Source: Rebecca billardiae RCC1528
Taxonomy: Eukaryota > Protista > Haptophyta
NCBI GenBank assembly: GCA_965240325.2
Contig: OZ251234.1
Coordinates: forward strand, 434,001-498,000
Direction: 5' to 3'
DNA: 64,000 nt
This document shows, in pieces, positions 1 to 64,000 of the stretch. The notes below the pieces were generated by a model, which was not told the DNA's origin, did no database searches, and saw only the letters and a list, made by a program, of their open reading frames with translations. Numbering within the stretch: the first letter of the stretch is position 1; each line of letters opens with the position of its first letter. A program made the position numbers and the translations under genes.

Positions 1-477
1 GATCCGAACCGGCGCGTCGCCTTCTTCGGCTCGTCCGTCTCGCCCTACTCGGACACGGGCGGCACCTTCCTGCCCGTCGCCGAGTTCGCCACGTCTGGCG
101 CCATCATCCCCTCGCCCTCGCCGCCGCCCTTCCCTCCGCCGTACATCATCCCCGAGTACGACGAGGACGAGCTCGGCGCGATCTTCGACGAGGCGAGCGG
201 CGTGCTCTACGTGGCGGGCAACGACCCGCTGCCCGACCGGTTCGGCAAGGTGGACATGCAGTTCTCGCCGCTCGTCTCGCGCGCGACGCGCGGCTCGAAG
301 GTGTACTGGGCGTTCCTGCCGTCGGAGGAGGACGGCACGCTCAGCCCGGCGCGCATCGAGCAGCTCATCGACGAGCACGAGCGCTGGAGCGCGTGGACGG
401 GCGGCAAGGACAAGTCGGTTGACATCAACGCCAAGATCACGCAGCAGGTCGAGGCCGCCCTCGCGCGCCGGCGCTGA
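1..477 (+). CDS. 3' end of unknown protein with Pro-rich linker (5' partial)
   Basis: Frame open from base 1 to TGA at 475-477, strong GC3 bias, SPSPPPFPPP linker; no recognisable domain. Confidence 0.7.
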   Translation, partial: DPNRRVAFFGSSVSPYSDTGGTFLPVAEFATSGAIIPSPSPPPFPPPYIIPEYDEDELGAIFDEASGVLYVAGNDPLPDRFGKVDMQFSPLVSRATRGSKVYWAFLPSEEDGTLSPARIEQLIDEHERWSAWTGGKDKSVDINAKITQQVEAALARRR

Positions 478-539
478 TCGCTCCCGCCGCCGCATGCCAT
501 CAAGTCCCAAGACCCCAAGGCACACCGCACACACTACCT

Positions 540-588
540 TGCACGCACACACACCACTCACACGCACACACACACATACACACACATG
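540..588. repeat. imperfect (CA)n microsatellite
   Basis: cacacac runs seen directly. Confidence 0.7.
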
Positions 589-998
589 CATAGTAGGAAA
601 CACCTGCACACGCTGCCGATGCCGGCGCGAGCTGCTGCCAGCGAGCCCGCGGACGCCGTACGTGGCACCCTTCCGCCGACGACCCTCGGCCTGGGCCGCG
701 AGCGCGAGGCTCGAGGGTCTTCGCTCCCCCGCCATTTGTGACCATGATCAAAGTTCATCCAGAGCCCGTGCCGCGCGTTCGCATGGTGAGCTGCTTCGAT
801 GAGCAGCCACGCGCCGACGGCGCGACGGCCGCGCCACACGTGGTCCTGGCGCTCGTGGCCTCGGTTGCCACGGTGCCGGCAGCGTTTGCTGACTTGCTGT
901 CGTGGCATCAGTTCATGCCGCGGCGCGACGCCGACATCCGGGCAAATGCTGTCAGTGTCACGCGTCAGGGCAACATCAGTATTAATTATAACAGAGTA

Positions 999-2615
999 TG
1001 ACCGCGTTCCGCGGTCCTTTTCCGTAGAACGAACGTAGTTCGGGGCCCGCGGTGGCGGTGCACCCTCCGTCGCAGTCGTCCCGTACACGTGTAACTAGAC
1101 TCCATCCAGCGGCGCGCCGCCCCAGCGCCGCGCCGCCGCCGGCGTGCGCCGAGTGTGGATGTCGGTCGTCGGCCGAGCTGCCCTCATCACAGACGGCCCT
1201 TACCTGACCCCCTGCGCGTGCGCGACGGCCGACAGGCGGATGCGACTCGGCGTGATCGACGCACGAGCGCGACTCTTGCACGCCAGGCCACCGGCGGAGC
1301 TGACTGACAGCCAGGGAGCCGGACGGCGCGGGACCGCGCGGATTCGACCGTTCGTTCGGGCCTGCCGCTGACCGTCGTCGCCGCGACGCCAGCAGCGCAG
1401 GAGTAGATGATCTGCAGGTCAGTAGGGTTCGACCTGCGCGCCTGCGCGACGGCCGACAGGCGGGCGCGAGGCGTGAGCGACGCATGAGCGCGACTCTACG
1501 TGCACACCAGGCACCACGCGGCCGAGCTGACTGACCGCGAGCCAGGGAGCACGGTGCGAGCAGCCATGCAGCACCGGTGCTTGCGCGCGCCGCGCGTGCA
1601 CGGGGTGACACACCTCGGTCAGGCTCGGCACGCGTCGCAGAGGCACGGCCAGCTCTGGGCACGCCAGGCGCCCAGGCCACGCGGAGCTGACAGCCACGGG
1701 GAGCCGACGGCGCGCGGGGCCGCGGCCAGTTCCGAGTTCGACTTGCGCCTGCTCTGAAGAAGAGTTCTGGGAGACCCTGGCGGAGAGGCATGGCAAGGGG
1801 GGCGTGTGGTGAAGTCGGAGACTCAGAGATCGATCAGTCCGGCATCATGCGCCGCTGCCCCCGAGCTTGCGAGAGCCCGAACACAGGGCGGCGGCTGCGG
1901 CGGCGGCGGCGCGGCCGCGCGCCGGCCGGCCGCGCAGGCATCGACAGGGCGCGGCAGGGGCGTGCGGAGTGACTAGTGAGCGGGCACGAACGCGATGTCG
2001 ACGGCCGTCGGGACCCGCCGCAGACGCGCGCTCCAGGCGCCACTCGGCACTTGCCACGCGCACCTGCCCATCGAGCGCCCCCTTGCGGACCAACCAAGAG
2101 TCGTCGAGGCTCGCTCGCCACCCCAGCAGAAGAAACCTGCACAGCACGTCGTCCTTGCGACGACGGCAGGTTTTGAGCTCGCCAGCTCGGTAAGTCAGTG
2201 ACTATGGAATGGGCTGGCAACGAATAGCTGCGCGGGTATTTTCAATAAGGCTTGCGGGTTTTAGACTCTAGATACCAACCGCCGCGAAGCCAAGTTCATA
2301 TTCATCAAGGCGGAGGCAAACTATCACACATGAACGAGAGTCTACCCACAAAATCGCGCTCGTAACGAACCGTTACGTTAATGTCACGTCCAGCTGACGT
2401 CCAGATCGCACTTTACTTAAGGGAATGAGCTGGGCGCGGTTATTTTCGGCCTAATAGACCTCTCTATGCGATCTCAAAAACTCGAAACTCGGTCTCCGCC
2501 AGCCCTAAAAATCGCCCCCCGTCCCTTTTTTCTTGATCAAAGATCTTTTTGAAACGTGGTTCGGGCCCGCTGGTGCGGGCTCCACGCTGCGCGCTCCGCC
2601 CTGCACCGCGGGCCA
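999..2615. mobile_element. copy 1 of unclassified TA-adjacent, TSD-less non-autonomous element (Helentron/Helitron2-like architecture)
   Basis: Begins TGACCGCGTTCCGCGGTCC (hairpin), ends GCACCGCGGGCCA; ~260-bp right arm (2357-2615) shared with copies at 35190-35445, 35527-35788 (inverted) and 37739-38021; internal degenerate tandem repeats at ~1210-1730. Confidence 0.8.
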
Positions 2616-2920
2616 TGACGTCCAGTGAAGTCTCATGCATAGCCTAATCACGCGGCGCTGTGTTGATCTGCGGCGCTGCTGCGGCGGCACTCTGAGTCGA
2701 TCCTGCTCAGAGTGACAGAGACTAATTCTATGATTTAAAGACACAGGTACGAGGGCGCAGCTCTCCTGATTCGTCTGTAGTGGTACTGGTCGAAGCTTGC
2801 AGCAGTGGCAGTGGTGTGAGCGCGTTGATGTTGGTCCCCATGGCGGACTGCGCAGAGTCGTCAGCCAGTCCTCAATAAAAAAATCCTCGCTCGCGAATGA
2901 AAATGGAAAAAAGAAAAGAA

Positions 2921-2978
2921 AACCGCCTACAGTTTATACTAAGAATAAGAGACGCACACAGCTCAGGCAGGCGAGATT
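2921..2978 (+). promoter_or_regulatory. dispersed ~55-bp motif upstream of FGGY-RPE (second copy at 30832-30901)
   Basis: AATAAGAGACGCACACAGCTCAGRCAGGCGAGATT present in both places; function unknown, could be a TE remnant. Confidence 0.4.
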
Positions 2979-3013
2979 ACTCGCGATTTCACGCGATCTC
3001 GTGATTGCCGACG

Positions 3014-5596
3014 ATGGCGCGCATCATGCGTCCGCTTGGCGCGCTCGCGCTCGCGCTCGCGCTCGCGCTCGCGTCGCTGAGCGCCGCCGAGGCTGGGTCG
3101 GGGGCGCCCGCCGCGGCGGGTGGTCGCTCTGCCGACCCGCCGACCGTCGTCGTCGCCGTCGACGTGGGCACGGAGTCGCTGCGCGCGGCCGTTGTCGACG
3201 CGCAAGGCCACGTGCTCTCGACCGCGTCCGCGCCGCACGAGACGAGCTTCCCCGCGCCAGGCCACGCGGAGCAATCGCCCGAGGCGTGGTGGTCGGGTCT
3301 TGGGACTGCCGTTCGCCGTGCCGTGGAGGCCTCGGGCGTGCCCGCCGCGCACGTCCGCGCGATGTGCGTCGCGACCACGAGCTGCACGGTGCTGGCGTGC
3401 GACGCCGACATGCGGCCGCTGCGCCCCGCGCTGCTCTGGATGGACGCGCGCTCGAGCGAGCAGGCGGCGAGCATCCTGAAGGAGGGGCGGGGCGATCCCG
3501 CGCTCGACGTGAACTCCGCCGGCCGCGGCCCGCTCTCCGCCGAGTGGATGCTGCCCAAGGCCGCGTGGCTGAAGGCGCACGAGCCTGAGCTGTGGGCGCG
3601 CGCCGCGGTCGTGTGCGAGTGCCAGGACTGGCTGCAGTACCGGCTGACGGGCGAGGTGGCCGCGGGCGGGTGCAACGTGGTGACCCGGTGGCACTGCGAC
3701 GGCCGCGCCGCCGTGGCCCCCGCGCCGCCCGGCCAGCCCTTCGGCGGCCGCCCCAGCTCGCTGCTGCGGGCCGTCGGCCTGTCGGAGCTCGAGCACAAGT
3801 GGCCGCGCCGCTGCGTCGCGCTCGGCGATGACGCGGGCGGGCTGACGGCGGAGGCGGCGGCGCACGTGGGGCTGCCGCCGGGGACGAGGGTGGCGCAGGG
3901 TGGCGCCGATGCGTTCGTCGCGCTCATCGGCCTCGGCGCCGCCACGACGCCCGGCGCCGTCGGCGTCGTCACCGGCTCATCCCACCTCCACCTAGCAGCG
4001 GCGCCGCTGCCGGCCGGCGCGCAGCCGACGCGCGCGCCGGGCGTGTGGGGCGGGTACGCGGGGGCGCCGCTGCCCCACCTGGCGATGGTGGAGGGCGGGC
4101 AGTCGTCGACCGGCGCGCTCCTGCAGTGGGCGCGCCGCCTCATCTCAGGCACCGCCGGCCTCGACCCCGACAGCGCAGGCGCGGAGGCCGGCTGCCTCGC
4201 GCCGTTTTCACAGCTGGATGGGGCCGCGGCGGCACTGCCGGTGGGAGCGGAGGGGCTGGTCGCGCTGGAGACGCTGCAGGGCGCGCGCACGCCCACGACG
4301 GACGCGGACGCGCGCGGCGCGCTGCTCGGCCTCTCGCTCGCGCACTCCAAGGCGCACGTCTGGCGCGCGTGCTGCGAGGCCGTCTGCCTCGGCACGCGCG
4401 CGTGCGTCGACGCGCTCGCGCGCGCGACCGGCGCGCGCCCCTCGGTCCTGCTGCTGGCTGGCGGCGCGACCCGCTCCGACTTCTGGCTGCAGATGCACGC
4501 GGACGCGACGGGGCTGCCCGTGTGCGTGGGCGAGTGCGCGGACGCGCCGCTGCTCGGCAGCGCCGTGCTGGCGGTCGCGCTCGCGCGGCGGCACGCGCAC
4601 GCGCCGCGCCGCGCCGACGGCGGCGCCGCCGGCGCCGCGGCCGAGCGCGAGGCTTCCATCGTGGCCGCGGTGCGCGACATGGTGCGGCCGGCGCGAACCA
4701 TCGAGCCCACGCCCGAGGCGGCGCGGGCGTACGACGCGCTGTACGCGCGCGTGTACTCGCACATCGCGCCGACCATCGCGCCGCTCAGCCACCGGCTCGT
4801 GCGCCCGCCCACCGAGCGCACGGTGCAGCTGCTCGCGCGCGCCGGCCGCGCCGCCGCGGGCCGCACGCCCGCGCTGCCCTCGGGCCGCGCCGCCGTCGTC
4901 GCGCCGTCCGTGCTGGCAGCCGACGGCGGCGAGCTGGCCGCGGCCGCGCGCGACGCGGCGGCGACGCGCGCCGCTTGGCTGCACGTCGACGTGTGCGACG
5001 GCTCGGACGTGTGCTCCGGCGCTCTCTCCTCCCTCGGCCCAGAGAGCGTGCGCGCGCTGCGCGAGGCGGCGGGCCCGGAGCTGTCCCTCGACGTGCACCT
5101 CTGCTGCGCGCAGCCGCTGCGGCACGTGCGAGCGATCGCGGACGCGGGCGCGAGCCGAATCACCTTCCAGTGGGAGGCGGTGCCGAGCCACGAGGAGGCG
5201 GCGGCGGTCGCCCGCGCGATCGCCGACGTGGGCTGCGAGGCCGCTGTCAGCCTCGCGCCCGACACGCCCGCCGCCGCCGTGCGCTCGCTCGTCGACGCGG
5301 GGCTCGTGTCGAGCGTGAACGTGCTCGCCGTGCGGCCGGGCATTGGCGGGCAGCAGCACCAGCCAGAGGTGCTCGCAAAGATACGCGCGCTACGCGACGC
5401 GCACCCCGGACTCGCGTGGCTCATCACCGACGGCGGCGTCACCGCGGCGAACGCTCCCGCCGCGTGCCGCGCCGGCGCCAACGTGCTGATCGCCGGCACG
5501 CACCTGTACGGCAGGCCGGGCGACCGACCCGCCTTTGACGAGTTTGCCGCGCGCGTCGACGAGCTGCTCGGCGCTCTGCTCGAGCACGCCGAGTAG
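3014..5596 (+). CDS. FGGY-family pentulose kinase fused to ribulose-phosphate 3-epimerase, with N-terminal signal peptide
   Basis: AVDVGTESLRA, EQSPEAWW, LLWMDAR, GGADA, GARTP, LAGGATRS (FGGY); APSVLAAD, LHVDVCDG, LDVHL, PGIGGQ, ITDGG (RPE); hydrophobic N-terminus; first ATG at 3014. Confidence 0.9.
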   Translation: MARIMRPLGALALALALALASLSAAEAGSGAPAAAGGRSADPPTVVVAVDVGTESLRAAVVDAQGHVLSTASAPHETSFPAPGHAEQSPEAWWSGLGTAVRRAVEASGVPAAHVRAMCVATTSCTVLACDADMRPLRPALLWMDARSSEQAASILKEGRGDPALDVNSAGRGPLSAEWMLPKAAWLKAHEPELWARAAVVCECQDWLQYRLTGEVAAGGCNVVTRWHCDGRAAVAPAPPGQPFGGRPSSLLRAVGLSELEHKWPRRCVALGDDAGGLTAEAAAHVGLPPGTRVAQGGADAFVALIGLGAATTPGAVGVVTGSSHLHLAAAPLPAGAQPTRAPGVWGGYAGAPLPHLAMVEGGQSSTGALLQWARRLISGTAGLDPDSAGAEAGCLAPFSQLDGAAAALPVGAEGLVALETLQGARTPTTDADARGALLGLSLAHSKAHVWRACCEAVCLGTRACVDALARATGARPSVLLLAGGATRSDFWLQMHADATGLPVCVGECADAPLLGSAVLAVALARRHAHAPRRADGGAAGAAAEREASIVAAVRDMVRPARTIEPTPEAARAYDALYARVYSHIAPTIAPLSHRLVRPPTERTVQLLARAGRAAAGRTPALPSGRAAVVAPSVLAADGGELAAAARDAAATRAAWLHVDVCDGSDVCSGALSSLGPESVRALREAAGPELSLDVHLCCAQPLRHVRAIADAGASRITFQWEAVPSHEEAAAVARAIADVGCEAAVSLAPDTPAAAVRSLVDAGLVSSVNVLAVRPGIGGQQHQPEVLAKIRALRDAHPGLAWLITDGGVTAANAPAACRAGANVLIAGTHLYGRPGDRPAFDEFAARVDELLGALLEHAE

Positions 5597-5691
5597 TCGT
5601 AGCACCACGGCCAACGGCAGCAGTGCCTGTGTCCGTAGTTGGCGGCGCTTTTCGCCCGGTACCGCCGCGGCGGGGAGTGCGTATACGTAGT

Positions 5692-5727
5692 ATTTGCCCA
5701 CAGTCAGTTAAGACCATCAGTTGCCAT
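5692..5727. repeat. B2 split direct repeat
   Basis: ATTTGCCCACAGTCAGTTAAGACCATCAGTTGCCAT, identical to 6163-6198. Confidence 0.9.
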
Positions 5728-5849
5728 AACTCATAAGCTACGCTCTTTTTAAAAGCAGTGTACGCCCTCCCAGTGGGAGGTATGGCCCCGGCACGCGGGC
5801 TATTCCCGCGTGCGCACACAGACCCAACAGAGGGGTGGGAGAGGCCGGG

Positions 5850-6163
5850 TGACGCGTGTGGATCCTCACAGGAGCCACACGAGTCAACAGAGTGGGGAGG
5901 TGACCAAGTTTTGGCCCCCTCCTCGGGCGGAGCACGAGCGCGCCGCGCCGTTGGCGACGGCACGCGCCGCGCCGGTGCACCGGCGCGCGTAATAGCAGCG
6001 CGCTCCGTCGAGCACTCGCGACGAAGCAGCCGGCGCGCGGCGCAGCGGGCTGGCCGATGGCGGCGGCGGCCATGCATGAACCTCGGCCGCCATCGGGAAA
6101 CCCGTGCTCACCGCCCGGACCACGATGACGATGCAAACCCATGGAACAGTGAGTGACAGAGCA
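5850..6163. repeat. A2 split direct repeat
   Basis: Matches 10262-10575; no differences seen by eye. Confidence 0.92.
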
Positions 6164-6187
6164 TTTGCCCACAGTCAGTTAAGACCA

Positions 6188-7290
6188 TCAGTTGCCATGA
6201 AGAAGAGACCTCGGGGGCGGCGCCGGTGCCAGCCAGCCGAAGAGCCGCCAGCACGCGTCGTCAGCGATGCACGTCGGGTCGATGTAGTCGTGCACCGCAG
6301 CCGAGCGGATCGACCAGCCACCCATGTGGCAGATCTTGTCGAGCACAACATTGATCGCGCTCGACGCGCTCGCCGCGCCCTTGCGCGCCGAGTGAGACGT
6401 CCACTTCTGCCCCAGCGGCGCGCGTGCCCCGAGGTGGTGCAGGACGAGCTGCAGCCACTCGTCCAGCACGGGAGCGCGGAAGCGGCGCCCGCGCTCCCAC
6501 GGCAGCGCAAAGTAGCTCGCGCCGGGAGCCGCCGGCCCGCGCAAGCGCTCCCACTTGCGCAGCAGGCGCTGCACGTCCGGCAGCGCGCCCTCCGGAATGC
6601 GGATCACGCGCGAGTGCCGCCGGTGCGAGCGCCCCTTCTCGCGCACGTTGACGAGCGCGATGCCGCCGTGCTGCGTGTCGATGTCGGAGCAGCGCAGCGC
6701 GGCGCCCGTGTCCGAGCGCGCGAACCAGACGAAGTTGAGCACCACCGCGACCGCAGCGCGGAAAAGCTGCGCAGGCCGCGGATCGCGCGCGGAGACGCGC
6801 ACGCGCGCACCCAGCGCCCAGTCGAGCGCCTCGGAGACGACGCGCGCCGGGAGGTACACCCGCTCTGCGGCGCGGCCGCCCTGCAGCTGCCGATTGGCGA
6901 GGCCCCGCCGAAAGCGGGTCACCGCCGGGCCGATCGCGGGCCGCTCGAGCAGCAAGTCGCGATGCACCGCGTTGATCGCGGAGAGGTACGGCTGCAGGCT
7001 GTCCGCCGCGACCGTGCCGCGCGCGCCAATGTGCGCGAGGTAGCGCAGCACCGTCGCCGTCGAGGCAGGCAGCGCCGCAGGCGAGTCCGCCTGCGATGCG
7101 CACCACGCATCAAAGGCCGCCCAGTGACGGCCGTATGCGCGAGCCGAGCTGGACTGCAGGCTGGACGCGAGCGTGTCCAGCACGAACGCCGTTTGCGGCG
7201 TGTCGCCCAGCTGCGCCGCCCACGCGCGAGCGGCCGCCGTCGCCCAAGGCACGCGCGGGGCAGGCCCCGCCACGTGCGGCGGGGTCACCC
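6188..7290 (-). CDS. tyrosine recombinase (integrase) of the retrotransposon; true start uncertain, frame overlaps the RT ORF
   Basis: SAM-like N-domain (SARAYGRHWAAFDAWC...YLSAINAVH); catalytic R (WFARSD), K (REKGR), HxxR (HSARK), W (GGWS), Y (HDYID); C-terminal part of ORF 6188..9256. Confidence 0.88.
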
Positions 7291-10092
7291 GCGCCGCCGC
7301 AAGCGGAACACCGCGAGCGGCGCGAGGTGCGTCGCCCGCATGACCCGCGGCGACGCCGCCGGGTGCACGTCCACCGAGCTGCTGGCCGGCAGCAGCACGA
7401 GATCGGCAGCGAGCTCGAAGAGGCGCTGAAACCAGCTTTGCGCGGGCCAGTACGGCGCGACCACCGTCGCGTCGGGGCGCTGCTCCTCGAGCAGCTGCGC
7501 GACCTGGTCGAGCAGCCGCGTCGGCGGGAAGACGTAATTGTTCTCGCCGCGCCAATCGCGCGAGAAGGCGTTCACCGCCTCGACCGCGCCGCCCGCCGGA
7601 GTCAGCGCGTTGCAGCGCGCGAGCAGCCGATTGTCCGGCGCCGCGAAGCGATCGATCGTGTGCGGCCCCCAGCGGCGCTCGAGCGCCGCAAAGGCCGCCG
7701 GGCGCAGCGACGTCTCGTCCTCCGCGCGCAGCCGGCTGAGCGAGTCCGCCCCGACGTTGTCCTCGGAGCGGATGTACTCGACCCGCAGGTCGATGCCCTC
7801 CGAGTCGAGTAGCCACCAGACGCGGCGCAGCAGCCGCATCAACTCGCGCGAGCGCGACGTGCCCGCCGTGAGGATCTGCCGCACCGCCTGGTTGTCCTCC
7901 CATAGGAGGACGGCGCGCCCACGCAGGCGCGAGATGAACGCGTCGAGCGAGCGCTGTACCGCGAGAAGCTCGAGGTACGTGATGTGGTGGCCTCGCTCGC
8001 GCGGCGTCCAAAACCCGTGTGCTGGCACTGTCTCCTCCAGCATGCCGCCCCAGCCGCGGCGGCTCGCGTCGCAGTGCAAGGTGACCTCGGCCGGCGAGCG
8101 CCAGATCGCCCGGCTCACCGCCGCGGTGGGCAACGCCGCCCACCAGCGGAGGTCGCGCAGCGCCTGCCGCGTGAGCCGCACGAGCGAGCCCCACGACGCG
8201 CGGGACGCGATGACCGTGTGCAGCTCGCGCAGGTAGAAGCGCGCGGCCGGGCACGCGAGGTGCACCGACTGAGCGCGGCCCACCAGGCAGGACAGCTGGA
8301 TCGCCGAGACGAGCCGGCGGCGGCTCGCGGCGACGCAGAGCAGCTCGCGAGCCTGGGCTGCGATCTGCTGCTGCTTGCGCGGCGGCACGAGGAAGAGGCC
8401 GCGCGCGGTGTCCACCTCGATGCCGAGGTGCTCGAGCCGCTGCGTCGGCTCCCAGAAGCCCTTGTCCGGATGGCGGACAAGGCCGAGCCGGTCGAGCATC
8501 TGCTGGACGAAGCGCCGACACGCGAGGCAGCTGTCGCGGGAGGGGGCGACGATGCGGAAGTCGTCCACGTACGGCAGCACCCGCATCCCGCGCGCCGCCG
8601 GGTCGCGCCGTCGGACGCGCCGCAGCAGCGCGCGCGCCGCCGCGCTCAGCGCGCCCGCGCGCTGAGCCACGCGCGGCGCCGCGCGCGGCGCGCGCAGCTG
8701 CTGCACCATCACGCGCATCACCTTGGTGAAGACGTATGGGCTGAGGTTCCAGCCGAAGGGCAGCGCCGCGCACTGGAAGTAGCGCGGCGCGCCGTCGGGC
8801 CCCGGCAGGCTGAACGTGAAGTAGCGCCGGTGCTCGGGATGGATCCCGATGGCGTGGTATCCATCCTGCAGATCGAAGGATAGCATCCAATCGCCTCGAC
8901 GCGCGAGCCGCTGCAGCCGCCGGAGGGACTCGTAGCGGCAGCTGGCCGGCGCGCACCACTCGTTCAGCGCGCGGAGGTCGACCACCAGGCGCCACTTGGG
9001 TGGCGCCCCGGGCGGGGTGGGCTTGGGCACGAGGAAGGCCCGGCTCACGTGTGAGCGGCACTCCGCCGGCTCCCACGCGCCCGTCGCCAGGCAGCGCGCG
9101 GTCTCCTGCTCGAGGAAAGCGAGCTGCTCGGGCGTCGCGTCCGTCAGGCTCTCGCCCAAGTGGAAGGGCGGAGGCGGCCGCCCGCGAAGCCACGGGCAGC
9201 GCACGCCCTCGCGCAGCCATCGCAGCACGCGCGGGGACGCGCCGGCACGCTGCCATTCGGCCAGCTGCCGGCGGACGCGGTGGCGCAGCTTGGGCGAGCT
9301 GCGCACGGCCGGCGGCAGCGTCGGGGCGCGCCGCGCCGGCGGGGATGACGAGTCGCCACCGTGGGCGAGCTGCGGCCCGCCCATGCGGGCGGGCCAGGAG
9401 CCGGCCCCCGACAACGGGGGCCGGCTCCGCCGGTCGGGCGGGCGCGATGTCGCGTCCGCCTCGCGCGCCCGGAAGGCCGGGCGCGGAGTCGGCGACCGGC
9501 CGCGCGCGCGCGCGCTCCCAAGTGGGGAGTCGCCCGCGCGCGCGCGCGGCCGGTGGCGAGGGGGCGGCGCCGGCCCGGCGTCGCGCCCCAGTGGGCGCGC
9601 ACGTCGGGGCAGCGGGGGAGGCGGCGGCGATCGATCGCCACCGCCACCCCCGCCACCGCGCCGCGCCGGCGGGCCCCCTCGCCGCGCCTCACTTGCGAGA
9701 GGCGCGCTGCGCGCCGGCGGCAGCGCCCCTGCCGCCGCCGCCGGCCCCACGGCCCGAGCCGCCGCCGCCGCCGCCGCCACCGCGGCCGCGGAGGCCGGAG
9801 CCGCGACCCGCGCCGCCGCCGCCGTGGCGGCCGCCGCCGCCGCCGAGCTCCGAGTGCGCGCCCGTGTCCGAGCCACCATCGGCCTCGACGTCGTCGTCGT
9901 CGCACGCCGCGGCCGAGCCCGCAGCGCGCGCCGCAGCGCGCGCCGTGGAGCGCGGAGGAGCGCCGGAGACGCCGCCGCGCGCGGCGTCGCCGGTCTCGGC
10001 GTTGGTCTTGGGGCCGGTGCCCAGGCGCGCGCTCCGGCGCGCCTGGCCCGCGGGTGGCACGCGCGCGTCCGTCGTCGCGCGCGCGCCGGCAA
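7285..10092 (-). CDS. reverse transcriptase-RNase H-adenine methyltransferase-like polyprotein
   Basis: FLVPK, WRLVVDLRALN, FDLQDGYH, LPFGWNLSP, YVDD (RT); CDAS, HITYLELLAV, EDNQAV, DNVGADSLSR (RNase H); DRFA and YVFPP (DIRS-type MT). Confidence 0.92.
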   Translation of the reverse strand: MPARARRRTRACHPRARRAGARAWAPAPRPTPRPATPRAAASPALLRAPRRALRRALRARPRRATTTTSRPMVARTRARTRSSAAAAAATAAAARVAAPASAAAVAAAAAAARAVGPAAAAGALPPARSAPLASEARRGGPPARRGGGGGGGDRSPPPPPLPRRARPLGRDAGPAPPPRHRPRARAGDSPLGSARARGRSPTPRPAFRAREADATSRPPDRRSRPPLSGAGSWPARMGGPQLAHGGDSSSPPARRAPTLPPAVRSSPKLRHRVRRQLAEWQRAGASPRVLRWLREGVRCPWLRGRPPPPFHLGESLTDATPEQLAFLEQETARCLATGAWEPAECRSHVSRAFLVPKPTPPGAPPKWRLVVDLRALNEWCAPASCRYESLRRLQRLARRGDWMLSFDLQDGYHAIGIHPEHRRYFTFSLPGPDGAPRYFQCAALPFGWNLSPYVFTKVMRVMVQQLRAPRAAPRVAQRAGALSAAARALLRRVRRRDPAARGMRVLPYVDDFRIVAPSRDSCLACRRFVQQMLDRLGLVRHPDKGFWEPTQRLEHLGIEVDTARGLFLVPPRKQQQIAAQARELLCVAASRRRLVSAIQLSCLVGRAQSVHLACPAARFYLRELHTVIASRASWGSLVRLTRQALRDLRWWAALPTAAVSRAIWRSPAEVTLHCDASRRGWGGMLEETVPAHGFWTPRERGHHITYLELLAVQRSLDAFISRLRGRAVLLWEDNQAVRQILTAGTSRSRELMRLLRRVWWLLDSEGIDLRVEYIRSEDNVGADSLSRLRAEDETSLRPAAFAALERRWGPHTIDRFAAPDNRLLARCNALTPAGGAVEAVNAFSRDWRGENNYVFPPTRLLDQVAQLLEEQRPDATVVAPYWPAQSWFQRLFELAADLVLLPASSSVDVHPAASPRVMRATHLAPLAVFRLRRRG

Positions 10093-10165
10093 TCATTTCC
10101 TCCTGGTTCTCGCCGCGCTCGTCGCCAGCGGCAGGAGTAGGAGGGGTGGTGCGCTTGGCGCACAT
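9689..10165 (-). CDS. short Gly/Arg-rich ORF1 in the gag position
   Basis: ATG just after A1, RGG-rich, overlaps the RT frame; positional call only. Confidence 0.4.
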   Translation of the reverse strand: MCAKRTTPPTPAAGDERGENQEEMIAGARATTDARVPPAGQARRSARLGTGPKTNAETGDAARGGVSGAPPRSTARAAARAAGSAAACDDDDVEADGGSDTGAHSELGGGGGRHGGGGAGRGSGLRGRGGGGGGGGSGRGAGGGGRGAAAGAQRASRK

Positions 10166-10261
10166 GATCCCCGAGCGCCTCTTCGACGGAGAGAAGAGCT
10201 TCGCCGGCAGGAGGCCGGCGGGGAGGTAGCTTGTCACGCGGAGCCGAAGGCGCCGCGGAGT

Positions 10262-10575
10262 TGACGCGTGTGGATCCTCACAGGAGCCACACGAGTCAAC
10301 AGAGTGGGGAGGTGACCAAGTTTTGGCCCCCTCCTCGGGCGGAGCACGAGCGCGCCGCGCCGTTGGCGACGGCACGCGCCGCGCCGGTGCACCGGCGCGC
10401 GTAATAGCAGCGCGCTCCGTCGAGCACTCGCGACGAAGCAGCCGGCGCGCGGCGCAGCGGGCTGGCCGATGGCGGCGGCGGCCATGCATGAACCTCGGCC
10501 GCCATCGGGAAACCCGTGCTCACCGCCCGGACCACGATGACGATGCAAACCCATGGAACAGTGAGTGACAGAGCA
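10262..10575. repeat. A1 terminal repeat
   Basis: Matches 5850-6163. Confidence 0.92.
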
Positions 10576-10857
10576 CGACTGCGCTACGGAGTACGCGCGT
10601 ACGCGGGCGGCTACGACTACGAGTAGACAGAACTGAGTAGTGCGTAGTACAATTGCTGGTCGTCAATTGCCAACTGATATGGCATGACGACGCATATGTG
10701 CCATGCTGTCTGGCGCAATATGGCATCGCCCACCGCTATTATAATAGTAATACTACGACGCTTATTCGTCACAGTACGAGTTCAGACTATATAATATATA
10801 TATAATAAAATCAGACTTATTCAGACTGTTCAGTGCTGCAGTAGATGACGATGATGA

Positions 10858-10860
<3 letters not shown>

Positions 10861-10896
<36 letters not shown>

Positions 10897-10922
10897 GCGC
10901 GACGACTAAATAATTGATGACG

Positions 10923-10963
<41 letters not shown>
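10861..10963. repeat. (CT)n and (GA)n microsatellites in inverted arrangement
   Basis: CT run 10861-10892, GA run ~10927-10963. Confidence 0.85.
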
Positions 10964-10969
<6 letters not shown>

Positions 10970-11385
10970 CCGCGCTGCTGATGATATTATTCTGAGCAGC
11001 TAGCTCGTAGCAGTCGACGACACAGCATCTGTTGCTGAGGGGCGGCGTTGTCTGCCACGCGACGATGAATGATGACGCGTCGATCGTGAATGATGTGAAC
11101 GGTGGCGATGGACCGCGTGTCCGAGGTGCCATGCGGATCGGATATAGCGGCGGGTGATCGGCACGCAGCACGACATGGTTGGTGTTGGTGATGTCGAGCG
11201 CCATGCGCAGCGCGTGCGACGCGATCGCGCGCGCACGGCCAATGCGCATGCAGCGAGCGCTCGTGAGCGCGCGGTCATGGCACGTGCGACGTGGGCCACA
11301 CCCCTTCCTGGCTCGTGCCGCCCGCCAGAGGCCCTCGGCCGCCAGCCCGCACAGCGGCGCGGGCGCGACGCCCGGCGCACCGCGC

Positions 11386-13629
11386 TCACCCCGACAAGTC
11401 AACGTCGTCCGAATCAGCCGGGACTGGCCTCTCCATCGGCGCGGCCGCTGTCGCGCTGCCCTTGGGGCTCGCGTTGGGGGCGACGCGGTCCTCGTCAGCC
11501 TTGGGCGCGTTTGCCTTGATGAAGCCCTTGAGCGCGCCGTCCGCGTACCCCAGCTGCTTGTCCTCGTCGATGCAGAAGCACATGAAGATCGTGTCGATCG
11601 CCATCTCGAAGATGCCCATGAACATCGCGGCGATCAGGTACGCGGCGACGAGCACGATGAGGCACGGCAGCACGATCGACGTCTGCGAGAGGCGGAAGGC
11701 CGGCGCAAACGTGAGCACCATCCCGCAGATGCCCGCCGCGGCGAGCGCGACAAAGAGCTTGCCGAGGAAGAGGAAGATGTCGCCGATGGTCTGCACCATC
11801 GCCACGCCGCCGAGGTTGGAGAGGATGTACCCGAACGCGGTGCGCGCGGCGGGGCAGAAGGAGCTCGACTCCGCGACCACGATCACGTACCCGTTGCGCG
11901 AGATGAACTCCATGATCTTCTCAAAGCAGCGCAGGCAGCAGTCGATGCAGCACCAGATGCACTTGACCAGCTTGCCGATGCACGGGTTGTCCACGGTGAA
12001 GTACCTCTTGAGGAAGTGCATCATGTACCGGATGTACCGGATGATCGCGACGATCAGCGAGCCGAAGACGGCCGAGCCCGGGTGGTACCACAGCACGCGC
12101 TTGGCCGCGCTCAGGACGGGCGTCGCGCCAATGTCCTTGCCGTCGTCCGACGGCTTGGCGAAGTACCAGTTGGCGACCGCGGCGGCGATCACCATCCAGC
12201 CCAGGTGGTTGAGGAAGACGGACGTCCACACATACCCGAAGAAGTGGTACGCGAGCATCCCCTTCATCGTGTTGTCGTACTGGATCTGCGCGTACCCGTT
12301 GCCGTCCAGCTTGAGCTCGCCCGTGGAAGCAATGTAGAAGGCGCCGATGATCATGTAGATCAGCAGCCCGAACGTGATCAGCGCGGGGAAGAGCGGCACG
12401 ATCAGCATCCCCGGCATGTCCTTCATCGCCTTGGCCGCCTCGATGATCACGCCCACCGCGAGGAAGATCTTGCGCCACAAGCAGCAGATCGTCACCATGT
12501 ACGCGACGAAGCACACGGCCGCGAAGACAAAGAAGCCAAACGTGAAGTCGGCGATCGTCGTGAACGCGTCGTCGTTCTGGTACAGCGGGTCCGCGCGCAG
12601 CTCCTCCTGCTTGTTGTACAGCGTGTATGTCGTGACGGCGAGGGCGACGAAGACGCCGACGATGGTGATGGCGACCATCGGCCTGATGAAGAGGCGCACC
12701 AGGTACGTCCACACGAAGCCGAGCAGCACCGCGCCGCCGATGCAGCCGACCATCACCCAGCGCGCGGCGTACGCGTCCGCCATCACGCGCATCGTGATCG
12801 AGCCGCCGTCGCCGAAGAAGGACTTGGCGGCGTCGTTGATGAAGTCGAGGCTGTACGCGGCGCCGAACGCCGCCTTCACCTTGCCCTTGTTCTGCGCGAT
12901 CCAGTTCGGGTCGGGGAAGCAGAAGGACGTGCCCACCTTGGTGGTGGGGTAGACGGGGTAGCAGACCGAGCACTCCTCCGCGTCCGGGTCGGCCGTGTCT
13001 GGGCACTCGCCCTTGGTCTTGATCATGAAGAAGGACTTGAGGTACTTGTACTGCGCCTCCACCTCCTTCTTCTTGTTCTCGCCCAGCGCCTTCACCTCCG
13101 ACACGAACTTGTCGATGTCGTCCTTCGAGAAGGACTCGATCTGCGGCCAGTCGCCGTCGGTGAGGTCCTTGGGCCGGTTCTCCTTGGCGTAGTAGTAGCC
13201 CGTGCACACCCAGTCCTGCGGCTTGTACTGCATGCTCGTGCCGCCCTCGTTGGGGCACTCGTCCATGCACACGCCCACGTACTTCGCGCTGAACCGCTTC
13301 GGCCCCGGCCCCAGCACGATGAAGAGCGGCGCCGCCGAGTGGTCGCGGCCGCCGAGCAGGAGCTCCTTTGACACGGAGCCGTCGGCGTTCGTGACGGTCT
13401 GGCTGAGCGTGTCGACGCCACGAGCCGCGGCGGAGTTGTCGCGGTTGCACTGGTCGAACTTGTAGTCCAGTGCGTAGATCAGACGGTCCGGATCGCCGCG
13501 CGTGAAACCGTTGTGCACGAGCGCGATCATCCCGGCCCAGAACCCGACAAAGAGTAGCAGGCAAAGCACGTCCGTGCACTTCCGGCTCTTGCCCGGGCTG
13601 ACGGCCTCGATCGCATTGTCATCTGACAT
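11386..13629 (-). CDS. choline transporter-like protein (CTL/SLC44 family)
   Basis: RKCTDVLCLLLF, GDPDRL, YHPGSAVFGSLI, FISRNGY, SFCPAA, AIDTIFMCFCID; ~10 TM segments; intronless 747 aa. Confidence 0.93.
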   Translation of the reverse strand: MSDDNAIEAVSPGKSRKCTDVLCLLLFVGFWAGMIALVHNGFTRGDPDRLIYALDYKFDQCNRDNSAAARGVDTLSQTVTNADGSVSKELLLGGRDHSAAPLFIVLGPGPKRFSAKYVGVCMDECPNEGGTSMQYKPQDWVCTGYYYAKENRPKDLTDGDWPQIESFSKDDIDKFVSEVKALGENKKKEVEAQYKYLKSFFMIKTKGECPDTADPDAEECSVCYPVYPTTKVGTSFCFPDPNWIAQNKGKVKAAFGAAYSLDFINDAAKSFFGDGGSITMRVMADAYAARWVMVGCIGGAVLLGFVWTYLVRLFIRPMVAITIVGVFVALAVTTYTLYNKQEELRADPLYQNDDAFTTIADFTFGFFVFAAVCFVAYMVTICCLWRKIFLAVGVIIEAAKAMKDMPGMLIVPLFPALITFGLLIYMIIGAFYIASTGELKLDGNGYAQIQYDNTMKGMLAYHFFGYVWTSVFLNHLGWMVIAAAVANWYFAKPSDDGKDIGATPVLSAAKRVLWYHPGSAVFGSLIVAIIRYIRYMMHFLKRYFTVDNPCIGKLVKCIWCCIDCCLRCFEKIMEFISRNGYVIVVAESSSFCPAARTAFGYILSNLGGVAMVQTIGDIFLFLGKLFVALAAAGICGMVLTFAPAFRLSQTSIVLPCLIVLVAAYLIAAMFMGIFEMAIDTIFMCFCIDEDKQLGYADGALKGFIKANAPKADEDRVAPNASPKGSATAAAPMERPVPADSDDVDLSG

Positions 13630-13947
13630 CGCGAACGGCAGCTACACGCCCTTCTCGCGCTGCGCGAGCCCCGAGCCGGATCTCCCGCCGCTGTGCGGTG
13701 CGCGCGCGCGAGCGGCGCCCTCCTGGCGGTTGGGTACAACAGCCCAAAGCCCAAAATGGGGGCAGCAAGTCGGCCGCGCTGTCGTCGCCGGGCGGTCACT
13801 CATGAACACGGGCGGCGCGTAACGGTAACCGAACGCTGTGCATGTTGGAGCCGAGATCCAGTGCGAGATCGCTTGGCACGCCTCTTCCTGCTTGTTCAAC
13901 TGGGCGCGACCACCGCCCTGCCGGCCCGCGGCGGCCTAGGCGGAGGC

Positions 13948-15602
13948 ATGAGTGCCGAGGCGGCGTCGCCCCAGCGGCCGCTCTCGGCCCGGAGGCCAGG
14001 CAGGATCGAGATCCCGTCGCACGCTCATCTCGACGGCAGTGCAGACACACCGCGGCAGATACTGGCCAAGCGCATGGCCGCTCTCGCCCTCGAGCGCGCG
14101 GCCAGCGCAGGCGAGGGCGATGCCAAGCGGCTGGCGCGAGCATCGATCGAGCCGAGAGCCAGCTCGGAGTTGCACGAGCAGGGACAGGACGACCGCCCGC
14201 AGCGCGCTTCCGACTCGGCCGCGGGCCCTGGTCACGCGGACGCGTCGCGCGCTCGCAGCTCTTCGGACGCGCCCCGACCAGCCCAGCACGCGGCCTCGGC
14301 GGCGCTGGACGCGCACGGCGGCGCGCCGCTGTCGCCCCTCGCGCGCTTGAGACTGCGTGGCTCGGCCGCCTTCGAAACCATCCGCCGCGCGCTCTCGCCG
14401 CTGCCGTACGAGGAGAAGCTCGTGTGGAGCGACGAGTTTGAGTACACCGGTCTGCCGGACGAGGAGAGATGGTCGTACCAGACGGAGGCCAACCGCTGGA
14501 CGTCGCGCCCCGAGAACAAGGAGGAGCAGTGGTACACGGCGAAGCGCGAGAAGAACGCGTACGTGAGCGACGGCACGCTCAAGATCACCGCGCGCGTCGA
14601 GAACTACGCCGGCTGCCGGTACACCTCTGCGCGGCTGATCACGCGGCACAAGGGCGACTTCCTCTACGGCCGGGTGGAGGTGAGCGCCAAGCTGCCCGCG
14701 GCGGCGCGGGGCGTGTGGCCGGCGATCTGGATGCTGCCGACGGACAACGCGTACGGCGTGTGGCCCGACAGCGGGGAGATCGACATCGTCGAGAACGTCG
14801 GGTGCGTGCCGGCGGCCGCCGTCGCTCGCGCGCATGCGCGGTGCGCGCCCGCGCCGCAGAGCCGTCCCCTTCACCTCGCGCTCGCGTTATGTGTGACCAC
14901 CCGGGCCGCTGCGCCTGCCGGCGCCCCTCCGCGCCGCACGCCGCCAGGTATGCCGAGGGCATGCTGCACTCGAGCGTGCACACGGGGCGGCACAACCACC
15001 GCACGGGCACGCACGTGACCGCCAGCACGACGCGCAAGACGGCGCACAGCCGCTTCCACACGTACTCGCTCGAGTGGACGCCCACCAAGCTCTCCATGTT
15101 CGTGGACAAGCAGTGCGCGCGGCGCAGCGCGGCGCGGCCCTCGCCCGGCGCGCGTGCGCAGGGCGCGCGTGCGCGGGCGGGCCCACCCGACCACCTCGCC
15201 GCGCCCCGCGCACCACCCTCCCGCAGGTGCGTGATCACGTACGCGCGCAAGGACGAGCGCGCGCACGACCCGCAGGCGTGGCCGTTTGACAAGCCCTTCT
15301 TCATCGTGCTCAACGTGGCCGTGGGCGGGAACTGGGGCGGCAAGCACGGCATCGACGAGAGCGTGTTCCCCGTGACGATGGAGGTGGCGTACGTGCGTGT
15401 ATACCAGCGGGTCGACCGCGCAGCTGCGGCGAGGCAGCCTTGGCCCGAGCCCGGCGTCACCACACCTCGCGCGGCTGCTGCCGGTGGCGGTGCCGCCAAC
15501 AACGGCATCAGTGCTGCAGCCAAGCAGCATCAGCGATGGGCCCCGGAGCCATTACCACGCGCGACCACCCCCGCCATCACCCGGAATGGTGAAAGAGTAT
15601 GA
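13948..15602 (+). CDS. glycoside hydrolase family 16 (laminarinase-like beta-1,3-glucanase); exons 13948-14801, 14948-15112, 15227-15602
   Basis: WSDEF, YTSARL, YGRVEV, WPAIWMLP, catalytic EIDIVE, WPFDKPFFIVLNVAVGGNWGG; two GT-AG introns restore ENVGY and DKQCV. Confidence 0.9.
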
Positions 15603-16248
15603 TCTGCTATAAGTGCTATCGTCGCCGATTATCGCGCGATGAATACCCGTCGCGTCTGAATATATCTATATCTATCTATCTATCTATATCTATCTATCTA
15701 TATACTCCAGCAGATGATGCATATATGGGCGAGATTCCGCGATGACGATCGACGACGACGAGATTATTATTCGAGCATTTAGTGGCGGAGCTAAGATCGA
15801 CGCGGTCGACGGACAGGCTAAGGCTTGATTCGGTCTGCGTTCGGACGGACTGCTCAACCGGGCGCTCGGCGTCGCGTCATCGTCGCGAATAACAGTAATA
15901 ATTAATGTCAGTATGGTCATCGTCGTCATACGCATAGTGTCACTACTAATCTGAATTAAGATCGAGGATCAGAATCGTAGTCTATAGTTTAACTGGCAGT
16001 CTGGCACTCATCTGCGGCCGTCCGTAGGCTAAGGACGCGGGCTGCCGTCAGCATTACTAATAATCAGTCTCAGAATATTCTGTTTCTGATGACTCCATGA
16101 CCGGATCTGATTCTGTCGTCAATCTCTGTCTCTGCGGAGTCTGAGTGAGACTCTGAGACTGAGACAGACAGTGTGAGACAGCGGCAGCGCGGGACAGCCT
16201 GCCACTTAGCCTTAGGAATAGGACGAGTAACTTAGCCAACTACTTAGG

Positions 16249-16492
16249 TGGCTCCGGCTCCGGTCCACCCCCCCCCAGCTCCGTTACGTCTTGGCCCTGA
16301 GCCGAAGTCAACCAAGCGGACCATGCAGCAGAGTCCCTTCCGAGTTCCGGGCCCCCGATTGATGACTTCAACGAGAAATGTCGCATCCGACCACCTCCCA
16401 ATAGGTTCAGACTCTATTTCTACTATGTAATTACCCGTCCCTCACTCAGATTTCAGCAGCACAATCCGGGAGCGTTCCGGACACCTGTATAC

Positions 16493-16526
<34 letters not shown>

Positions 16527-18735
16527 GCGAAAATTATGGTACTCGGACGGGGTATTTAGGCATAGAAAATAGAGTCTGAACCTATTGGAGGTGTGGCTGA
16601 TGTCTGATGATAGCCTGGTCCAAACGCACTGGAGCACTTTCGGGGATTTTATCGCCAAATGAACGCGGGCCCCTAGGCACGCGCTCACACCCGGAAACAG
16701 CGTAACAAATGGGCCCAGCCCGGGCGCAGCAAAAGTTTCGGCCTAAAAATCGCATCCGTGGCCCGTCGTGAGCGTGCGCGCGCGCGCCGCGGACAACTAC
16801 GGACACATAGAGAATCGTCAGTCCGAATGTGGGTAAGTACTTAGCCGAAATGAGCCCAAACGCACGAACTTACTTATTGGCGTACGTCGAGGCGAGCATG
16901 AACCCTGGTACAGGCCATTAGGATGGGCTGTGGTCTGTGCGCAAGTGGCCGTACTCAACTACTGCAAGATCGACTATATTACCCATTTATACCCGCATAT
17001 TATGGGAAATGTACCCGCATAAGTATGAGTTCTGGACCTGTATAATTAAAATGCCACTATGTCGTTACATATTCGCCATAGGTGGGTAGCTGTCCCAGGC
17101 TGCACGATTAGTGCGGCGCTCGGGGTGCAGTGGTCGGACGAGGCTCCGCCTGGCCTTCCGCGCACTCCTGCAGACAAGAAGAGGGCCGGACTCCCACCCG
17201 GCCAGGCGTGCGGCAGTCGGTCAGGTGCTGGACCTGGTCTGGAGACCATCTCCTGCGTGGCGACTGGCCGATCTGCGGCACAACGCGCGCCGCCGTGAGC
17301 CACACGGCAGGTTCGCAACGGATCCGGATCGCGTGTCCATGGCGGCGTGCATCGAGTCATTCAAGCTGTCAAGTCGCGTGCCACGCCCGCCCTTTCACTT
17401 GGGGCATCCGTACTGCCTACAACGACGACATGTGCGTCCTTAGACGAGGCATAATCGCGGTTCTAGCTGCTCGTCCAAGGGTCAGATCGCACGTCCTTGC
17501 TCGCCCGACAGCCTCAACGGCGGACTGATGTGATCCGCGGGTGACGATGCGACCGCTTCGAGTGCGCCTACGGCCACCACCGGGGTGGGGATCGTTCATG
17601 GGCACCCTCCGCGTGCCATGACATGCTCTGGCCGTGCGTGGTGACTTGACCCACCGCACGTAAACGGGGAAGACACCCGAGCACGTGCTTCCGAGCCACC
17701 CGAATGGCACAATGTGCCACCCATGGACACCAAACACGTGCCAAAGCGCGAGCCTTGCGTGCTGGAGTAGCCGCACGACACCAAGGAAGACGTATGAGCG
17801 CTCTCAACCATCTTCAAGCGACGACTCCGTCGACTCTGCCTCGCAGACCGCGGTACGATCCTCGACCTTGTGCTCGCAGCAAAGGCCATGACGGTAAAGC
17901 AGCACCCAGGCGATGGGAGTCAGCCGGCAGCCACTACACTGCGACTGTACACACCCCGCCCCGCAAGGCGAGCCATCCTGCTCGCCACCAGCCCGTCATA
18001 CAGCTCCACGAGGAGCACAAATCGACAGCCGCCGCTCAGGACGGCCCATGCGCAAACGTGACGGGACTGGCCGGATGAAGCGTTGGCGATGCGCAGCGCG
18101 CCCAACGCTGGTGGTGGCATCGAGTACATGCTAGGGGTAGGCGGTGGCCCACACGAGCCGTCGCGTGGCCCGCATATTACCCGAGGTGGCCCGTCTCGAA
18201 GGCGCCGCGCAACCCAGCAGGTGAGCGTTCGACGCGCGCCGTCAGGCGAGAAGTCGACCTGGCGACGGACCGCGGGCGGCGGAAGCAACGCAGACATGTC
18301 GCTCAAGGTGTGCACGCACACCGCCGGGGCACCCGAACGATGTGTCCAGCACTACACCTGACATGAGGCGGCGCAGTCGTCCAGTCGAGGCTCTCGAGCC
18401 CCTTCCCGACCTTCGTCGCGGCGAGCCGTCGGACGGCCGGTGGCGATTTTTGACGAGCGCGACGAGCGACGAGAAAAATCGGGAGAAATCAGGCGCCCAA
18501 AATCCGAAAAGGCTTTTTCACTGGCGAAAATCGGGATGGACCAGGCTACTGATGATCCATCGGCACCTGGCCGTAATGTCGTCCAAGGGACCGCCTGGGG
18601 AGTGGGGTGGTCTAGAGGAGCTATCGTAGATCATCAGAGGCGGCGATCCCGCCCGGACTGCAGTGTCAATCAAGATGTTTCAAGTAACGCTCCAGTGACC
18701 GGACTGGGGGGGGGGGTGGACCGAAGCCGGAGCCA
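16249..18735. mobile_element. degenerate TIR DNA transposon / composite
   Basis: TGGCTCCGGCTCCGGTCCACCCCCCCCCAG at 16249 is the inverted match of ~18704-18735; internal inverted repeats; no intact ORF, no TSD found. Confidence 0.55.
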
Positions 18736-18815
18736 GGGGCAGGTGGCATGCAGCGGACTGGAGTCACACCGCGGGGCTGCGTCCGCGCTGAGCCTGAGAG
18801 CACATTAATTTACAA

Positions 18816-18858
<43 letters not shown>

Positions 18859-19466
18859 AAGAGTAGCAGCTATACAGGCCGCGCGGTAGTACCGACCGAG
18901 TACTACATAGTACATACAGGCTCACAGCATCAGTGCTCGGAAATACGGAATGCTGCGCGCCCGACGGGCCGAGCGGCGAGCCCCGACCCGGCGAGTACTG
19001 TGGCTCGGCCTAACTAGTAACTCGGATGCCCTGTTGGCTGTAACTTAGGCATCACTCCGCCGAGTGTCGTCACACTCACAGGCTCCGTCGCCGACCGTGG
19101 ACGGTCTGGACCGCGGAGTCGGTGACTCGCAGGCGGCTCCGTCCCGGCGGTCCCGGAGACTGTGCGGGCAGAAATGCCCGCCTGCTCCGAGAGTGCCCGG
19201 TTTGACCTAGTCTCTGACAGTCTCGGAGACTGACTGAAATTACCGAGACCGTTGGTCGCTCATCCGGCCGTCTGCCTGCCGGGCCGGTCAGCCGTCAGGG
19301 CCGCGCGGGCGGGCGGGCAATGCTGAATGCAACCACGACTCGTCTTGCCCATGATGTCCGTGGTCACGCCGCATCGCTCCTGAAAGCAGTGGCACCTGGG
19401 TGTATGCAAGGTTGACTGCTCGGCAGCGAGTAGACTGCCACCCAGCTCGAGCTCTTTCGAGTGGCC

Positions 19467-19836
19467 TCACAACTCGAGGCGAGCTGGGAGCTTGCCGCTG
19501 GCGATATCGTCTTCAACGCTCGTTGGTACCGGCAGGCCGGCCTCGATGCGTCTCTTGCGCTCGGCGTACATGGTGTTGATGCGGTGGATCTGCGCGGCAG
19601 CGCACGGCAACATCGCGGTGTTCGAAGTCACAGCAGTGCGCATGTGTGGGGTGCATGGACAGGCAGGCGCGTACGCAGGTGCACACCTGGCGATTGCTGT
19701 GCAGGCACTCGACGTAGTCCTCTCGCTTGGCCTGGCAAGCGCCCGGGTCGTCAGCAGTTGTGACACAGTTGGCAAAGTTCATCCACAGCTCATGGCACCG
19801 CCCGACGGATGTCTCAGTGCCCCAGCGGCAAGCCAT
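19467..19836 (-). CDS. NDUFS5: NADH:ubiquinone oxidoreductase 15-kDa subunit (twin CX9C); exons 19836-19687, 19589-19467
   Basis: GRCHELWMNFANC...CQAKREDYVECLH twin CX9C motif; GT-AG intron 19686-19590. Confidence 0.8.
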
Positions 19837-20613
19837 GATCGCACCTGCACCTGTAGAGCGCCGGAGCAACGAATCGGACAACAAGGGCACGGAGCGCGAG
19901 GGTGATGTGCCGAAGGCAGGTGGAGCCGGCAGAGCGGCACGCCCAAGCACACCGCCTTTCAGCCACACGAGGCGAGGCGAGTGAAGTGCGGAAGCGCTTC
20001 CGCAAGCGTGCGACGCACCCAGCGACGAGGCGAGCCCTACGGCGAGCCTCGACCTGCTTCGCGCAGATCGATCGATGGTGGCTCGGCTCGCTCGCTCGGC
20101 GAGTCGGCGCCCCCCCCCCCACATTTTTTTTCAGCTGGCGGATGGGAAAAAATGGTGTGCCAGAAAAGAAGGAGGCTCCCCGGCTGCTGCATCGACAGAT
20201 TCTGCGAGCACTGAGTCTGTCGAGGCCGCCTGGTGCCAGCGGCCTGGCGCCTGGATGATACTCTCATACTGTATGACTGTAATGACAGTACTGTAGTATG
20301 TCCGTCCCTCGTCAACGGCCCGTGTTCATCAGTAGCATGTACAGACAAAACTCTGAGCGTACGTAGTTAGCCGCGTAGTCAAGTGAGTCAACCCGTCAGG
20401 CAGCCAGTGTCGGACGAGCGAGTGATGCGCGCGCTCGGTAGTGGGCCTGACTGGGAGCATCGTTCACGCCGAGCAGCGGCCGCACGGCCACTGTCCGGCC
20501 CGGCCGGTGCCGGCCTGCTGGCAGACATTCGGCCTGACTGTCGCGGCCAGCTGGCGCGGCTCGAGATCTGCCGACTCGGACGAACCCGGCGGGCCCCGTC
20601 GCGAGCTTTTCCT

Positions 20614-21111
20614 TCACTGCGTCGACCTGAGGAAGTCCTCGTTACCCTGCAGCTTGTCCTCGTTCCGGTTCATGACGGGGTCGTCGTAGCGAATGTCGGG
20701 GCGAGGCGTGTCCAGGCCGCCGCTCAGACCGACGTAGATGTAGAAACAGAGGATGAGGCTGGTAACAGCTAGGGCGCCGAGCAAGCCAGCCTCGTTGCCC
20801 CAGGTGTTCACAAGATTCTCCTCGCGCTCATTCATCGTTTCGACGAAGTCTTTCTTCTCCTCTTGCAGTCGCTCACGCGAACTCGCCACGCGGTAGGTCG
20901 GCTCCTCATCTGGCGTCGTCGTCACGTTGCCCGCTGACGCCGTCAGATTGCGCAAGGCCGCGTCCCAGTCGCGTGCGGGCTCATCTGGACCAGGGTCCGA
21001 GGCGATGATCACCGCTCTCCGCACGACAACTCGGCTGGAACGGCAAAGAAGGGGCCGACTGAAGCCATCAACGGCGAGCAGGCATCCCAGCGCGAGGCCG
21101 ACGCACGCCAT
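20614..21111 (-). CDS. small single-TM protein, probably plastid-targeted
   Basis: Signal peptide ending VDG-F, Arg/Ser-rich transit-like stretch, one TM near the C-terminus. Confidence 0.65.
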   Translation of the reverse strand: MACVGLALGCLLAVDGFSRPLLCRSSRVVVRRAVIIASDPGPDEPARDWDAALRNLTASAGNVTTTPDEEPTYRVASSRERLQEEKKDFVETMNEREENLVNTWGNEAGLLGALAVTSLILCFYIYVGLSGGLDTPRPDIRYDDPVMNRNEDKLQGNEDFLRSTQ

Positions 21112-21297
21112 TGTGCTCGGCTCCGGCTCGCTGAGTCGCTGGAAGCAGAACGGGAAGCAGAACCCGCAGCACACCCGGACTTTCTTGCGGCAGCCGCTCC
21201 TCACGAGGCACGGCCCAGCGAGGCGCAGCGACGAGGCGGCGCTGCTCGGCGTTCTCGGCACGCCGACGACGCGTGAGGCCGGGGGGTGGTCGACGCG

Positions 21298-22358
21298 ATG
21301 CGCCTCACAGTGGACCTCATTTCGCGTAGACCGCAGTTCATCAACCCCATCAAAGATCGGGAGCTCGACCTGCGGGGTGCGCTGCGCACATGCCGCGGCG
21401 CGCACACGAGTGTTGCGCATGCCATGCTCACGCACGCGCGCGCATGGGCGGCGGGCTGTGCGGGCGCGACGTTCGCGCGGTCGCAGGCCAGCGCATCCCC
21501 GTGATCGAGAACCTCTCCGCGACGCAGGACCAGTTCGACACCATCGACCTGTCCGACAACGACCTGAAGAAGGTCGAGAGCGCGACCACGCTCAGGCGGC
21601 TCAAGATGTTGCTCGCGTCGAACAACCGGATCAGCCGCCTCGCAGAGGACTTGGGCGCGCACTTCCCAAACCTGGAGTTTTTCGTGCTCATGAACAACGA
21701 CTTCTCCAGCCTGCAGGAGCTCGACCCGCTCGCCTCGCTCACGAAGCTGCGATGTCTCACCCTGGTGGACAACGCGGTCACAAAGCAACCTGGGTACCGG
21801 CTGTATGTGCTGCACCTCTTGCCCAAGCTGCGGGTGCTCGACTTCCAGAAAGTGAAGGCGAAGGCGCGCGCCAGCGCGCCCCGCGGCCTCAGCGCGCCGC
21901 ACGCGCGCCGCGCGCGCGCCGCGTCCCCGCCGCCCACCGCGCTCAGTGCTCCTCTCCCGCGCCGGCGCTGCGCCGCGCGTGCTCGGGCACTCGCCGCGCG
22001 TCGCCCGCAGGAGGTGGAGGCGGCGCGCGAGCAGTTTGGGAGCGTGGCCGATCGGGCCGCCTCAAAGGGCAAGGGCAGCGCGGCCGCGGGGGCGAAGCGC
22101 GCACGCGATGCCGACGACGGCGCGCCCGCTGCTGACGGGTCTGCGCCGCCGCCTCCGCCCAAGGAGGCGCGGGTGGGCGGCTTGCCCGAGCATCTCGTTG
22201 TCGCCGCGCGCGAGGCGCTGGCGGATGCGACGAGTCTCGACGCGGTCGTGCGTCTCGAGCGCGCGCTCAAGAGTGGAGACCCAGACGTGCTGCGGGCAGA
22301 GCTGGTGCGGCAGGGAGCGATGAGCGAAGCGCCCGCAGCCGACGGTGGTGGCGAATGA
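21298..22358 (+). CDS. SNRPA1: U2 snRNP A' protein; exons 21298-21376, 21487-21863, 22011-22358
   Basis: MRLTVDLI...DRELDLRG-QRIPVIENL..TQDQFDTIDLSDN, LRRs, YRLYVLHLLPKLRVLDFQKVK; one GT-AG and one probable GC-AG intron. Confidence 0.9.
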
Positions 22359-22785
22359 CCGCTTACGCGCGCTGATGCGTAACGAGTGAGCTGTCATGTG
22401 CGGGCACGCCGGCGTGGCACCTTCACTCGGGCTTCGCGGGCCTCACCTCACAAACGCGACGCTGCTGTCGTCCTCAGTGGACTGTCTGCAGCGGGCTCAT
22501 CAGAGCTTGTTGCTGCCTTGACCGCGTGAAGGGGAGAACATTTCTCCGCCCGCATGATGCCGTCAAGTCTACTTAGTCTCAGACTGTGTATGCATCTATG
22601 TGTGCCCGAATGGCAATGGTAGGCGCAGTATCCCCTACAGTACAGGCTACAGCAGAGATGTACAGCAGACGCGACGAGCCGCCATCACGTTCCGTGTTTC
22701 TCGCCGCGGCAGTCCGGTCCCGGACTACCGGTGCCTCCGCGCCTCCTCCGCGACGCTGACCCCCCCGTCTCCGCGGTCGCGAGCT

Positions 22786-23745
22786 ATGGGGAAGCAGTCC
22801 AAAGCACCGCCCAAGCCACCAACGCCTGAGATTAACGCCTATGGCTACCTGCTCCTCGCCGCTGAGGCCGCACGCCCGTACGTCAACGCGCTATGCTCGA
22901 GTGCGTCTGCGCTGCACAGCCGCGTCGTGCCCACTTACGTGACCAACGACGAGCTGCTGTGCCTGGCCGCCGGCCTGGTGGTGACCTTCTTTGGCGCGCG
23001 GTACATGGCGACGATTGCAGCGGTCGAGGCATTCCGCATGGTGGGCTGGTCCTCGAGCAAGGCGTCCTTTGAGAAGCTGCACACCAACTACACGCTGGCG
23101 GCAGCGGCGTCGGCCAAGGACGACGAGGTCGACGCAAACAAGGACGGAGTCGCTGACGTGAAGCAGATCCCGCTTGAAGAGCTCGTCAAGCGGAAGCTGC
23201 CGATCGTTCTCAAGGCGATCGATCCCGCGGGCGTCTCCGACGCCCTGGGCGCCCTGTACGCTGGCGCGTCAGCGGTGGTCGCAACGCTGCGGGTGCAGTT
23301 TGCACAGACGCTCACGCTCGGCGCAGCGATCGGTGACACCGCCGCGGAGTGGGTACGCGAGCCCGCTACGGCCGCGCTCACGGCCTCGCTCCCTGACGAG
23401 TACACCAAGTTTGCGCCTATGCTCGTCCAGTACGTGACTCGCATGATAGGCGTGTCTCTCGCCTTTCTGATTGCCCGCTATGCGGCGGCTGCACACTCGG
23501 CTGCGCGTGGCTCGCAGCTGCTGCTGCGCGCCGCGGCGGGGATGCTGGCGCGCACGAGCTACTTCACCGAGGAGCAGCTTGCGGACAAGACCTCGCGCAA
23601 GCTGGCGCAGGCGCTGCTTGCCTTGATCGGCTTCTCGTGGCAGGCGCGCTCTGGCTTTGGCGCGCCTTTCCCGCTGAACGTGCTTCTGCTGCCGCTCTCA
23701 CTCGTGGAGTGGCTGCTCATGACCGCTGTGGGCATGTCGCGCTGA
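22786..23745 (+). CDS. multi-pass membrane protein of unknown function with an EF-hand-like DxNxDG loop
   Basis: 319-aa ORF, several hydrophobic segments, DANKDGVADV. Confidence 0.75.
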   Translation: MGKQSKAPPKPPTPEINAYGYLLLAAEAARPYVNALCSSASALHSRVVPTYVTNDELLCLAAGLVVTFFGARYMATIAAVEAFRMVGWSSSKASFEKLHTNYTLAAAASAKDDEVDANKDGVADVKQIPLEELVKRKLPIVLKAIDPAGVSDALGALYAGASAVVATLRVQFAQTLTLGAAIGDTAAEWVREPATAALTASLPDEYTKFAPMLVQYVTRMIGVSLAFLIARYAAAAHSAARGSQLLLRAAAGMLARTSYFTEEQLADKTSRKLAQALLALIGFSWQARSGFGAPFPLNVLLLPLSLVEWLLMTAVGMSR

Positions 23746-24224
23746 TCGCGGGGCCGCGGCGCTGAAGGAGGGGCCCAGCTGAAAATGTCGTGTGACGGGG
23801 CATGTGCAAGCTCCCCTCCTGCATCCCCGTCTACAATATGGACCTCAACATGGCTCATCATCATCTTCTATTCTTCTTGACGGTCGGCACCGCCGACCGG
23901 CTTACTGTAGGTGCGTGCGCCCGCAGGCCACTGGCACTGGGGTACGGGCAGAATGCGGCCTCCGCCTCAGCGGGCTCGATCGGCGGCCAGTATCTTGTGA
24001 GATCGATGCATGGAGGCGGAGTCTTCGTCGTCAGCATCATCGGACGTCGGTTCCGCGGCGTATAGTAGTAGTATGTACGAGTCCGGGGCCTCGGACTTAT
24101 CATTCTCAGGCAGTGATGGACGAATATAATGCGGTCTCAGTGACTCGCGGCTGCTTGAGTGCTAGTGAGTCTGCTACCTACCTACTGGCCAGATTTAACG
24201 TAGTGGTTAGTGCATGCCCACGTC

Positions 24225-24265
24225 GCGGGCTCCACGCTGCGCGTTCCGCCCTGCACCGCGGGCCA
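24225..24265. mobile_element. solo right-end fragment of the TA-adjacent element family
   Basis: GCGGGCTCCACGCTGCGCGTTCCGCCCTGCACCGCGGGCCA matches the terminus ending at 2615. Confidence 0.75.
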
Positions 24266-24720
24266 TAAGACTGCATGATGATGACCGTAGGCTCCCGCGG
24301 AAGATATTCTCTTATGCTAGACAGCTATAAGCTATAGTACCGGGACGTAGTTTTTATTAAAATAAATAAAGTACTCTCGTCAGTTACCGGAACCAAGGTC
24401 TACTCACTCAGTCTAGTCAATCCGGGCCCGAGTCGGGTCACGGGTGTCAGCCACTATAGCTAGTCGCGGACGCCGCGGATGAGAGGCGCTCGTGCTCGCG
24501 GCCGCGGCCGCGGCTGGAACTGGAAGTCCAGGCTGGGGGCTTCGCAACGTCAAAGTGGCCAGACTCAGGCTTGCAACAGCCACAGCCCACGGCCGCCCGC
24601 CGCCACCGGGACAGGCGCCGGTCCGAGAGCCTCAGATTCAGGCACTGTCGGCCTGCGGTCGCCCGTCCACGCGTCCACGGCCATCGCACGAGCAGTGTCG
24701 CGTTTCCTGCGAGCTCATGC

Positions 24721-25545
24721 TCACTGCACCACGCAACGCCCATCGTCGCCCCTACTGTCGCTTGGCCGGCTGTCCGCCGCGCCCGCCCCCGCGCCAGCCC
24801 TCAAGTGTGGGCTCAGATTGCTGTCGGAGGCCACGGTGGGCATCGGCGGGATGGGGCTGCTCACATCGGAAGGGCTGACGTGCCACGCGGCCTCGTCGCC
24901 GCGCGTGCAGAGGGCCAACTCCGTCTCTCCCACCGCGGAGATCACCGTACCGCTCGCCAGCGCCGGCATGTCGAAGTGCGGCTGGGGCTCGTCATCCTGC
25001 ATCAGCCGCAGCTCGAGGAGTCGTTGGTCGAGCGTCCGCCACGCGGCGGATGGCAGGCGGCGGCGACACTCGTGCAGCGCGCTCACGATGGTCTGTTTCG
25101 CCGTGTAGAAGGCTGGCACGCTGATGTGCACGACGAGCGGCTCGCTCGAGGCCGAGTCTGGCAGCGGCGGCAGGTGGATCGAGAGCTTGACGGACTGGAA
25201 GCCCACACCCTCGGAGCGGCAGCGACGGTGGTGCGCGCGTAGCCGCTCTGCGGGCATGGCGAGCTCGGGGTCGTCCATGTCCGACCACGCGGAGAGCTGG
25301 CGGCTCATGAGCGACGGCGTGGAATCAGTTCGTCGCATCGGAGGTGACTGCTTGACGAAGCTCTCGCCCGCTGGCACTGTCACGGGGACAGGCTCCGCGA
25401 CGGCCGGCGCGGCTGTGCGCACTGCGTCGAGCGAAAACATCTGCGGCAGCAGCGTCGCGCCGGCCTGCTCCGTGAGTACGGGCGACGCGAGCAGCGACTC
25501 CGACAGGGCGGGTGTGTCGAGCTGGTCCCCCGTCTCGATGATCAT
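24721..25545 (-). CDS. protein with SIN1/Avo1 CRIM-like domain (TORC2 subunit-like)
   Basis: LSIHLP...VVHISVPAFYTAKQTI...LELRLMQDDEPQPHFDMPALASGTVISAVGETELALC resembles the CRIM consensus; gene limits uncertain. Confidence 0.55.
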   Translation of the reverse strand: MIIETGDQLDTPALSESLLASPVLTEQAGATLLPQMFSLDAVRTAAPAVAEPVPVTVPAGESFVKQSPPMRRTDSTPSLMSRQLSAWSDMDDPELAMPAERLRAHHRRCRSEGVGFQSVKLSIHLPPLPDSASSEPLVVHISVPAFYTAKQTIVSALHECRRRLPSAAWRTLDQRLLELRLMQDDEPQPHFDMPALASGTVISAVGETELALCTRGDEAAWHVSPSDVSSPIPPMPTVASDSNLSPHLRAGAGAGAADSRPSDSRGDDGRCVVQ

Positions 25546-25809
25546 GACCACGGACGCGCCCGCCTGTGACAATGCCGTTCCCAATGCCGTCCCGGCTCGG
25601 CCGACCAAGTTTTTGCCTCAGCTTCCACTCTTCCAGACGAAATGCGCTGCGCCGGCGGCGAAAATGGAATAAAATGATGGCAGCAGGAGTGCGCGCAGGA
25701 CCACCCTCGGTCGGTCGGTTGGCAGGAGCTCCGGTCCTGGTCAGAAGCTCCTCCCGGTCCGGGTCTCGTACACCGGCGGCTTGCGCAAGGGTGAAGGGTC
25801 TCGGCGGAA

Positions 25810-27105
25810 ATGGCGTACGCCCGCCGCTGCCGCTCGGCGATGCTCACTCTGGGCTTCTCGATTGCTGCGGTGGGTGGTCGTTTCTCGGCCGGCTCGCTTC
25901 CGATCGCGCGCACACTAAGCGGCCCGACAGCCATCTACGCCATCTCCGACATGCACACGGACCGCGCGGAGAACATGGCGTGGGTTCGCAGCCGTGCTCA
26001 CTACCCTGCTGATGCGCGCACATCGTGCTGTGTGGTCGCGGGCGACGTGAGCCACCGGCTCGACGTGCTCGAGGAGACGCTCGGTCATTTGTGCGATGCA
26101 TTTGCCCGCGTCTTCTTTGTGCCAGGGAACCACGAGCTCTGGATCAGGCCGAGCGACGCGGCGGGGCCGGGCGGCCTGCTCCAAGATTCGCTCGCCAAGT
26201 CGGACGCAATCGCGACGCTGTGTGCGGAGCTGGGCGTGAGCACCGCGCCCGAGCTCGTGGGCGGCGTTGTGATCGTGCCGCTCCTATCCTGGTACGACCG
26301 CTCACTCTCGATGCCCGACGTACCCAGCCTCCCGCTGAAGCTGTGGTCTGACTTCTCACGCTGCGCATGGCCAGTGGACCGCTTCGGGCGCGCCCCGGCG
26401 CGCACGCTGCCGACGAGCGCCTTTAGCGCTGCTGCGGCCACGCGCGACGCCGCGATCGCGGCATACTTCCTCGCGGAGAACGAGCTCACGGTCGAGTCGG
26501 CCTCAGCCGCCATCGCGCAGCTGGCCGAGCTGACCCGCGCGGACACGGCGACGCCTCTGGGTGCTGCCGAGCCTTCGCCTGCCCGGCCAGGGCGCTCCGT
26601 GCATGCGGATGGGCCGCCGGGCCTGCCGCCGCTCGGCGGGGTGCTCTCCTTCTCGCACTTCCTGCCCGCTTCGTGCTGCCTGCCGGACTGGTGCGAGCCA
26701 GAGGCCACCGCCTTCGACGCGCGCTGGCTCTCCCACGGTGCGGGCCGCAAGGCTGCGCTCTTTGCCGCGGTGGCCGGCTCGAGCGCCCTGGACGCGCAGC
26801 TGCGCGCGCTCACGGCTGGCGAGCGCATGGCAGTGCCGCATGTGCACGTCTTCGGTCACTCGCACCGGCCAAAGGACGTGCGCGTGCGCGGGGTGCGCTA
26901 CGTGCACAATCCCGTCGGCAAGGGCTCCGAGCGCGACTGGGGCATGCTCCCTGCGCCGAGCTTCAAGCCGCTGTGGGACGGCTCTGGCCGCGCGCTGCCA
27001 GCGCAGCGGCCTGTCATCCGGTACTGGGAAGAAAACTGGAGGGAGACAGGGCGCGTGCCGGGCCGACAGACCGCGACAAAGCGGAGGCTTGACTCGCGCC
27101 ATTGA
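25810..27105 (+). CDS. calcineurin-like metallophosphoesterase
   Basis: AISDMH, AGDVSH, VPGNHELW, FSHFLP, FGHSH metal-binding motifs. Confidence 0.88.
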   Translation: MAYARRCRSAMLTLGFSIAAVGGRFSAGSLPIARTLSGPTAIYAISDMHTDRAENMAWVRSRAHYPADARTSCCVVAGDVSHRLDVLEETLGHLCDAFARVFFVPGNHELWIRPSDAAGPGGLLQDSLAKSDAIATLCAELGVSTAPELVGGVVIVPLLSWYDRSLSMPDVPSLPLKLWSDFSRCAWPVDRFGRAPARTLPTSAFSAAAATRDAAIAAYFLAENELTVESASAAIAQLAELTRADTATPLGAAEPSPARPGRSVHADGPPGLPPLGGVLSFSHFLPASCCLPDWCEPEATAFDARWLSHGAGRKAALFAAVAGSSALDAQLRALTAGERMAVPHVHVFGHSHRPKDVRVRGVRYVHNPVGKGSERDWGMLPAPSFKPLWDGSGRALPAQRPVIRYWEENWRETGRVPGRQTATKRRLDSRH

Positions 27106-27116
27106 CGCACTACGAA

Positions 27117-28580
27117 CTAGCAGAACTACTTGTTATTCAGGTGGCTGGTTCTGACAGAATACAGTGCCAGTTAGAGCCCTGTATGAATACCCGGTCGGAC
27201 GGCGGGTGTTGTGATCCCGCCGCCCGAGCACCAGACCAACGGGCCCTGGGTGGGCGGGTTGCCGAAAGATGTTGGTCGGTGCACGCGACGCGCCACCCGC
27301 GTGCGAGCCGCCGCCGCCGGCGACGCAGGACGAGCTTGGCTGGAGCCATCTCGCACGCCGCGCCTGGCGAAGCAGGCGGCAGAGGCCGGCGCCGGAAATC
27401 GATCTCCTGGGCGGCAGAACAACCCGGACAGACTGTTTGTCCGGGAGCAGCGCCCTTTGAGGCGATGGTCTGGTAGAGGGCGATGTGGCTGATGAGCGGC
27501 GCTGGCGCCCGGCGTTCTTGTCGTCCTCTTAGACAATCAGTTATTGTACCAATAACCCCACGTCTAGCCGTCCTCGTGAACGCCGACGCCAACTGCTGGC
27601 CGAAGGTGGGCACGCCGCCTGGCATGTCGATGCCGAGGCGGCTGCGTGTGTTCCTACTCAGTGGGATTTACGTGTCCTCATGCCTTGGCGAGCGGCAGCA
27701 GATGCGGTGGGCATGCCGCTCGCCGTCGACGAGACGCGGTGCGTGAGTGATCCCGTTTCATGGTGTGTTGGGGAGCACCGCGTGGAGGAGAATCCCATTG
27801 AGTGATGGGAAGGAAAGGGGGCAAGGCACGTGTGAGTCGCGCACGCACGAGGGCCGGCCAGCGGGGGCTGGGCAGGTGGGGCAGTGCGAGTGAGACGGAA
27901 CCCGAATAGGAGAGATAGCAGGCAGCCGGCCCCGAGGCGCGGCGCTGCGGAAGCAGGAGAAGGCTAGACGGCCTTTGCGGATGCTGTGAATGGCCCGCGG
28001 GTGCGCACGGGGCCCGGCGCGCGGTGTGCCGCCAGCGGTCCTTGTGTAGGAGCCGGCTGGCGTTGGCACCGGGGCGATCCCGAGGCAGGGCGGGAGAGAT
28101 GGAGCAGCGATCCGCGTGGGGGCGCACCCACGGAGGAGGAGGCATGTGGCGAAGAGGGAACGGTGCGATCGGGGCGGGTGCGGAAGAGCCACAGGGTGCG
28201 CACGCACACAGAGAGAGAAGAGGCGGTGGCCCGAAGCGCGAGGGGGCGCGATGCGGAGCGTTGCTTACCGCCGAGTTGCCGAAAGATGTTGGTCGGTGCA
28301 CGCGACGCGCCACCCGCGTGCGAGCCGCCGCCGCCGGCGACGCAGGACGAGCTTGGCTGGAGCCATCTCGCACGCCGCGCCTGGCGAAGCAGGCGGCAGA
28401 GGCCGGCGCCGGAAATCGATCTCCTGGGCGGCAGAACAACCCGGACAGACTGTTTGTCCGGGAGCAGCGCCCTTTGAGGCGATGGTCTGGTAGAGGGCGA
28501 TGTGGCTGATGAGCGGCGCTGGCGCCCGGCGTTCTTGTCGTCCTCTTAGACAATCAGTTATTGTACCAATAACCCCACGT
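27117..28580 (-). mobile_element. probable non-autonomous YR-retroelement derivative with 306-bp direct repeats
   Basis: Direct repeats at 27258-27563 and 28275-28580; structured spacer like that of the 5692-10575 element; left boundary uncertain. Confidence 0.55.
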
Positions 28581-28975
28581 ATACTATGATCTCACCGGAC
28601 AGTCCCGGGGAAGGCACCGCCGTCTCTCTCTCTCTCTCTCTAGCTCTCGTCGTTAGATCTCTCTCTCTCTCTACTATATACTGCTGAAGATTCGCGTCGT
28701 ACGTACTGTTAATGTATACGGCTACGCACGCAAGCCCCGGCCCGGTGGTGCCCAGCCCGTCGGACCGCGCGGCATTATTCATCGTAGTCAGCTTGCGACG
28801 CGCACGGCCACGGTGACGGTGCCTCAGGATGCATGACTCGGCCCGCTCGGGGCGCCTCACGCCTGGCCGCGCGGCGCGGCGGTGGTGTGGCCATCAGGTG
28901 AGGCCCCAGGCAGTGCCAGTGACTCGACGCCGCGCAGCCTCGGCGCGTCCGCTCCGGCGCGAGGTGGGCTGCCCC

Positions 28976-30633
28976 TTAGTACTTCTTCTCAAATTCGTCA
29001 CTGATCTGCTGCAACGACTTGCCTTTCGTCTCGGGCACGCGCCAGTACGTGAAGTAGCCAAAGCCGAACGTGAGCCCGATGAAGATGAGGTAGGTGTGCC
29101 TGCCGATCAGCGCAAAGATGATCGGGAAGAGCGTGGACACGGTCAGGTTGGACAGCCAGTTGAGCGTCTGGCCGACGCTGAGCAGCGTGTCCTTGGCGTA
29201 CACGGGCATGATCTCCGAGATGAAGAAGCCCTCCACGTTGCCAACGCCCACCGCGAACGCCACGATGATCAGCACCATCGCCACCACCTGCAGGTTGCTC
29301 ATCAGCGTCGGCAGCACGCCGTACACGTCGCCGAGCGTCTGCGCGCCGTAGATGGCGGCAAAGCCCAGGCACATGCCCACCCACGTGGTGATGATGAGCG
29401 CGCGCCGGCCGGCCACGTCCATGAGCCCCATGGCCGCGAACGTCATCGCTAGGTTCACCAAGCTGAGCAGCGTCGTCGCCAACTGCGGGTCTCCCACGCC
29501 CGCCTTGCGGAACCTGGCGCGGCGCGCGCGCGCGGGCCGACGATGTGAGGCAGGGTCAGGGCGAGTGAGGTCGCGGGTCGTCCCCGCGCGCGGCGCGCAG
29601 GCGTGCGTGGACGGCGTGCGGCGCGCGCGCACATCATCGTCGAGTAGTAGAAGATCGCGTCGATGCCCGAGAACTGCACGCCGATCTTGAGCACCACGCC
29701 GACGATCACCTGCTTGCGCAGCTTCTCCGACTTGAAGAGCTGCACGATTGTCAGGTCGGCGCTGCTCGAGCCGCCCTCCTCGACCTGCTTGGTGAGCGTG
29801 TCCATGTGCGTGTTGGCCGAGTTGGGCACGTGCAGCAGCGCCAGCGCCTGCTTCGCCTCGGCCTTCCCCTTCTTCCGGATCAGGAAGGACGGCGAGTCCG
29901 GGCACCACGGCAGCACGAGCAGCTGCAGCAGCGAGAAGCCTGAGGGGACCAGGAAGAGGTATCGCCACCGCGCGGCGCTGCCGAGGGTGTGAAAGAAGGG
30001 CGCGGTGAGGAAGTTGGAGAAGGCGATGCCGATCACGATGCCCGCCTGCGAGCACACGCCCACCGCGCCGCGCACGCGGATCGGCGCGATCTCCGTCATG
30101 TACGAGCCGGCGGCCATCTGCGCGACGCCGGCGACCACGCCGATGCTCACGCGGCCGAGCAGCAGCACCCACCAGCGCTGCGCGAGGAACATGAGCGCGG
30201 ACGAGGCGAAGACGAACGCGTTCGCCAGAAGCAGGGTCTTCTTCCGCCCAAGCCGCGCGAGCGGCGCGACGCAGCCGTACGAGCCGATCAGGCCGCCGAC
30301 AGAGAAGAAGCTGTTGATGAGCGCCCACTGCACGATCGAGATCGGGTGGCCGGCGCGCTCAAACGCCGGGCGCACGACGGGCTCGAGGTTGTTCAGCGAG
30401 CCTGTCGCGAAGCCAAACTGGAAGGACGAGCCCAGCGACACCGCCGCGACCGTCACCATCAGCCGCGCGACGCGGAACGTGCCCGAGTGCTCCTGCTGGT
30501 CCTCGCCGAGCAGCGGCTCCTGCGCGTCCCGGAGGAACTGCGAGAAGGAGCGGTTGCTCGTCTGGCTGTCCATCCATGGTGGCGTGAAGCTACCGTCCAC
30601 GATGGTGACGTAATCCTCCTCGGACTTCCGCAT
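28976..30633 (-). CDS. MFS sugar porter (GLUT/SLC2-like); exons 30633-29633, 29513-28976
   Basis: GSSFQFGF, LGRKK, EIAPIRVRG, PDSP, QFSGIDAIFYYS, DVAGRR, NW, VPETKGKS; GT-AG intron 29632-29514; N-terminal EPLL. Confidence 0.92.
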
Positions 30634-30971
30634 GGGCAGCGCGCACGGAAGTCCTTCAAGAATTGGCACCCGGCGCGCGAGCCACGACGGCACCCGGCGC
30701 GGATTGAAGGCTCGGCGATGAGGGCCGATGACGAGTGACCGGAGCCGCCGGCCGCCGCAACGTCGTCGGCAGCTAGCAAACGACGAACTCCGATTGGTAG
30801 AATACGAGTACTGGCGTGGGCGGAGAATCCCAACCGCCTACCCACACTGATGAACAGTTTACTAAAAATAAGAGACGCACACAGCTCAGACAGGCGAGAT
30901 TGAGTACCCCCCTGTATGGAGATATGGGGGTAAGGGATCAAAGATTTGCGCGCATATTATCGCGAGCTAGC

Positions 30972-33461
30972 ATGGAGGGCGGCGGCGCTCTGCCAGTGGC
31001 TGCGAGCGTCCTATCCCTGTCCCTGTGCATGGCGGCGAACTCCATCGTGCTCGTACTCCTACCAATCCCTACATCTGTCGCCGCCCGCGGCTCGTCGTCA
31101 CGCGCGCTCTGGTCCGTCTCATCGGACACGCTTGCGCTGCAGAACTTGGGCCACTCGGCCTTCTTCGCATGCTTTGCGCTCTCGTGGGCGCTGCGCCGCA
31201 ACGCGTTGGGGCAGATGATGGTGCAGCTGAGCGGGCTGCTTGTGGGTGTCTCTGCGGTCGCATACACGCTCCTCAGTGGCGGTGTCACGCGCTGGGCGGC
31301 GGGCACCATGTTGTGCGCGTGTGTTTCCACTATCGCGCGCTGCACCCGTGACGAGCCGCAGCTGGCAGTGCTGCGGGCGCGCCTGTACACGATGGTCGCA
31401 CGGGTCGACGGCGGCTGGGGTGAGTACGCGGATGCGCGCGTGCGCTGGTGGTCGGTCTGGCTGCGGCGCTGCCTCCTCGCGCAAGCGTGCTCACACGCGC
31501 TCTGGGTGTGCGCGGCCGCGCGCGACCGCGGCTGGAGCCTGCACCCAGGGCAGGGCCCAGGCTCGTGCCCGGACACGAGCCCGGGCGCGCACGCGGCGTC
31601 GGGGCTCGGGTGCAGCGAGGCGTGTGTGCTGCGCGCCTTCATCGAGTCGCACACCATGGGCTTCCACCAGGCGTTCATTCTCGCCACGGGCTATGCGCAC
31701 GCGTTCGCTGACCACCCCGCCCACAGGCAGGCGGGCGTGGCCTACTCGGTGGCCGGCGCGGCCGTGCAGGCGCTGGCGTTCGCACACGCCGCAGCGACGG
31801 CGCCTCGGCGTGGCTGCGCCGGTGCGGACGGTGGTACGTGCTGGGAGCCGCCGCTCCTCGCACTCGGCGCGCTCCTGCCGCTCGTCTCCATCGCTTGTTC
31901 CGCCGGTCTGCTGGTGGCGCTGCGCGCGTCGCGCTGGCTGCCGTCCACCGCAACCGCTGCCGCGGCTGCGGCGCAGGGGGCGGCCGAGCGACGCCAGGGC
32001 GCCGCGCTGGAGGGCGAGGGCCGTGCATGCGCTGCAAAAGACGACACGTCGCGCTGCGCTTCTGATACGGGCATCCGCTCGGCCACTGACGCCTGGCTGA
32101 CGTTGCCGGCCCTCGCAGGCTCAGCGCGCGCGCCCGCCCGCGTGCGCACAGCCGCTCGGCGCGCCTGGGCGGCGACAGTGGCAAACGCGGCGCTGTGGCA
32201 GCTCCAGGGGGCGCTGGCGCTCGCGCTCACGCTGCTGGCGCAGCCCGAGCCCGCACCCGCCCCCTCCGTCGCCGCGGCCATGCGCGACGGGCTGAACTGG
32301 GGCATGCACGGGGCGGGCATCTCCGTGTTCACAGCGGCCCTCGCCCTGTGGAGCCCAGCCTCGTGGCCGTTCACGCGCCCGGCCGTGCTCGGCGGCGCCG
32401 GCGGCGGCGCACTTCTTGCCGCGCTGCAGCTGCGCGCCCTCTCGCCCACGGCTACCGCCGCGACGGAGCTCGAGGCAGGGCCGCTCGCAGGCGCTCTGGT
32501 CCTGGTGCTGGTCCGGGCGTTCATGCTCGCGCGCGTGCTGTGCGGGCTGCTGCTCACCGCGGCCTACGCCCAGCTCGACAGCGATGTGCACGCGCTGTCG
32601 GAGGAGTGCACGCCCTGCCCCAACGCCGGCTCCGAGCCGAAGTTGGCTGACCCGGGCGCAGGCCGCAGCGGCCGGTCGAGCCCGCCGGAGGAGGCGCCCC
32701 GCACCAATGCCGGGCTACGGGCTGGCGCGGTGCTCTACCTGAGCTGCGCGCTGTGCTACTGCGCGCTGCTCGCCAGCGTGCTCGCGCCACAGCCGACGGC
32801 TGGCATGGGTGCGGAGATGGGCGCAGGTGACGGAGGGTGCGCACAGCACGCGCCCGGTGGCGCGTGCGTGCGCTCCGCTCAGGAGCTCGCCCCCTGGCCA
32901 GCGGTGCCACCGCACGAGGCGGCGGCCGAGTGCACGCCGCCGTGGCGCATCGCTGGCCCACCAGCCGTGTACATCCCGCTGTTCCATTTCGCCTACTTGC
33001 TGCCCTCCTTCGCTCTGTCCGGCACTGCATACCGCTTCCCGCCTTCTGCGTGCATCGGCCATGCGTTCGCGGCCTCGGCGGCGCTGCTCAGCGCTGCGCA
33101 TGCGCTGCTGCTGCTGCTGCTGTGGCGGCAGCGGGAAGACTGGGATCATCCGAGCACGCGCCTGCTTGGCGCAGCAGCCTCGATGATCGTCGGTGCCGGG
33201 GTGATCTCAGGCGTGCTTCGCACCGACATGCCCCTGAGCGAGGCCGCAGCTTGGCGGCGCCAGTCCCATGCTGAGGCGGCCCCTCACGAGCCGCAGGCAA
33301 ACGAGCGCTCGGATGAGAGCGAGCGTCTGCTTCATGATGACGACAACTCTGCCGTCGCCGGCATACCCACTGCAAACACCCGCGCGATGCAAGCGGCTGC
33401 GCACATCAACAATCATCTCGCTTCTGGCCGGCGATACGGTCCGCAGACTGACTTATGGTAG
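30972..33461 (+). CDS. large polytopic membrane protein of unknown function
   Basis: 829-aa ORF from ATG 30972 with many hydrophobic helices and an apparent internal repeat. Confidence 0.7.
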   Translation: MEGGGALPVAASVLSLSLCMAANSIVLVLLPIPTSVAARGSSSRALWSVSSDTLALQNLGHSAFFACFALSWALRRNALGQMMVQLSGLLVGVSAVAYTLLSGGVTRWAAGTMLCACVSTIARCTRDEPQLAVLRARLYTMVARVDGGWGEYADARVRWWSVWLRRCLLAQACSHALWVCAAARDRGWSLHPGQGPGSCPDTSPGAHAASGLGCSEACVLRAFIESHTMGFHQAFILATGYAHAFADHPAHRQAGVAYSVAGAAVQALAFAHAAATAPRRGCAGADGGTCWEPPLLALGALLPLVSIACSAGLLVALRASRWLPSTATAAAAAAQGAAERRQGAALEGEGRACAAKDDTSRCASDTGIRSATDAWLTLPALAGSARAPARVRTAARRAWAATVANAALWQLQGALALALTLLAQPEPAPAPSVAAAMRDGLNWGMHGAGISVFTAALALWSPASWPFTRPAVLGGAGGGALLAALQLRALSPTATAATELEAGPLAGALVLVLVRAFMLARVLCGLLLTAAYAQLDSDVHALSEECTPCPNAGSEPKLADPGAGRSGRSSPPEEAPRTNAGLRAGAVLYLSCALCYCALLASVLAPQPTAGMGAEMGAGDGGCAQHAPGGACVRSAQELAPWPAVPPHEAAAECTPPWRIAGPPAVYIPLFHFAYLLPSFALSGTAYRFPPSACIGHAFAASAALLSAAHALLLLLLWRQREDWDHPSTRLLGAAASMIVGAGVISGVLRTDMPLSEAAAWRRQSHAEAAPHEPQANERSDESERLLHDDDNSAVAGIPTANTRAMQAAAHINNHLASGRRYGPQTDLW

Positions 33462-33835
33462 CAGGCGTGGTTCACCTGTCGGCGTGGCGCCCGCGGCACC
33501 CGCCACCGCCGCCTGCCATGCCACAGGGCGAGGCTCAGGCTGACCGGACCCACCGCTGTCACTCAGCGCTAGTAAATAAGTAATGCTGCTGCTGATGAGC
33601 ACTGCTAAGCAGTAGGTAGGCAGTTGCCGGGTGATGTACACTCAGCACAGTACATACTACAGCAGTCGTAATACCACGACTGCGCTATATTACGTATACG
33701 GTGTCGTCAATCATGATACTCGCTGATCAATGTCGCGTCGCCGCAGCGAGTACCGCTAGCGCCGCCGGCTATGTGTTACTGTTCACGAGTAGACCTCGAT
33801 CGCCGTTAGACGCTCAGACGATCATCGCGACTATA

Positions 33836-35445
33836 TGACCGCGTTCCGCGGTCCTTTTCTGCATAGAATCAACGCAGTTGGGGGCCCGCGGTGGCCGAGT
33901 GCTATCGCGTCACTCTCCGCCGTGGCCAGTTCGCCAGCATGAGCAGTTGAAGTACGGTTCTGCAGTCCGACCGTCGCCTGCCTGCGACTTCGAGACTCAC
34001 TCACTCGAACACTTCACAGCAGCGCGAGACTCTAATCACAGCAGCGGACCTGAGACCGCACCGGTCAAATCGGACGTCCGTCTGACAACTAGCTGCCAAA
34101 TGTCCAACTGGCTGATCAATCAGCTCGGATCCGGGCGACCCGTCCGCGGTCGTGCCGAGTGAGTCGTGCCGCAGAGCTCGCGGCGGACTAGTCGGAGTAC
34201 TGAAGGAGTCGGGTGTGACAGCAGGGTGCTTTAGCGCTGCGGCCCGTACCAGCCAACAACCAGACGTACTCTGGCCACTTGACCCGTTGCACGGGTGAGG
34301 GACCGTACGCCCTCAGCGGGCCAGTGACTGGCAGTCGAAAAATGCTACGTTGTCGTTGATTGCAACTAGGGCTGGGCGATCAGGCGGCCGGGCGCGACGA
34401 GCCGAGCGGATTGGTGCACGGGAGATCCAATACGGCAATTCCCCGTGCACCGATCCAATCCGCTCGTCGTCAGGTGGCGCCGTTGCTGAGATCGAGCTGC
34501 AAACCCCTCAGCAGGTGGGCACTAGTGAAGGAAACTGGGAGGGCTGCCCGGCAGCGCGCGCCGCGGTGGGAAGAGAGAAGACTTGCCTCCCATCTGCAGC
34601 TGTGGCAGCGTTCCCTCTCGCGGCGGTGGAAGCCGACGACGAGGAGGATTCTGACGACGCAATTGTCGACGACTGCTGGGAAGCCGCTGTGCTGACACTG
34701 TGCCGTGTGCACGCAGCTGCTCAATGGTAAAATGCTACCGCGCGGCGCCGCGCGACCGTCGGGTGATGGAGAGCGGATGGCGACAGCAGCAGCAGTCCTC
34801 ATGAAGACGATGAAGCTGGCGGCACGGGTGCACGAGGTGGCAGGCGAAAACGCGCCGACGAGACCGCATTTGACACACCTGAGCCGCACGCGCGTGCTGG
34901 CGCCGAGCGCGTGAGCGCTGCAAACCGAAACGCAACTACCGCGCGCGCCACGACGGCGCGGCACTAGCTGATGCAGGCCGTACTGCCGGCACTGCTTCTG
35001 CGATCATGCGCCACGGTCGCAGCTGACTGCGTGAGCAGCAAGCGGGAGGCGGGTCCGGAGGCACGTGCAGGCGCGCTCAGCCAAGGGGTTGGGAGCCTCC
35101 CGCATCCGCCATCGTGCCGGCCACGTCACCTCCGATCCGGATGTGGCCCAGTCCGGACGTCACGCGATCCGGGACGACGAATACGATTCGCTCGTAACGA
35201 ACCGTTACACTAAAGTCACGGCCAGGCTCTACCGTCCACCGATTACATAGGCAGAATTGGCGGACGCGCTTTTTTTCGGCCTAATAGACCTCTCTATGCG
35301 ATCTCAAAAACTCGAAACTCGGTCTCCGCCAGCCCTAAAAATCGCCCCCCGTCCCTTTTTTCTTGATCAAAGATCTTTTTGAAACGTGGTTCGGGCCCGC
35401 TGGTGTGGGCTCCACGCTGCGCGCTCCGCCCTGCACCGCGGGCCA
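33836..35445. mobile_element. copy 2 of TA-adjacent TSD-less element
   Basis: ctaTA|TGACCGCGTTCCGCGGTCC ... GCACCGCGGGCCA|ttatt; interior homologous to copy 4. Confidence 0.85.
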
Positions 35446-35854
35446 TTATTAGAATATTATTATTAGATCAAGTCCGTCTGTACATTGTTACTAGCAGTAG
35501 CCGCTTATTATTAAGGCGGAGCCTACTGGCCCGCGGTGCAGGGCGGAGCGCGCAGCGTGGAGCCCGCACCAGCGGGCCCGAACCACGTTTCAAAAAGATC
35601 TTTGATCAAGAAAAAAGGGACGGGGGGCGATTTTTAGGGCTGGCGGAGACCGAGTTTCGAGTTTTTGAGATCGCATAGAGAGGTCTATTAGGCCGAAAAA
35701 AAGCGCGTCCAGCTGATTCCCTTAAGTAAAGTGCGATCTGGACGTCAGCTGGACGTGACATTAGTGTAACGGTTCGTTACGAGCGCGATTTTAAGTATGA
35801 GATTGCCGCCAACCGCCAATAACCGATAAAAACGGCAAGGCAAGGGCTCGGGAA

Positions 35855-36703
35855 GACCAGTTGCACGCGTGAGCGCCGAAAAAACGACACTTTGGCAGTG
35901 ATAGTCACCGTCGCCGCCTCGGGCATGCCGCTGCCGCCGGCAGCAGCGGCAGCGGGAGCGTGGCAGCGGATCTACCACCTTCTGCGTTACACGCTGCGTC
36001 GTGCGCGCCAGGTGGCAGGTGTCCCCCGGTGTCTGCCGCGCGGAAGGCAGCGGTCGGCGAGCGCAGAGGTGAGAAGGAAGGCGCGCACGCATCGTGAGAG
36101 CTTCAGCAGCTTGCCCACGCGCTTCACGTAGGCGGTGTGGTTGCGTGCGCACGCCTTCTGTACCCGTACACGCGATCGCAGCGTGAGCCACTCCAGCCTG
36201 CCTGCGCATCGCGGGCCGAGCCGCCGGCGCCTCGTCTCCTGAATCCTCGTTCACGAGGACAGCACGTGTATGTATCCGCGGCGCGCTCGCTGCCGATGGC
36301 GGCTCCCCGTGTCGAGGGCGTTTGGCTGGAGCCGCATCCAGGGCATATATCGTCACGGTCCCACCCGATGCTGACGCTGAGGTGGCACGCTTGCCGAAGG
36401 CAGCAGCATTGGCTGATGCCTTCTGCATTGGCCACCTCTGCACTCCCGCGCGTTCACGCTGCCGGCGCGCGGGCGGCGTCGCTTGGTGGGCACCTGCCTT
36501 GGGTTTTGTCGTTCGTTCTCAGCGACGGTTGGGTCGATTGACATGCCGATTGGATTGGGGCATTGCGAATCGGCTTCGCAATGCCCCATTCCGCTCGGAT
36601 CGGCGCGGGCGTCAGCCATGCGGCAGCGCGAGTGACAAAACCGACATTTCATACGCATGTCGTTTTTTCATACGCTCACGGTTACTCACCCGTGCAACGG
36701 GTC
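35855..36703. mobile_element. MITE with GACC-starting TIRs and 4-bp GGAA TSD
   Basis: GACCAGTTGCACGCGTGAG / CTCACCCGTGCAACGGGTC; GGAA on both sides; empty site GGGCTCGGGAAATTTGATC at ~38111-38129. Confidence 0.8.
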
Positions 36704-36735
36704 GGAAACTTGATCACTTCTAAATGTGAATAGTA

Positions 36736-38021
36736 TGACCGCGTTCCGCGGTCCTTTTCTGCATAGAATCAACGCAGTTGGGGGCCCGCGGTGGCCGTGC
36801 AATCGCGGCTCTCCGCCGTAGTGGCAGTTCGCCAGTTGAAGTCGGTTCTGAGATGACTGAAGCTATATTAGTCCGACCGTCGCCCTGCCTGCGCGACCGC
36901 GAGACTCATTCACACTTCACACAATCACAGCAGCGGACCTGAGACCGCACCCGGCACCGGTCGTCAAATCGGACGTCCGTCTGACAACTAGCTGCCAAAT
37001 GTCCAACTGGCTGATCAGCTCGGATCCGACCCGTCCGCGATCGTGCCATCGGCATCGGAATTACTACTAGTAGCTGCCAAACTGTGTCCAACTCTGGCTG
37101 ATCAGCTCGGATCCGACCCGTCCGCGATCGTGCCGAGTGAGTCGTGCCGCGGAGCTCGGAGTACTGAAGGAGTCGGGTGTGACAGCAGGGTGCTTTAGCG
37201 CTGCGGCCCGTGCCAGCCAACGACCAGACGTACTCTGGCCACTTGACCCGTTGCACGGGTGAGTGACCGTGGCGCCCTGCCTAGTGCCTACCGCGCGCGC
37301 CGCGCGACCGGCGACTCGGGGTGATGGAGAGCGGATGGCGACAGCAGCAGCAGTCCTCATGAAGACGATGAAACTGGCGGCACGGGTGCACGAGGTGGCA
37401 GGCGAAAGCGCGCCGACGAGACCGCATTTGACACACCTGAGCCGCACGCGCGTGCCGTCCGGCCGAGGCGGCGAGCGCTGCAAACGCGCAACCGTACCGC
37501 GCGCGCCACGACGGCGCGGCACTAGCTGATGCAGGCCGTACTGCCGGCACTGCTTCTGCGATCATGCGCCACGGTCGCAGCTGACTGCGTGAGCAGCAAG
37601 CGGGAGGCGGGTCCGGAGGCACGTGCAGGCGCCGTCCCGCATATCCGCCATCGCCCATCGTGCCGGGGCACGTCACCTCCGACGATCCGGATGTGGCCCA
37701 GTCCGGACGTCACGCGATCCGGGAAGACGAGTACGATTCGCTCGTAACGAATCGTTACACTAATGTCACGTCCAGCTGACGTCCAGATCGCACTTTACTT
37801 AAGGGAATCAGCTGGGCGCGGTTTTTTTTGGCCTGATAGACCTCTCAATGCGATCTCAAAAACTCGAAACTCGGTCTCCGCCAGCCCTAAAAATCGCCCC
37901 CCGTCCCTTTTTTTCCGCCGCCCCCCGTCCCTTTTTTCTTGATCAAAGATCTTTTTGAAACGTGGTTCGGGCCCGCTGGTGCGGGCTCCACGCTGCGCGC
38001 TCCGCCCTGCACCGCGGGCCA
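36736..38021. mobile_element. copy 4 of TA-adjacent element, nested in copy 3
   Basis: tagTA|TGACC...GGCCA|aaatgctct; uninterrupted site TGTGAATAGTAAAATGCTCTCCCC at ~38139-38162. Confidence 0.87.
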
Positions 38022-38280
38022 AAATGCTCTCCCCGACGGCGCGCCTGTCGCCTCGCAGGCCGCAGTATGAGATTGCCGCCAACCGCCAACCGATAAAAAC
38101 GGCAAGGCAAGGGCTCGGGAAATTTGATCACTTCTAAATGTGAATAGTAAAATGCTCTCCCCGAGCGCGCCTGTCGCCTCGCAGGCCGCGCGTCTCAGCG
38201 CCCTCTCGCTCCGCTCTCCCCGAGGCTGAGCTCGCGGCCCGCCTGTCACCTCGCAGGCGCGCGCCACGGACACATGCGCG

Positions 38281-39114
38281 ACGAGATCGCGGCGGGGGCG
38301 GCGAGATCGCGGCGGGGGCGACGGGCAACAACCTGCCCGCGGGCGCGTTCGTCACTCGAGGAGCAGCGCGCAAGGGCGAGCCGAGTCCGGAGCACGCGAG
38401 CTCGTCGCTCGCCGACCGGAGCAGAGCGCGCCGCCCGCCGCCGCCGAGCGACTAGCGAGCGGCGCGGCAGAGCTGATGAGCCGGATGCGCCCGGAGCTCG
38501 CGCGGCTGAAGGGCGAGCACGAGCACGCGAGCTCGCGCCTCGACGCCGAGCGCGAGCTCCTCCTCAACTCGGTCGACGGCGGCGCGGAGGTCCGGCAGCA
38601 GCGTGAGGACTCACAGACAGTGTGAGTGAGCCGCGCGCAGCTCAGCCTGCCGCTGGCAGCCGTCGTCTTCGAGGCCGACGCGGCGGAGGAGGCGGCGGGC
38701 AACGAGATCGCGGCGGGGGCGGCGAGATCGCGGCGGGGGCGACGGGCAACAACCTGCCCGCGGGCGCGTTCGTCACTCGAGGAGCAGCGCGCAAGGGCGA
38801 GCCGAGTCCGGAGCACGCGAGCTCGTCGCTCGCCGACCGGAGCAGAGCGCGCCGCCCGCCGCCGCCGAGCGAGCGGCGCGGCAGAGCTGATGAGCCGGAT
38901 GCGCCCGGAGCTCGCGCGGCTGAAGGGCGAGCACGAGCACGCGAGCTCGCGCCTCGACGCCGAGCGCGAGCTCCTCCTCAACTCGGTCGACGGCGGCGCG
39001 GAGGTCCGGCAGCAGCGTGAGGACTCACAGACAGTGTGAGTGAGCCGCGCGCAGCTCAGCCTGCCGCTGGCAGCCGCCGTCTTCGAGGCCGACGCGGCGG
39101 AGGAGGCGGCGGGC
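38281..39114 (+). repeat. ~420-bp tandem duplication of coding-like cargo inside copy 3
   Basis: 38281-38701 and 38702-39114 nearly identical. Confidence 0.85.
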
Positions 39115-40635
39115 GAGCACGGCGGCGCGGTGGAGCAGGCGCGCACGCGCGGCGGCAGGCGCGACGCGCCGCTCGCCTCGTTCCACCGCCCCGAGCTCCG
39201 CTCGGTCGGTCTCGGTGCGCGGCTGCGCAGCCGGCAGGCCGGCGGGCCAGCAGTCTGCAGTGGCGCGCGCTCTCGCTCTGCCGGCACGAGGCGTGCCGGC
39301 TGAGCGACCAGCGGCCCGTCGTCGAGCGCATGGCGCAGGGCGAGTACCTCAAGCAGGTGCGCCCGCTCGCGCGCACGCGCCGGCTCGCGACCAGCGGCCC
39401 TTCGTCGAGCGCATGGCGCAGCGCGAGCACCTTGCAAGCTGAAGCAGGTGCGCCCGCACGCGCGCACGCGCCGGCCCGGCGCCGCGCGGCGCCTCTCGCC
39501 CTCTCGCCCTGCGCGCGCCGCCGCCCCGCTTCCCCGCGCGGCGAGTCCGAGACTCGGTCTCGGGTCTGACTCTCCCTCTCAGAGTGGCTTAGAACTGTCT
39601 TTCTGACTCGGACTGACTGACTCGTCAGTCTCATTCTCAACTGCACTGCGCCGCGGGCCCCGAACTGCGTTGGTTCTACGGAAAAGGACCGCGGAACGCG
39701 CGGTCATATATATATATATAATTAAGACGACTACTTAATCGGCGACTATAAATAAGCGGAGTATACCCCAGGAGGAGTAGGACCCAACATGATGATGACG
39801 ATATTATAACGACTTGATGGGCCGAGCAATCGGCGCGCACGTCAGAGAGTGTCAGAGAGACAGAGACAGCCAGACGTGAGACGAGTCGCGACTGACGAGC
39901 TCCACGACTGACGTTTTGCCCGGACACGCCATCAGCGTGAGCGACGCGCTCGGGCTAGTCGTCGTCGGACAACCAACAGCACTGAGGGGTCACGGCGACG
40001 ACAGCGCACAGGGCGGGCTAGTCGGCGGGACGTACGCCGGCGGTACGGCATTCGCGACTCCATCAACCGTTGGCGAGCGCGCGGTGGCAGCGGCGCGCTG
40101 GTCGCACCTGCAACGCCCTGCTAAGGCACCGCGGCCACCGCGCTGCTGGCCACGCCCCCGGCTCGCGCCGCAGCGGGCGCGCGTAGCTTGGCACTGGCGC
40201 AACTGGCGTGGCGTGCGGCAGCGCGGTGGCACTCGGGGCGATGGCGTTGACGATGCTAGGTTGCCCCATCGCCACAGCCCGCTCGAAGCCCTGCGCCACG
40301 CCGCTTTCCTCCGCCTCACGCCGCGCAGCGCCGCAGTCGTACAAATCACGACCGTCGTCGAGTGAGGTCGCCTCTGGAAGGCCGTCATCGGCATCAGAAG
40401 AGAAGGTCTCGTCGTGTGAGTTGTCGTTGAGATCTCAGGCATCATTCGCGCCCGCGGCCGCCCTCGCGCGCGCCCCCTACGCGCCGTCAGAGCTCACGCG
40501 CGCCGGGGCGCCATCGAAGATACGCTAGCGTATCTTCCCCGCGGCCAACAAAGAGATAGCGTCGCGCAGATGACGATGGTGTTCCCCGCCGTCATGGCCC
40601 AGCGAGGACGCATTGGCTGTTGCATCCGCAATTCG

Positions 40636-41493
40636 TCACGTCTTGCGCGCGCACACGACCACCATGGGATCACGCTGACCCACCCAGCCGTCCGGTGACA
40701 CATCTGCGACCTCGATGGCAGCCCACTGCGCAGAGTAGCGGTAGTAGCTTGCAACGAGCTGCGCGTGCGCGACGTCGGTGAAAGGGCGCGTCCAGCGGCG
40801 CACGACTTTGCTCGGGAAGCAGCGGTTGGTGAACGCCATGCACGCCATGCCCCCGGGCGCCAGCACACGGTGTATCTCGGCAAAGAGCTCGAGTGGGCGC
40901 GTCATGTAGTCCACAGAGAGCGAGAGCGTCACGGCATCGAAGGCGCCATCGTCAAAGGGGAGCTGCGGCTCGAGGTTGAGGTTCTGCACGCGCCACTCGG
41001 TCTTCGACGGGTTCGCGAGGAGCTCGAGCGCGTTGAGCCCGAGGGCCACGCAGCGCGAAGCCCGGTAGTCGGGTGGGAAGTGCGACGTCCAGCTGCTGCA
41101 CAGATCGAGCACGCGCCCGTTAGGCGGCAGGACCGCGCCGTAGAAGGCGCGGAGCTCAGCTCGCGCCTCGTCGCCCGCGTGCTGTACGAAGCGCGGGATC
41201 ACATAGAAGAGCTCGTCGCGCGATCCGTCCTCGCGCGACAGGTCGTTCTCGTCGTACGGAAACTCGGCAGGCCAGTCGATGCCGTCAAGAGCGCGCGAAA
41301 TCGGCGAGAGCTTCGCGTTGGGCACGACAGTTCCGCAGATCGTGAGCGAGGCATGCACGCCGGAAGCACGGCCCTTGCTGGAAGGCACGGCTCCCGATGT
41401 GGGCAGGCGCCGATGAGCGCGCATAGGGATCGAGTGGCCGTGCACCGACGCCAGCGCCGACAAGACGACGACGCGCGCCGGCCATCGCATCAT
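40636..41493 (-). CDS. class I SAM-dependent methyltransferase (type 11-like), probably plastid-targeted
   Basis: FYVIPRFVQH, VLDLCSSWTSH, LGLNALEL, LPFDDGAFDAV, SVDYM, FTNRCFP; N-terminal signal peptide. Confidence 0.88.
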   Translation of the reverse strand: MMRWPARVVVLSALASVHGHSIPMRAHRRLPTSGAVPSSKGRASGVHASLTICGTVVPNAKLSPISRALDGIDWPAEFPYDENDLSREDGSRDELFYVIPRFVQHAGDEARAELRAFYGAVLPPNGRVLDLCSSWTSHFPPDYRASRCVALGLNALELLANPSKTEWRVQNLNLEPQLPFDDGAFDAVTLSLSVDYMTRPLELFAEIHRVLAPGGMACMAFTNRCFPSKVVRRWTRPFTDVAHAQLVASYYRYSAQWAAIEVADVSPDGWVGQRDPMVVVCARKT

Positions 41494-41766
41494 CGCAAGC
41501 GAGGGACGCTCACCACTCTCCCAGGCCGCGCGCGGCTGTACACCTACTACTTTTGAATACAATGGGGTACAATCACAATTCTGTATCTAGTCGTACTTTA
41601 CGTATACAGTTTGCCAATATGGGCGGGGTACCGACGAAGAGTAACTACTGTGAGCGATGATGTATTATTCTAAGGTAAATGACGATCGATGGCAGAGTAG
41701 CTAGTTGATCATCAAGAGGCGACACCCGGTGGGCCCACGCAGCCTGCCGCGCCATCCGCTCCGAGC

Positions 41767-42855
41767 CTACGACGCGCCCGGGTGTTCGAGGAGCCTCGAG
41801 CTCAGGTGTTCGTGCAGGTCGTCGGCCGTCCACTCGGGCCCGCCCAGCTCGCGCAGCAGCTGCGCGCTCACCGGGCAGCCATGCTCGAGCATCCAGAGCG
41901 CCTGGTCGTATCGGCCGGCGTGGAAGGCGTACGCGAGGGCGAGCGACGACGTGGGCACGAAGCCGTGCCGGCTGAGCCACTCCATCGACTCGAGCTGCCC
42001 GCTGAGCGCCGCCCACTCGTAGAAGCGGCCGTCGTCGCCCTGCGGCTGCTGCACGTCCACCAGCGAGCCGGACGCGCACAGCCACATCAGCACCTCGGCG
42101 TGCTCGGGCTGCCACGTGCTGGCGAGCACGCCCTCGAGGACGTGCGAGCACTCGAATCGGTGCGCGAACAGCCACTCCAGCGCGCCGAGCTGCGCGCACG
42201 CCGCCGCCGCCTTGGCGATCGCCGGCTCCAGCATCGGCGGCCGGCCGTCGCGCCGCCACAGCAGCTCGAGCATCTCCGGCCCCCCGCCCTGCGCTGCGAG
42301 GATCCAGGTCTCGCAGTCGAAGGCGCAGCCGTGGCGGAGGGCAAAGGAGAGACACGCGAGACTCCCCGCGGCCGCGGCGCTCTCGCAGGTCTGCCGGCAC
42401 CAATCCGCGCCGTGTCGGCGCGCGAGCGCGAGCACATCGACGCGGCTCGCGCCTGCCGCGGCCGCGCACACGCCGCCCCAGCGCACGCCGGCCGAGTGCA
42501 GGTGCGCGATCATGTCGAAGGGCGCGTGGCGTGCGAAGAGCGCCATCGGGTCGGCTAGCCGCAGCCCGTGCGCGCACGCCCACGCGTACCGCTCGGGCGA
42601 TCGGAGGAAGGGCAGGAGCACCGTGCGGAAGCGGCCTGCGCCGCGCGCGCCCAGCACACGCCGGAGCCGGCGGCACGTGAGCGCGATGGGGAACGCCTCG
42701 CCCTCGAAGTCGACGAATGAGAGCACGTGGCAGAGCTCGTCATCACCGAGCACGCCCAGCAGCGAGCTTTCGCGTAGCCGGCGCGCGCCCCGGGTGAGCA
42801 TCCCACGCGTGAGCTTGCAGCAGATTACCAGTCGGTCACCGCTCCACACGCTCAT
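41767..42855 (-). CDS. F-box-like plus ankyrin-like repeat protein
   Basis: LLGVLGDDELCHVLSFV...ALTCRRLR; repeats of C..AA..G.L..L.W/F...HGC. Confidence 0.7.
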   Translation of the reverse strand: MSVWSGDRLVICCKLTRGMLTRGARRLRESSLLGVLGDDELCHVLSFVDFEGEAFPIALTCRRLRRVLGARGAGRFRTVLLPFLRSPERYAWACAHGLRLADPMALFARHAPFDMIAHLHSAGVRWGGVCAAAAGASRVDVLALARRHGADWCRQTCESAAAAGSLACLSFALRHGCAFDCETWILAAQGGGPEMLELLWRRDGRPPMLEPAIAKAAAACAQLGALEWLFAHRFECSHVLEGVLASTWQPEHAEVLMWLCASGSLVDVQQPQGDDGRFYEWAALSGQLESMEWLSRHGFVPTSSLALAYAFHAGRYDQALWMLEHGCPVSAQLLRELGGPEWTADDLHEHLSSRLLEHPGAS

Positions 42856-42906
42856 GATCTGAGATCATGAAGAATCCGGCCGTCAACCAGACGTCCAGAG
42901 GTATGC

Positions 42907-45900
42907 ACAGGTGGATACGGGCTAACTTCAGCCGAGAGAGGTGGCATTGCCACCTCTCGCGCGAGTTGGGGAAACGTTGAGTTCCCGAGTTTTTACACGG
43001 GGCGGCAATTTCTGGCGCGCGCAATCTTCCGATTTTAAGGCGGTGGGTGGCGCCGCCGCCGTCGCGCTCTCGACGCGCGCGAGCTGCGCGCGCGCGGCGG
43101 CGGTTTTGGCCGCGCGGCACTGGGCCGGCTGGGTCCGCACGGCCGAGGAGGCCACTCTTGCCGCGGTGGTCGTGGCGCGGGGACGTCCCCGCCGCTCGCC
43201 AACCTCCCGCGAGCGCCTCGCGCCGCCTCGCGCCGCCTTCACGCCATCTCCGCGCGCCAACTGCACGCTCTGGACGCCTCGGCGGCAGAGCCGCGCGCGG
43301 CGCGGTTGTGTGCCGTGTAGACTGGGCCCATGCGCGTCCGCTGTCGGTGCGCCCCGGCCACGCGCGCGCGCAGCCCAGACCTCTCGCCTCACGCGTCGCC
43401 GCCGAGCACGGCTGTGCACCTCAGTCTGCCGTGGTGCCGCGCGCGCGGCCGAGCGAGCAGGCGACGCGTTGTGGAGCGTGTGACGCACGAGACGGGAAGG
43501 CGTCCGAGCGTCGGAGCCACCGCCGACCGGCGGCGCGCACGCGATCGGCTTGAGCCATCGGCGCCGACGGCGCGCGCGCGCTGAGCCAGCTGAAGGCTTG
43601 TGCGCCATGGCACGGCAGCCGCCAATCGCGGCCTGCGGCCGTACTGTGCGGCAGGCGCGCTCGGTGCGGGCGCTTCGGGGCGTGGCCTCACGAGACCGGA
43701 GCCCCTGGAAGCGCGACGCCTATGAGCTCGCCCCGGCCTGAGTGAGCGCGCATCTGTCAGTGATCGGCACACGCAGCAGCACGGGGTGGCCGTCGTCATG
43801 AGCTCCGCGCTGAGCGCTCCCACGCTGGGTGTCGACCAGGCACAAAGAACAAGCGAGCATGCGCACTTTTGAAGTTCTCACCTGCATGGTGCGGCGCTAG
43901 GCGTGCACGGTCATGCTGGCGCATGCGAGACCATTCAGCAGGGCTGTGTGCGATGGCCGGCGGCGCAGGCGCCACGCGTGCGTGTGCGCTGTCTCCGTAC
44001 CGGCGGAAGGCTGGGATCCCAGTATCCCACCCTTCACCTACGCTGACACCTTGAAAAGCTCGTGTCAGCCAGAAACGCGAGCTTCGAGCGCCGCGCGGCC
44101 AGGTAGCACGACCCACTATTCAGCCCATGTAGTCGGATGACCTGAGCAGCAGTTGGCATCATCGCGCGTGGGCGCGCGCACACGCCACCTCGGGCCAACG
44201 TGAGAGTGCGTCGGGCGGGCGCGTGTGCGCACGAATCGAGTGTCAGCAGCAGCGCTCGCTCGCGCTCACCGAGGAGACATACTTGCTCGCTGGTCGTCTG
44301 GGTCAGCAGGCTACCAGCCGTGGTAGACGTTGCAGCAGCTGGGATGGAAGGAGATACAGTCTCAAACTTCCTGGTAAGCAGTCGGTCTGCGCAGACGCGG
44401 CTGCTCCCGGCGCACAAGGACCGTGCGCCGTGCGTGAGAGAGAGAGCTGCCGTGGCGCGCCCACCTCGGAGTCAGCGGACCAGCAGCACTGCAAACATGG
44501 AACTGTGCGGTTCAACTGGAGGGTTACGACTTCTGACTGGTATAGTCACTCTCTCTGTCAATGGAAGCACGTGGCTGGCATCGGACAGACGCTCAGATGA
44601 AACGCGTTGAGGCAGGTGCGCGGCAGCATGCGAGTGCTCGCGTGCGTGCGCGCAAGAGCACACGGGCCAAGGTAAGTGCCGGGGGTCATACATCTACTCT
44701 TCACGCGGCGCCGTGCGGTGTGTCGTGGCGCGCTCAGCGCGGCCGTGTCAAGGTCATGGCTCATGACGACGGCCACCCCGTGCTTCTGCGTGTGCCGATC
44801 ACTGACAGATGCGCGCTCACTCAGGCCGGGGCGAGCTCATAGGCGTCGCGCTTCCAGGGGCTCCGGTCTCGTGAGGCCACGCCCCGAAGCGCTAGCACCG
44901 AGCGCGCCTGCCGCACAGTACGGCCGCAGGCCGCGATTGGCGGCTGCCGTGCCATGGCGCACAAGCCTTCAGCTGGCTCAGCGCGCGCGCGCCGTCGGCG
45001 CCGATGGCTCAAGCCGATCGCGTGCGCGCCGCCGGTCGGCGGTGGCTCCGACGCTCGGACGCCTTCCCGTCTCGTGCGTCACACGCTCCACAACGCGTCG
45101 CCTGCTCGCTCGGCCGCGCGCGCGGCACCACGGCAGACTGAGGTGCACAGCCGTGCTCGGCGGCGACGCGTGAGGCGAGAGGTCTGGGCTGCGCGCGCGC
45201 GTGGCCGGGGCGCACCGACAGCGGACGCGCATGGGCTCAGTCTACACGGCACACAACCGCGCCGCGCGCGGCTCTGCCGCCGAGGCGTCCAGAGCGTGCA
45301 GTTGGCGCGCGGAGATGGCGTGAAGGCGGCGCGAGGCGGCGCGAGGCGCTCGCGGGAGGTTGGCGAGCGGCGGGGACGTCCCCGCGCCACGACCACCGCG
45401 GCAAGAGTGGCCTCCTCGGCCGTGCGGACCCAGCCGGCCCAGTGCCGCGCGGCCAAAACCGCCGCCGCGCGCGCGCAGCTCGCGCGCGTCGAGAGCGCGA
45501 CGGCGGCGGCGCCACCCACCGCCTTAAAATCGGAAGATTGCGCGCGCCAGAAATTGCCGCCCCGTGTAAAAACTCGGGAACTCAACGTTTCCCCAACTCG
45601 CGCGAGAGGTGGCAATGCCACCTCTCTCGGCTGAAACTGGACACAGGGGCTATCTGGACACTCAGCGGGCGGCGGGCCTCGTGGCGAGGGCTCGTGGGCG
45701 AACGAGCACGAGCGCCCACTGGCGGGTCGCCACGACGGCGCACGATGTTCGCTGAACTCACCTGGTCGTGAGACGTCGTCTGCGCACGCGCCAGGTCGCG
45801 CTTCTCGCCGCCTTCGCCTTGTTTCGTGAGTCCCGCGCACAAGGGCGAACGCCAGCGTTTCAAGCCGCAAGGCGCGTGCGCGGACTCAGGAAGGGCGGAC

Positions 45901-46213
45901 TCCGAGGCAAGGCGCGGTTGCGCTGGCGTGGGTAGGTCCAAGAGCAACCGTCCGAGCCGCTGCACACGCTTTTCCTCCGCGCGCGCGTCTCTGAGCTCGA
46001 TTCCCATGCCTCAGCCAGTGCCAGGGGCTAATTGGACAGTGCCATTGCGGCCGCCACGCGCGGAGACGGGCCCGCAGCGCAGAAAGCGCGCTGCGGCGGA
46101 ACTCCGGGGACCCCCTGAAGTCCGTCCCTGGCGCCCCTTCGACCCCAATGCTCCCAGGGAGGCCTCCGCGTGAGTTGGGTCGGCCACTGTCCAGATCACC
46201 CGTATCGACCTGT
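42907..46213. mobile_element. older MITE (CAGG termini, Tc1/mariner-like) whose left TIR is interrupted by the foldback element
   Basis: Rejoined left end ACAGGTGGATACGGGCTAACTGGACA vs reverse complement of right end ACAGGTCGATACGGGTGATCTGGACA; TA on the right side. Confidence 0.6.
42928..45634. mobile_element. foldback-type element with ~880-bp inverted arms and 4-bp AACT TSD
   Basis: 42928-~43817 is the near-perfect reverse complement of ~44731-45634; AACT flanks both ends; ~0.9-kb non-coding spacer. Confidence 0.88.
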
Positions 46214-46434
46214 ACCGTCCCGGTCAGCACTCAATATTAATGATGTCCGGGAGTCGGGAGATAGGAATTATGCAGTATGCACCCACGCTACCCGCATTAC
46301 TAGATAATGATGAGTAATGTTCTGGTGGTAATCGAGGATCTGGACGGACGATCCCAAGCTATTCTTCCGCCTTTGAGCGCCGGCCGCCCCCCGGGCGGCC
46401 GCCGCCTTTCCCCGGCGTGTTGCCGACACGCGAC

Positions 46435-49400
46435 ATGTCCCCGCGTGCTATGCTGCCGCTCTTCCTCGCCCTCGCGGCGTCGGCGGCGCTGACGTGCAGC
46501 GCGGCGTTCCTCGAGTCGCTCCCGCTGAACGTGACGAGCGTGATCCCGGGCTCCCCGCGCTCGCTCGCCTCGTCGGCGCCGCGCAGCCTCTCGCGCCGCG
46601 ACGCGATCACGATGGTCTTCTCGCGCGCGGTGATTGCGCTCGGCGCCGACTGGGACGGCGCGCCGCCGGCGTTCGAGCTGGACCCTCCGACGACGCCGGG
46701 CAGCTTCCGCTGGGTCACCACCGCCATCGCGCGCTTCGATCCCGAGGAGGACTGGCCGCCCGACCTCGACCTCACCGTCGCGCCCGCGCGCGGGCTCGCA
46801 ACCTTTGACGGCGTCGGCCTGCGCGAGCGCGTCGAGGTGCGGTACCGCACGCCGGCGCTCACGATGTACCTGGCGCACGTGCAGTCAGCGCGCGCGACCA
46901 ACGCGACCGACGGCCTCTGGGACGCGCGCACCGCGCCCGTCGAGCCCGGCTACGCCGAGCTGCCGCCGGACGGCGCTGTCCTCCTGACCTTCTCCGCGCC
47001 CGTCGACCCGGCGGCGACCGTCGGCGCGCTCCGGCTGCGCGCGCCGGGCGGCGGCGCGCTGCGGCGCGTGCACGGGCGCGGGGGCACGTCGGCGCCGGTG
47101 CCCGGCCTCCGGCTCGGCTGCGACCAGGACCCCGCCGCGCGCAACACCACGCTGTGCGTCGAGCTGTCGGCGCCGTTGCCGCCGGGCGCGCGCGTGCTGC
47201 TGCTGCTGCCAAAGGGGAGCCGCGCGCACGCGCTCTTCGGGCCGACGCGCGCGGATCTGTCGGTGGAGCTCTCGGGCCTGGCGCCGTTCGCGTTCCCGTT
47301 CCTCCAGACCGAGCCCAAGCCGTACGGCCTGCGCCCCAAGTACCGCCGCCTCGACCTGTGGCTCCGGCACGGGCTGGGCGCGGGCGCGGGCGCGCCGCCT
47401 GCCGCGCTCGGCTCGGCCGCAGAGGCGACGGCGCTGCTCGCGCTGAGCAGCGCGATGACGGTGGAGCCCGCGCTGCCGTTCAACCTCTCGCGCCCGTCGC
47501 CCGGCGTCCTGCGCCTCGCCGCGCCCTTCGAGGGCGAGACCCAGTACAAGATCACCGTCGACGCGGCCAAGGCGGCGCGCGCCGCGCGCGAGGCGAGCGC
47601 GCCGCGCGGCGGCGACGGCGGCGCCGCGGCCGCGCTCATCGACGCGTTCGGCCTCGAGTTCGGCGGCGGCTCACTCCGGTCGGACGTGGCCTCGCCGAGC
47701 GCCGTCGCGCACACCACCTTCGTCACGCAGCGCCTGCCGCCCTTCCTCTGCGACTCGGGAGGCCACGCGTTCTTCATGCCCTCAGGCGCGGACGAAGACG
47801 CGGACGCGGACGCGGACAAGCAGGACACGGCGGCGAGCGCGGCAAGCGGGGGCGGCACGGGCGGCGCGCCGGCTGCGCTGCTCATGCTCGCGCGCGGGCA
47901 GAACCACTGCCTCGGCGGCGAGGAGGCGTGCAAGCTGCGCGCGCTCGCCGAGCAGGAGCCCACCGACCCCACCCTCGCCGCACTGCGCGCCGAGTGGGGT
48001 CTGAGCGCGCAGGACGCTGCCAGGCTGCGCGAGCGCGCGCGCGAGGCGCGCGCGGCGAAGCTGCTGGCGGACCCCAACTACGGCGCGCCGGTGACGGTGA
48101 CGCTCGCGGCGGTGGACGAGGCGTCGCTCCCCGCCGCGATCGCCACCGTGCTCTCCGATCGGCACGACTACGTCCCGCCCGCCGGCGCCTCCATCCGCAG
48201 CGGCGACGAGTACGCGCCGCCCGGCGCGCGCGCCGAAGGCTCGGCGCACGCGCCGCCGCGGCCACGGCCGTCGCTCTTCGCGCGCGGCGCGCGGCCGGGC
48301 GCGGAGGTGCGCGTGCCCGGCTCGAACGGGACGTCGTCGCTGCTCCTGCCCACCGCCGCCGCGCTCGGGCCCACCGGCCTCGCCGTGCGCACGCGCTGGG
48401 CCTCCTTCGACGAGCGCGCGCGCACGGTCGGGTCCGAGCCCACCGGCGCCCGTAAGAGCTCGCACTGGCTGGGCGCGCCCCGCTACGGCGCGCTGGCGCT
48501 GGCGTCGTATGCGGCGAGGCGCGGCGCGGGCGGCGAGGCGGCGGAGCTGGCGCTGTGGGTCACGCGGCTTGGCGGCGGCGGCGGCGTGGCGCCGGGAGTG
48601 CGCGTCGCGCTGTACACCACCCTCCGCCCGCAGCCGGGCGTGATGCGCCCGGAGCACGTGCAGCTGGTGGCAGAGGCGACGACAGACTCTCACGGGGTGG
48701 CCTTGCTCGCGCTGCCGCAGCCGTGGGCGGCGGAGGTGGAGGCGTGGGACGCGCGTGTGGGCGCGCAGCGCACGCTCGTCGGCGCGGTGCTTGACGGCAC
48801 CGGGCACATCACGCTCCTCCCGGCCATCGAGCCGCGCCCAGCGCTGCCGCAGCCGAGCGGCGCGCGCGCCTCCCTCGCCCTCGACGCGGCGCTGTACCGC
48901 CCCGGGGACGTCGTCCGGGTGAAGGGGTGGGTGCGCGAGCGGAGGGCGGAGGAGGGCGCGGCGGGCGCGGGGCGCGGCGGGCCGCCCGGCCGGTTCACGC
49001 CGGGCGGCTCGCCGCTCGCCGTCGCGCTCGCGCGCGCCGCCTCGGGCGCGGACGGCGCGGACGACGACTCGGCGGAGGCGGCCGCTGCCGCCGCGGCCGC
49101 CGCAACGCCCTCCCTCGCCGTGCCGGCTGCCGCCGCCACGCGCCGGCTGCGGCTGCGCGTGCGCTGGCGCGCGCCGCACGACAAGGGCTCGTCGGGCGAC
49201 CGCGGCGCGCAGCTCGGGTACACGCCCCACGACGACCCCGTCTCCGCCACCGACGGCCTCACCGAGCTGCCCCTCGACGCAGACGCGGAGTTTGGCGCGT
49301 TTGAAGCGCAGCTCGCCGTTCCGCCCGACGCAGAGCGCGCGCCCACCAGCCTCGAGCTGTGGAGCGAGCCGGACAGTCCGGACGGCGCGGAGGCGCTGGT

Positions 49401-52400
49401 GCTCGAGATGCTCGAGGACCTCGGCGAGGGCGGCGCCGCGCCGCGCGCTGAACCCGAGCTTCTCGCCTCCGCGCCGCTGCTCGTCGCGGAGCCGCGGCCG
49501 CCGACGGTGGCGCTCGAGCTCAGCGCGGTCGGCGCGCCGGCCGGCGCGGCGGTCGGCGCGGCGGGCGGCGCGGCGGTGAGCACGTTCTCGACGTTCGCCG
49601 ACGGCGAGCCCGTGCGCGTGCGCGTGCGCACGGCCACGTACCTCGGCGTGCCCGTCGGCCGCGCGCCCGTCAGCGTCGACTGGTCCGTCCGCGGCGCGTA
49701 CGGCGGCGGCGGCGGCGCGGTGCCGGCGGGCGCGAGCGCGCGCGCGCCGGACGCGGCGTGGACCGCCGACCTGCGCGCGCTCAGCGGCGGCGGCGGCGGC
49801 GCGGGGTCGGCTTCCACGCTGGCGGCGGGCGCGGAGGGCGGCGCGGAGGCCGCGCCGACGAGCGGGCGCATCGAGCTCACCACCGACGACGACGGCCTCG
49901 CCCTCCTCACCCTCGACGCCAAATCGCATGCCGACGCATTCGACGCGCTCGCCGCCGCGGCCGAGGGCGGCGCGCTGAGCGTGCACGCGCGCTGGGTCGG
50001 CCCGACGCGCGAGCTGGTGACGGCGAGCCTCGAGCTGGGCGCGGTGGCGGGGCCGGGCGGCGGGCGGCTCGCGCTGGCCACCTCGCCGCCCATCCCGCTC
50101 CCCGGCTACGACTTTGGCGTCGCGACGCACTTTGAGGTCGACGCCGACGCCGACGCCGACGCGGCGGCGGCGGCCGACGCCGCGGCCGGCGGCGGCGGCG
50201 GCGGCGTGGCTATGGACGTGGCGCTCTTCGCGGCGGAGGCGGCGCCGTCCGCGGCGCACGTGCGCGCGCACGGGCTGTCCGAGCTCAGCGCCGCGCTCGC
50301 GCACACCTCGTGCGCCGCCAACGCGCGCGCCTTCGGTGCGGACGCGCACGGCTGCCTGCTCCGCATGCCCGCGCGCGCGGCCGCGACCGTGCTCGTGGCG
50401 TGCGCGCGGCGCGGCGGCGCAGCGCGCGGCGCGGCCGACGCGCCGCCGCTGGCGTGCGCGGCGGCGCGCGTGGGCAAGTCGGCGTCGGAGTGGTCCGCCT
50501 CGCCGCTCGCGCGCCTCGACCCCTCGGGCGGCGCCGCCCACTTCTTCGCCGACAAGGCCGAGTATCGTCAGGGCGATCTCGCCACGATCTCGTGGGTTGC
50601 GCCGCACGCGGCCGGCGCGCACGCGCTCGCGCTGTGGGGCGACGAGCGCGCGCTGCGCTCGAGCTCGGCGCGCGCGCTGCCGAGCGGCGCGCAGAGCCTT
50701 GCGCTCCGCCTCGGCGCCGAGTGCGCCACCGGCTGCGGCCTCGCGCTCGCGCTCGCCGCGCCCGCGCGCGCGGCGCCGCTCGCGCTGCCAGCCGCCGTCG
50801 CTACCTCAGCGCTCGCCGACACGCGCGCGCCCACCGCGCTGCTGCTGCGGCGCACGCTCGCCGTGCGCGCGCCGCCGCCCGAGCTGCGTGTCGAGCTCTC
50901 GGTCGAGCCCGGCTCGGCCCCGCCGCCCGGCGCCGGCGCGCCCGCGGCCCCGCACCTCGCGCCGGGCACCTCCGCGCGCGTGCGCGTGCGCGTGCGCGAC
51001 GCCGCCACCGGCGCCGCGCCGCCGGGCGGCGCGCAAGTGTCCCTGCTCGCCATCGAGCGCTCGATGCTCGACGTGCTGCCGCACGCGCTGCCCGTGCCGG
51101 AGGCGGCGTTCGCCGAGCTGCGCGCGCGGCGCGCGGCGCCGCCCGCCGCGCAGTACCTCTCCCAGCCCCACCCCTCCGCCGCTGACGCCGTGCTCTCCTC
51201 CGCCGCCGTCTACGCGCGCGCGGCGGCCGCGATCGGGCGGCTGAGCGGCGCGGAGCCCTGGTGGCGCCCGCCGTCGGGCGCGGCGTGGGCGCGGCTGGAC
51301 GCGTCGGGCGGCGGGTGGGGCGGCGGGTACGCCGGGCGCTGGGACGGCGGGTACGGCGGCGCGGCCGAGCCCGACCTAACGCGCGCCCTCGAGCAGAACC
51401 TGACCACCCTGCTCGCGGCCATGGCCACGCGCATCACCGCCTGCCCGAACGGCTGCAGGCCGGGCGGCGGCGGCGGCTGGTTCGGGGACGGCTGGGGCGA
51501 GGAGGGGTTCGGCATGATGCGCAGCCGCTCGGTGCGCTTCGAGGCGATGGACGCCATGAGCTTCGGCGCCGCGCCCGTGATGATGATGGAGGCCGAGGCG
51601 ATGGACGACGGCGGCGGAAGCGGCGGCGGCGGCGGCGGCGGCGGCGCAAAGGCCATGCGCTCGCGCGCCGCCGGCGGCGCCGTCGAGGCCGAGTCGGCGG
51701 CGGGCGCGGCGGAGGCGGGCGCGGGCGGCGGCGCGCCGAGCATGGCGCTGCGCACCCACTTCGAGCGCGTCGGCCTGTGGGCGCCCACCCTGCGCGTCCC
51801 CGCCTCGGGCGAGGCGGTCGTTTCGTGGAACCTGCCGGACAACGTGGGCACGTGGGTGGTGCGCGCGCACGCGGCCTCGGCGTCCGCCGGCGCGTTCGGC
51901 CAGGCGGAGACGAGCGTGGTGGCGGCGCGCGCGCTCTCGCTGCTGCCCTCCGCGCCGCGCCTCGCGCGCGTCGGCGACCGCTTCGCCTGCGGCGTCAGCG
52001 CGCGCATCGTCGACGCCCAGGCGCTCTTCGCCGCCGCGGCCGACGCCGGCGGCGCCGGCGGCGCCGGCACCGACGGCGGCGGCGGCGGTGCCCACGGCGC
52101 CGATCCGCCTTCCGTGGAGCTGCGGCTGTACGTCGCGGTGCAGCGCGCGGACGGCCCGGCGCCGGGCGCCGACGCGCAGCCCCCGCTGCCGCTCTCGCTC
52201 GCCCCCGCCGACGCCGCGCACCCCGACGCACCCGCCGCGCGCGCGCGCGTGAGCCGCGCGGCCGCGGCCGCGCCGGTCGAGCTGACGGCGACTCTCGAAG
52301 CGGCGGCGCTCGGCGCCGCCAACCTGACGCTGCGGGTGGAGGCGGTGCGCGTCGGGGGCGGCGGGGCGGTGCTCGCGAGCGACTCGCTCACGCACGCCCT

Positions 52401-55400
52401 CGCCGTCGAGCCCGCCGCGCCCTCCGTCCGTGTCGCCACCACCTTCTCCGTCGACGGCGACGCGGCGGCCCTGCGCGAGCTGGACGCGGCGGCGGCGCGC
52501 GCGGACGCGCGGCTGAGCGGCGCGGGCGCGGGCGTGGGCGCGTCGGAGCGCGCGCTCGGCGCGGCGCGGGGGCACCCGGCGCGCGAGTACGCCAAGTGCG
52601 CCGTGCTCCCGTGGCGCGAGGGCCTCGCCTTCCCGCCCGCCGAGCCGGGCTCGGGCCAGATTGCGATCTCGGCGGGCGTCGGGTTTGAGGCAGCGGCGCG
52701 CGCGCTCGCCGCCGGCGCGGACGCGGCGGTGGCGCACGCGACGCGCGAGGGCGCGAGCGCGGACGAGCTGCACCGGCTGTCGAGCACGACGCTGCTCGCC
52801 GCGCTCGTCGGCTCGCGCCTCGTCAACGGCACGTACGCCGCCGCGCCCGACGGCGCCGAGGGCGGCGCGCTCGGCGGCCACGCCGCCGTGCGCGGCGCCT
52901 CGCGCGCCGGCGCGCGCCCGCCGCCGGCGGCGCGCGCGTGGGAGGCGGCGGCGGAGGCGGAGCTGCGCGCGCGCACGCGCGAGGACGGCGGCGGGCTGTG
53001 CTCCGTCGGCGGGCGCTGGTGCGGCGCCTCCTCACGCACCGTACACCACCCCTCGCCGCCCGGCGCGTACGGCGCAACGTACGCGTGCGCGCGCGCCTAC
53101 TCTGCGGGCGCGCAATCAGCATGGCCGCCCGAGGCGGCCGCCGACGTGCCGCTGCTCGGCACGGCGCTGCGGCTGCTCGGCGACGCGCTCGCGGCGGGCG
53201 CGCGCGTGCCCGAGGGCGTGCGCGCGCTCGCGCCGCGCTGGGCCGACGCGCTCGGCCGCGCGCTCGCCTGGGACGCCGTGCAGCAAACGTGCGCCGCCGC
53301 GGAGCTGCGCGGCAACGGCGCGGGCGGCGCGGCGGAGGTGGCGGTGGACGCGGCGGCGTGGGCGGCGGCCGCGCTGGGCGTGGGCTGGGCGGAGGGCGCG
53401 GCGGCGCAGCCGTACGCGACGTGGCCCCTCTCCTCCGCGCCCGCCGCGCCGGGCCCCGACGAGCTCAGCTGGCTCGGCGAGACACACGGCGCGGCCGCGG
53501 CCGCGGCGGCGCGCGCGGGCGCGGCGCGCGCGCTGCTGAGCGCGCGCGCGCTGCTGGCGGCGCTCGAGCGCGAGGGGTCCGCGGCGGGGCCGCGCGCGGA
53601 CGCGCTGTTCGCGCTCGGCGTGCTCGCGCCGCCGCCCTCCGCCGCGCTCTCCGCCGCGCAGCCCGCGCCCGACTCGCCCCCGCTCGTGCGCGGCGCGCAC
53701 GCCGCCGCGCGCCGGCTCGTGGGCGGGCTGCGCGTGACTGGGCGCACGGCTTACGTCTCGGCGGCGCCGGGCTCGGCGCACGGCGCGGACGGCGAGACGC
53801 AGGCGCTGGCGCTCGGCGCGCTCGCCGCGGCGACGGCGCGCGCGGCCGCGCACGCCGCCGAGCCGCCGCCCGCCAATCTCGCGCCGCGCCTCGCGCAGAC
53901 GGTCGCGGCGGGCGGCGCGGGCGCGGCCGTGGCGCGCGTCGGCGGCGGCGGCGGCTCGGCCGGCGGCCCTCTGGTCGGCCGCGCGGGCGCGCTGCGAGCC
54001 GCGGCGCTGTGCGCGTACGACGCGGCGACGGGCGGCGCGGCGCCGCACCTGCGCTTCGAGGCGCTCGTCGGGAGCCGCCCGCTCCTCCGCGCCGCCTTCG
54101 ACGCCGACGCGCCCGGCGGCGGCGTGCGCATGGCTGGCGTGGCGATGCCGTGGGCACAGCTCAGCGCGTCCGCGGGCCGCGCCGCGCGCGTGCCCGCGGC
54201 GCGCGCGCTGCCCGCGCCCGGCGCGACGAGCGCGCGCGGGGCGGAGGAGCCGCTGCTCTTCTTCGCGCGCGGGGAGGGCCGCGTGGGCGTCGCGCTCGAC
54301 CTCTCCTTCACCCCGCGCTCCACCGGCGCGCACACCGCGCCGCGCTACCGCGGGCTGCACGTCGAGCGAGCGCTGCGCGCCGAGCGCGCGGACAGCGGCG
54401 GCCGCGCCGGCCGCGCGCTGCGCGGCGCCGCGCTCAACGTGTCGCAGGCGGTGCGCGTGAGCATCTCGGTGACGACGGCGGACGACGTGTCGTGGCTCGT
54501 GGTCGAGGAGCGCCCGCCCGCCGGCCTCGAGCCGCTCGACCCCGCCGTGTACGGCGCGCAGGACGCGGGCGACTCGGCGCTCGACGGCCTGCAGAGCTGC
54601 CCGCGCTGGTACGGCGGGCGCGGGTACGATTCGGGGTATCCGGGGTATTCGGGGTACGGCGGCGGGTGGTGGGGCGCGTGCCTGCCCGCGTTCGAGCGCG
54701 AGATCCGACCGGGGCTGGTGCGCTGGAGCGCGCGCTTCGTCGGCGCGGGCACGCACACGCTGAGCTACACCGCGCTCGCCGCCACCGCGGGCTCGTTCAG
54801 ACTGCCGCCCACGCACGCCTACCTGGAGGAGGAGCCCGAGGTGATGGGGCTGTCGGAGGCGGGCACGCTGGTGGTGCGCGGGCGGGGCGAGGGCGGCGCG
54901 CACCCGCACCCGCCCGACGCGCCCGCGCCGCCCGTCTCGTGCGCCGACATGTCGTGCAGCGGCCACGGCGAGTGCGACACTGCCGCGGGCGCGTGCGCGT
55001 GCGACCCCGGCTGGGCGGGCGGCGCGTGCGAGCGCGAGGCGGGGGCGCACGCGCTGACGGTGGCGCGCGCGGAGGAGGGCGAGGAGCCGGGCTCGGCGGT
55101 GTTCAAGTACGCCGTGCGCCCCGCCGCGTCCGAGGACGACGACGCCGCCGCCGCGCACGCCGACGCGCCCGTGCTCTACGCCTACGCCTTCTCCTCCGAC
55201 GAGGGTGCGCTGCCCGCCGAGCGCGTGAGCATTGACGAGGCCGCGCGCTCGGTGCGCATCCGGCCGCTGCCGCCGAGCGCCGGCGGCGGCGCGGCGTTCC
55301 TCACGCTGGTCGCGTCGCACGACGGCACGTCGGTGCTGAGCCGGGTGCTGCGCGTGCACGTGCTCCCGAGCGGCGCGGTCCGCGCGCTCGCCCTCGACAC

Positions 55401-55809
55401 CGTCGCGCCCGCGCTCGTCGCCGGCGGCGGCCGCGTGCACGCCGCGGGCTCGCGCGCGCCGGGCCGGCCGATCGGCGCCGGCGGCGGCGCGGTGGGCGCG
55501 GCGGTGGCGGCGGCGGCGCACGCGGTGGAGGGCGAGGACGAGGCGTCGAGCGTCGCCTTCTTCGCCGCGTCCGCGCTCTGCCTCCTCCTCGCCGCCGCGC
55601 TGCTCGCCCTCGCCCTCCTCCACCGCCGCCGCGCCAAGCGCGCGCTCGCCGACCGGCCGGGCGCGCCCTCCTCCTCCGCCTCCGCTGTCGGCTTCCGACG
55701 TCTCTCCGACGGCGGCGCCGCGCTGCCGCTCAGCTCGGGCAGCGGGCGGGAGAGCGCGAGCGACGCGGGCGCGCCGGCGAGCTCGGGCGGCAGCTCGCGC
55801 ATGCACTGA
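46435..55809 (+). CDS. giant bacterial-type alpha-2-macroglobulin-like type I membrane protein with EGF domain, no thioester motif
   Basis: Signal peptide; VFSRAV..FRWVTT..FDP Ig-like domain; DAALYRPGDVVRVKGWVR; DKAEYRQGD; LRTHF..LWAP...LPDNVGTW; PRLARVGDRF; PAGLEPLDP...AGSFRLPPTHA; EGF CSGHGEC..CACDPGWAGGAC; C-terminal TM. Confidence 0.85.
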   Translation: MSPRAMLPLFLALAASAALTCSAAFLESLPLNVTSVIPGSPRSLASSAPRSLSRRDAITMVFSRAVIALGADWDGAPPAFELDPPTTPGSFRWVTTAIARFDPEEDWPPDLDLTVAPARGLATFDGVGLRERVEVRYRTPALTMYLAHVQSARATNATDGLWDARTAPVEPGYAELPPDGAVLLTFSAPVDPAATVGALRLRAPGGGALRRVHGRGGTSAPVPGLRLGCDQDPAARNTTLCVELSAPLPPGARVLLLLPKGSRAHALFGPTRADLSVELSGLAPFAFPFLQTEPKPYGLRPKYRRLDLWLRHGLGAGAGAPPAALGSAAEATALLALSSAMTVEPALPFNLSRPSPGVLRLAAPFEGETQYKITVDAAKAARAAREASAPRGGDGGAAAALIDAFGLEFGGGSLRSDVASPSAVAHTTFVTQRLPPFLCDSGGHAFFMPSGADEDADADADKQDTAASAASGGGTGGAPAALLMLARGQNHCLGGEEACKLRALAEQEPTDPTLAALRAEWGLSAQDAARLRERAREARAAKLLADPNYGAPVTVTLAAVDEASLPAAIATVLSDRHDYVPPAGASIRSGDEYAPPGARAEGSAHAPPRPRPSLFARGARPGAEVRVPGSNGTSSLLLPTAAALGPTGLAVRTRWASFDERARTVGSEPTGARKSSHWLGAPRYGALALASYAARRGAGGEAAELALWVTRLGGGGGVAPGVRVALYTTLRPQPGVMRPEHVQLVAEATTDSHGVALLALPQPWAAEVEAWDARVGAQRTLVGAVLDGTGHITLLPAIEPRPALPQPSGARASLALDAALYRPGDVVRVKGWVRERRAEEGAAGAGRGGPPGRFTPGGSPLAVALARAASGADGADDDSAEAAAAAAAAATPSLAVPAAAATRRLRLRVRWRAPHDKGSSGDRGAQLGYTPHDDPVSATDGLTELPLDADAEFGAFEAQLAVPPDAERAPTSLELWSEPDSPDGAEALVLEMLEDLGEGGAAPRAEPELLASAPLLVAEPRPPTVALELSAVGAPAGAAVGAAGGAAVSTFSTFADGEPVRVRVRTATYLGVPVGRAPVSVDWSVRGAYGGGGGAVPAGASARAPDAAWTADLRALSGGGGGAGSASTLAAGAEGGAEAAPTSGRIELTTDDDGLALLTLDAKSHADAFDALAAAAEGGALSVHARWVGPTRELVTASLELGAVAGPGGGRLALATSPPIPLPGYDFGVATHFEVDADADADAAAAADAAAGGGGGGVAMDVALFAAEAAPSAAHVRAHGLSELSAALAHTSCAANARAFGADAHGCLLRMPARAAATVLVACARRGGAARGAADAPPLACAAARVGKSASEWSASPLARLDPSGGAAHFFADKAEYRQGDLATISWVAPHAAGAHALALWGDERALRSSSARALPSGAQSLALRLGAECATGCGLALALAAPARAAPLALPAAVATSALADTRAPTALLLRRTLAVRAPPPELRVELSVEPGSAPPPGAGAPAAPHLAPGTSARVRVRVRDAATGAAPPGGAQVSLLAIERSMLDVLPHALPVPEAAFAELRARRAAPPAAQYLSQPHPSAADAVLSSAAVYARAAAAIGRLSGAEPWWRPPSGAAWARLDASGGGWGGGYAGRWDGGYGGAAEPDLTRALEQNLTTLLAAMATRITACPNGCRPGGGGGWFGDGWGEEGFGMMRSRSVRFEAMDAMSFGAAPVMMMEAEAMDDGGGSGGGGGGGGAKAMRSRAAGGAVEAESAAGAAEAGAGGGAPSMALRTHFERVGLWAPTLRVPASGEAVVSWNLPDNVGTWVVRAHAASASAGAFGQAETSVVAARALSLLPSAPRLARVGDRFACGVSARIVDAQALFAAAADAGGAGGAGTDGGGGGAHGADPPSVELRLYVAVQRADGPAPGADAQPPLPLSLAPADAAHPDAPAARARVSRAAAAAPVELTATLEAAALGAANLTLRVEAVRVGGGGAVLASDSLTHALAVEPAAPSVRVATTFSVDGDAAALRELDAAAARADARLSGAGAGVGASERALGAARGHPAREYAKCAVLPWREGLAFPPAEPGSGQIAISAGVGFEAAARALAAGADAAVAHATREGASADELHRLSSTTLLAALVGSRLVNGTYAAAPDGAEGGALGGHAAVRGASRAGARPPPAARAWEAAAEAELRARTREDGGGLCSVGGRWCGASSRTVHHPSPPGAYGATYACARAYSAGAQSAWPPEAAADVPLLGTALRLLGDALAAGARVPEGVRALAPRWADALGRALAWDAVQQTCAAAELRGNGAGGAAEVAVDAAAWAAAALGVGWAEGAAAQPYATWPLSSAPAAPGPDELSWLGETHGAAAAAAARAGAARALLSARALLAALEREGSAAGPRADALFALGVLAPPPSAALSAAQPAPDSPPLVRGAHAAARRLVGGLRVTGRTAYVSAAPGSAHGADGETQALALGALAAATARAAAHAAEPPPANLAPRLAQTVAAGGAGAAVARVGGGGGSAGGPLVGRAGALRAAALCAYDAATGGAAPHLRFEALVGSRPLLRAAFDADAPGGGVRMAGVAMPWAQLSASAGRAARVPAARALPAPGATSARGAEEPLLFFARGEGRVGVALDLSFTPRSTGAHTAPRYRGLHVERALRAERADSGGRAGRALRGAALNVSQAVRVSISVTTADDVSWLVVEERPPAGLEPLDPAVYGAQDAGDSALDGLQSCPRWYGGRGYDSGYPGYSGYGGGWWGACLPAFEREIRPGLVRWSARFVGAGTHTLSYTALAATAGSFRLPPTHAYLEEEPEVMGLSEAGTLVVRGRGEGGAHPHPPDAPAPPVSCADMSCSGHGECDTAAGACACDPGWAGGACEREAGAHALTVARAEEGEEPGSAVFKYAVRPAASEDDDAAAAHADAPVLYAYAFSSDEGALPAERVSIDEAARSVRIRPLPPSAGGGAAFLTLVASHDGTSVLSRVLRVHVLPSGAVRALALDTVAPALVAGGGRVHAAGSRAPGRPIGAGGGAVGAAVAAAAHAVEGEDEASSVAFFAASALCLLLAAALLALALLHRRRAKRALADRPGAPSSSASAVGFRRLSDGGAALPLSSGSGRESASDAGAPASSGGSSRMH

Positions 55810-56808
55810 CACCCGCGCCCGCCGGCCTGCCGCCGGCCGCCTCCGCGCACGCACGCATGCCCGTTGCCTGTGTCGCCACCGCCCCGGCCGCTGCGGCCGC
55901 GCGGCTCCGCGCTGCGCTGCACACCTGCCGGCACGCGACCCGCGGACCGCGCGCGGCATCGCGGGCGGGCGGCGCACGCGCACTCGCCCGCGCGCAACCG
56001 CGCGGCCGAGCACGGCCTGCTCGCGGCAGGCCACACCCTGCGCCCTCGGGACGTGCTCGGCTCGTCGCCCCCCGCTTCCACCCGCCCCGCACGGCCGCAC
56101 TGCGAGCGTCGCGAAGACTTCCATCACGCATGAGCGACGGCGCCGTGCGAGGCCGCGCGGCCCTGGCAGCGCTGTCCGTCTGCGACTCGAAGTGCTCCGT
56201 TCTGCTCCAGCATCCCCATGGCGGCGCTGCCCGCGGCTGCCGCCTTCGTCCCCTCGATCCTCATCGCCATCCAGCACTACTCACGACCAAGTCGCCATCC
56301 AGCGCAATCCCGTGGCATATTCCTGTCCGATCAATATAACGCGTACACGCGTGCACTAATCACTATGCTCAGTGCGCACACATCAATCCAGTCGCCACAG
56401 CCTCTCGTCGCTGATTCCCGCTGCTGATCGGAATTCTGCTGATATGAGCATATACATATGCGCTGACGATATGCGCGCGCATATATATATATGATGATCG
56501 ATGCATGATGCCGTGCGGCCCGTGCTACGTGCGCCGCGGAAGCTGCGGCTGCTGCTGATTCCTGCTGAATGACTCGCGCCTCACTGGCACTGTATAGTCG
56601 ATCATCGCCTGCAGCATGCCGAGTAGTAGTAGCAGCGCTATCTAGATGACGCCTGCGCGCTAGTAGCTAAGACGCGTAGTCGTCGTACGTGTAATAACGT
56701 CGTCAATATATCGACGAGCTAGCAGGCGTGCTGAGGCGGCCGTCCTGCGCCCGCCAGCCTGCTGTCTGAGCGCTGACGCCAGTGACGCCGCCGCCGACAT
56801 GCGCATGA

Positions 56809-58338
56809 TCAGGGCGCGGCCTGCGCTGCCTGGGCTGCCTGCGCCGGCGCGCGCCGCCCGCGCTGCCTCAGCCGGTGCGGCCGGCGGCCTCGGCGCTGCG
56901 ACAGCCCCTTCTCCGTCGCGCCGTACGCAAAGTCGTGCTCCGGACTCAGGCCGCCCTCGAGCAGGGGCGAGGGCGGCTCGGCGCCGTCCGCTGGCGCGTC
57001 CACGCCTCCGCGCAGCTCGCGGAAGCGGCGGATGTGCGCGACGACGGCGCGCTCGACCACGGCGTTCGCCCCGGCCGTCTCGCACCCCGCCGGCAGGCTC
57101 TGGTTGCACCGCGGCACGCGCAGCGACTCGTAGCTCCCCAGGCAGCGCCGGCCGGTCTCGAGCGCGATCGCGCGCGTGCAGAGCGTCTCACTGTCGTCCT
57201 TGCCGCACACGAACAGCGTGGGCACGCTCACGTTGGGCACGGTGGCGCCCGCGGGCGCGCCGTCGTTCGGGTCGCCGTCGAAGAGCATGCGCATCACCAC
57301 CGTGTCCGACGACGCGCCCGCGCCGATCAGCTGATCGACGCCCATCTTGGGCGGCAGCGGGAGCCACGCGCGCGCGGGCGGCGGCGCGGCGCTGCCGGCG
57401 GCGGCGGCGGCGGCGCTCGCGTAGAGGCCGCCGTTGGAGTACCAGTCGAGGGCGTGCTGGAACTGCGTGGCGGTGGCCCAGCCGCCGTAGTGCGGGTCGA
57501 TGGTCGGCGGCGCCTGCGTCACCAGCGCGGTGAAGAGGCTGTCGCCCGCCGCGGACGCCGCGCCCGGCTCGCTCAGCACGGTCAGCCTCTGCGCCGCCAC
57601 CTGCTGCGCGAGGTCCGCGGACGGGCCGTAGAGCGCGGGGCCGAGCGCGGCCGGGTGCGGCGCGGAGAGGGAGGTGAACGAGAGCACGCGCTCCGCCGCC
57701 CACTCCGCCGTGCCCAGCGCCACCCAGCACAGCGTCGCGCCGACGTCGTGGCCGATCAGGTGCAGGCGGCGCAGGCCGTGTGCGTCCGCGAGCGCGCGCA
57801 TGTCGTCGATCAGCAGCTCGGGCGCGTACGCGTCGGCGGCGGCGGGGCGCGCGCCGCGCGAGTAGCCGCGCATGTTGCACGCCAGCGCGCGCACGCCCAC
57901 CTCCTCCGCCAGCGCGACGAGCAGCCCGTCGTACACGTACGAGAACTCGGCAAAGCCGTGCACCAGCAGCACTCCCTCCTCGCGCGCCGCGCCCGTCAGG
58001 CCGCCGGGCGGCTCAGTGGCGCGGCAGTCGAAGGTGAGCTGGGGGTCGGTGCCGTTCGCGTCCTTGGGCTCCGGGCTGATGGTGATGAACGCGATCCGAT
58101 CGCCGAACACCTCCTCCTCGTGCGCGCTGAACTCGCCCCACGACAACCGCGGGTCGACCGGCGTCGCGTTCGCCGCGCCGCTCGCATTGGCGCTCACATT
58201 CTCGGCCACGGCGGCGTCGACGAGGCGCACGGGGCGCGGTCCGAGCGGCGCGTGCCCTCCGACAAGGCTCGCCACCACCACGCCTGCGACCACCAGCGCG
58301 CAAGACCCGCCTGCGACAGCGCGGCGGCGGCGCCACAT
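56809..58338 (-). CDS. alpha/beta hydrolase, epoxide-hydrolase-like, with N-terminal membrane anchor
   Basis: VLLVHGFAE, MRGYS, GHDVGA (Asp nucleophile), PTLFVCGKDD. Confidence 0.85.
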   Translation of the reverse strand: MWRRRRAVAGGSCALVVAGVVVASLVGGHAPLGPRPVRLVDAAVAENVSANASGAANATPVDPRLSWGEFSAHEEEVFGDRIAFITISPEPKDANGTDPQLTFDCRATEPPGGLTGAAREEGVLLVHGFAEFSYVYDGLLVALAEEVGVRALACNMRGYSRGARPAAADAYAPELLIDDMRALADAHGLRRLHLIGHDVGATLCWVALGTAEWAAERVLSFTSLSAPHPAALGPALYGPSADLAQQVAAQRLTVLSEPGAASAAGDSLFTALVTQAPPTIDPHYGGWATATQFQHALDWYSNGGLYASAAAAAAGSAAPPPARAWLPLPPKMGVDQLIGAGASSDTVVMRMLFDGDPNDGAPAGATVPNVSVPTLFVCGKDDSETLCTRAIALETGRRCLGSYESLRVPRCNQSLPAGCETAGANAVVERAVVAHIRRFRELRGGVDAPADGAEPPSPLLEGGLSPEHDFAYGATEKGLSQRRGRRPHRLRQRGRRAPAQAAQAAQAAP

Positions 58339-58499
58339 CGGGGCACACCGCTGTTCGGCGCCCGGCAGATATCTGGGGTGCCGCCGACAAATCCCTGACG
58401 GGCTCGTGGCCGCGGGATCGACGAAACCGCTGGGATCTTATGACCAAGTTTGCTCTCGATCTTGATTCTGTATTGGATCGCACAAAGCTCATCTTTGGT

Positions 58500-61400
58500 C
58501 TACGTACTCTGTCCTTATTGGATTACCTTAAATTCCCCTTTATAACGGGCTCCGGGTGATCAGACTGGCGGCCGAAGCCTCCAGCCCTACCCTGGCCAGC
58601 CCCCAACCAACCACCACCCTCACCCAACCTCAAACCACTGACCGATACACCGAGTGCCTTGACACCACTCCGCTGTGGACAGCCCGCCTCCAGAGGGGGC
58701 GGGGGTATGCCATTGCCGACAGCATACAAGCCCAACACTGTGGGGTGGTCCCAGGTACCAGCAGTGCACTGCCTTGCAATTCGAGATCATCGAGTTTGAG
58801 CCGAGTCGGCAGACTGGGCACCCCCTAGGGCGCCCCAGTGTGGGCAGAGGGCCAGCCACTAGCCGATCCCTGCGCGGGGGAGGGGACGGAGGGGGCTGTC
58901 AGCGAGCCCAGTAGCTGGGCAGGGGTCTGGGCCACTGGTCCTGGCAGTGAGGCGCCTGTATTTCACTCGTGCTGCTATGGAGGCAGATGGTGTCATGTCA
59001 GACATGTGTGCGATATCGGGCATCAAGTCAGGGCGTGGGCCGCTGTAGGACGCAAGCAGAGTGGTGGCGATGGCTAATACGCCTGGGGAGGTGTCGTTTG
59101 CGCGCCTCTTTCTGCTGCTCTTTGCAGGGGGTTGCATACTTCGTTGCGCAGGCTGAGCCTGCCTGCCAGTTGGTGTTAGGATAGGCACATTTGCCTGGTG
59201 GGGTGGGCAGTGTCGTTTGGGCGGGGGGCTGTCTTGCTGAGCTTGACTAGGAGGAGGCAGCCTGCGCCTGGGGGCTGCCAGTGTCTTGGCAGAGCCAGCA
59301 GGTGGCTGTGTGGCCTGCTGTCCAGTGTCTGACTGTGTAATGCCGTTGTGAGCTCCGTGACCAGTGCGACTGCCCGCAGCAGGGTCTGCCTCAATCTCAG
59401 GGCCCCCATGTGTCAACACATTGTCCGACGGACGCACATCGCTGCGAGCCAGTGGGGTAACATATTGGAGCGGCCATGCCACAAGAGGTGTGGCAGGCTG
59501 CAGAGGCCACGCAATCACCATAGGGAGGGGGCGAGCACGCTGTAGGGGCCATGCCCGCAAGAGTAGCTGAGGGCGCACGTGGTGACCGCGCGCTATTGGC
59601 TGGTGCAGGTTGGCCTGCCCCGCGCCTGCCTGCCAGCCCTGGCCAGCCTGGGCAGGGGGTTGCTGCTGGATGACAGGTGGTCCCTGTAACTGATTATTCA
59701 TGGCAATCACCCCTCCTGGGCCTGCCTGTGCCTGTGGGGGCGGGGGCTGCCCCCCCTGGTCGTGCCCAGGCGGCGGCCGAAGCTCCCTGGCATGTCGGAG
59801 GAGACGCCCTGCCTTTGACAGCTGGGAGTCCACGTCCTTGCGGGCCTGCATGATGCCTAGCCCTGCCTTCAGTAAGGCCACGTGCATGGTCCTGCCGAGA
59901 TGCACGTTGCCCCCCACAGTGGTCTTCAGTGTGCTGGGCACCCTGCCCAAGAGGGCAGCCCCAGAGCACACATGTCGCGCCAAGTTCCATGCTGCAGCCT
60001 GTCCCTGCATGAAGGGCTCAATTATATGCGATATGCTTCTGGCAGCAGTCTCGCGGTAGGCATCGACCTCAGGGCACTCGGAGAAGAGGTGGTGTTCAGT
60101 ATCTGGCGCTGGATGTAGCAGTGGAGTATGATCACAGAGGGGGCAGGCATCGCTAAATGCAGCCCCAGACTGGAATCGCACAGATAACAACGTCGGGTCT
60201 CGCAGGGCAGCCGGCTGCAGGAACTCATATCCGTGGTGGAGTATGTAGTAGGCAGGCACAGTGCTGGCCTGCCAGGTCCGTAGGATGCCAGTGGAGGCCT
60301 CTGGCCACACGCCAGTCCATTCGCCCACCAAGTCACAGCTGGACTTGGTGGCTTGCAGGTGCGTTGCCCTTTGTGACAGCACACTGTCATACACAAGGGG
60401 CTTGATTCTGCCTGCCACTGGCTCTCCGTTGGCCAGCTGTACCAGCGCATGAGAACCCGCATTTGGGTGGCCACCTCTCTTGTGAGTCACACAGGGGGTT
60501 GTGGGGTCAGAGCAGCATAGCTTGGCCCCAGCATCGCTGCATGCGTTGAGCAGGGTTTTGGGGTTCATCCCTGCTTGGCGCAAAGCCGCCACACTGTGTT
60601 GGCTGACAGTGCAGTGATGGTCCCCCTGAGTGTGAGTGAGGCTGAGGTGTAGCGCTGCAGCATCGTCAGCAGAGTGCGCCTTGACATGCTCAAATGAAGT
60701 GGTGCTGCCATGCATCAAGCGGCGCCAGCCCACCAGGCTCATGACCCTGGCGATGTATGGTGCGTACGCGTGGTGCCCCTGCCGCAGCCGTCGGTCCCAG
60801 GGGTCGTTTTGCCACATTTCGGCGGCCTTTACCATTTCCTGCAGGTCAGTGCACACCAGCAGGTTGGCGGTGGGGTCTATCTGCACCAATGCATCGGTGA
60901 TGGCCATGAATTCGGCTGGGCCTGGTGCCTGGTGCCCCTCGAACTTGGAGCAATACACATGCACAGGGGCAGTGTAATTGTTGCCACTGAAGAAGGAAAA
61001 GGCACATGCAGCCTGTCCGTTCTCTGCATCGAATGAGCCGTCAGTGGCCACCATTAGCATGCCAGGTACAGGAAGTGCCGGCAGATGGCGGGGATTGGGT
61101 GGATCACAGATAGTGCGCTTGGCGACAGGCACGTGCCCCAGGTACCTGTAGTAGCTCTGGTCGGTCAGGACTGCCCTCAGCATATCCCTCACTGCCAGTA
61201 TCACCGCCGGGCGGGACCTATGTGGCAGTGAGGACAGCTCAGCATAGAACGCAGTGGAGACCATCTGTCTTGGTGGCTGCTGCATGAGCACACCTAGCAA
61301 CACGTGCTGGGTACCGTTCACCAGTGAGTGCTCGATCCGGCTGAGCATCTCTCCGTTCGCGTCAGGGAGGCCGCGTGGTGCCAAGCAGGGGAGGGCAGCT

Positions 61401-61680
61401 GCCCCTGGCATTGCTGCGAGTCTTGTATATGCCCTGTGGGTCCGGTTTGTGGCCAGCATCCCGAGACCGGGGGCCAGCTGCTGCATCAGCTTGCTGCCGA
61501 GGTTCACTTCGGATGGGAGCAGTGCCCACCCCATGCGTCGTACAGAATTTCTCCCGGTGACGATGGTGGAGGCAAATGTAGAGGCGCCGCGTACGCGCGC
61601 CCGCGCCGGGTGCTCGACTGATTGCAGGGCACCCATGGCTGCCATGGACGTGCGCGCACATAGCCCATCACATCAAACTC
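58500..61680 (-). mobile_element. 5'-truncated non-LTR retrotransposon
   Basis: Abrupt composition change (few CpG); ORF with RNase H and CCHC finger, RT core absent; boundaries approximate. Confidence 0.75.
58859..61645 (-). CDS. C-terminal part of LINE ORF2 (RNase H, zinc finger, Gln/Pro-rich tail)
   Basis: ATDGSF, AEFMAI, CTDLQ, HVKAHS, NACSDAGAK (RNase H); CPLC...EHHLFSEC. Confidence 0.8.
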   Translation of the reverse strand: MAAMGALQSVEHPARARVRGASTFASTIVTGRNSVRRMGWALLPSEVNLGSKLMQQLAPGLGMLATNRTHRAYTRLAAMPGAAALPCLAPRGLPDANGEMLSRIEHSLVNGTQHVLLGVLMQQPPRQMVSTAFYAELSSLPHRSRPAVILAVRDMLRAVLTDQSYYRYLGHVPVAKRTICDPPNPRHLPALPVPGMLMVATDGSFDAENGQAACAFSFFSGNNYTAPVHVYCSKFEGHQAPGPAEFMAITDALVQIDPTANLLVCTDLQEMVKAAEMWQNDPWDRRLRQGHHAYAPYIARVMSLVGWRRLMHGSTTSFEHVKAHSADDAAALHLSLTHTQGDHHCTVSQHSVAALRQAGMNPKTLLNACSDAGAKLCCSDPTTPCVTHKRGGHPNAGSHALVQLANGEPVAGRIKPLVYDSVLSQRATHLQATKSSCDLVGEWTGVWPEASTGILRTWQASTVPAYYILHHGYEFLQPAALRDPTLLSVRFQSGAAFSDACPLCDHTPLLHPAPDTEHHLFSECPEVDAYRETAARSISHIIEPFMQGQAAAWNLARHVCSGAALLGRVPSTLKTTVGGNVHLGRTMHVALLKAGLGIMQARKDVDSQLSKAGRLLRHARELRPPPGHDQGGQPPPPQAQAGPGGVIAMNNQLQGPPVIQQQPPAQAGQGWQAGAGQANLHQPIARGHHVRPQLLLRAWPLQRARPLPMVIAWPLQPATPLVAWPLQYVTPLARSDVRPSDNVLTHGGPEIEADPAAGSRTGHGAHNGITQSDTGQQATQPPAGSAKTLAAPRRRLPPPSQAQQDSPPPKRHCPPHQANVPILTPTGRQAQPAQRSMQPPAKSSRKRRANDTSPGVLAIATTLLASYSGPRPDLMPDIAHMSDMTPSASIAARVKYRRLTARTSGPDPCPATGLADSPLRPLPRAGIG

Positions 61681-61853
61681 ACCGGCACTCATCGACTATC
61701 AAGTAGCTTACATATTGTACCCGCGAAAGCTCGCCGGCGAGTGCGCGACAACCAGCAGCGCTAACGCCGACAACCGCCGGACCGCCGGTGCGACGCACTG
61801 AGCCGCTCTCACATCACTGCCAGGCGCCAGATCACACACAGCCCGGCGACAGC

Positions 61854-62873
61854 CTAGCTAAGGTCAGAGACTGTGCAGTTGCTCTCTTTGCCGGGGCGGA
61901 AGGTGTGGCCGTGCACCTTGGCGACGTAGTTGCTCTCTGCGTGCTCCCGGCGCAGGAGCGCCTCGTGCGCCGCGCTGCTGCAGCGCTCGGGTCTCCAGTC
62001 GTTGGCTGCGCTCACGAGCGTGCCGCACACCGCCTCGAGGGCCTGGTGCAGCTCGCGCTGCGCCGAGCCGGTGCGCAGGTCGAGCCGCGCCAGCACGGGC
62101 CGCGCCGCGGCCCCCGCCGAACGCGCGCCGCCGCCGCTGCCGTTCGCCGTGCGCGCCTCGTCGGGCGCTGATCCCGCCGGGGCCCACAGGCCGAGCCGGC
62201 GAGCGCGCGCCCAGCCTTTGCGCGTGAGCTCGATGGCGCAGTGCTCGGCGACCGGCATACTCCCCGGGTTGCGCACCCCGAGCGCGCGCAGCAGCTGCGT
62301 GGCCAGCGCATGCCGCTGCCAGAACGGAGCGGCCATGCTGTTCACACCGCTCACCATTCGGCCGTCGCACGCGCGCGCGAGCGGCGCGACGCACATGCGG
62401 AGCGGCGTGGAGTGCTGCAGGAAGAGCAGCCGCTGCTGGAACTCGGGCAGCGTGTCCGCCAGCTGCAGTGCGGCCAGCTGCCCTTCGTCGCCGCGCATCC
62501 GTACGACCCGCGCGCCGTGCGGCGCCGCGATCGAGCCCACGTCCCAGCCCGATGCGGAGTCGGCGACGACGACGCGTGCGCCGGGTGCGAACCGGCGAAT
62601 CGATGCGAGCGTCTGATTGAGTACCAGCGCGTTGTGCTCGTTGCAGATGTGCGCAGTCAGCAGGGCGGTCATGTTGGGTTGCGGCCGGCACGAGCGAGGC
62701 GCCGGCGTGCCAGGCGTCGCGGATCGCGCCGGCCTGCGAGGCGTCACGGATCGCGGCGTCGGGAGCATCTTGGACAAGGTGCGCGGCGGCTGCGGTGCCC
62801 TCTTCAGCTCAGCCGCCGTGATACACGCCGCGAGGATGGCGACGACGGCCGCGGGATGGCGACGACGCGTCAT
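61854..62873 (-). CDS. secretory-pathway glycosyltransferase-like (GT2/GT-A) protein
   Basis: Signal/anchor peptide, Pro-rich stem, LNQTLASIRRFAPGARVVVADSAS, LLFLQHS. Confidence 0.55.
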   Translation of the reverse strand: MTRRRHPAAVVAILAACITAAELKRAPQPPRTLSKMLPTPRSVTPRRPARSATPGTPAPRSCRPQPNMTALLTAHICNEHNALVLNQTLASIRRFAPGARVVVADSASGWDVGSIAAPHGARVVRMRGDEGQLAALQLADTLPEFQQRLLFLQHSTPLRMCVAPLARACDGRMVSGVNSMAAPFWQRHALATQLLRALGVRNPGSMPVAEHCAIELTRKGWARARRLGLWAPAGSAPDEARTANGSGGGARSAGAAARPVLARLDLRTGSAQRELHQALEAVCGTLVSAANDWRPERCSSAAHEALLRREHAESNYVAKVHGHTFRPGKESNCTVSDLS

Positions 62874-63235
62874 CGGTCCTGGCGGGGGAGGCCGGCCGCC
62901 ATCATCATCATGATGCTCGAGCGAATTGCGGAAATAAGCCGCCGCGCAGTGAATTTCTTTTTTTAGACAACGCACTGGCAGTCCGCACCTCCGTCACGCA
63001 GCGGGGCCCGGGGCCGGGGCCCAGTCGGACCACGGACAGCAGACGACGCCTGCGACAGACTGGTGCCGTGAAGGAGCCGGCGTGCCGCCAGGCGAGCTTC
63101 GGGCGTGATGGCGCGGCACTCGTGTGCGCCGTGTGAGCGCCGCGGCCAGTGCCAGGCCCAGGCGCCATCGTCCGTCCCTCTGCGAGCCCCGGCCGGACTC
63201 TGATGCCACGGGATGTGCCGCAGCCGGCAGCGGAC

Positions 63236-64000
63236 TCAGTCGGCGCCGCCGCCCGTCGCCAGCGGCAGCTCGGCCGCGCGCCCGCTCACCGGGAGCTGCT
63301 CCACAAAGCGCGCGGTCACGCTGAGCGTCTCGGCGACGGGGTTAGGGTCGAGGTACGCCGTGGCCTCGGCGGGCAGCCCGCGCGCGCGCAGCGCCTCGAA
63401 CGTGTCCTCCCGCGCCGTGTACTCGAGCAGCACCGCGCGCGCGCCGAAGCGGTGGAAGAGGCGCGTGTCGTGCAGCCTCACCAGCAGCCCGTCCACGCGC
63501 AGCCAGAAGCGGAGGAGCACGAACCAGCAGCTCGGCATCACGCGCACGCGCGCGCTCAGCTGCGCGACGCCGTTGTCGTCGAGCTCCGACTCGAAGAGGT
63601 GCACCTCCTCGTTCCACAGGATCGGCTCCCGCCGGCGCAGCAGCTCGTAGTCGATGCCCTCGCCCGGCGCGGCGGGCTGCGGCCGGGCGCGAGACAGGCC
63701 GCCGCCGCCGCCGCCGTCCGCGCCGCCGCCATCCGCGCCGCCGCCGGAGCCCGCCCCCTCGCCGCACGCGTACGCGTAGGAGTACGAGCCCCTGTACGTG
63801 GTGGAGAAGGTCCAGTCGGAGGCCTCGACGGGCGAGGCGTCGACCTCGAGGTGCTCGATGTCCGCCGCGAGCCGGCTCAGCCGCTCGCTCCACGCGCCGG
63901 CGGCGGGCAGCTTGAGCGGCGACGGGTCAGGCGCGCGGCCGTCGGCGTGCGGCCGGCTGCCGTCTGGCGCGAGCACGGCGCCGCGCAGGGCGTCGAGGGC
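63236..64000 (-). CDS. TIP41: TIP41-like protein (5' partial)
   Basis: DWTFSTTYRGS, EPILW..V.LFESELDDNG, RVRVMP..FVLLRFWLRVDG..VRLHDTR. Confidence 0.9.
   Translation of the reverse strand, partial: ALDALRGAVLAPDGSRPHADGRAPDPSPLKLPAAGAWSERLSRLAADIEHLEVDASPVEASDWTFSTTYRGSYSYAYACGEGAGSGGGADGGGADGGGGGGLSRARPQPAAPGEGIDYELLRRREPILWNEEVHLFESELDDNGVAQLSARVRVMPSCWFVLLRFWLRVDGLLVRLHDTRLFHRFGARAVLLEYTAREDTFEALRARGLPAEATAYLDPNPVAETLSVTARFVEQLPVSGRAAELPLATGGGAD

Follow-up and report, generated by a model that had tools for sequence, protein, structure and literature searches.

The window, a stretch of 64,000 nucleotides from Rebecca billardiae, contains a gene whose product is almost certainly an alpha-2-macroglobulin (A2M) of bacterial type, in which the A2M body is followed by an EGF module, a stalk, a transmembrane (TM) helix and a Ser-rich tail. 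On the basis of sequence comparison, the protein is a member of a large eukaryotic family of membrane-anchored bMG10-type A2Ms. The best overall explanation, which we hold with modest confidence, is an A2M-type surface protein that belongs to an old eukaryotic family and works by a trap mechanism.

The open reading frame (ORF) occupies 46417..55809 of the plus strand, and its first ATG at 46435 opens 3,124 codons without interruption, as the initial annotation had reported for an ORF of about 9.4 kb. The gene has no introns, and its GC content is 81% (GC3 96%). Because chance long ORFs are frequent in all frames at the ~80% GC of the window DNA, ORF length alone is weak proof of a gene. A chance ORF, or bacterial contamination of the assembly, is nevertheless a negligible prospect, because the relative P0001 aligns with the window protein over its full length, initiator Met and final residues included (51% identity, E=0), which establishes that the gene is real, and because the contig of P0001 carries eukaryotic genes (a split longin/synaptobrevin) and 164 relatives were found at E<=1e-30. 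The host is eukaryotic, judging from the assembly, which comprises 72 Mb in 41 contigs and has at least 61 matches to light-harvesting proteins; the ORFs adjoining the gene encode an alpha/beta hydrolase, an RNase H-containing product and ankyrin repeats. The giant size of the protein is due to ~950 residues of lineage-specific Ala/Gly-rich insertions. Its features, in window positions, are listed below with the source of each assignment.

46435..46506 (+): start codon and signal-peptide-like N-terminus, residues 1-24 (translation; cleavage predicted)
46507..48531 (+): N-terminal ~675 residues with VIALG.DF and RWVTT.IARFDP (family consensus)
48532..51426 (+): MG beta-sandwich array and equivalent of the bait-region domain (AF2 model m5823b60f8322, VIA-align, family profile)
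51427..51750 (+): bait-like linker, residues 1665-1772 (AF2 pLDDT, composition)
51775..51990 (+): MG7 (Pfam A2M, PF00207), residues 1781-1852 (E 4.1e-8; 33.4 bits, cut-off 21)
52612..52698 (+): W.EG..LP.A.PGSG....AGVG.LPAV, residues 2060-2088 (hallmark motif at the CUB-like/helical junction)
52675..54030 (+): helical TED-like alpha/alpha-toroid, residues ~2081-2532 (AF2 model mac59a461afea)
52774..52800 (+): equivalent of the thioester loop, residues ~2114-2122 (hhalign against bacterial A2Ms)
54352..54840 (+): bMG10 (PF17973), residues 2640-2802 (E 3.9e-15, model positions 1-131 of 131)
54937..55038 (+): single EGF, residues 2835-2868 (EGF_Teneurin 24.8 bits, cut-off 24.3; EGF_2 21.4 bits)
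55039..55551 (+): juxtamembrane stalk, ~170 aa (conserved with P0001, e.g. YAYAFSSDE)
55552..55620 (+): single TM helix, residues 3040-3062 (sole Kyte-Doolittle window above 2.2; aligns with the TM helix of P0001)
55621..55809 (+): cytoplasmic tail of 62 aa, 23% Ser, and stop codon (translation)

The single-exon gene thus appears to encode a type I membrane glycoprotein with an ectodomain of ~2,800 residues, for which N-glycosylation and a location at the cell surface are predicted. A conserved AFLE..LPL motif comes directly after the signal-like N-terminus, and this end of the protein can be aligned with those of the three closest homologs and throughout the family; Big_5/Ig-like domains were detected only in relatives (P0001, P0104, P0114 and P0128). 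The Pfam search suggested with the initial annotation matched the A2M, bMG10 and EGF profiles in the window protein, and a search of NCBIfam gave no match. This bMG10, a domain in which bacterial A2Ms typically end, is the sole copy in the 72-Mb genome. The EGF module, TM helix and Ser-rich tail that had been proposed are all present. The six Cys of the EGF module are spaced C-x4-C-x5-C-x6-C-x-C-x8-C, its PDB sequence matches include selectin EGF domains, and EGF was the only match when the window protein was used as a single sequence to search PDB. The juxtamembrane region 55039..55551 has no Pfam match, and the distance from EGF to TM helix is 190-240 aa in members of the window protein's clade, similar to that in the window protein itself. 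Right after the TM helix lies a basic stop-transfer stretch, HRRRAKR, and a C-terminal GGSS..H end is common to the window protein and P0001.

The assignment to the A2M superfamily, and to its bacterial (bMG10) type, was borne out concordantly by Pfam, profile and fold matches. AF2 models were obtained for residues 700-1875 (pTM 0.66) and 1760-2870 (pTM 0.69), and roughly one in three modelled residues has pLDDT below 60. When the former model, which covers the MG array, was compared by VIA-align, the highest scores were those of 4rtd (Z 24.2), 4u48 (Z 23.9) and 4ziq (Z 23.8), the last of these placing model residues 2-1156 on chain 299-1073, and the scores of animal proteins were Z 21.2 for CD109 and Z 20.4 for A2M and C3. 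The model of the C-terminal half matched bacterial A2M at Z 20.1 and CD109, a worse fit, at Z 14.6. Bacterial A2Ms of E. coli and Salmonella score 3-5 Z units above TEP1, CD109, A2M and C3, a comparison limited to profile and fold scores against PDB, as the tree described below contains no metazoan A2M or TEP sequences. The top match by Foldseek was again 4u48 (E 2.5e-22). Against PDB sequences, the family profile matched ECAM at 1e-23, Salmonella A2M at 6e-21, TEP1 at 5e-7 and C4 at 6e-3; it is collinear with ECAM and its match covers ECAM 188-875, whereas hhalign of a three-sequence alignment against YfhM alone gave a probability of 3%. Matches to MG2, bMG3, MG4 and A2M_BRD come from low-bias relatives, where these domains stand in bacterial order together with Big_5. 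In the window protein the MG array is collinear with E. coli A2M residues ~299-1020, the R..F....LW motif precedes MG7, and MG7 has pLDDT 80-95 in both AF2 models. The bacterial domain order claimed at the outset therefore stands, because the MG array, MG7, CUB, TED and bMG10 are collinear with E. coli A2M.

The thioester is absent. No C.EQ motif occurs anywhere in the 3,124-aa window protein, and when the family was aligned by hhalign with four CxEQ-bearing bacterial A2Ms (probability 99.96%, E 4e-38), the bacterial YPYGCxEQ was mapped to residues ~2114-2122, with low per-column confidence at this spot. The mapped loop, at 52774-52800, lacks the Cys and Gln and falls where the initial annotation had noted a missing CxEQ, namely ~52700-52800. 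The thioester pair is likewise missing at the TED position in all 36 rows of the family alignment, and no relative inspected has CxEQ there. Some relatives retain a YP(Y) remnant of the loop, which hints at a thioester loss independent of that in MagD/YfaS. Since C5, MagD and ovostatin are also A2M-superfamily members without a thioester, its absence does not exclude membership. In the 36 sequences, the adjoining hallmark motif has an invariant E2062 and nearly invariant P2067, G2083 and S2073.

The AF2 models indicate that the fold of a CUB with an inserted alpha/alpha-toroid TED is present. Helices of the TED-like domain lie at positions 326-773 of the model fragment, and low-confidence Ala/Gly-rich insertions enlarge the domain. 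It is aligned within the whole-chain matches to ECAM and SaA2M; taken alone, it matches toroids of the terpene-cyclase type (Z 15.7, rmsd 3.6 A, ~255-261 residues). The role of this domain is less certain, because the Pfam TED profile has no match in the window protein and an HMM of the family TED did not match the YfhM TED at the level of sequence.

A bait-like region rich in Gly and Met, ahead of the RTHF..W motif, had also been proposed, and it was found at 51427-51750. The linker of 108 aa lies directly before MG7, has AlphaFold pLDDT of ~31-35 without secondary structure, and consists of 28% Gly, 19% Ala and 9.3% Met, the Met content of the rest of the protein being 0.6%; the 108-aa segment richest in Met in the whole protein begins at residue 1663. 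Across the family the linker is 31-111 aa long and variable in sequence, with Met enriched at least 3-fold in 14 of 24 members. Its position and predicted disorder make it a candidate for an exposed bait region whose cleavage would trigger trapping.

The taxonomic survey that the initial annotation had called for revealed membrane-anchored, thioester-less A2Ms in many unrelated single-celled eukaryotes. A HMMER profile search yielded 3,097 matches, the 164 mentioned above at E<=1e-30 among them. A word-based search found two relatives with the whole window protein and none with its C-terminal 1,191 aa, because Ala-rich words swamp the candidates. The members inspected or named belong to green algae (chlorophytes), streptophyte algae (Closterium), glaucophytes, dinoflagellates, a diplonemid, an ichthyosporean (Creolimax) and an amoebozoan (Copromyxa), and the named ones represent at least seven eukaryotic lineages. 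Their recurring plan consists of a signal peptide, a thioester-less A2M body, bMG10, usually EGF or half-EGF, and a C-terminal TM helix; EGF follows bMG10 in most members, and a C-terminal EGF and/or TM helix is a family trait, of which the window protein has both. In relatives known from transcripts (MMETSP, Gymnodinium, Creolimax), a single ORF encodes bMG10, EGF or half-EGF, and the TM helix. The family motifs AFLE..LPL, RWVTT.IARFDP, W.EG..LP.A.PGSG....AGVG.LPAV, RVQGRTAYI and QPE.MGLS are all found in the window protein.

In public databases, family members are labelled "hypothetical" or "EGF-like domain-containing", and many algal gene models appear to end at EGF; for these two reasons the family is easily overlooked. 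Our literature search (bMG10; haptophytes or protist names with macroglobulin) found no description of it, and the sole mention of an algal A2M-family protein that we found is the MEROPS I39 homologue listed in Micromonas pusilla, in a paper that states that, among plants, I39 is confined to Mamiellophyceae (PMC4189545) and gives presence only, without architecture, thioester loss, membrane anchoring or a wide protist distribution. Large proteins of ~2,300 aa with MG-like beta-sandwiches, the CAGE proteins, have been described in protists and Gram-negative bacteria; they lack Pfam domains, and no PDB matches were obtained for their helical parts (bioRxiv 10.1101/2025.09.22.677704). Identity with the CAGE complex was rejected, because the window protein has Pfam A2M, bMG10 and EGF matches and whole-chain A2M fold matches.

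A tree was built from 27 eukaryotic members and 48 bacterial A2Ms. The eukaryotic members form one clade apart from the bacterial proteins (support 100), in which the window protein is sister to P0001, and Creolimax and Copromyxa group apart from the group containing green algae, glaucophytes and the window protein. YfaS has a long branch, whose placement close to the eukaryotic clade is supported at only 80-89, and the family HMM scored a thioester-bearing A2M of Bacteroidota at 127.5 bits, YfaS at 108.9 and YfhM at 85.9. The clade and the recurring plan together indicate that EGF/TM anchoring and thioester loss are old family traits. As far as these sequences tell, a single old origin of the eukaryotic family fits the data, and if the gene did pass between bacteria and eukaryotes, whichever way, this would have happened long ago.

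That this alga recently acquired the gene from bacteria by horizontal transfer, and that EGF and TM segments were then fused to it, might be suggested by the bacterial nature of the Pfam models matched (bMG10, and bMG3 and Big_5 in relatives), by the bacterial origin of the top structural matches and by the lack of introns. We regard it as very improbable, because the closest relatives are eukaryotic and share the EGF and TM plan, the named members are spread over at least seven lineages, the eukaryotic proteins are separated as one clade from the 48 bacterial A2Ms, and a GC3 of 96% shows that the gene is fully adapted to its host. In addition, when motifs specific to the family (from 10 low-bias members) were searched for in 185,579 bacterial and archaeal species genomes, only one stretch, in a Putridiphycobacter MAG, was found. 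This stretch was rejected as a bacterial member and judged to be eukaryotic DNA on account of its GC content (50% vs 36%), its low ORF density and the splitting of its frames at similar places in both copies. The initial view that a scaffold had been horizontally acquired and then converted in R. billardiae is thus not upheld, since the same plan is found across protists and the eukaryotes form one clade.

Among characterized A2Ms, the type I proteins of E. coli (YfhM, ECAM) and Salmonella (4ziq, 4rtd, 5a42, 4u48) are the top profile and structural matches of the window protein, share its bMG10 end domain, and are collinear with it from about ECAM 299 to the C-terminus. ECAM is also tethered to a cell-bounding membrane with its body outward, as is predicted for the window protein. 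However, ECAM carries a CLEQ thioester (residue 1187) and no EGF and is anchored by an N-terminal lipid, whereas the window protein has no thioester, one EGF and a C-terminal TM helix, with ~400 extra N-terminal residues and the aforementioned insertions of ~950 residues. Its N-terminus lacks the lipobox Cys found in YfhM (LAGC) or in the nearest bacterial matches, and neither the partner gene pbpC of type I nor the mag/yfa genes of type II were found among the neighbouring ORFs. CD109 is likewise a cell-surface-tethered member of the superfamily whose fold matches the MG array; it differs in being GPI-anchored, in keeping the thioester and in ending in a receptor-binding-type domain of the animal kind, not bMG10. 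MagD/YfaS of type II resembles the window protein in missing the thioester and keeping the full A2M body with a bait, a putative one in the window protein, but the family-profile scores do not set the window family clearly closer to it than to type I.

By analogy with the thioester-less MagD, the window protein would most likely act as a surface-tethered, non-covalent protease trap or sensor, a mechanism that we put forward tentatively and at somewhat less than even confidence. The defence or prey-recognition role suggested in the initial annotation is likewise putative. With the protein at the cell surface or facing the lumen of an endomembrane compartment, the disordered Met/Gly/Ala-rich linker would be exposed as bait, and an attacking protease would cut it; the MG7-CUB-TED-MG10 half might then rearrange and hold the protease non-covalently, so that the membrane would be protected locally and a signal might pass through the tail. 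Monomeric A2Ms normally need the thioester for protease retention, the best-documented cases of trapping without it are oligomers or complexes, and MagD needs its partners MagA, MagB and MagF, none of which is evident for the window protein. MagD, held at the inner membrane, still traps protease non-covalently (PMC5764988) and acts at a membrane, to which the window protein is also predicted to be anchored. The EGF module and conserved tail, which would suit an adhesion or signalling receptor as well, count against a trap.

A non-inhibitory surface receptor or adhesion molecule, in which the A2M scaffold would be a large binding platform only and the EGF and tail would serve interaction or signalling (e.g. 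in mating, prey or symbiont recognition, or matrix or scale assembly), is in our judgment rather unlikely, although several observations agree with it. There is precedent in the roles that CD109 or C5 play independently of a thioester, loss of the thioester is common to the whole family, the TED has strongly diverged from that of protease-trapping A2Ms, the W.EG..LP.A.PGSG....AGVG motif is conserved without a known trapping role, and both the EGF near the membrane and, with P0001, the cytoplasmic end are conserved. On the other hand, a disordered linker is kept at the bait position in every member, with recurrent Met enrichment, and the whole trap architecture (MG ring, CUB, TED and MG10) has been retained over a very wide phylogenetic span, which is hard to reconcile with a passive scaffold.

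A2Ms are innate-immunity and protease-control molecules of animals, whose bacterial counterparts guard the periplasm, and the history between the animal and bacterial proteins is disputed; an early proposal of transfer from animal to bacterium was reportedly made by Budd et al. in 2004. Bacterial-type, membrane-anchored, thioester-less A2Ms in algae, glaucophytes, dinoflagellates, diplonemids, ichthyosporeans and amoebae fill a phylogenetic gap. A more far-reaching possibility, which we hold at low confidence, is that the family is a hitherto unrecognised, ancient pan-eukaryotic A2M/TEP branch, type I membrane-anchored, thioester-less and of bMG10 type, that predates the Amorphea/Diaphoretickes split and has conserved a surface trap or sensor triggered through a Met-rich bait. 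If this is true, the old view that A2Ms belong to "animals and diderm bacteria" would be wrong, and the Met-rich bait might also respond to oxidation. As a candidate for defence against proteases, or for sensing them, at the protist surface, the family is open to experiment, with laboratory cultures and some genetic tools for member genera such as Chlamydomonas relatives and Creolimax.

The open reading frame at 46417..55809 on the forward strand has 3,130 open codons and gives a protein of 3,124 residues from its first ATG at 46435. Because the DNA is so GC-rich (57–84% GC in 2-kb bins of the window, 74–84% across the ORF region), ORF length is weak evidence of coding, and other frames overlapping the gene also carry ORFs of 600–1,050 aa. 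We regard the frame as coding on the basis of its GC3 (96% vs 81% GC overall) and, above all, of homology. A word-index search gave two full-length relatives, P0001 (2,930 aa), the closest homolog, with 51% identity to the window protein across the whole alignment from start Met to last residues, and P0002 (2,808 aa), with 38% identity. The contig of P0001 also carries a zf-HIT gene and a longin/synaptobrevin gene that is broken into two parts, and it is thus eukaryotic DNA. In the window's own assembly (72 Mb, 41 contigs) the light-harvesting protein family is matched no fewer than 61 times, and the host is therefore an alga; these genes stand in near-identical arrays, tandem or inverted, and their matches run without interruption (e.g., C12:667121-669893, C7:2891544-2895449 and C7:3299001-3307727, by contig of this assembly). 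For one of these light-harvesting proteins the nearest cluster consists mostly of haptophyte sequences, a weak hint of affiliation. The window protein is single-copy in this genome, and none of the following neighbors suggests a functional link.

41767-42855, minus strand: ankyrin-repeat ORF
56809-58338, minus strand: 509-aa alpha/beta-hydrolase ORF, convergent with the A2M gene
58859-61645, minus strand: 928-aa ORF with a weak RNase H match, possibly a retroelement remnant

By its fold and domain order the window protein belongs to the A2M/TEP superfamily, and by its end domain it is of the bMG10 (bacterial) type. Pfam recognizes three domains in it.

Residues 1781-1852: A2M (MG7), E 4e-8
Residues 2640-2802: bMG10, E 4e-15
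Residues 2835-2868: single EGF

Relatives of ordinary amino-acid composition also carry Big_5, bMG3, MG2, MG4 and A2M_BRD, ordered as in bacteria, and the Pfam model of TED matched none of these relatives. A family profile built from 36 members, when compared with PDB sequences, matched E. coli YfhM (ECAM, a type I A2M) at 1e-23, collinearly across ECAM 188-875, MG7 and bMG10, and then Salmonella A2M (SaA2M; 6e-21), insect TEP1 (5e-7) and complement C4 (6e-3). Two parts of the protein were modeled by AlphaFold with family alignments as input. The model of residues 1760-2870 (pLDDT 74, pTM 0.69) comprises MG7, a sandwich resembling CUB, a large domain of helices, another beta half, bMG10 and a small EGF; Foldseek placed Salmonella A2M at the top (E 2.5e-22), followed by ECAM and then C5, C3, A2ML1, CD109 and TEP1, and VIA-align gave Z 20.1 over 585 residues against ECAM (model 69-1057 to chain 1015-1653), 16.2 for TEP1 and about 14.5 for A2M, CD109 and C3. 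Taken by itself, the helical domain of this model resembles alpha/alpha toroids of the terpene-cyclase type (Z 15.7, rmsd 3.6 A), which is what a TED should show. The model of residues 700-1875 (pLDDT 67, pTM 0.66), a chain of beta-sandwiches, matches ECAM and SaA2M best (Z 22.5-24.2; model 2-1156 aligned to ECAM 299-1073), with CD109 (21.2) and then A2ML1, C5b, A2M and C3 below. Between them, the two models align residues ~700-2816 collinearly with ECAM 299-1653, and the bacterial domain order proposed in the initial annotation is thus borne out. About 947 residues, Ala/Gly-rich, lie in alignment columns with an occupancy below 30% among the 22 other members, and the remaining core of ~2,180 aa is of the usual family size; the "giant" length is therefore due to GC-driven insertion and the stalk described below.

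The absence of a thioester, noted at the outset, was also confirmed: C.EQ occurs nowhere in the window protein, and the few such strings among 152 relatives are all off the thioester site, e.g., CPEQ within bMG10. YfhM and three genuine Bacteroidota A2Ms have YPYxCxEQ-type motifs, and when the C-terminal half of the family was aligned globally to these four proteins, profile against profile (probability 99.96%, E 4e-38, 697 columns), the thioester loop fell at residues ~2114-2122 (52774-52800), with low per-column confidence at that spot. CxEQ is missing there from all 36 aligned members; the family loop is shorter, roughly (Y/D)P(S/T)A, with YPY or YP.G kept by some members. Just upstream, at the CUB-to-TED junction, lies W.EG..LP.A.PGSG....AGVG.LPAV (52612-52698), the family's strongest hallmark and the most conserved stretch noted in the C-terminal half, with an invariant E2062 and a nearly invariant G2083. 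No counterpart of it was matched in bacterial A2Ms, and we know of no function for it.

Downstream of bMG10, the EGF, TM helix and Ser-rich tail are present in the same ORF, as first noticed. Six canonically spaced Cys mark the EGF, which is followed by a stalk of ~170 aa, kept in P0001, in which no domain was recognized. The sole strongly hydrophobic segment, residues 3040-3062, precedes HRRRAKR and a 62-aa tail (23% Ser), whose end, GGSS..H, is common to the window protein and P0001. Because of this segment and an N-terminal signal-like sequence, a type I topology is predicted. Several transcript-derived members have bMG10, EGF and TM within one ORF, and thus in one mRNA. Unlike these members, which continue to the TM helix, the annotated green-algal proteins P0006, P0007, P0008, P0009, P0012 and P0014, from Monoraphidium, Raphidocelis, Chlamydomonas schloesseri, Edaphochlamys and Gonium, have gene models that stop at most ~14 residues past the EGF; either annotation overlooked the last exons, or some forms are secreted.

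Searched with a HMMER profile, 1.84 billion representatives yielded 3,097 matches at E<=1e-3; at cut-offs of 1e-10 and 1e-30 the counts were 899 and 164. The full-length members inspected among the best 150 share a signal peptide, an AFLE..LPL start, bMG10 and an EGF or half-EGF, with a C-terminal TM and short tail wherever the sequence continues. Organism names, recovered for 30 of these members and from a later search, cover Chlorophyceae (Monoraphidium, Raphidocelis, Scenedesmus, Tetrabaena, Gonium, Chlamydomonas schloesseri, Chlamydomonas sp. UWO241 and Edaphochlamys with two paralogs), Ulvophyceae (Bryopsis), a streptophyte alga (Closterium), glaucophytes (Cyanophora, Gloeochaete), dinoflagellates (Polarella, Gymnodinium smaydae), a diplonemid (Artemidia), an ichthyosporean (Creolimax) and an amoebozoan (Copromyxa). 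Database labels are "hypothetical", "EGF-like domain-containing" or the automatic [quoted passage not shown]. In a 62-row tree P0001 is sister to the window protein (support 100), and these two, Gymnodinium and three metagenomic sequences form a six-member clade (98) outside the green-algal clade.

Thioester loss and membrane anchoring are therefore family-level traits, and the initial annotation, whose observation stood and whose interpretation was supported in part, found no support in assuming a scaffold horizontally acquired and converted by this alga. With a profile of ten low-bias members, eukaryotic members scored 956-2,368 bits and the best bacterial A2Ms at most 350, with a sharp drop between; the latter included a Vicinamibacterales protein, proteins of Bacteroidota and Planctomycetales, and unnamed lipoproteins with RWI.T as a common motif, and CxEQ was present in some of them and absent from others. 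In a tree that joins 27 eukaryotic sequences with 48 bacterial ones (FastTree only; 1,642 columns, strongly heterogeneous composition, eukaryotes other than animals, root unplaced), all eukaryotes lie on one side of a branch of length 0.68 (support 100); candidate bacterial sister groups have support 80-89 and long branches, and Creolimax and Copromyxa group (98) apart from the green algae, glaucophytes and window-protein group (94). Across 185,579 bacterial and archaeal species, with one genome scanned per species, two family-specific peptide patterns matched only one "Putridiphycobacter" MAG. Its two copies of the eukaryote-type A2M (L007 and L008, OZ245997.1 709964-728576 and 749415-768057) are broken over several frames at similar, intron-like break points, within DNA of ~50% GC and low ORF density that spans at least 690-788 kb, where each A2M-like ORF ends directly past the EGF and NACHT-HEAT and ankyrin ORFs also occur; the rest of the MAG as sampled has ~35-38% GC (36% at 6.22 Mb), and its genuine A2Ms are intact ORFs with CxEQ in 36% GC DNA. 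The stretch is probably eukaryotic DNA assembled into the MAG; loci L014-L017 of this GTDB species genome, labeled "MAG: Putridiphycobacter sp.", are also concerned. The clade, the score gap and the pattern scan contradict a recent transfer, and the sequences are compatible with one old origin of the eukaryotic family. Family HMM scores (109 bits for the type II YfaS, 86 for the type I YfhM, 128 for a thioester-bearing Bacteroidota A2M) do not favor type II over type I.

The bait-like region expected ahead of MG7 was found at residues 1665-1772 (51427-51750), a linker of pLDDT 31-35 without secondary structure, ending a few residues ahead of R..F....LW at the MG7 start. It consists of 28% G, 19% A and 9.3% M, with 0.6% Met in the rest of the protein, and the 108-aa window with the most Met begins at residue 1663. 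Across 24 members the linker is variable in sequence and 31-111 aa long, and in 14 of them, from distant lineages, Met is enriched at least 3-fold, peaking at 16-19% in one dinoflagellate and one MMETSP transcript. That composition is kept while sequence is not suggests functional constraint, and this would fit a candidate bait.

Bacterial A2Ms sit at the inner membrane, where their presumed role is protection of the periplasm. The thioester-less MagD still traps a protease non-covalently (PMC5764988). The window protein would likewise be membrane-held, through its C-terminus, but lacks the type I thioester, lipoprotein anchoring and operon context. The CAGE complex, considered as an alternative identity, was rejected as a different family. 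The literature searched, which is incomplete, contained no description of a eukaryotic bMG10-type subfamily, though one may exist elsewhere, and its only mention of algal A2Ms was a list entry for Micromonas pusilla in a paper that regards MEROPS family I39 as confined to Mamiellophyceae among plants (PMC4189545). The main rival reading, a recognition or adhesion receptor using the scaffold as a binding platform, draws on the diverged TED, the EGF module and the conserved tail, and we consider it somewhat less likely than the reading favored next. Since the MG ring, bait-position linker, CUB, TED and MG10 are all retained, and in view of membrane-held bacterial A2Ms and MagD, we tentatively favor, short of even odds, a non-covalent protease trap or a protease sensor that is tethered at the surface and triggered through its bait. 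In such a system, a cut in the linker would trigger the trap of the membrane-tethered protein, and the protease would be held non-covalently or the cut sensed; speculatively, a Met-rich bait may reflect the preferences of target proteases or oxidation sensitivity.
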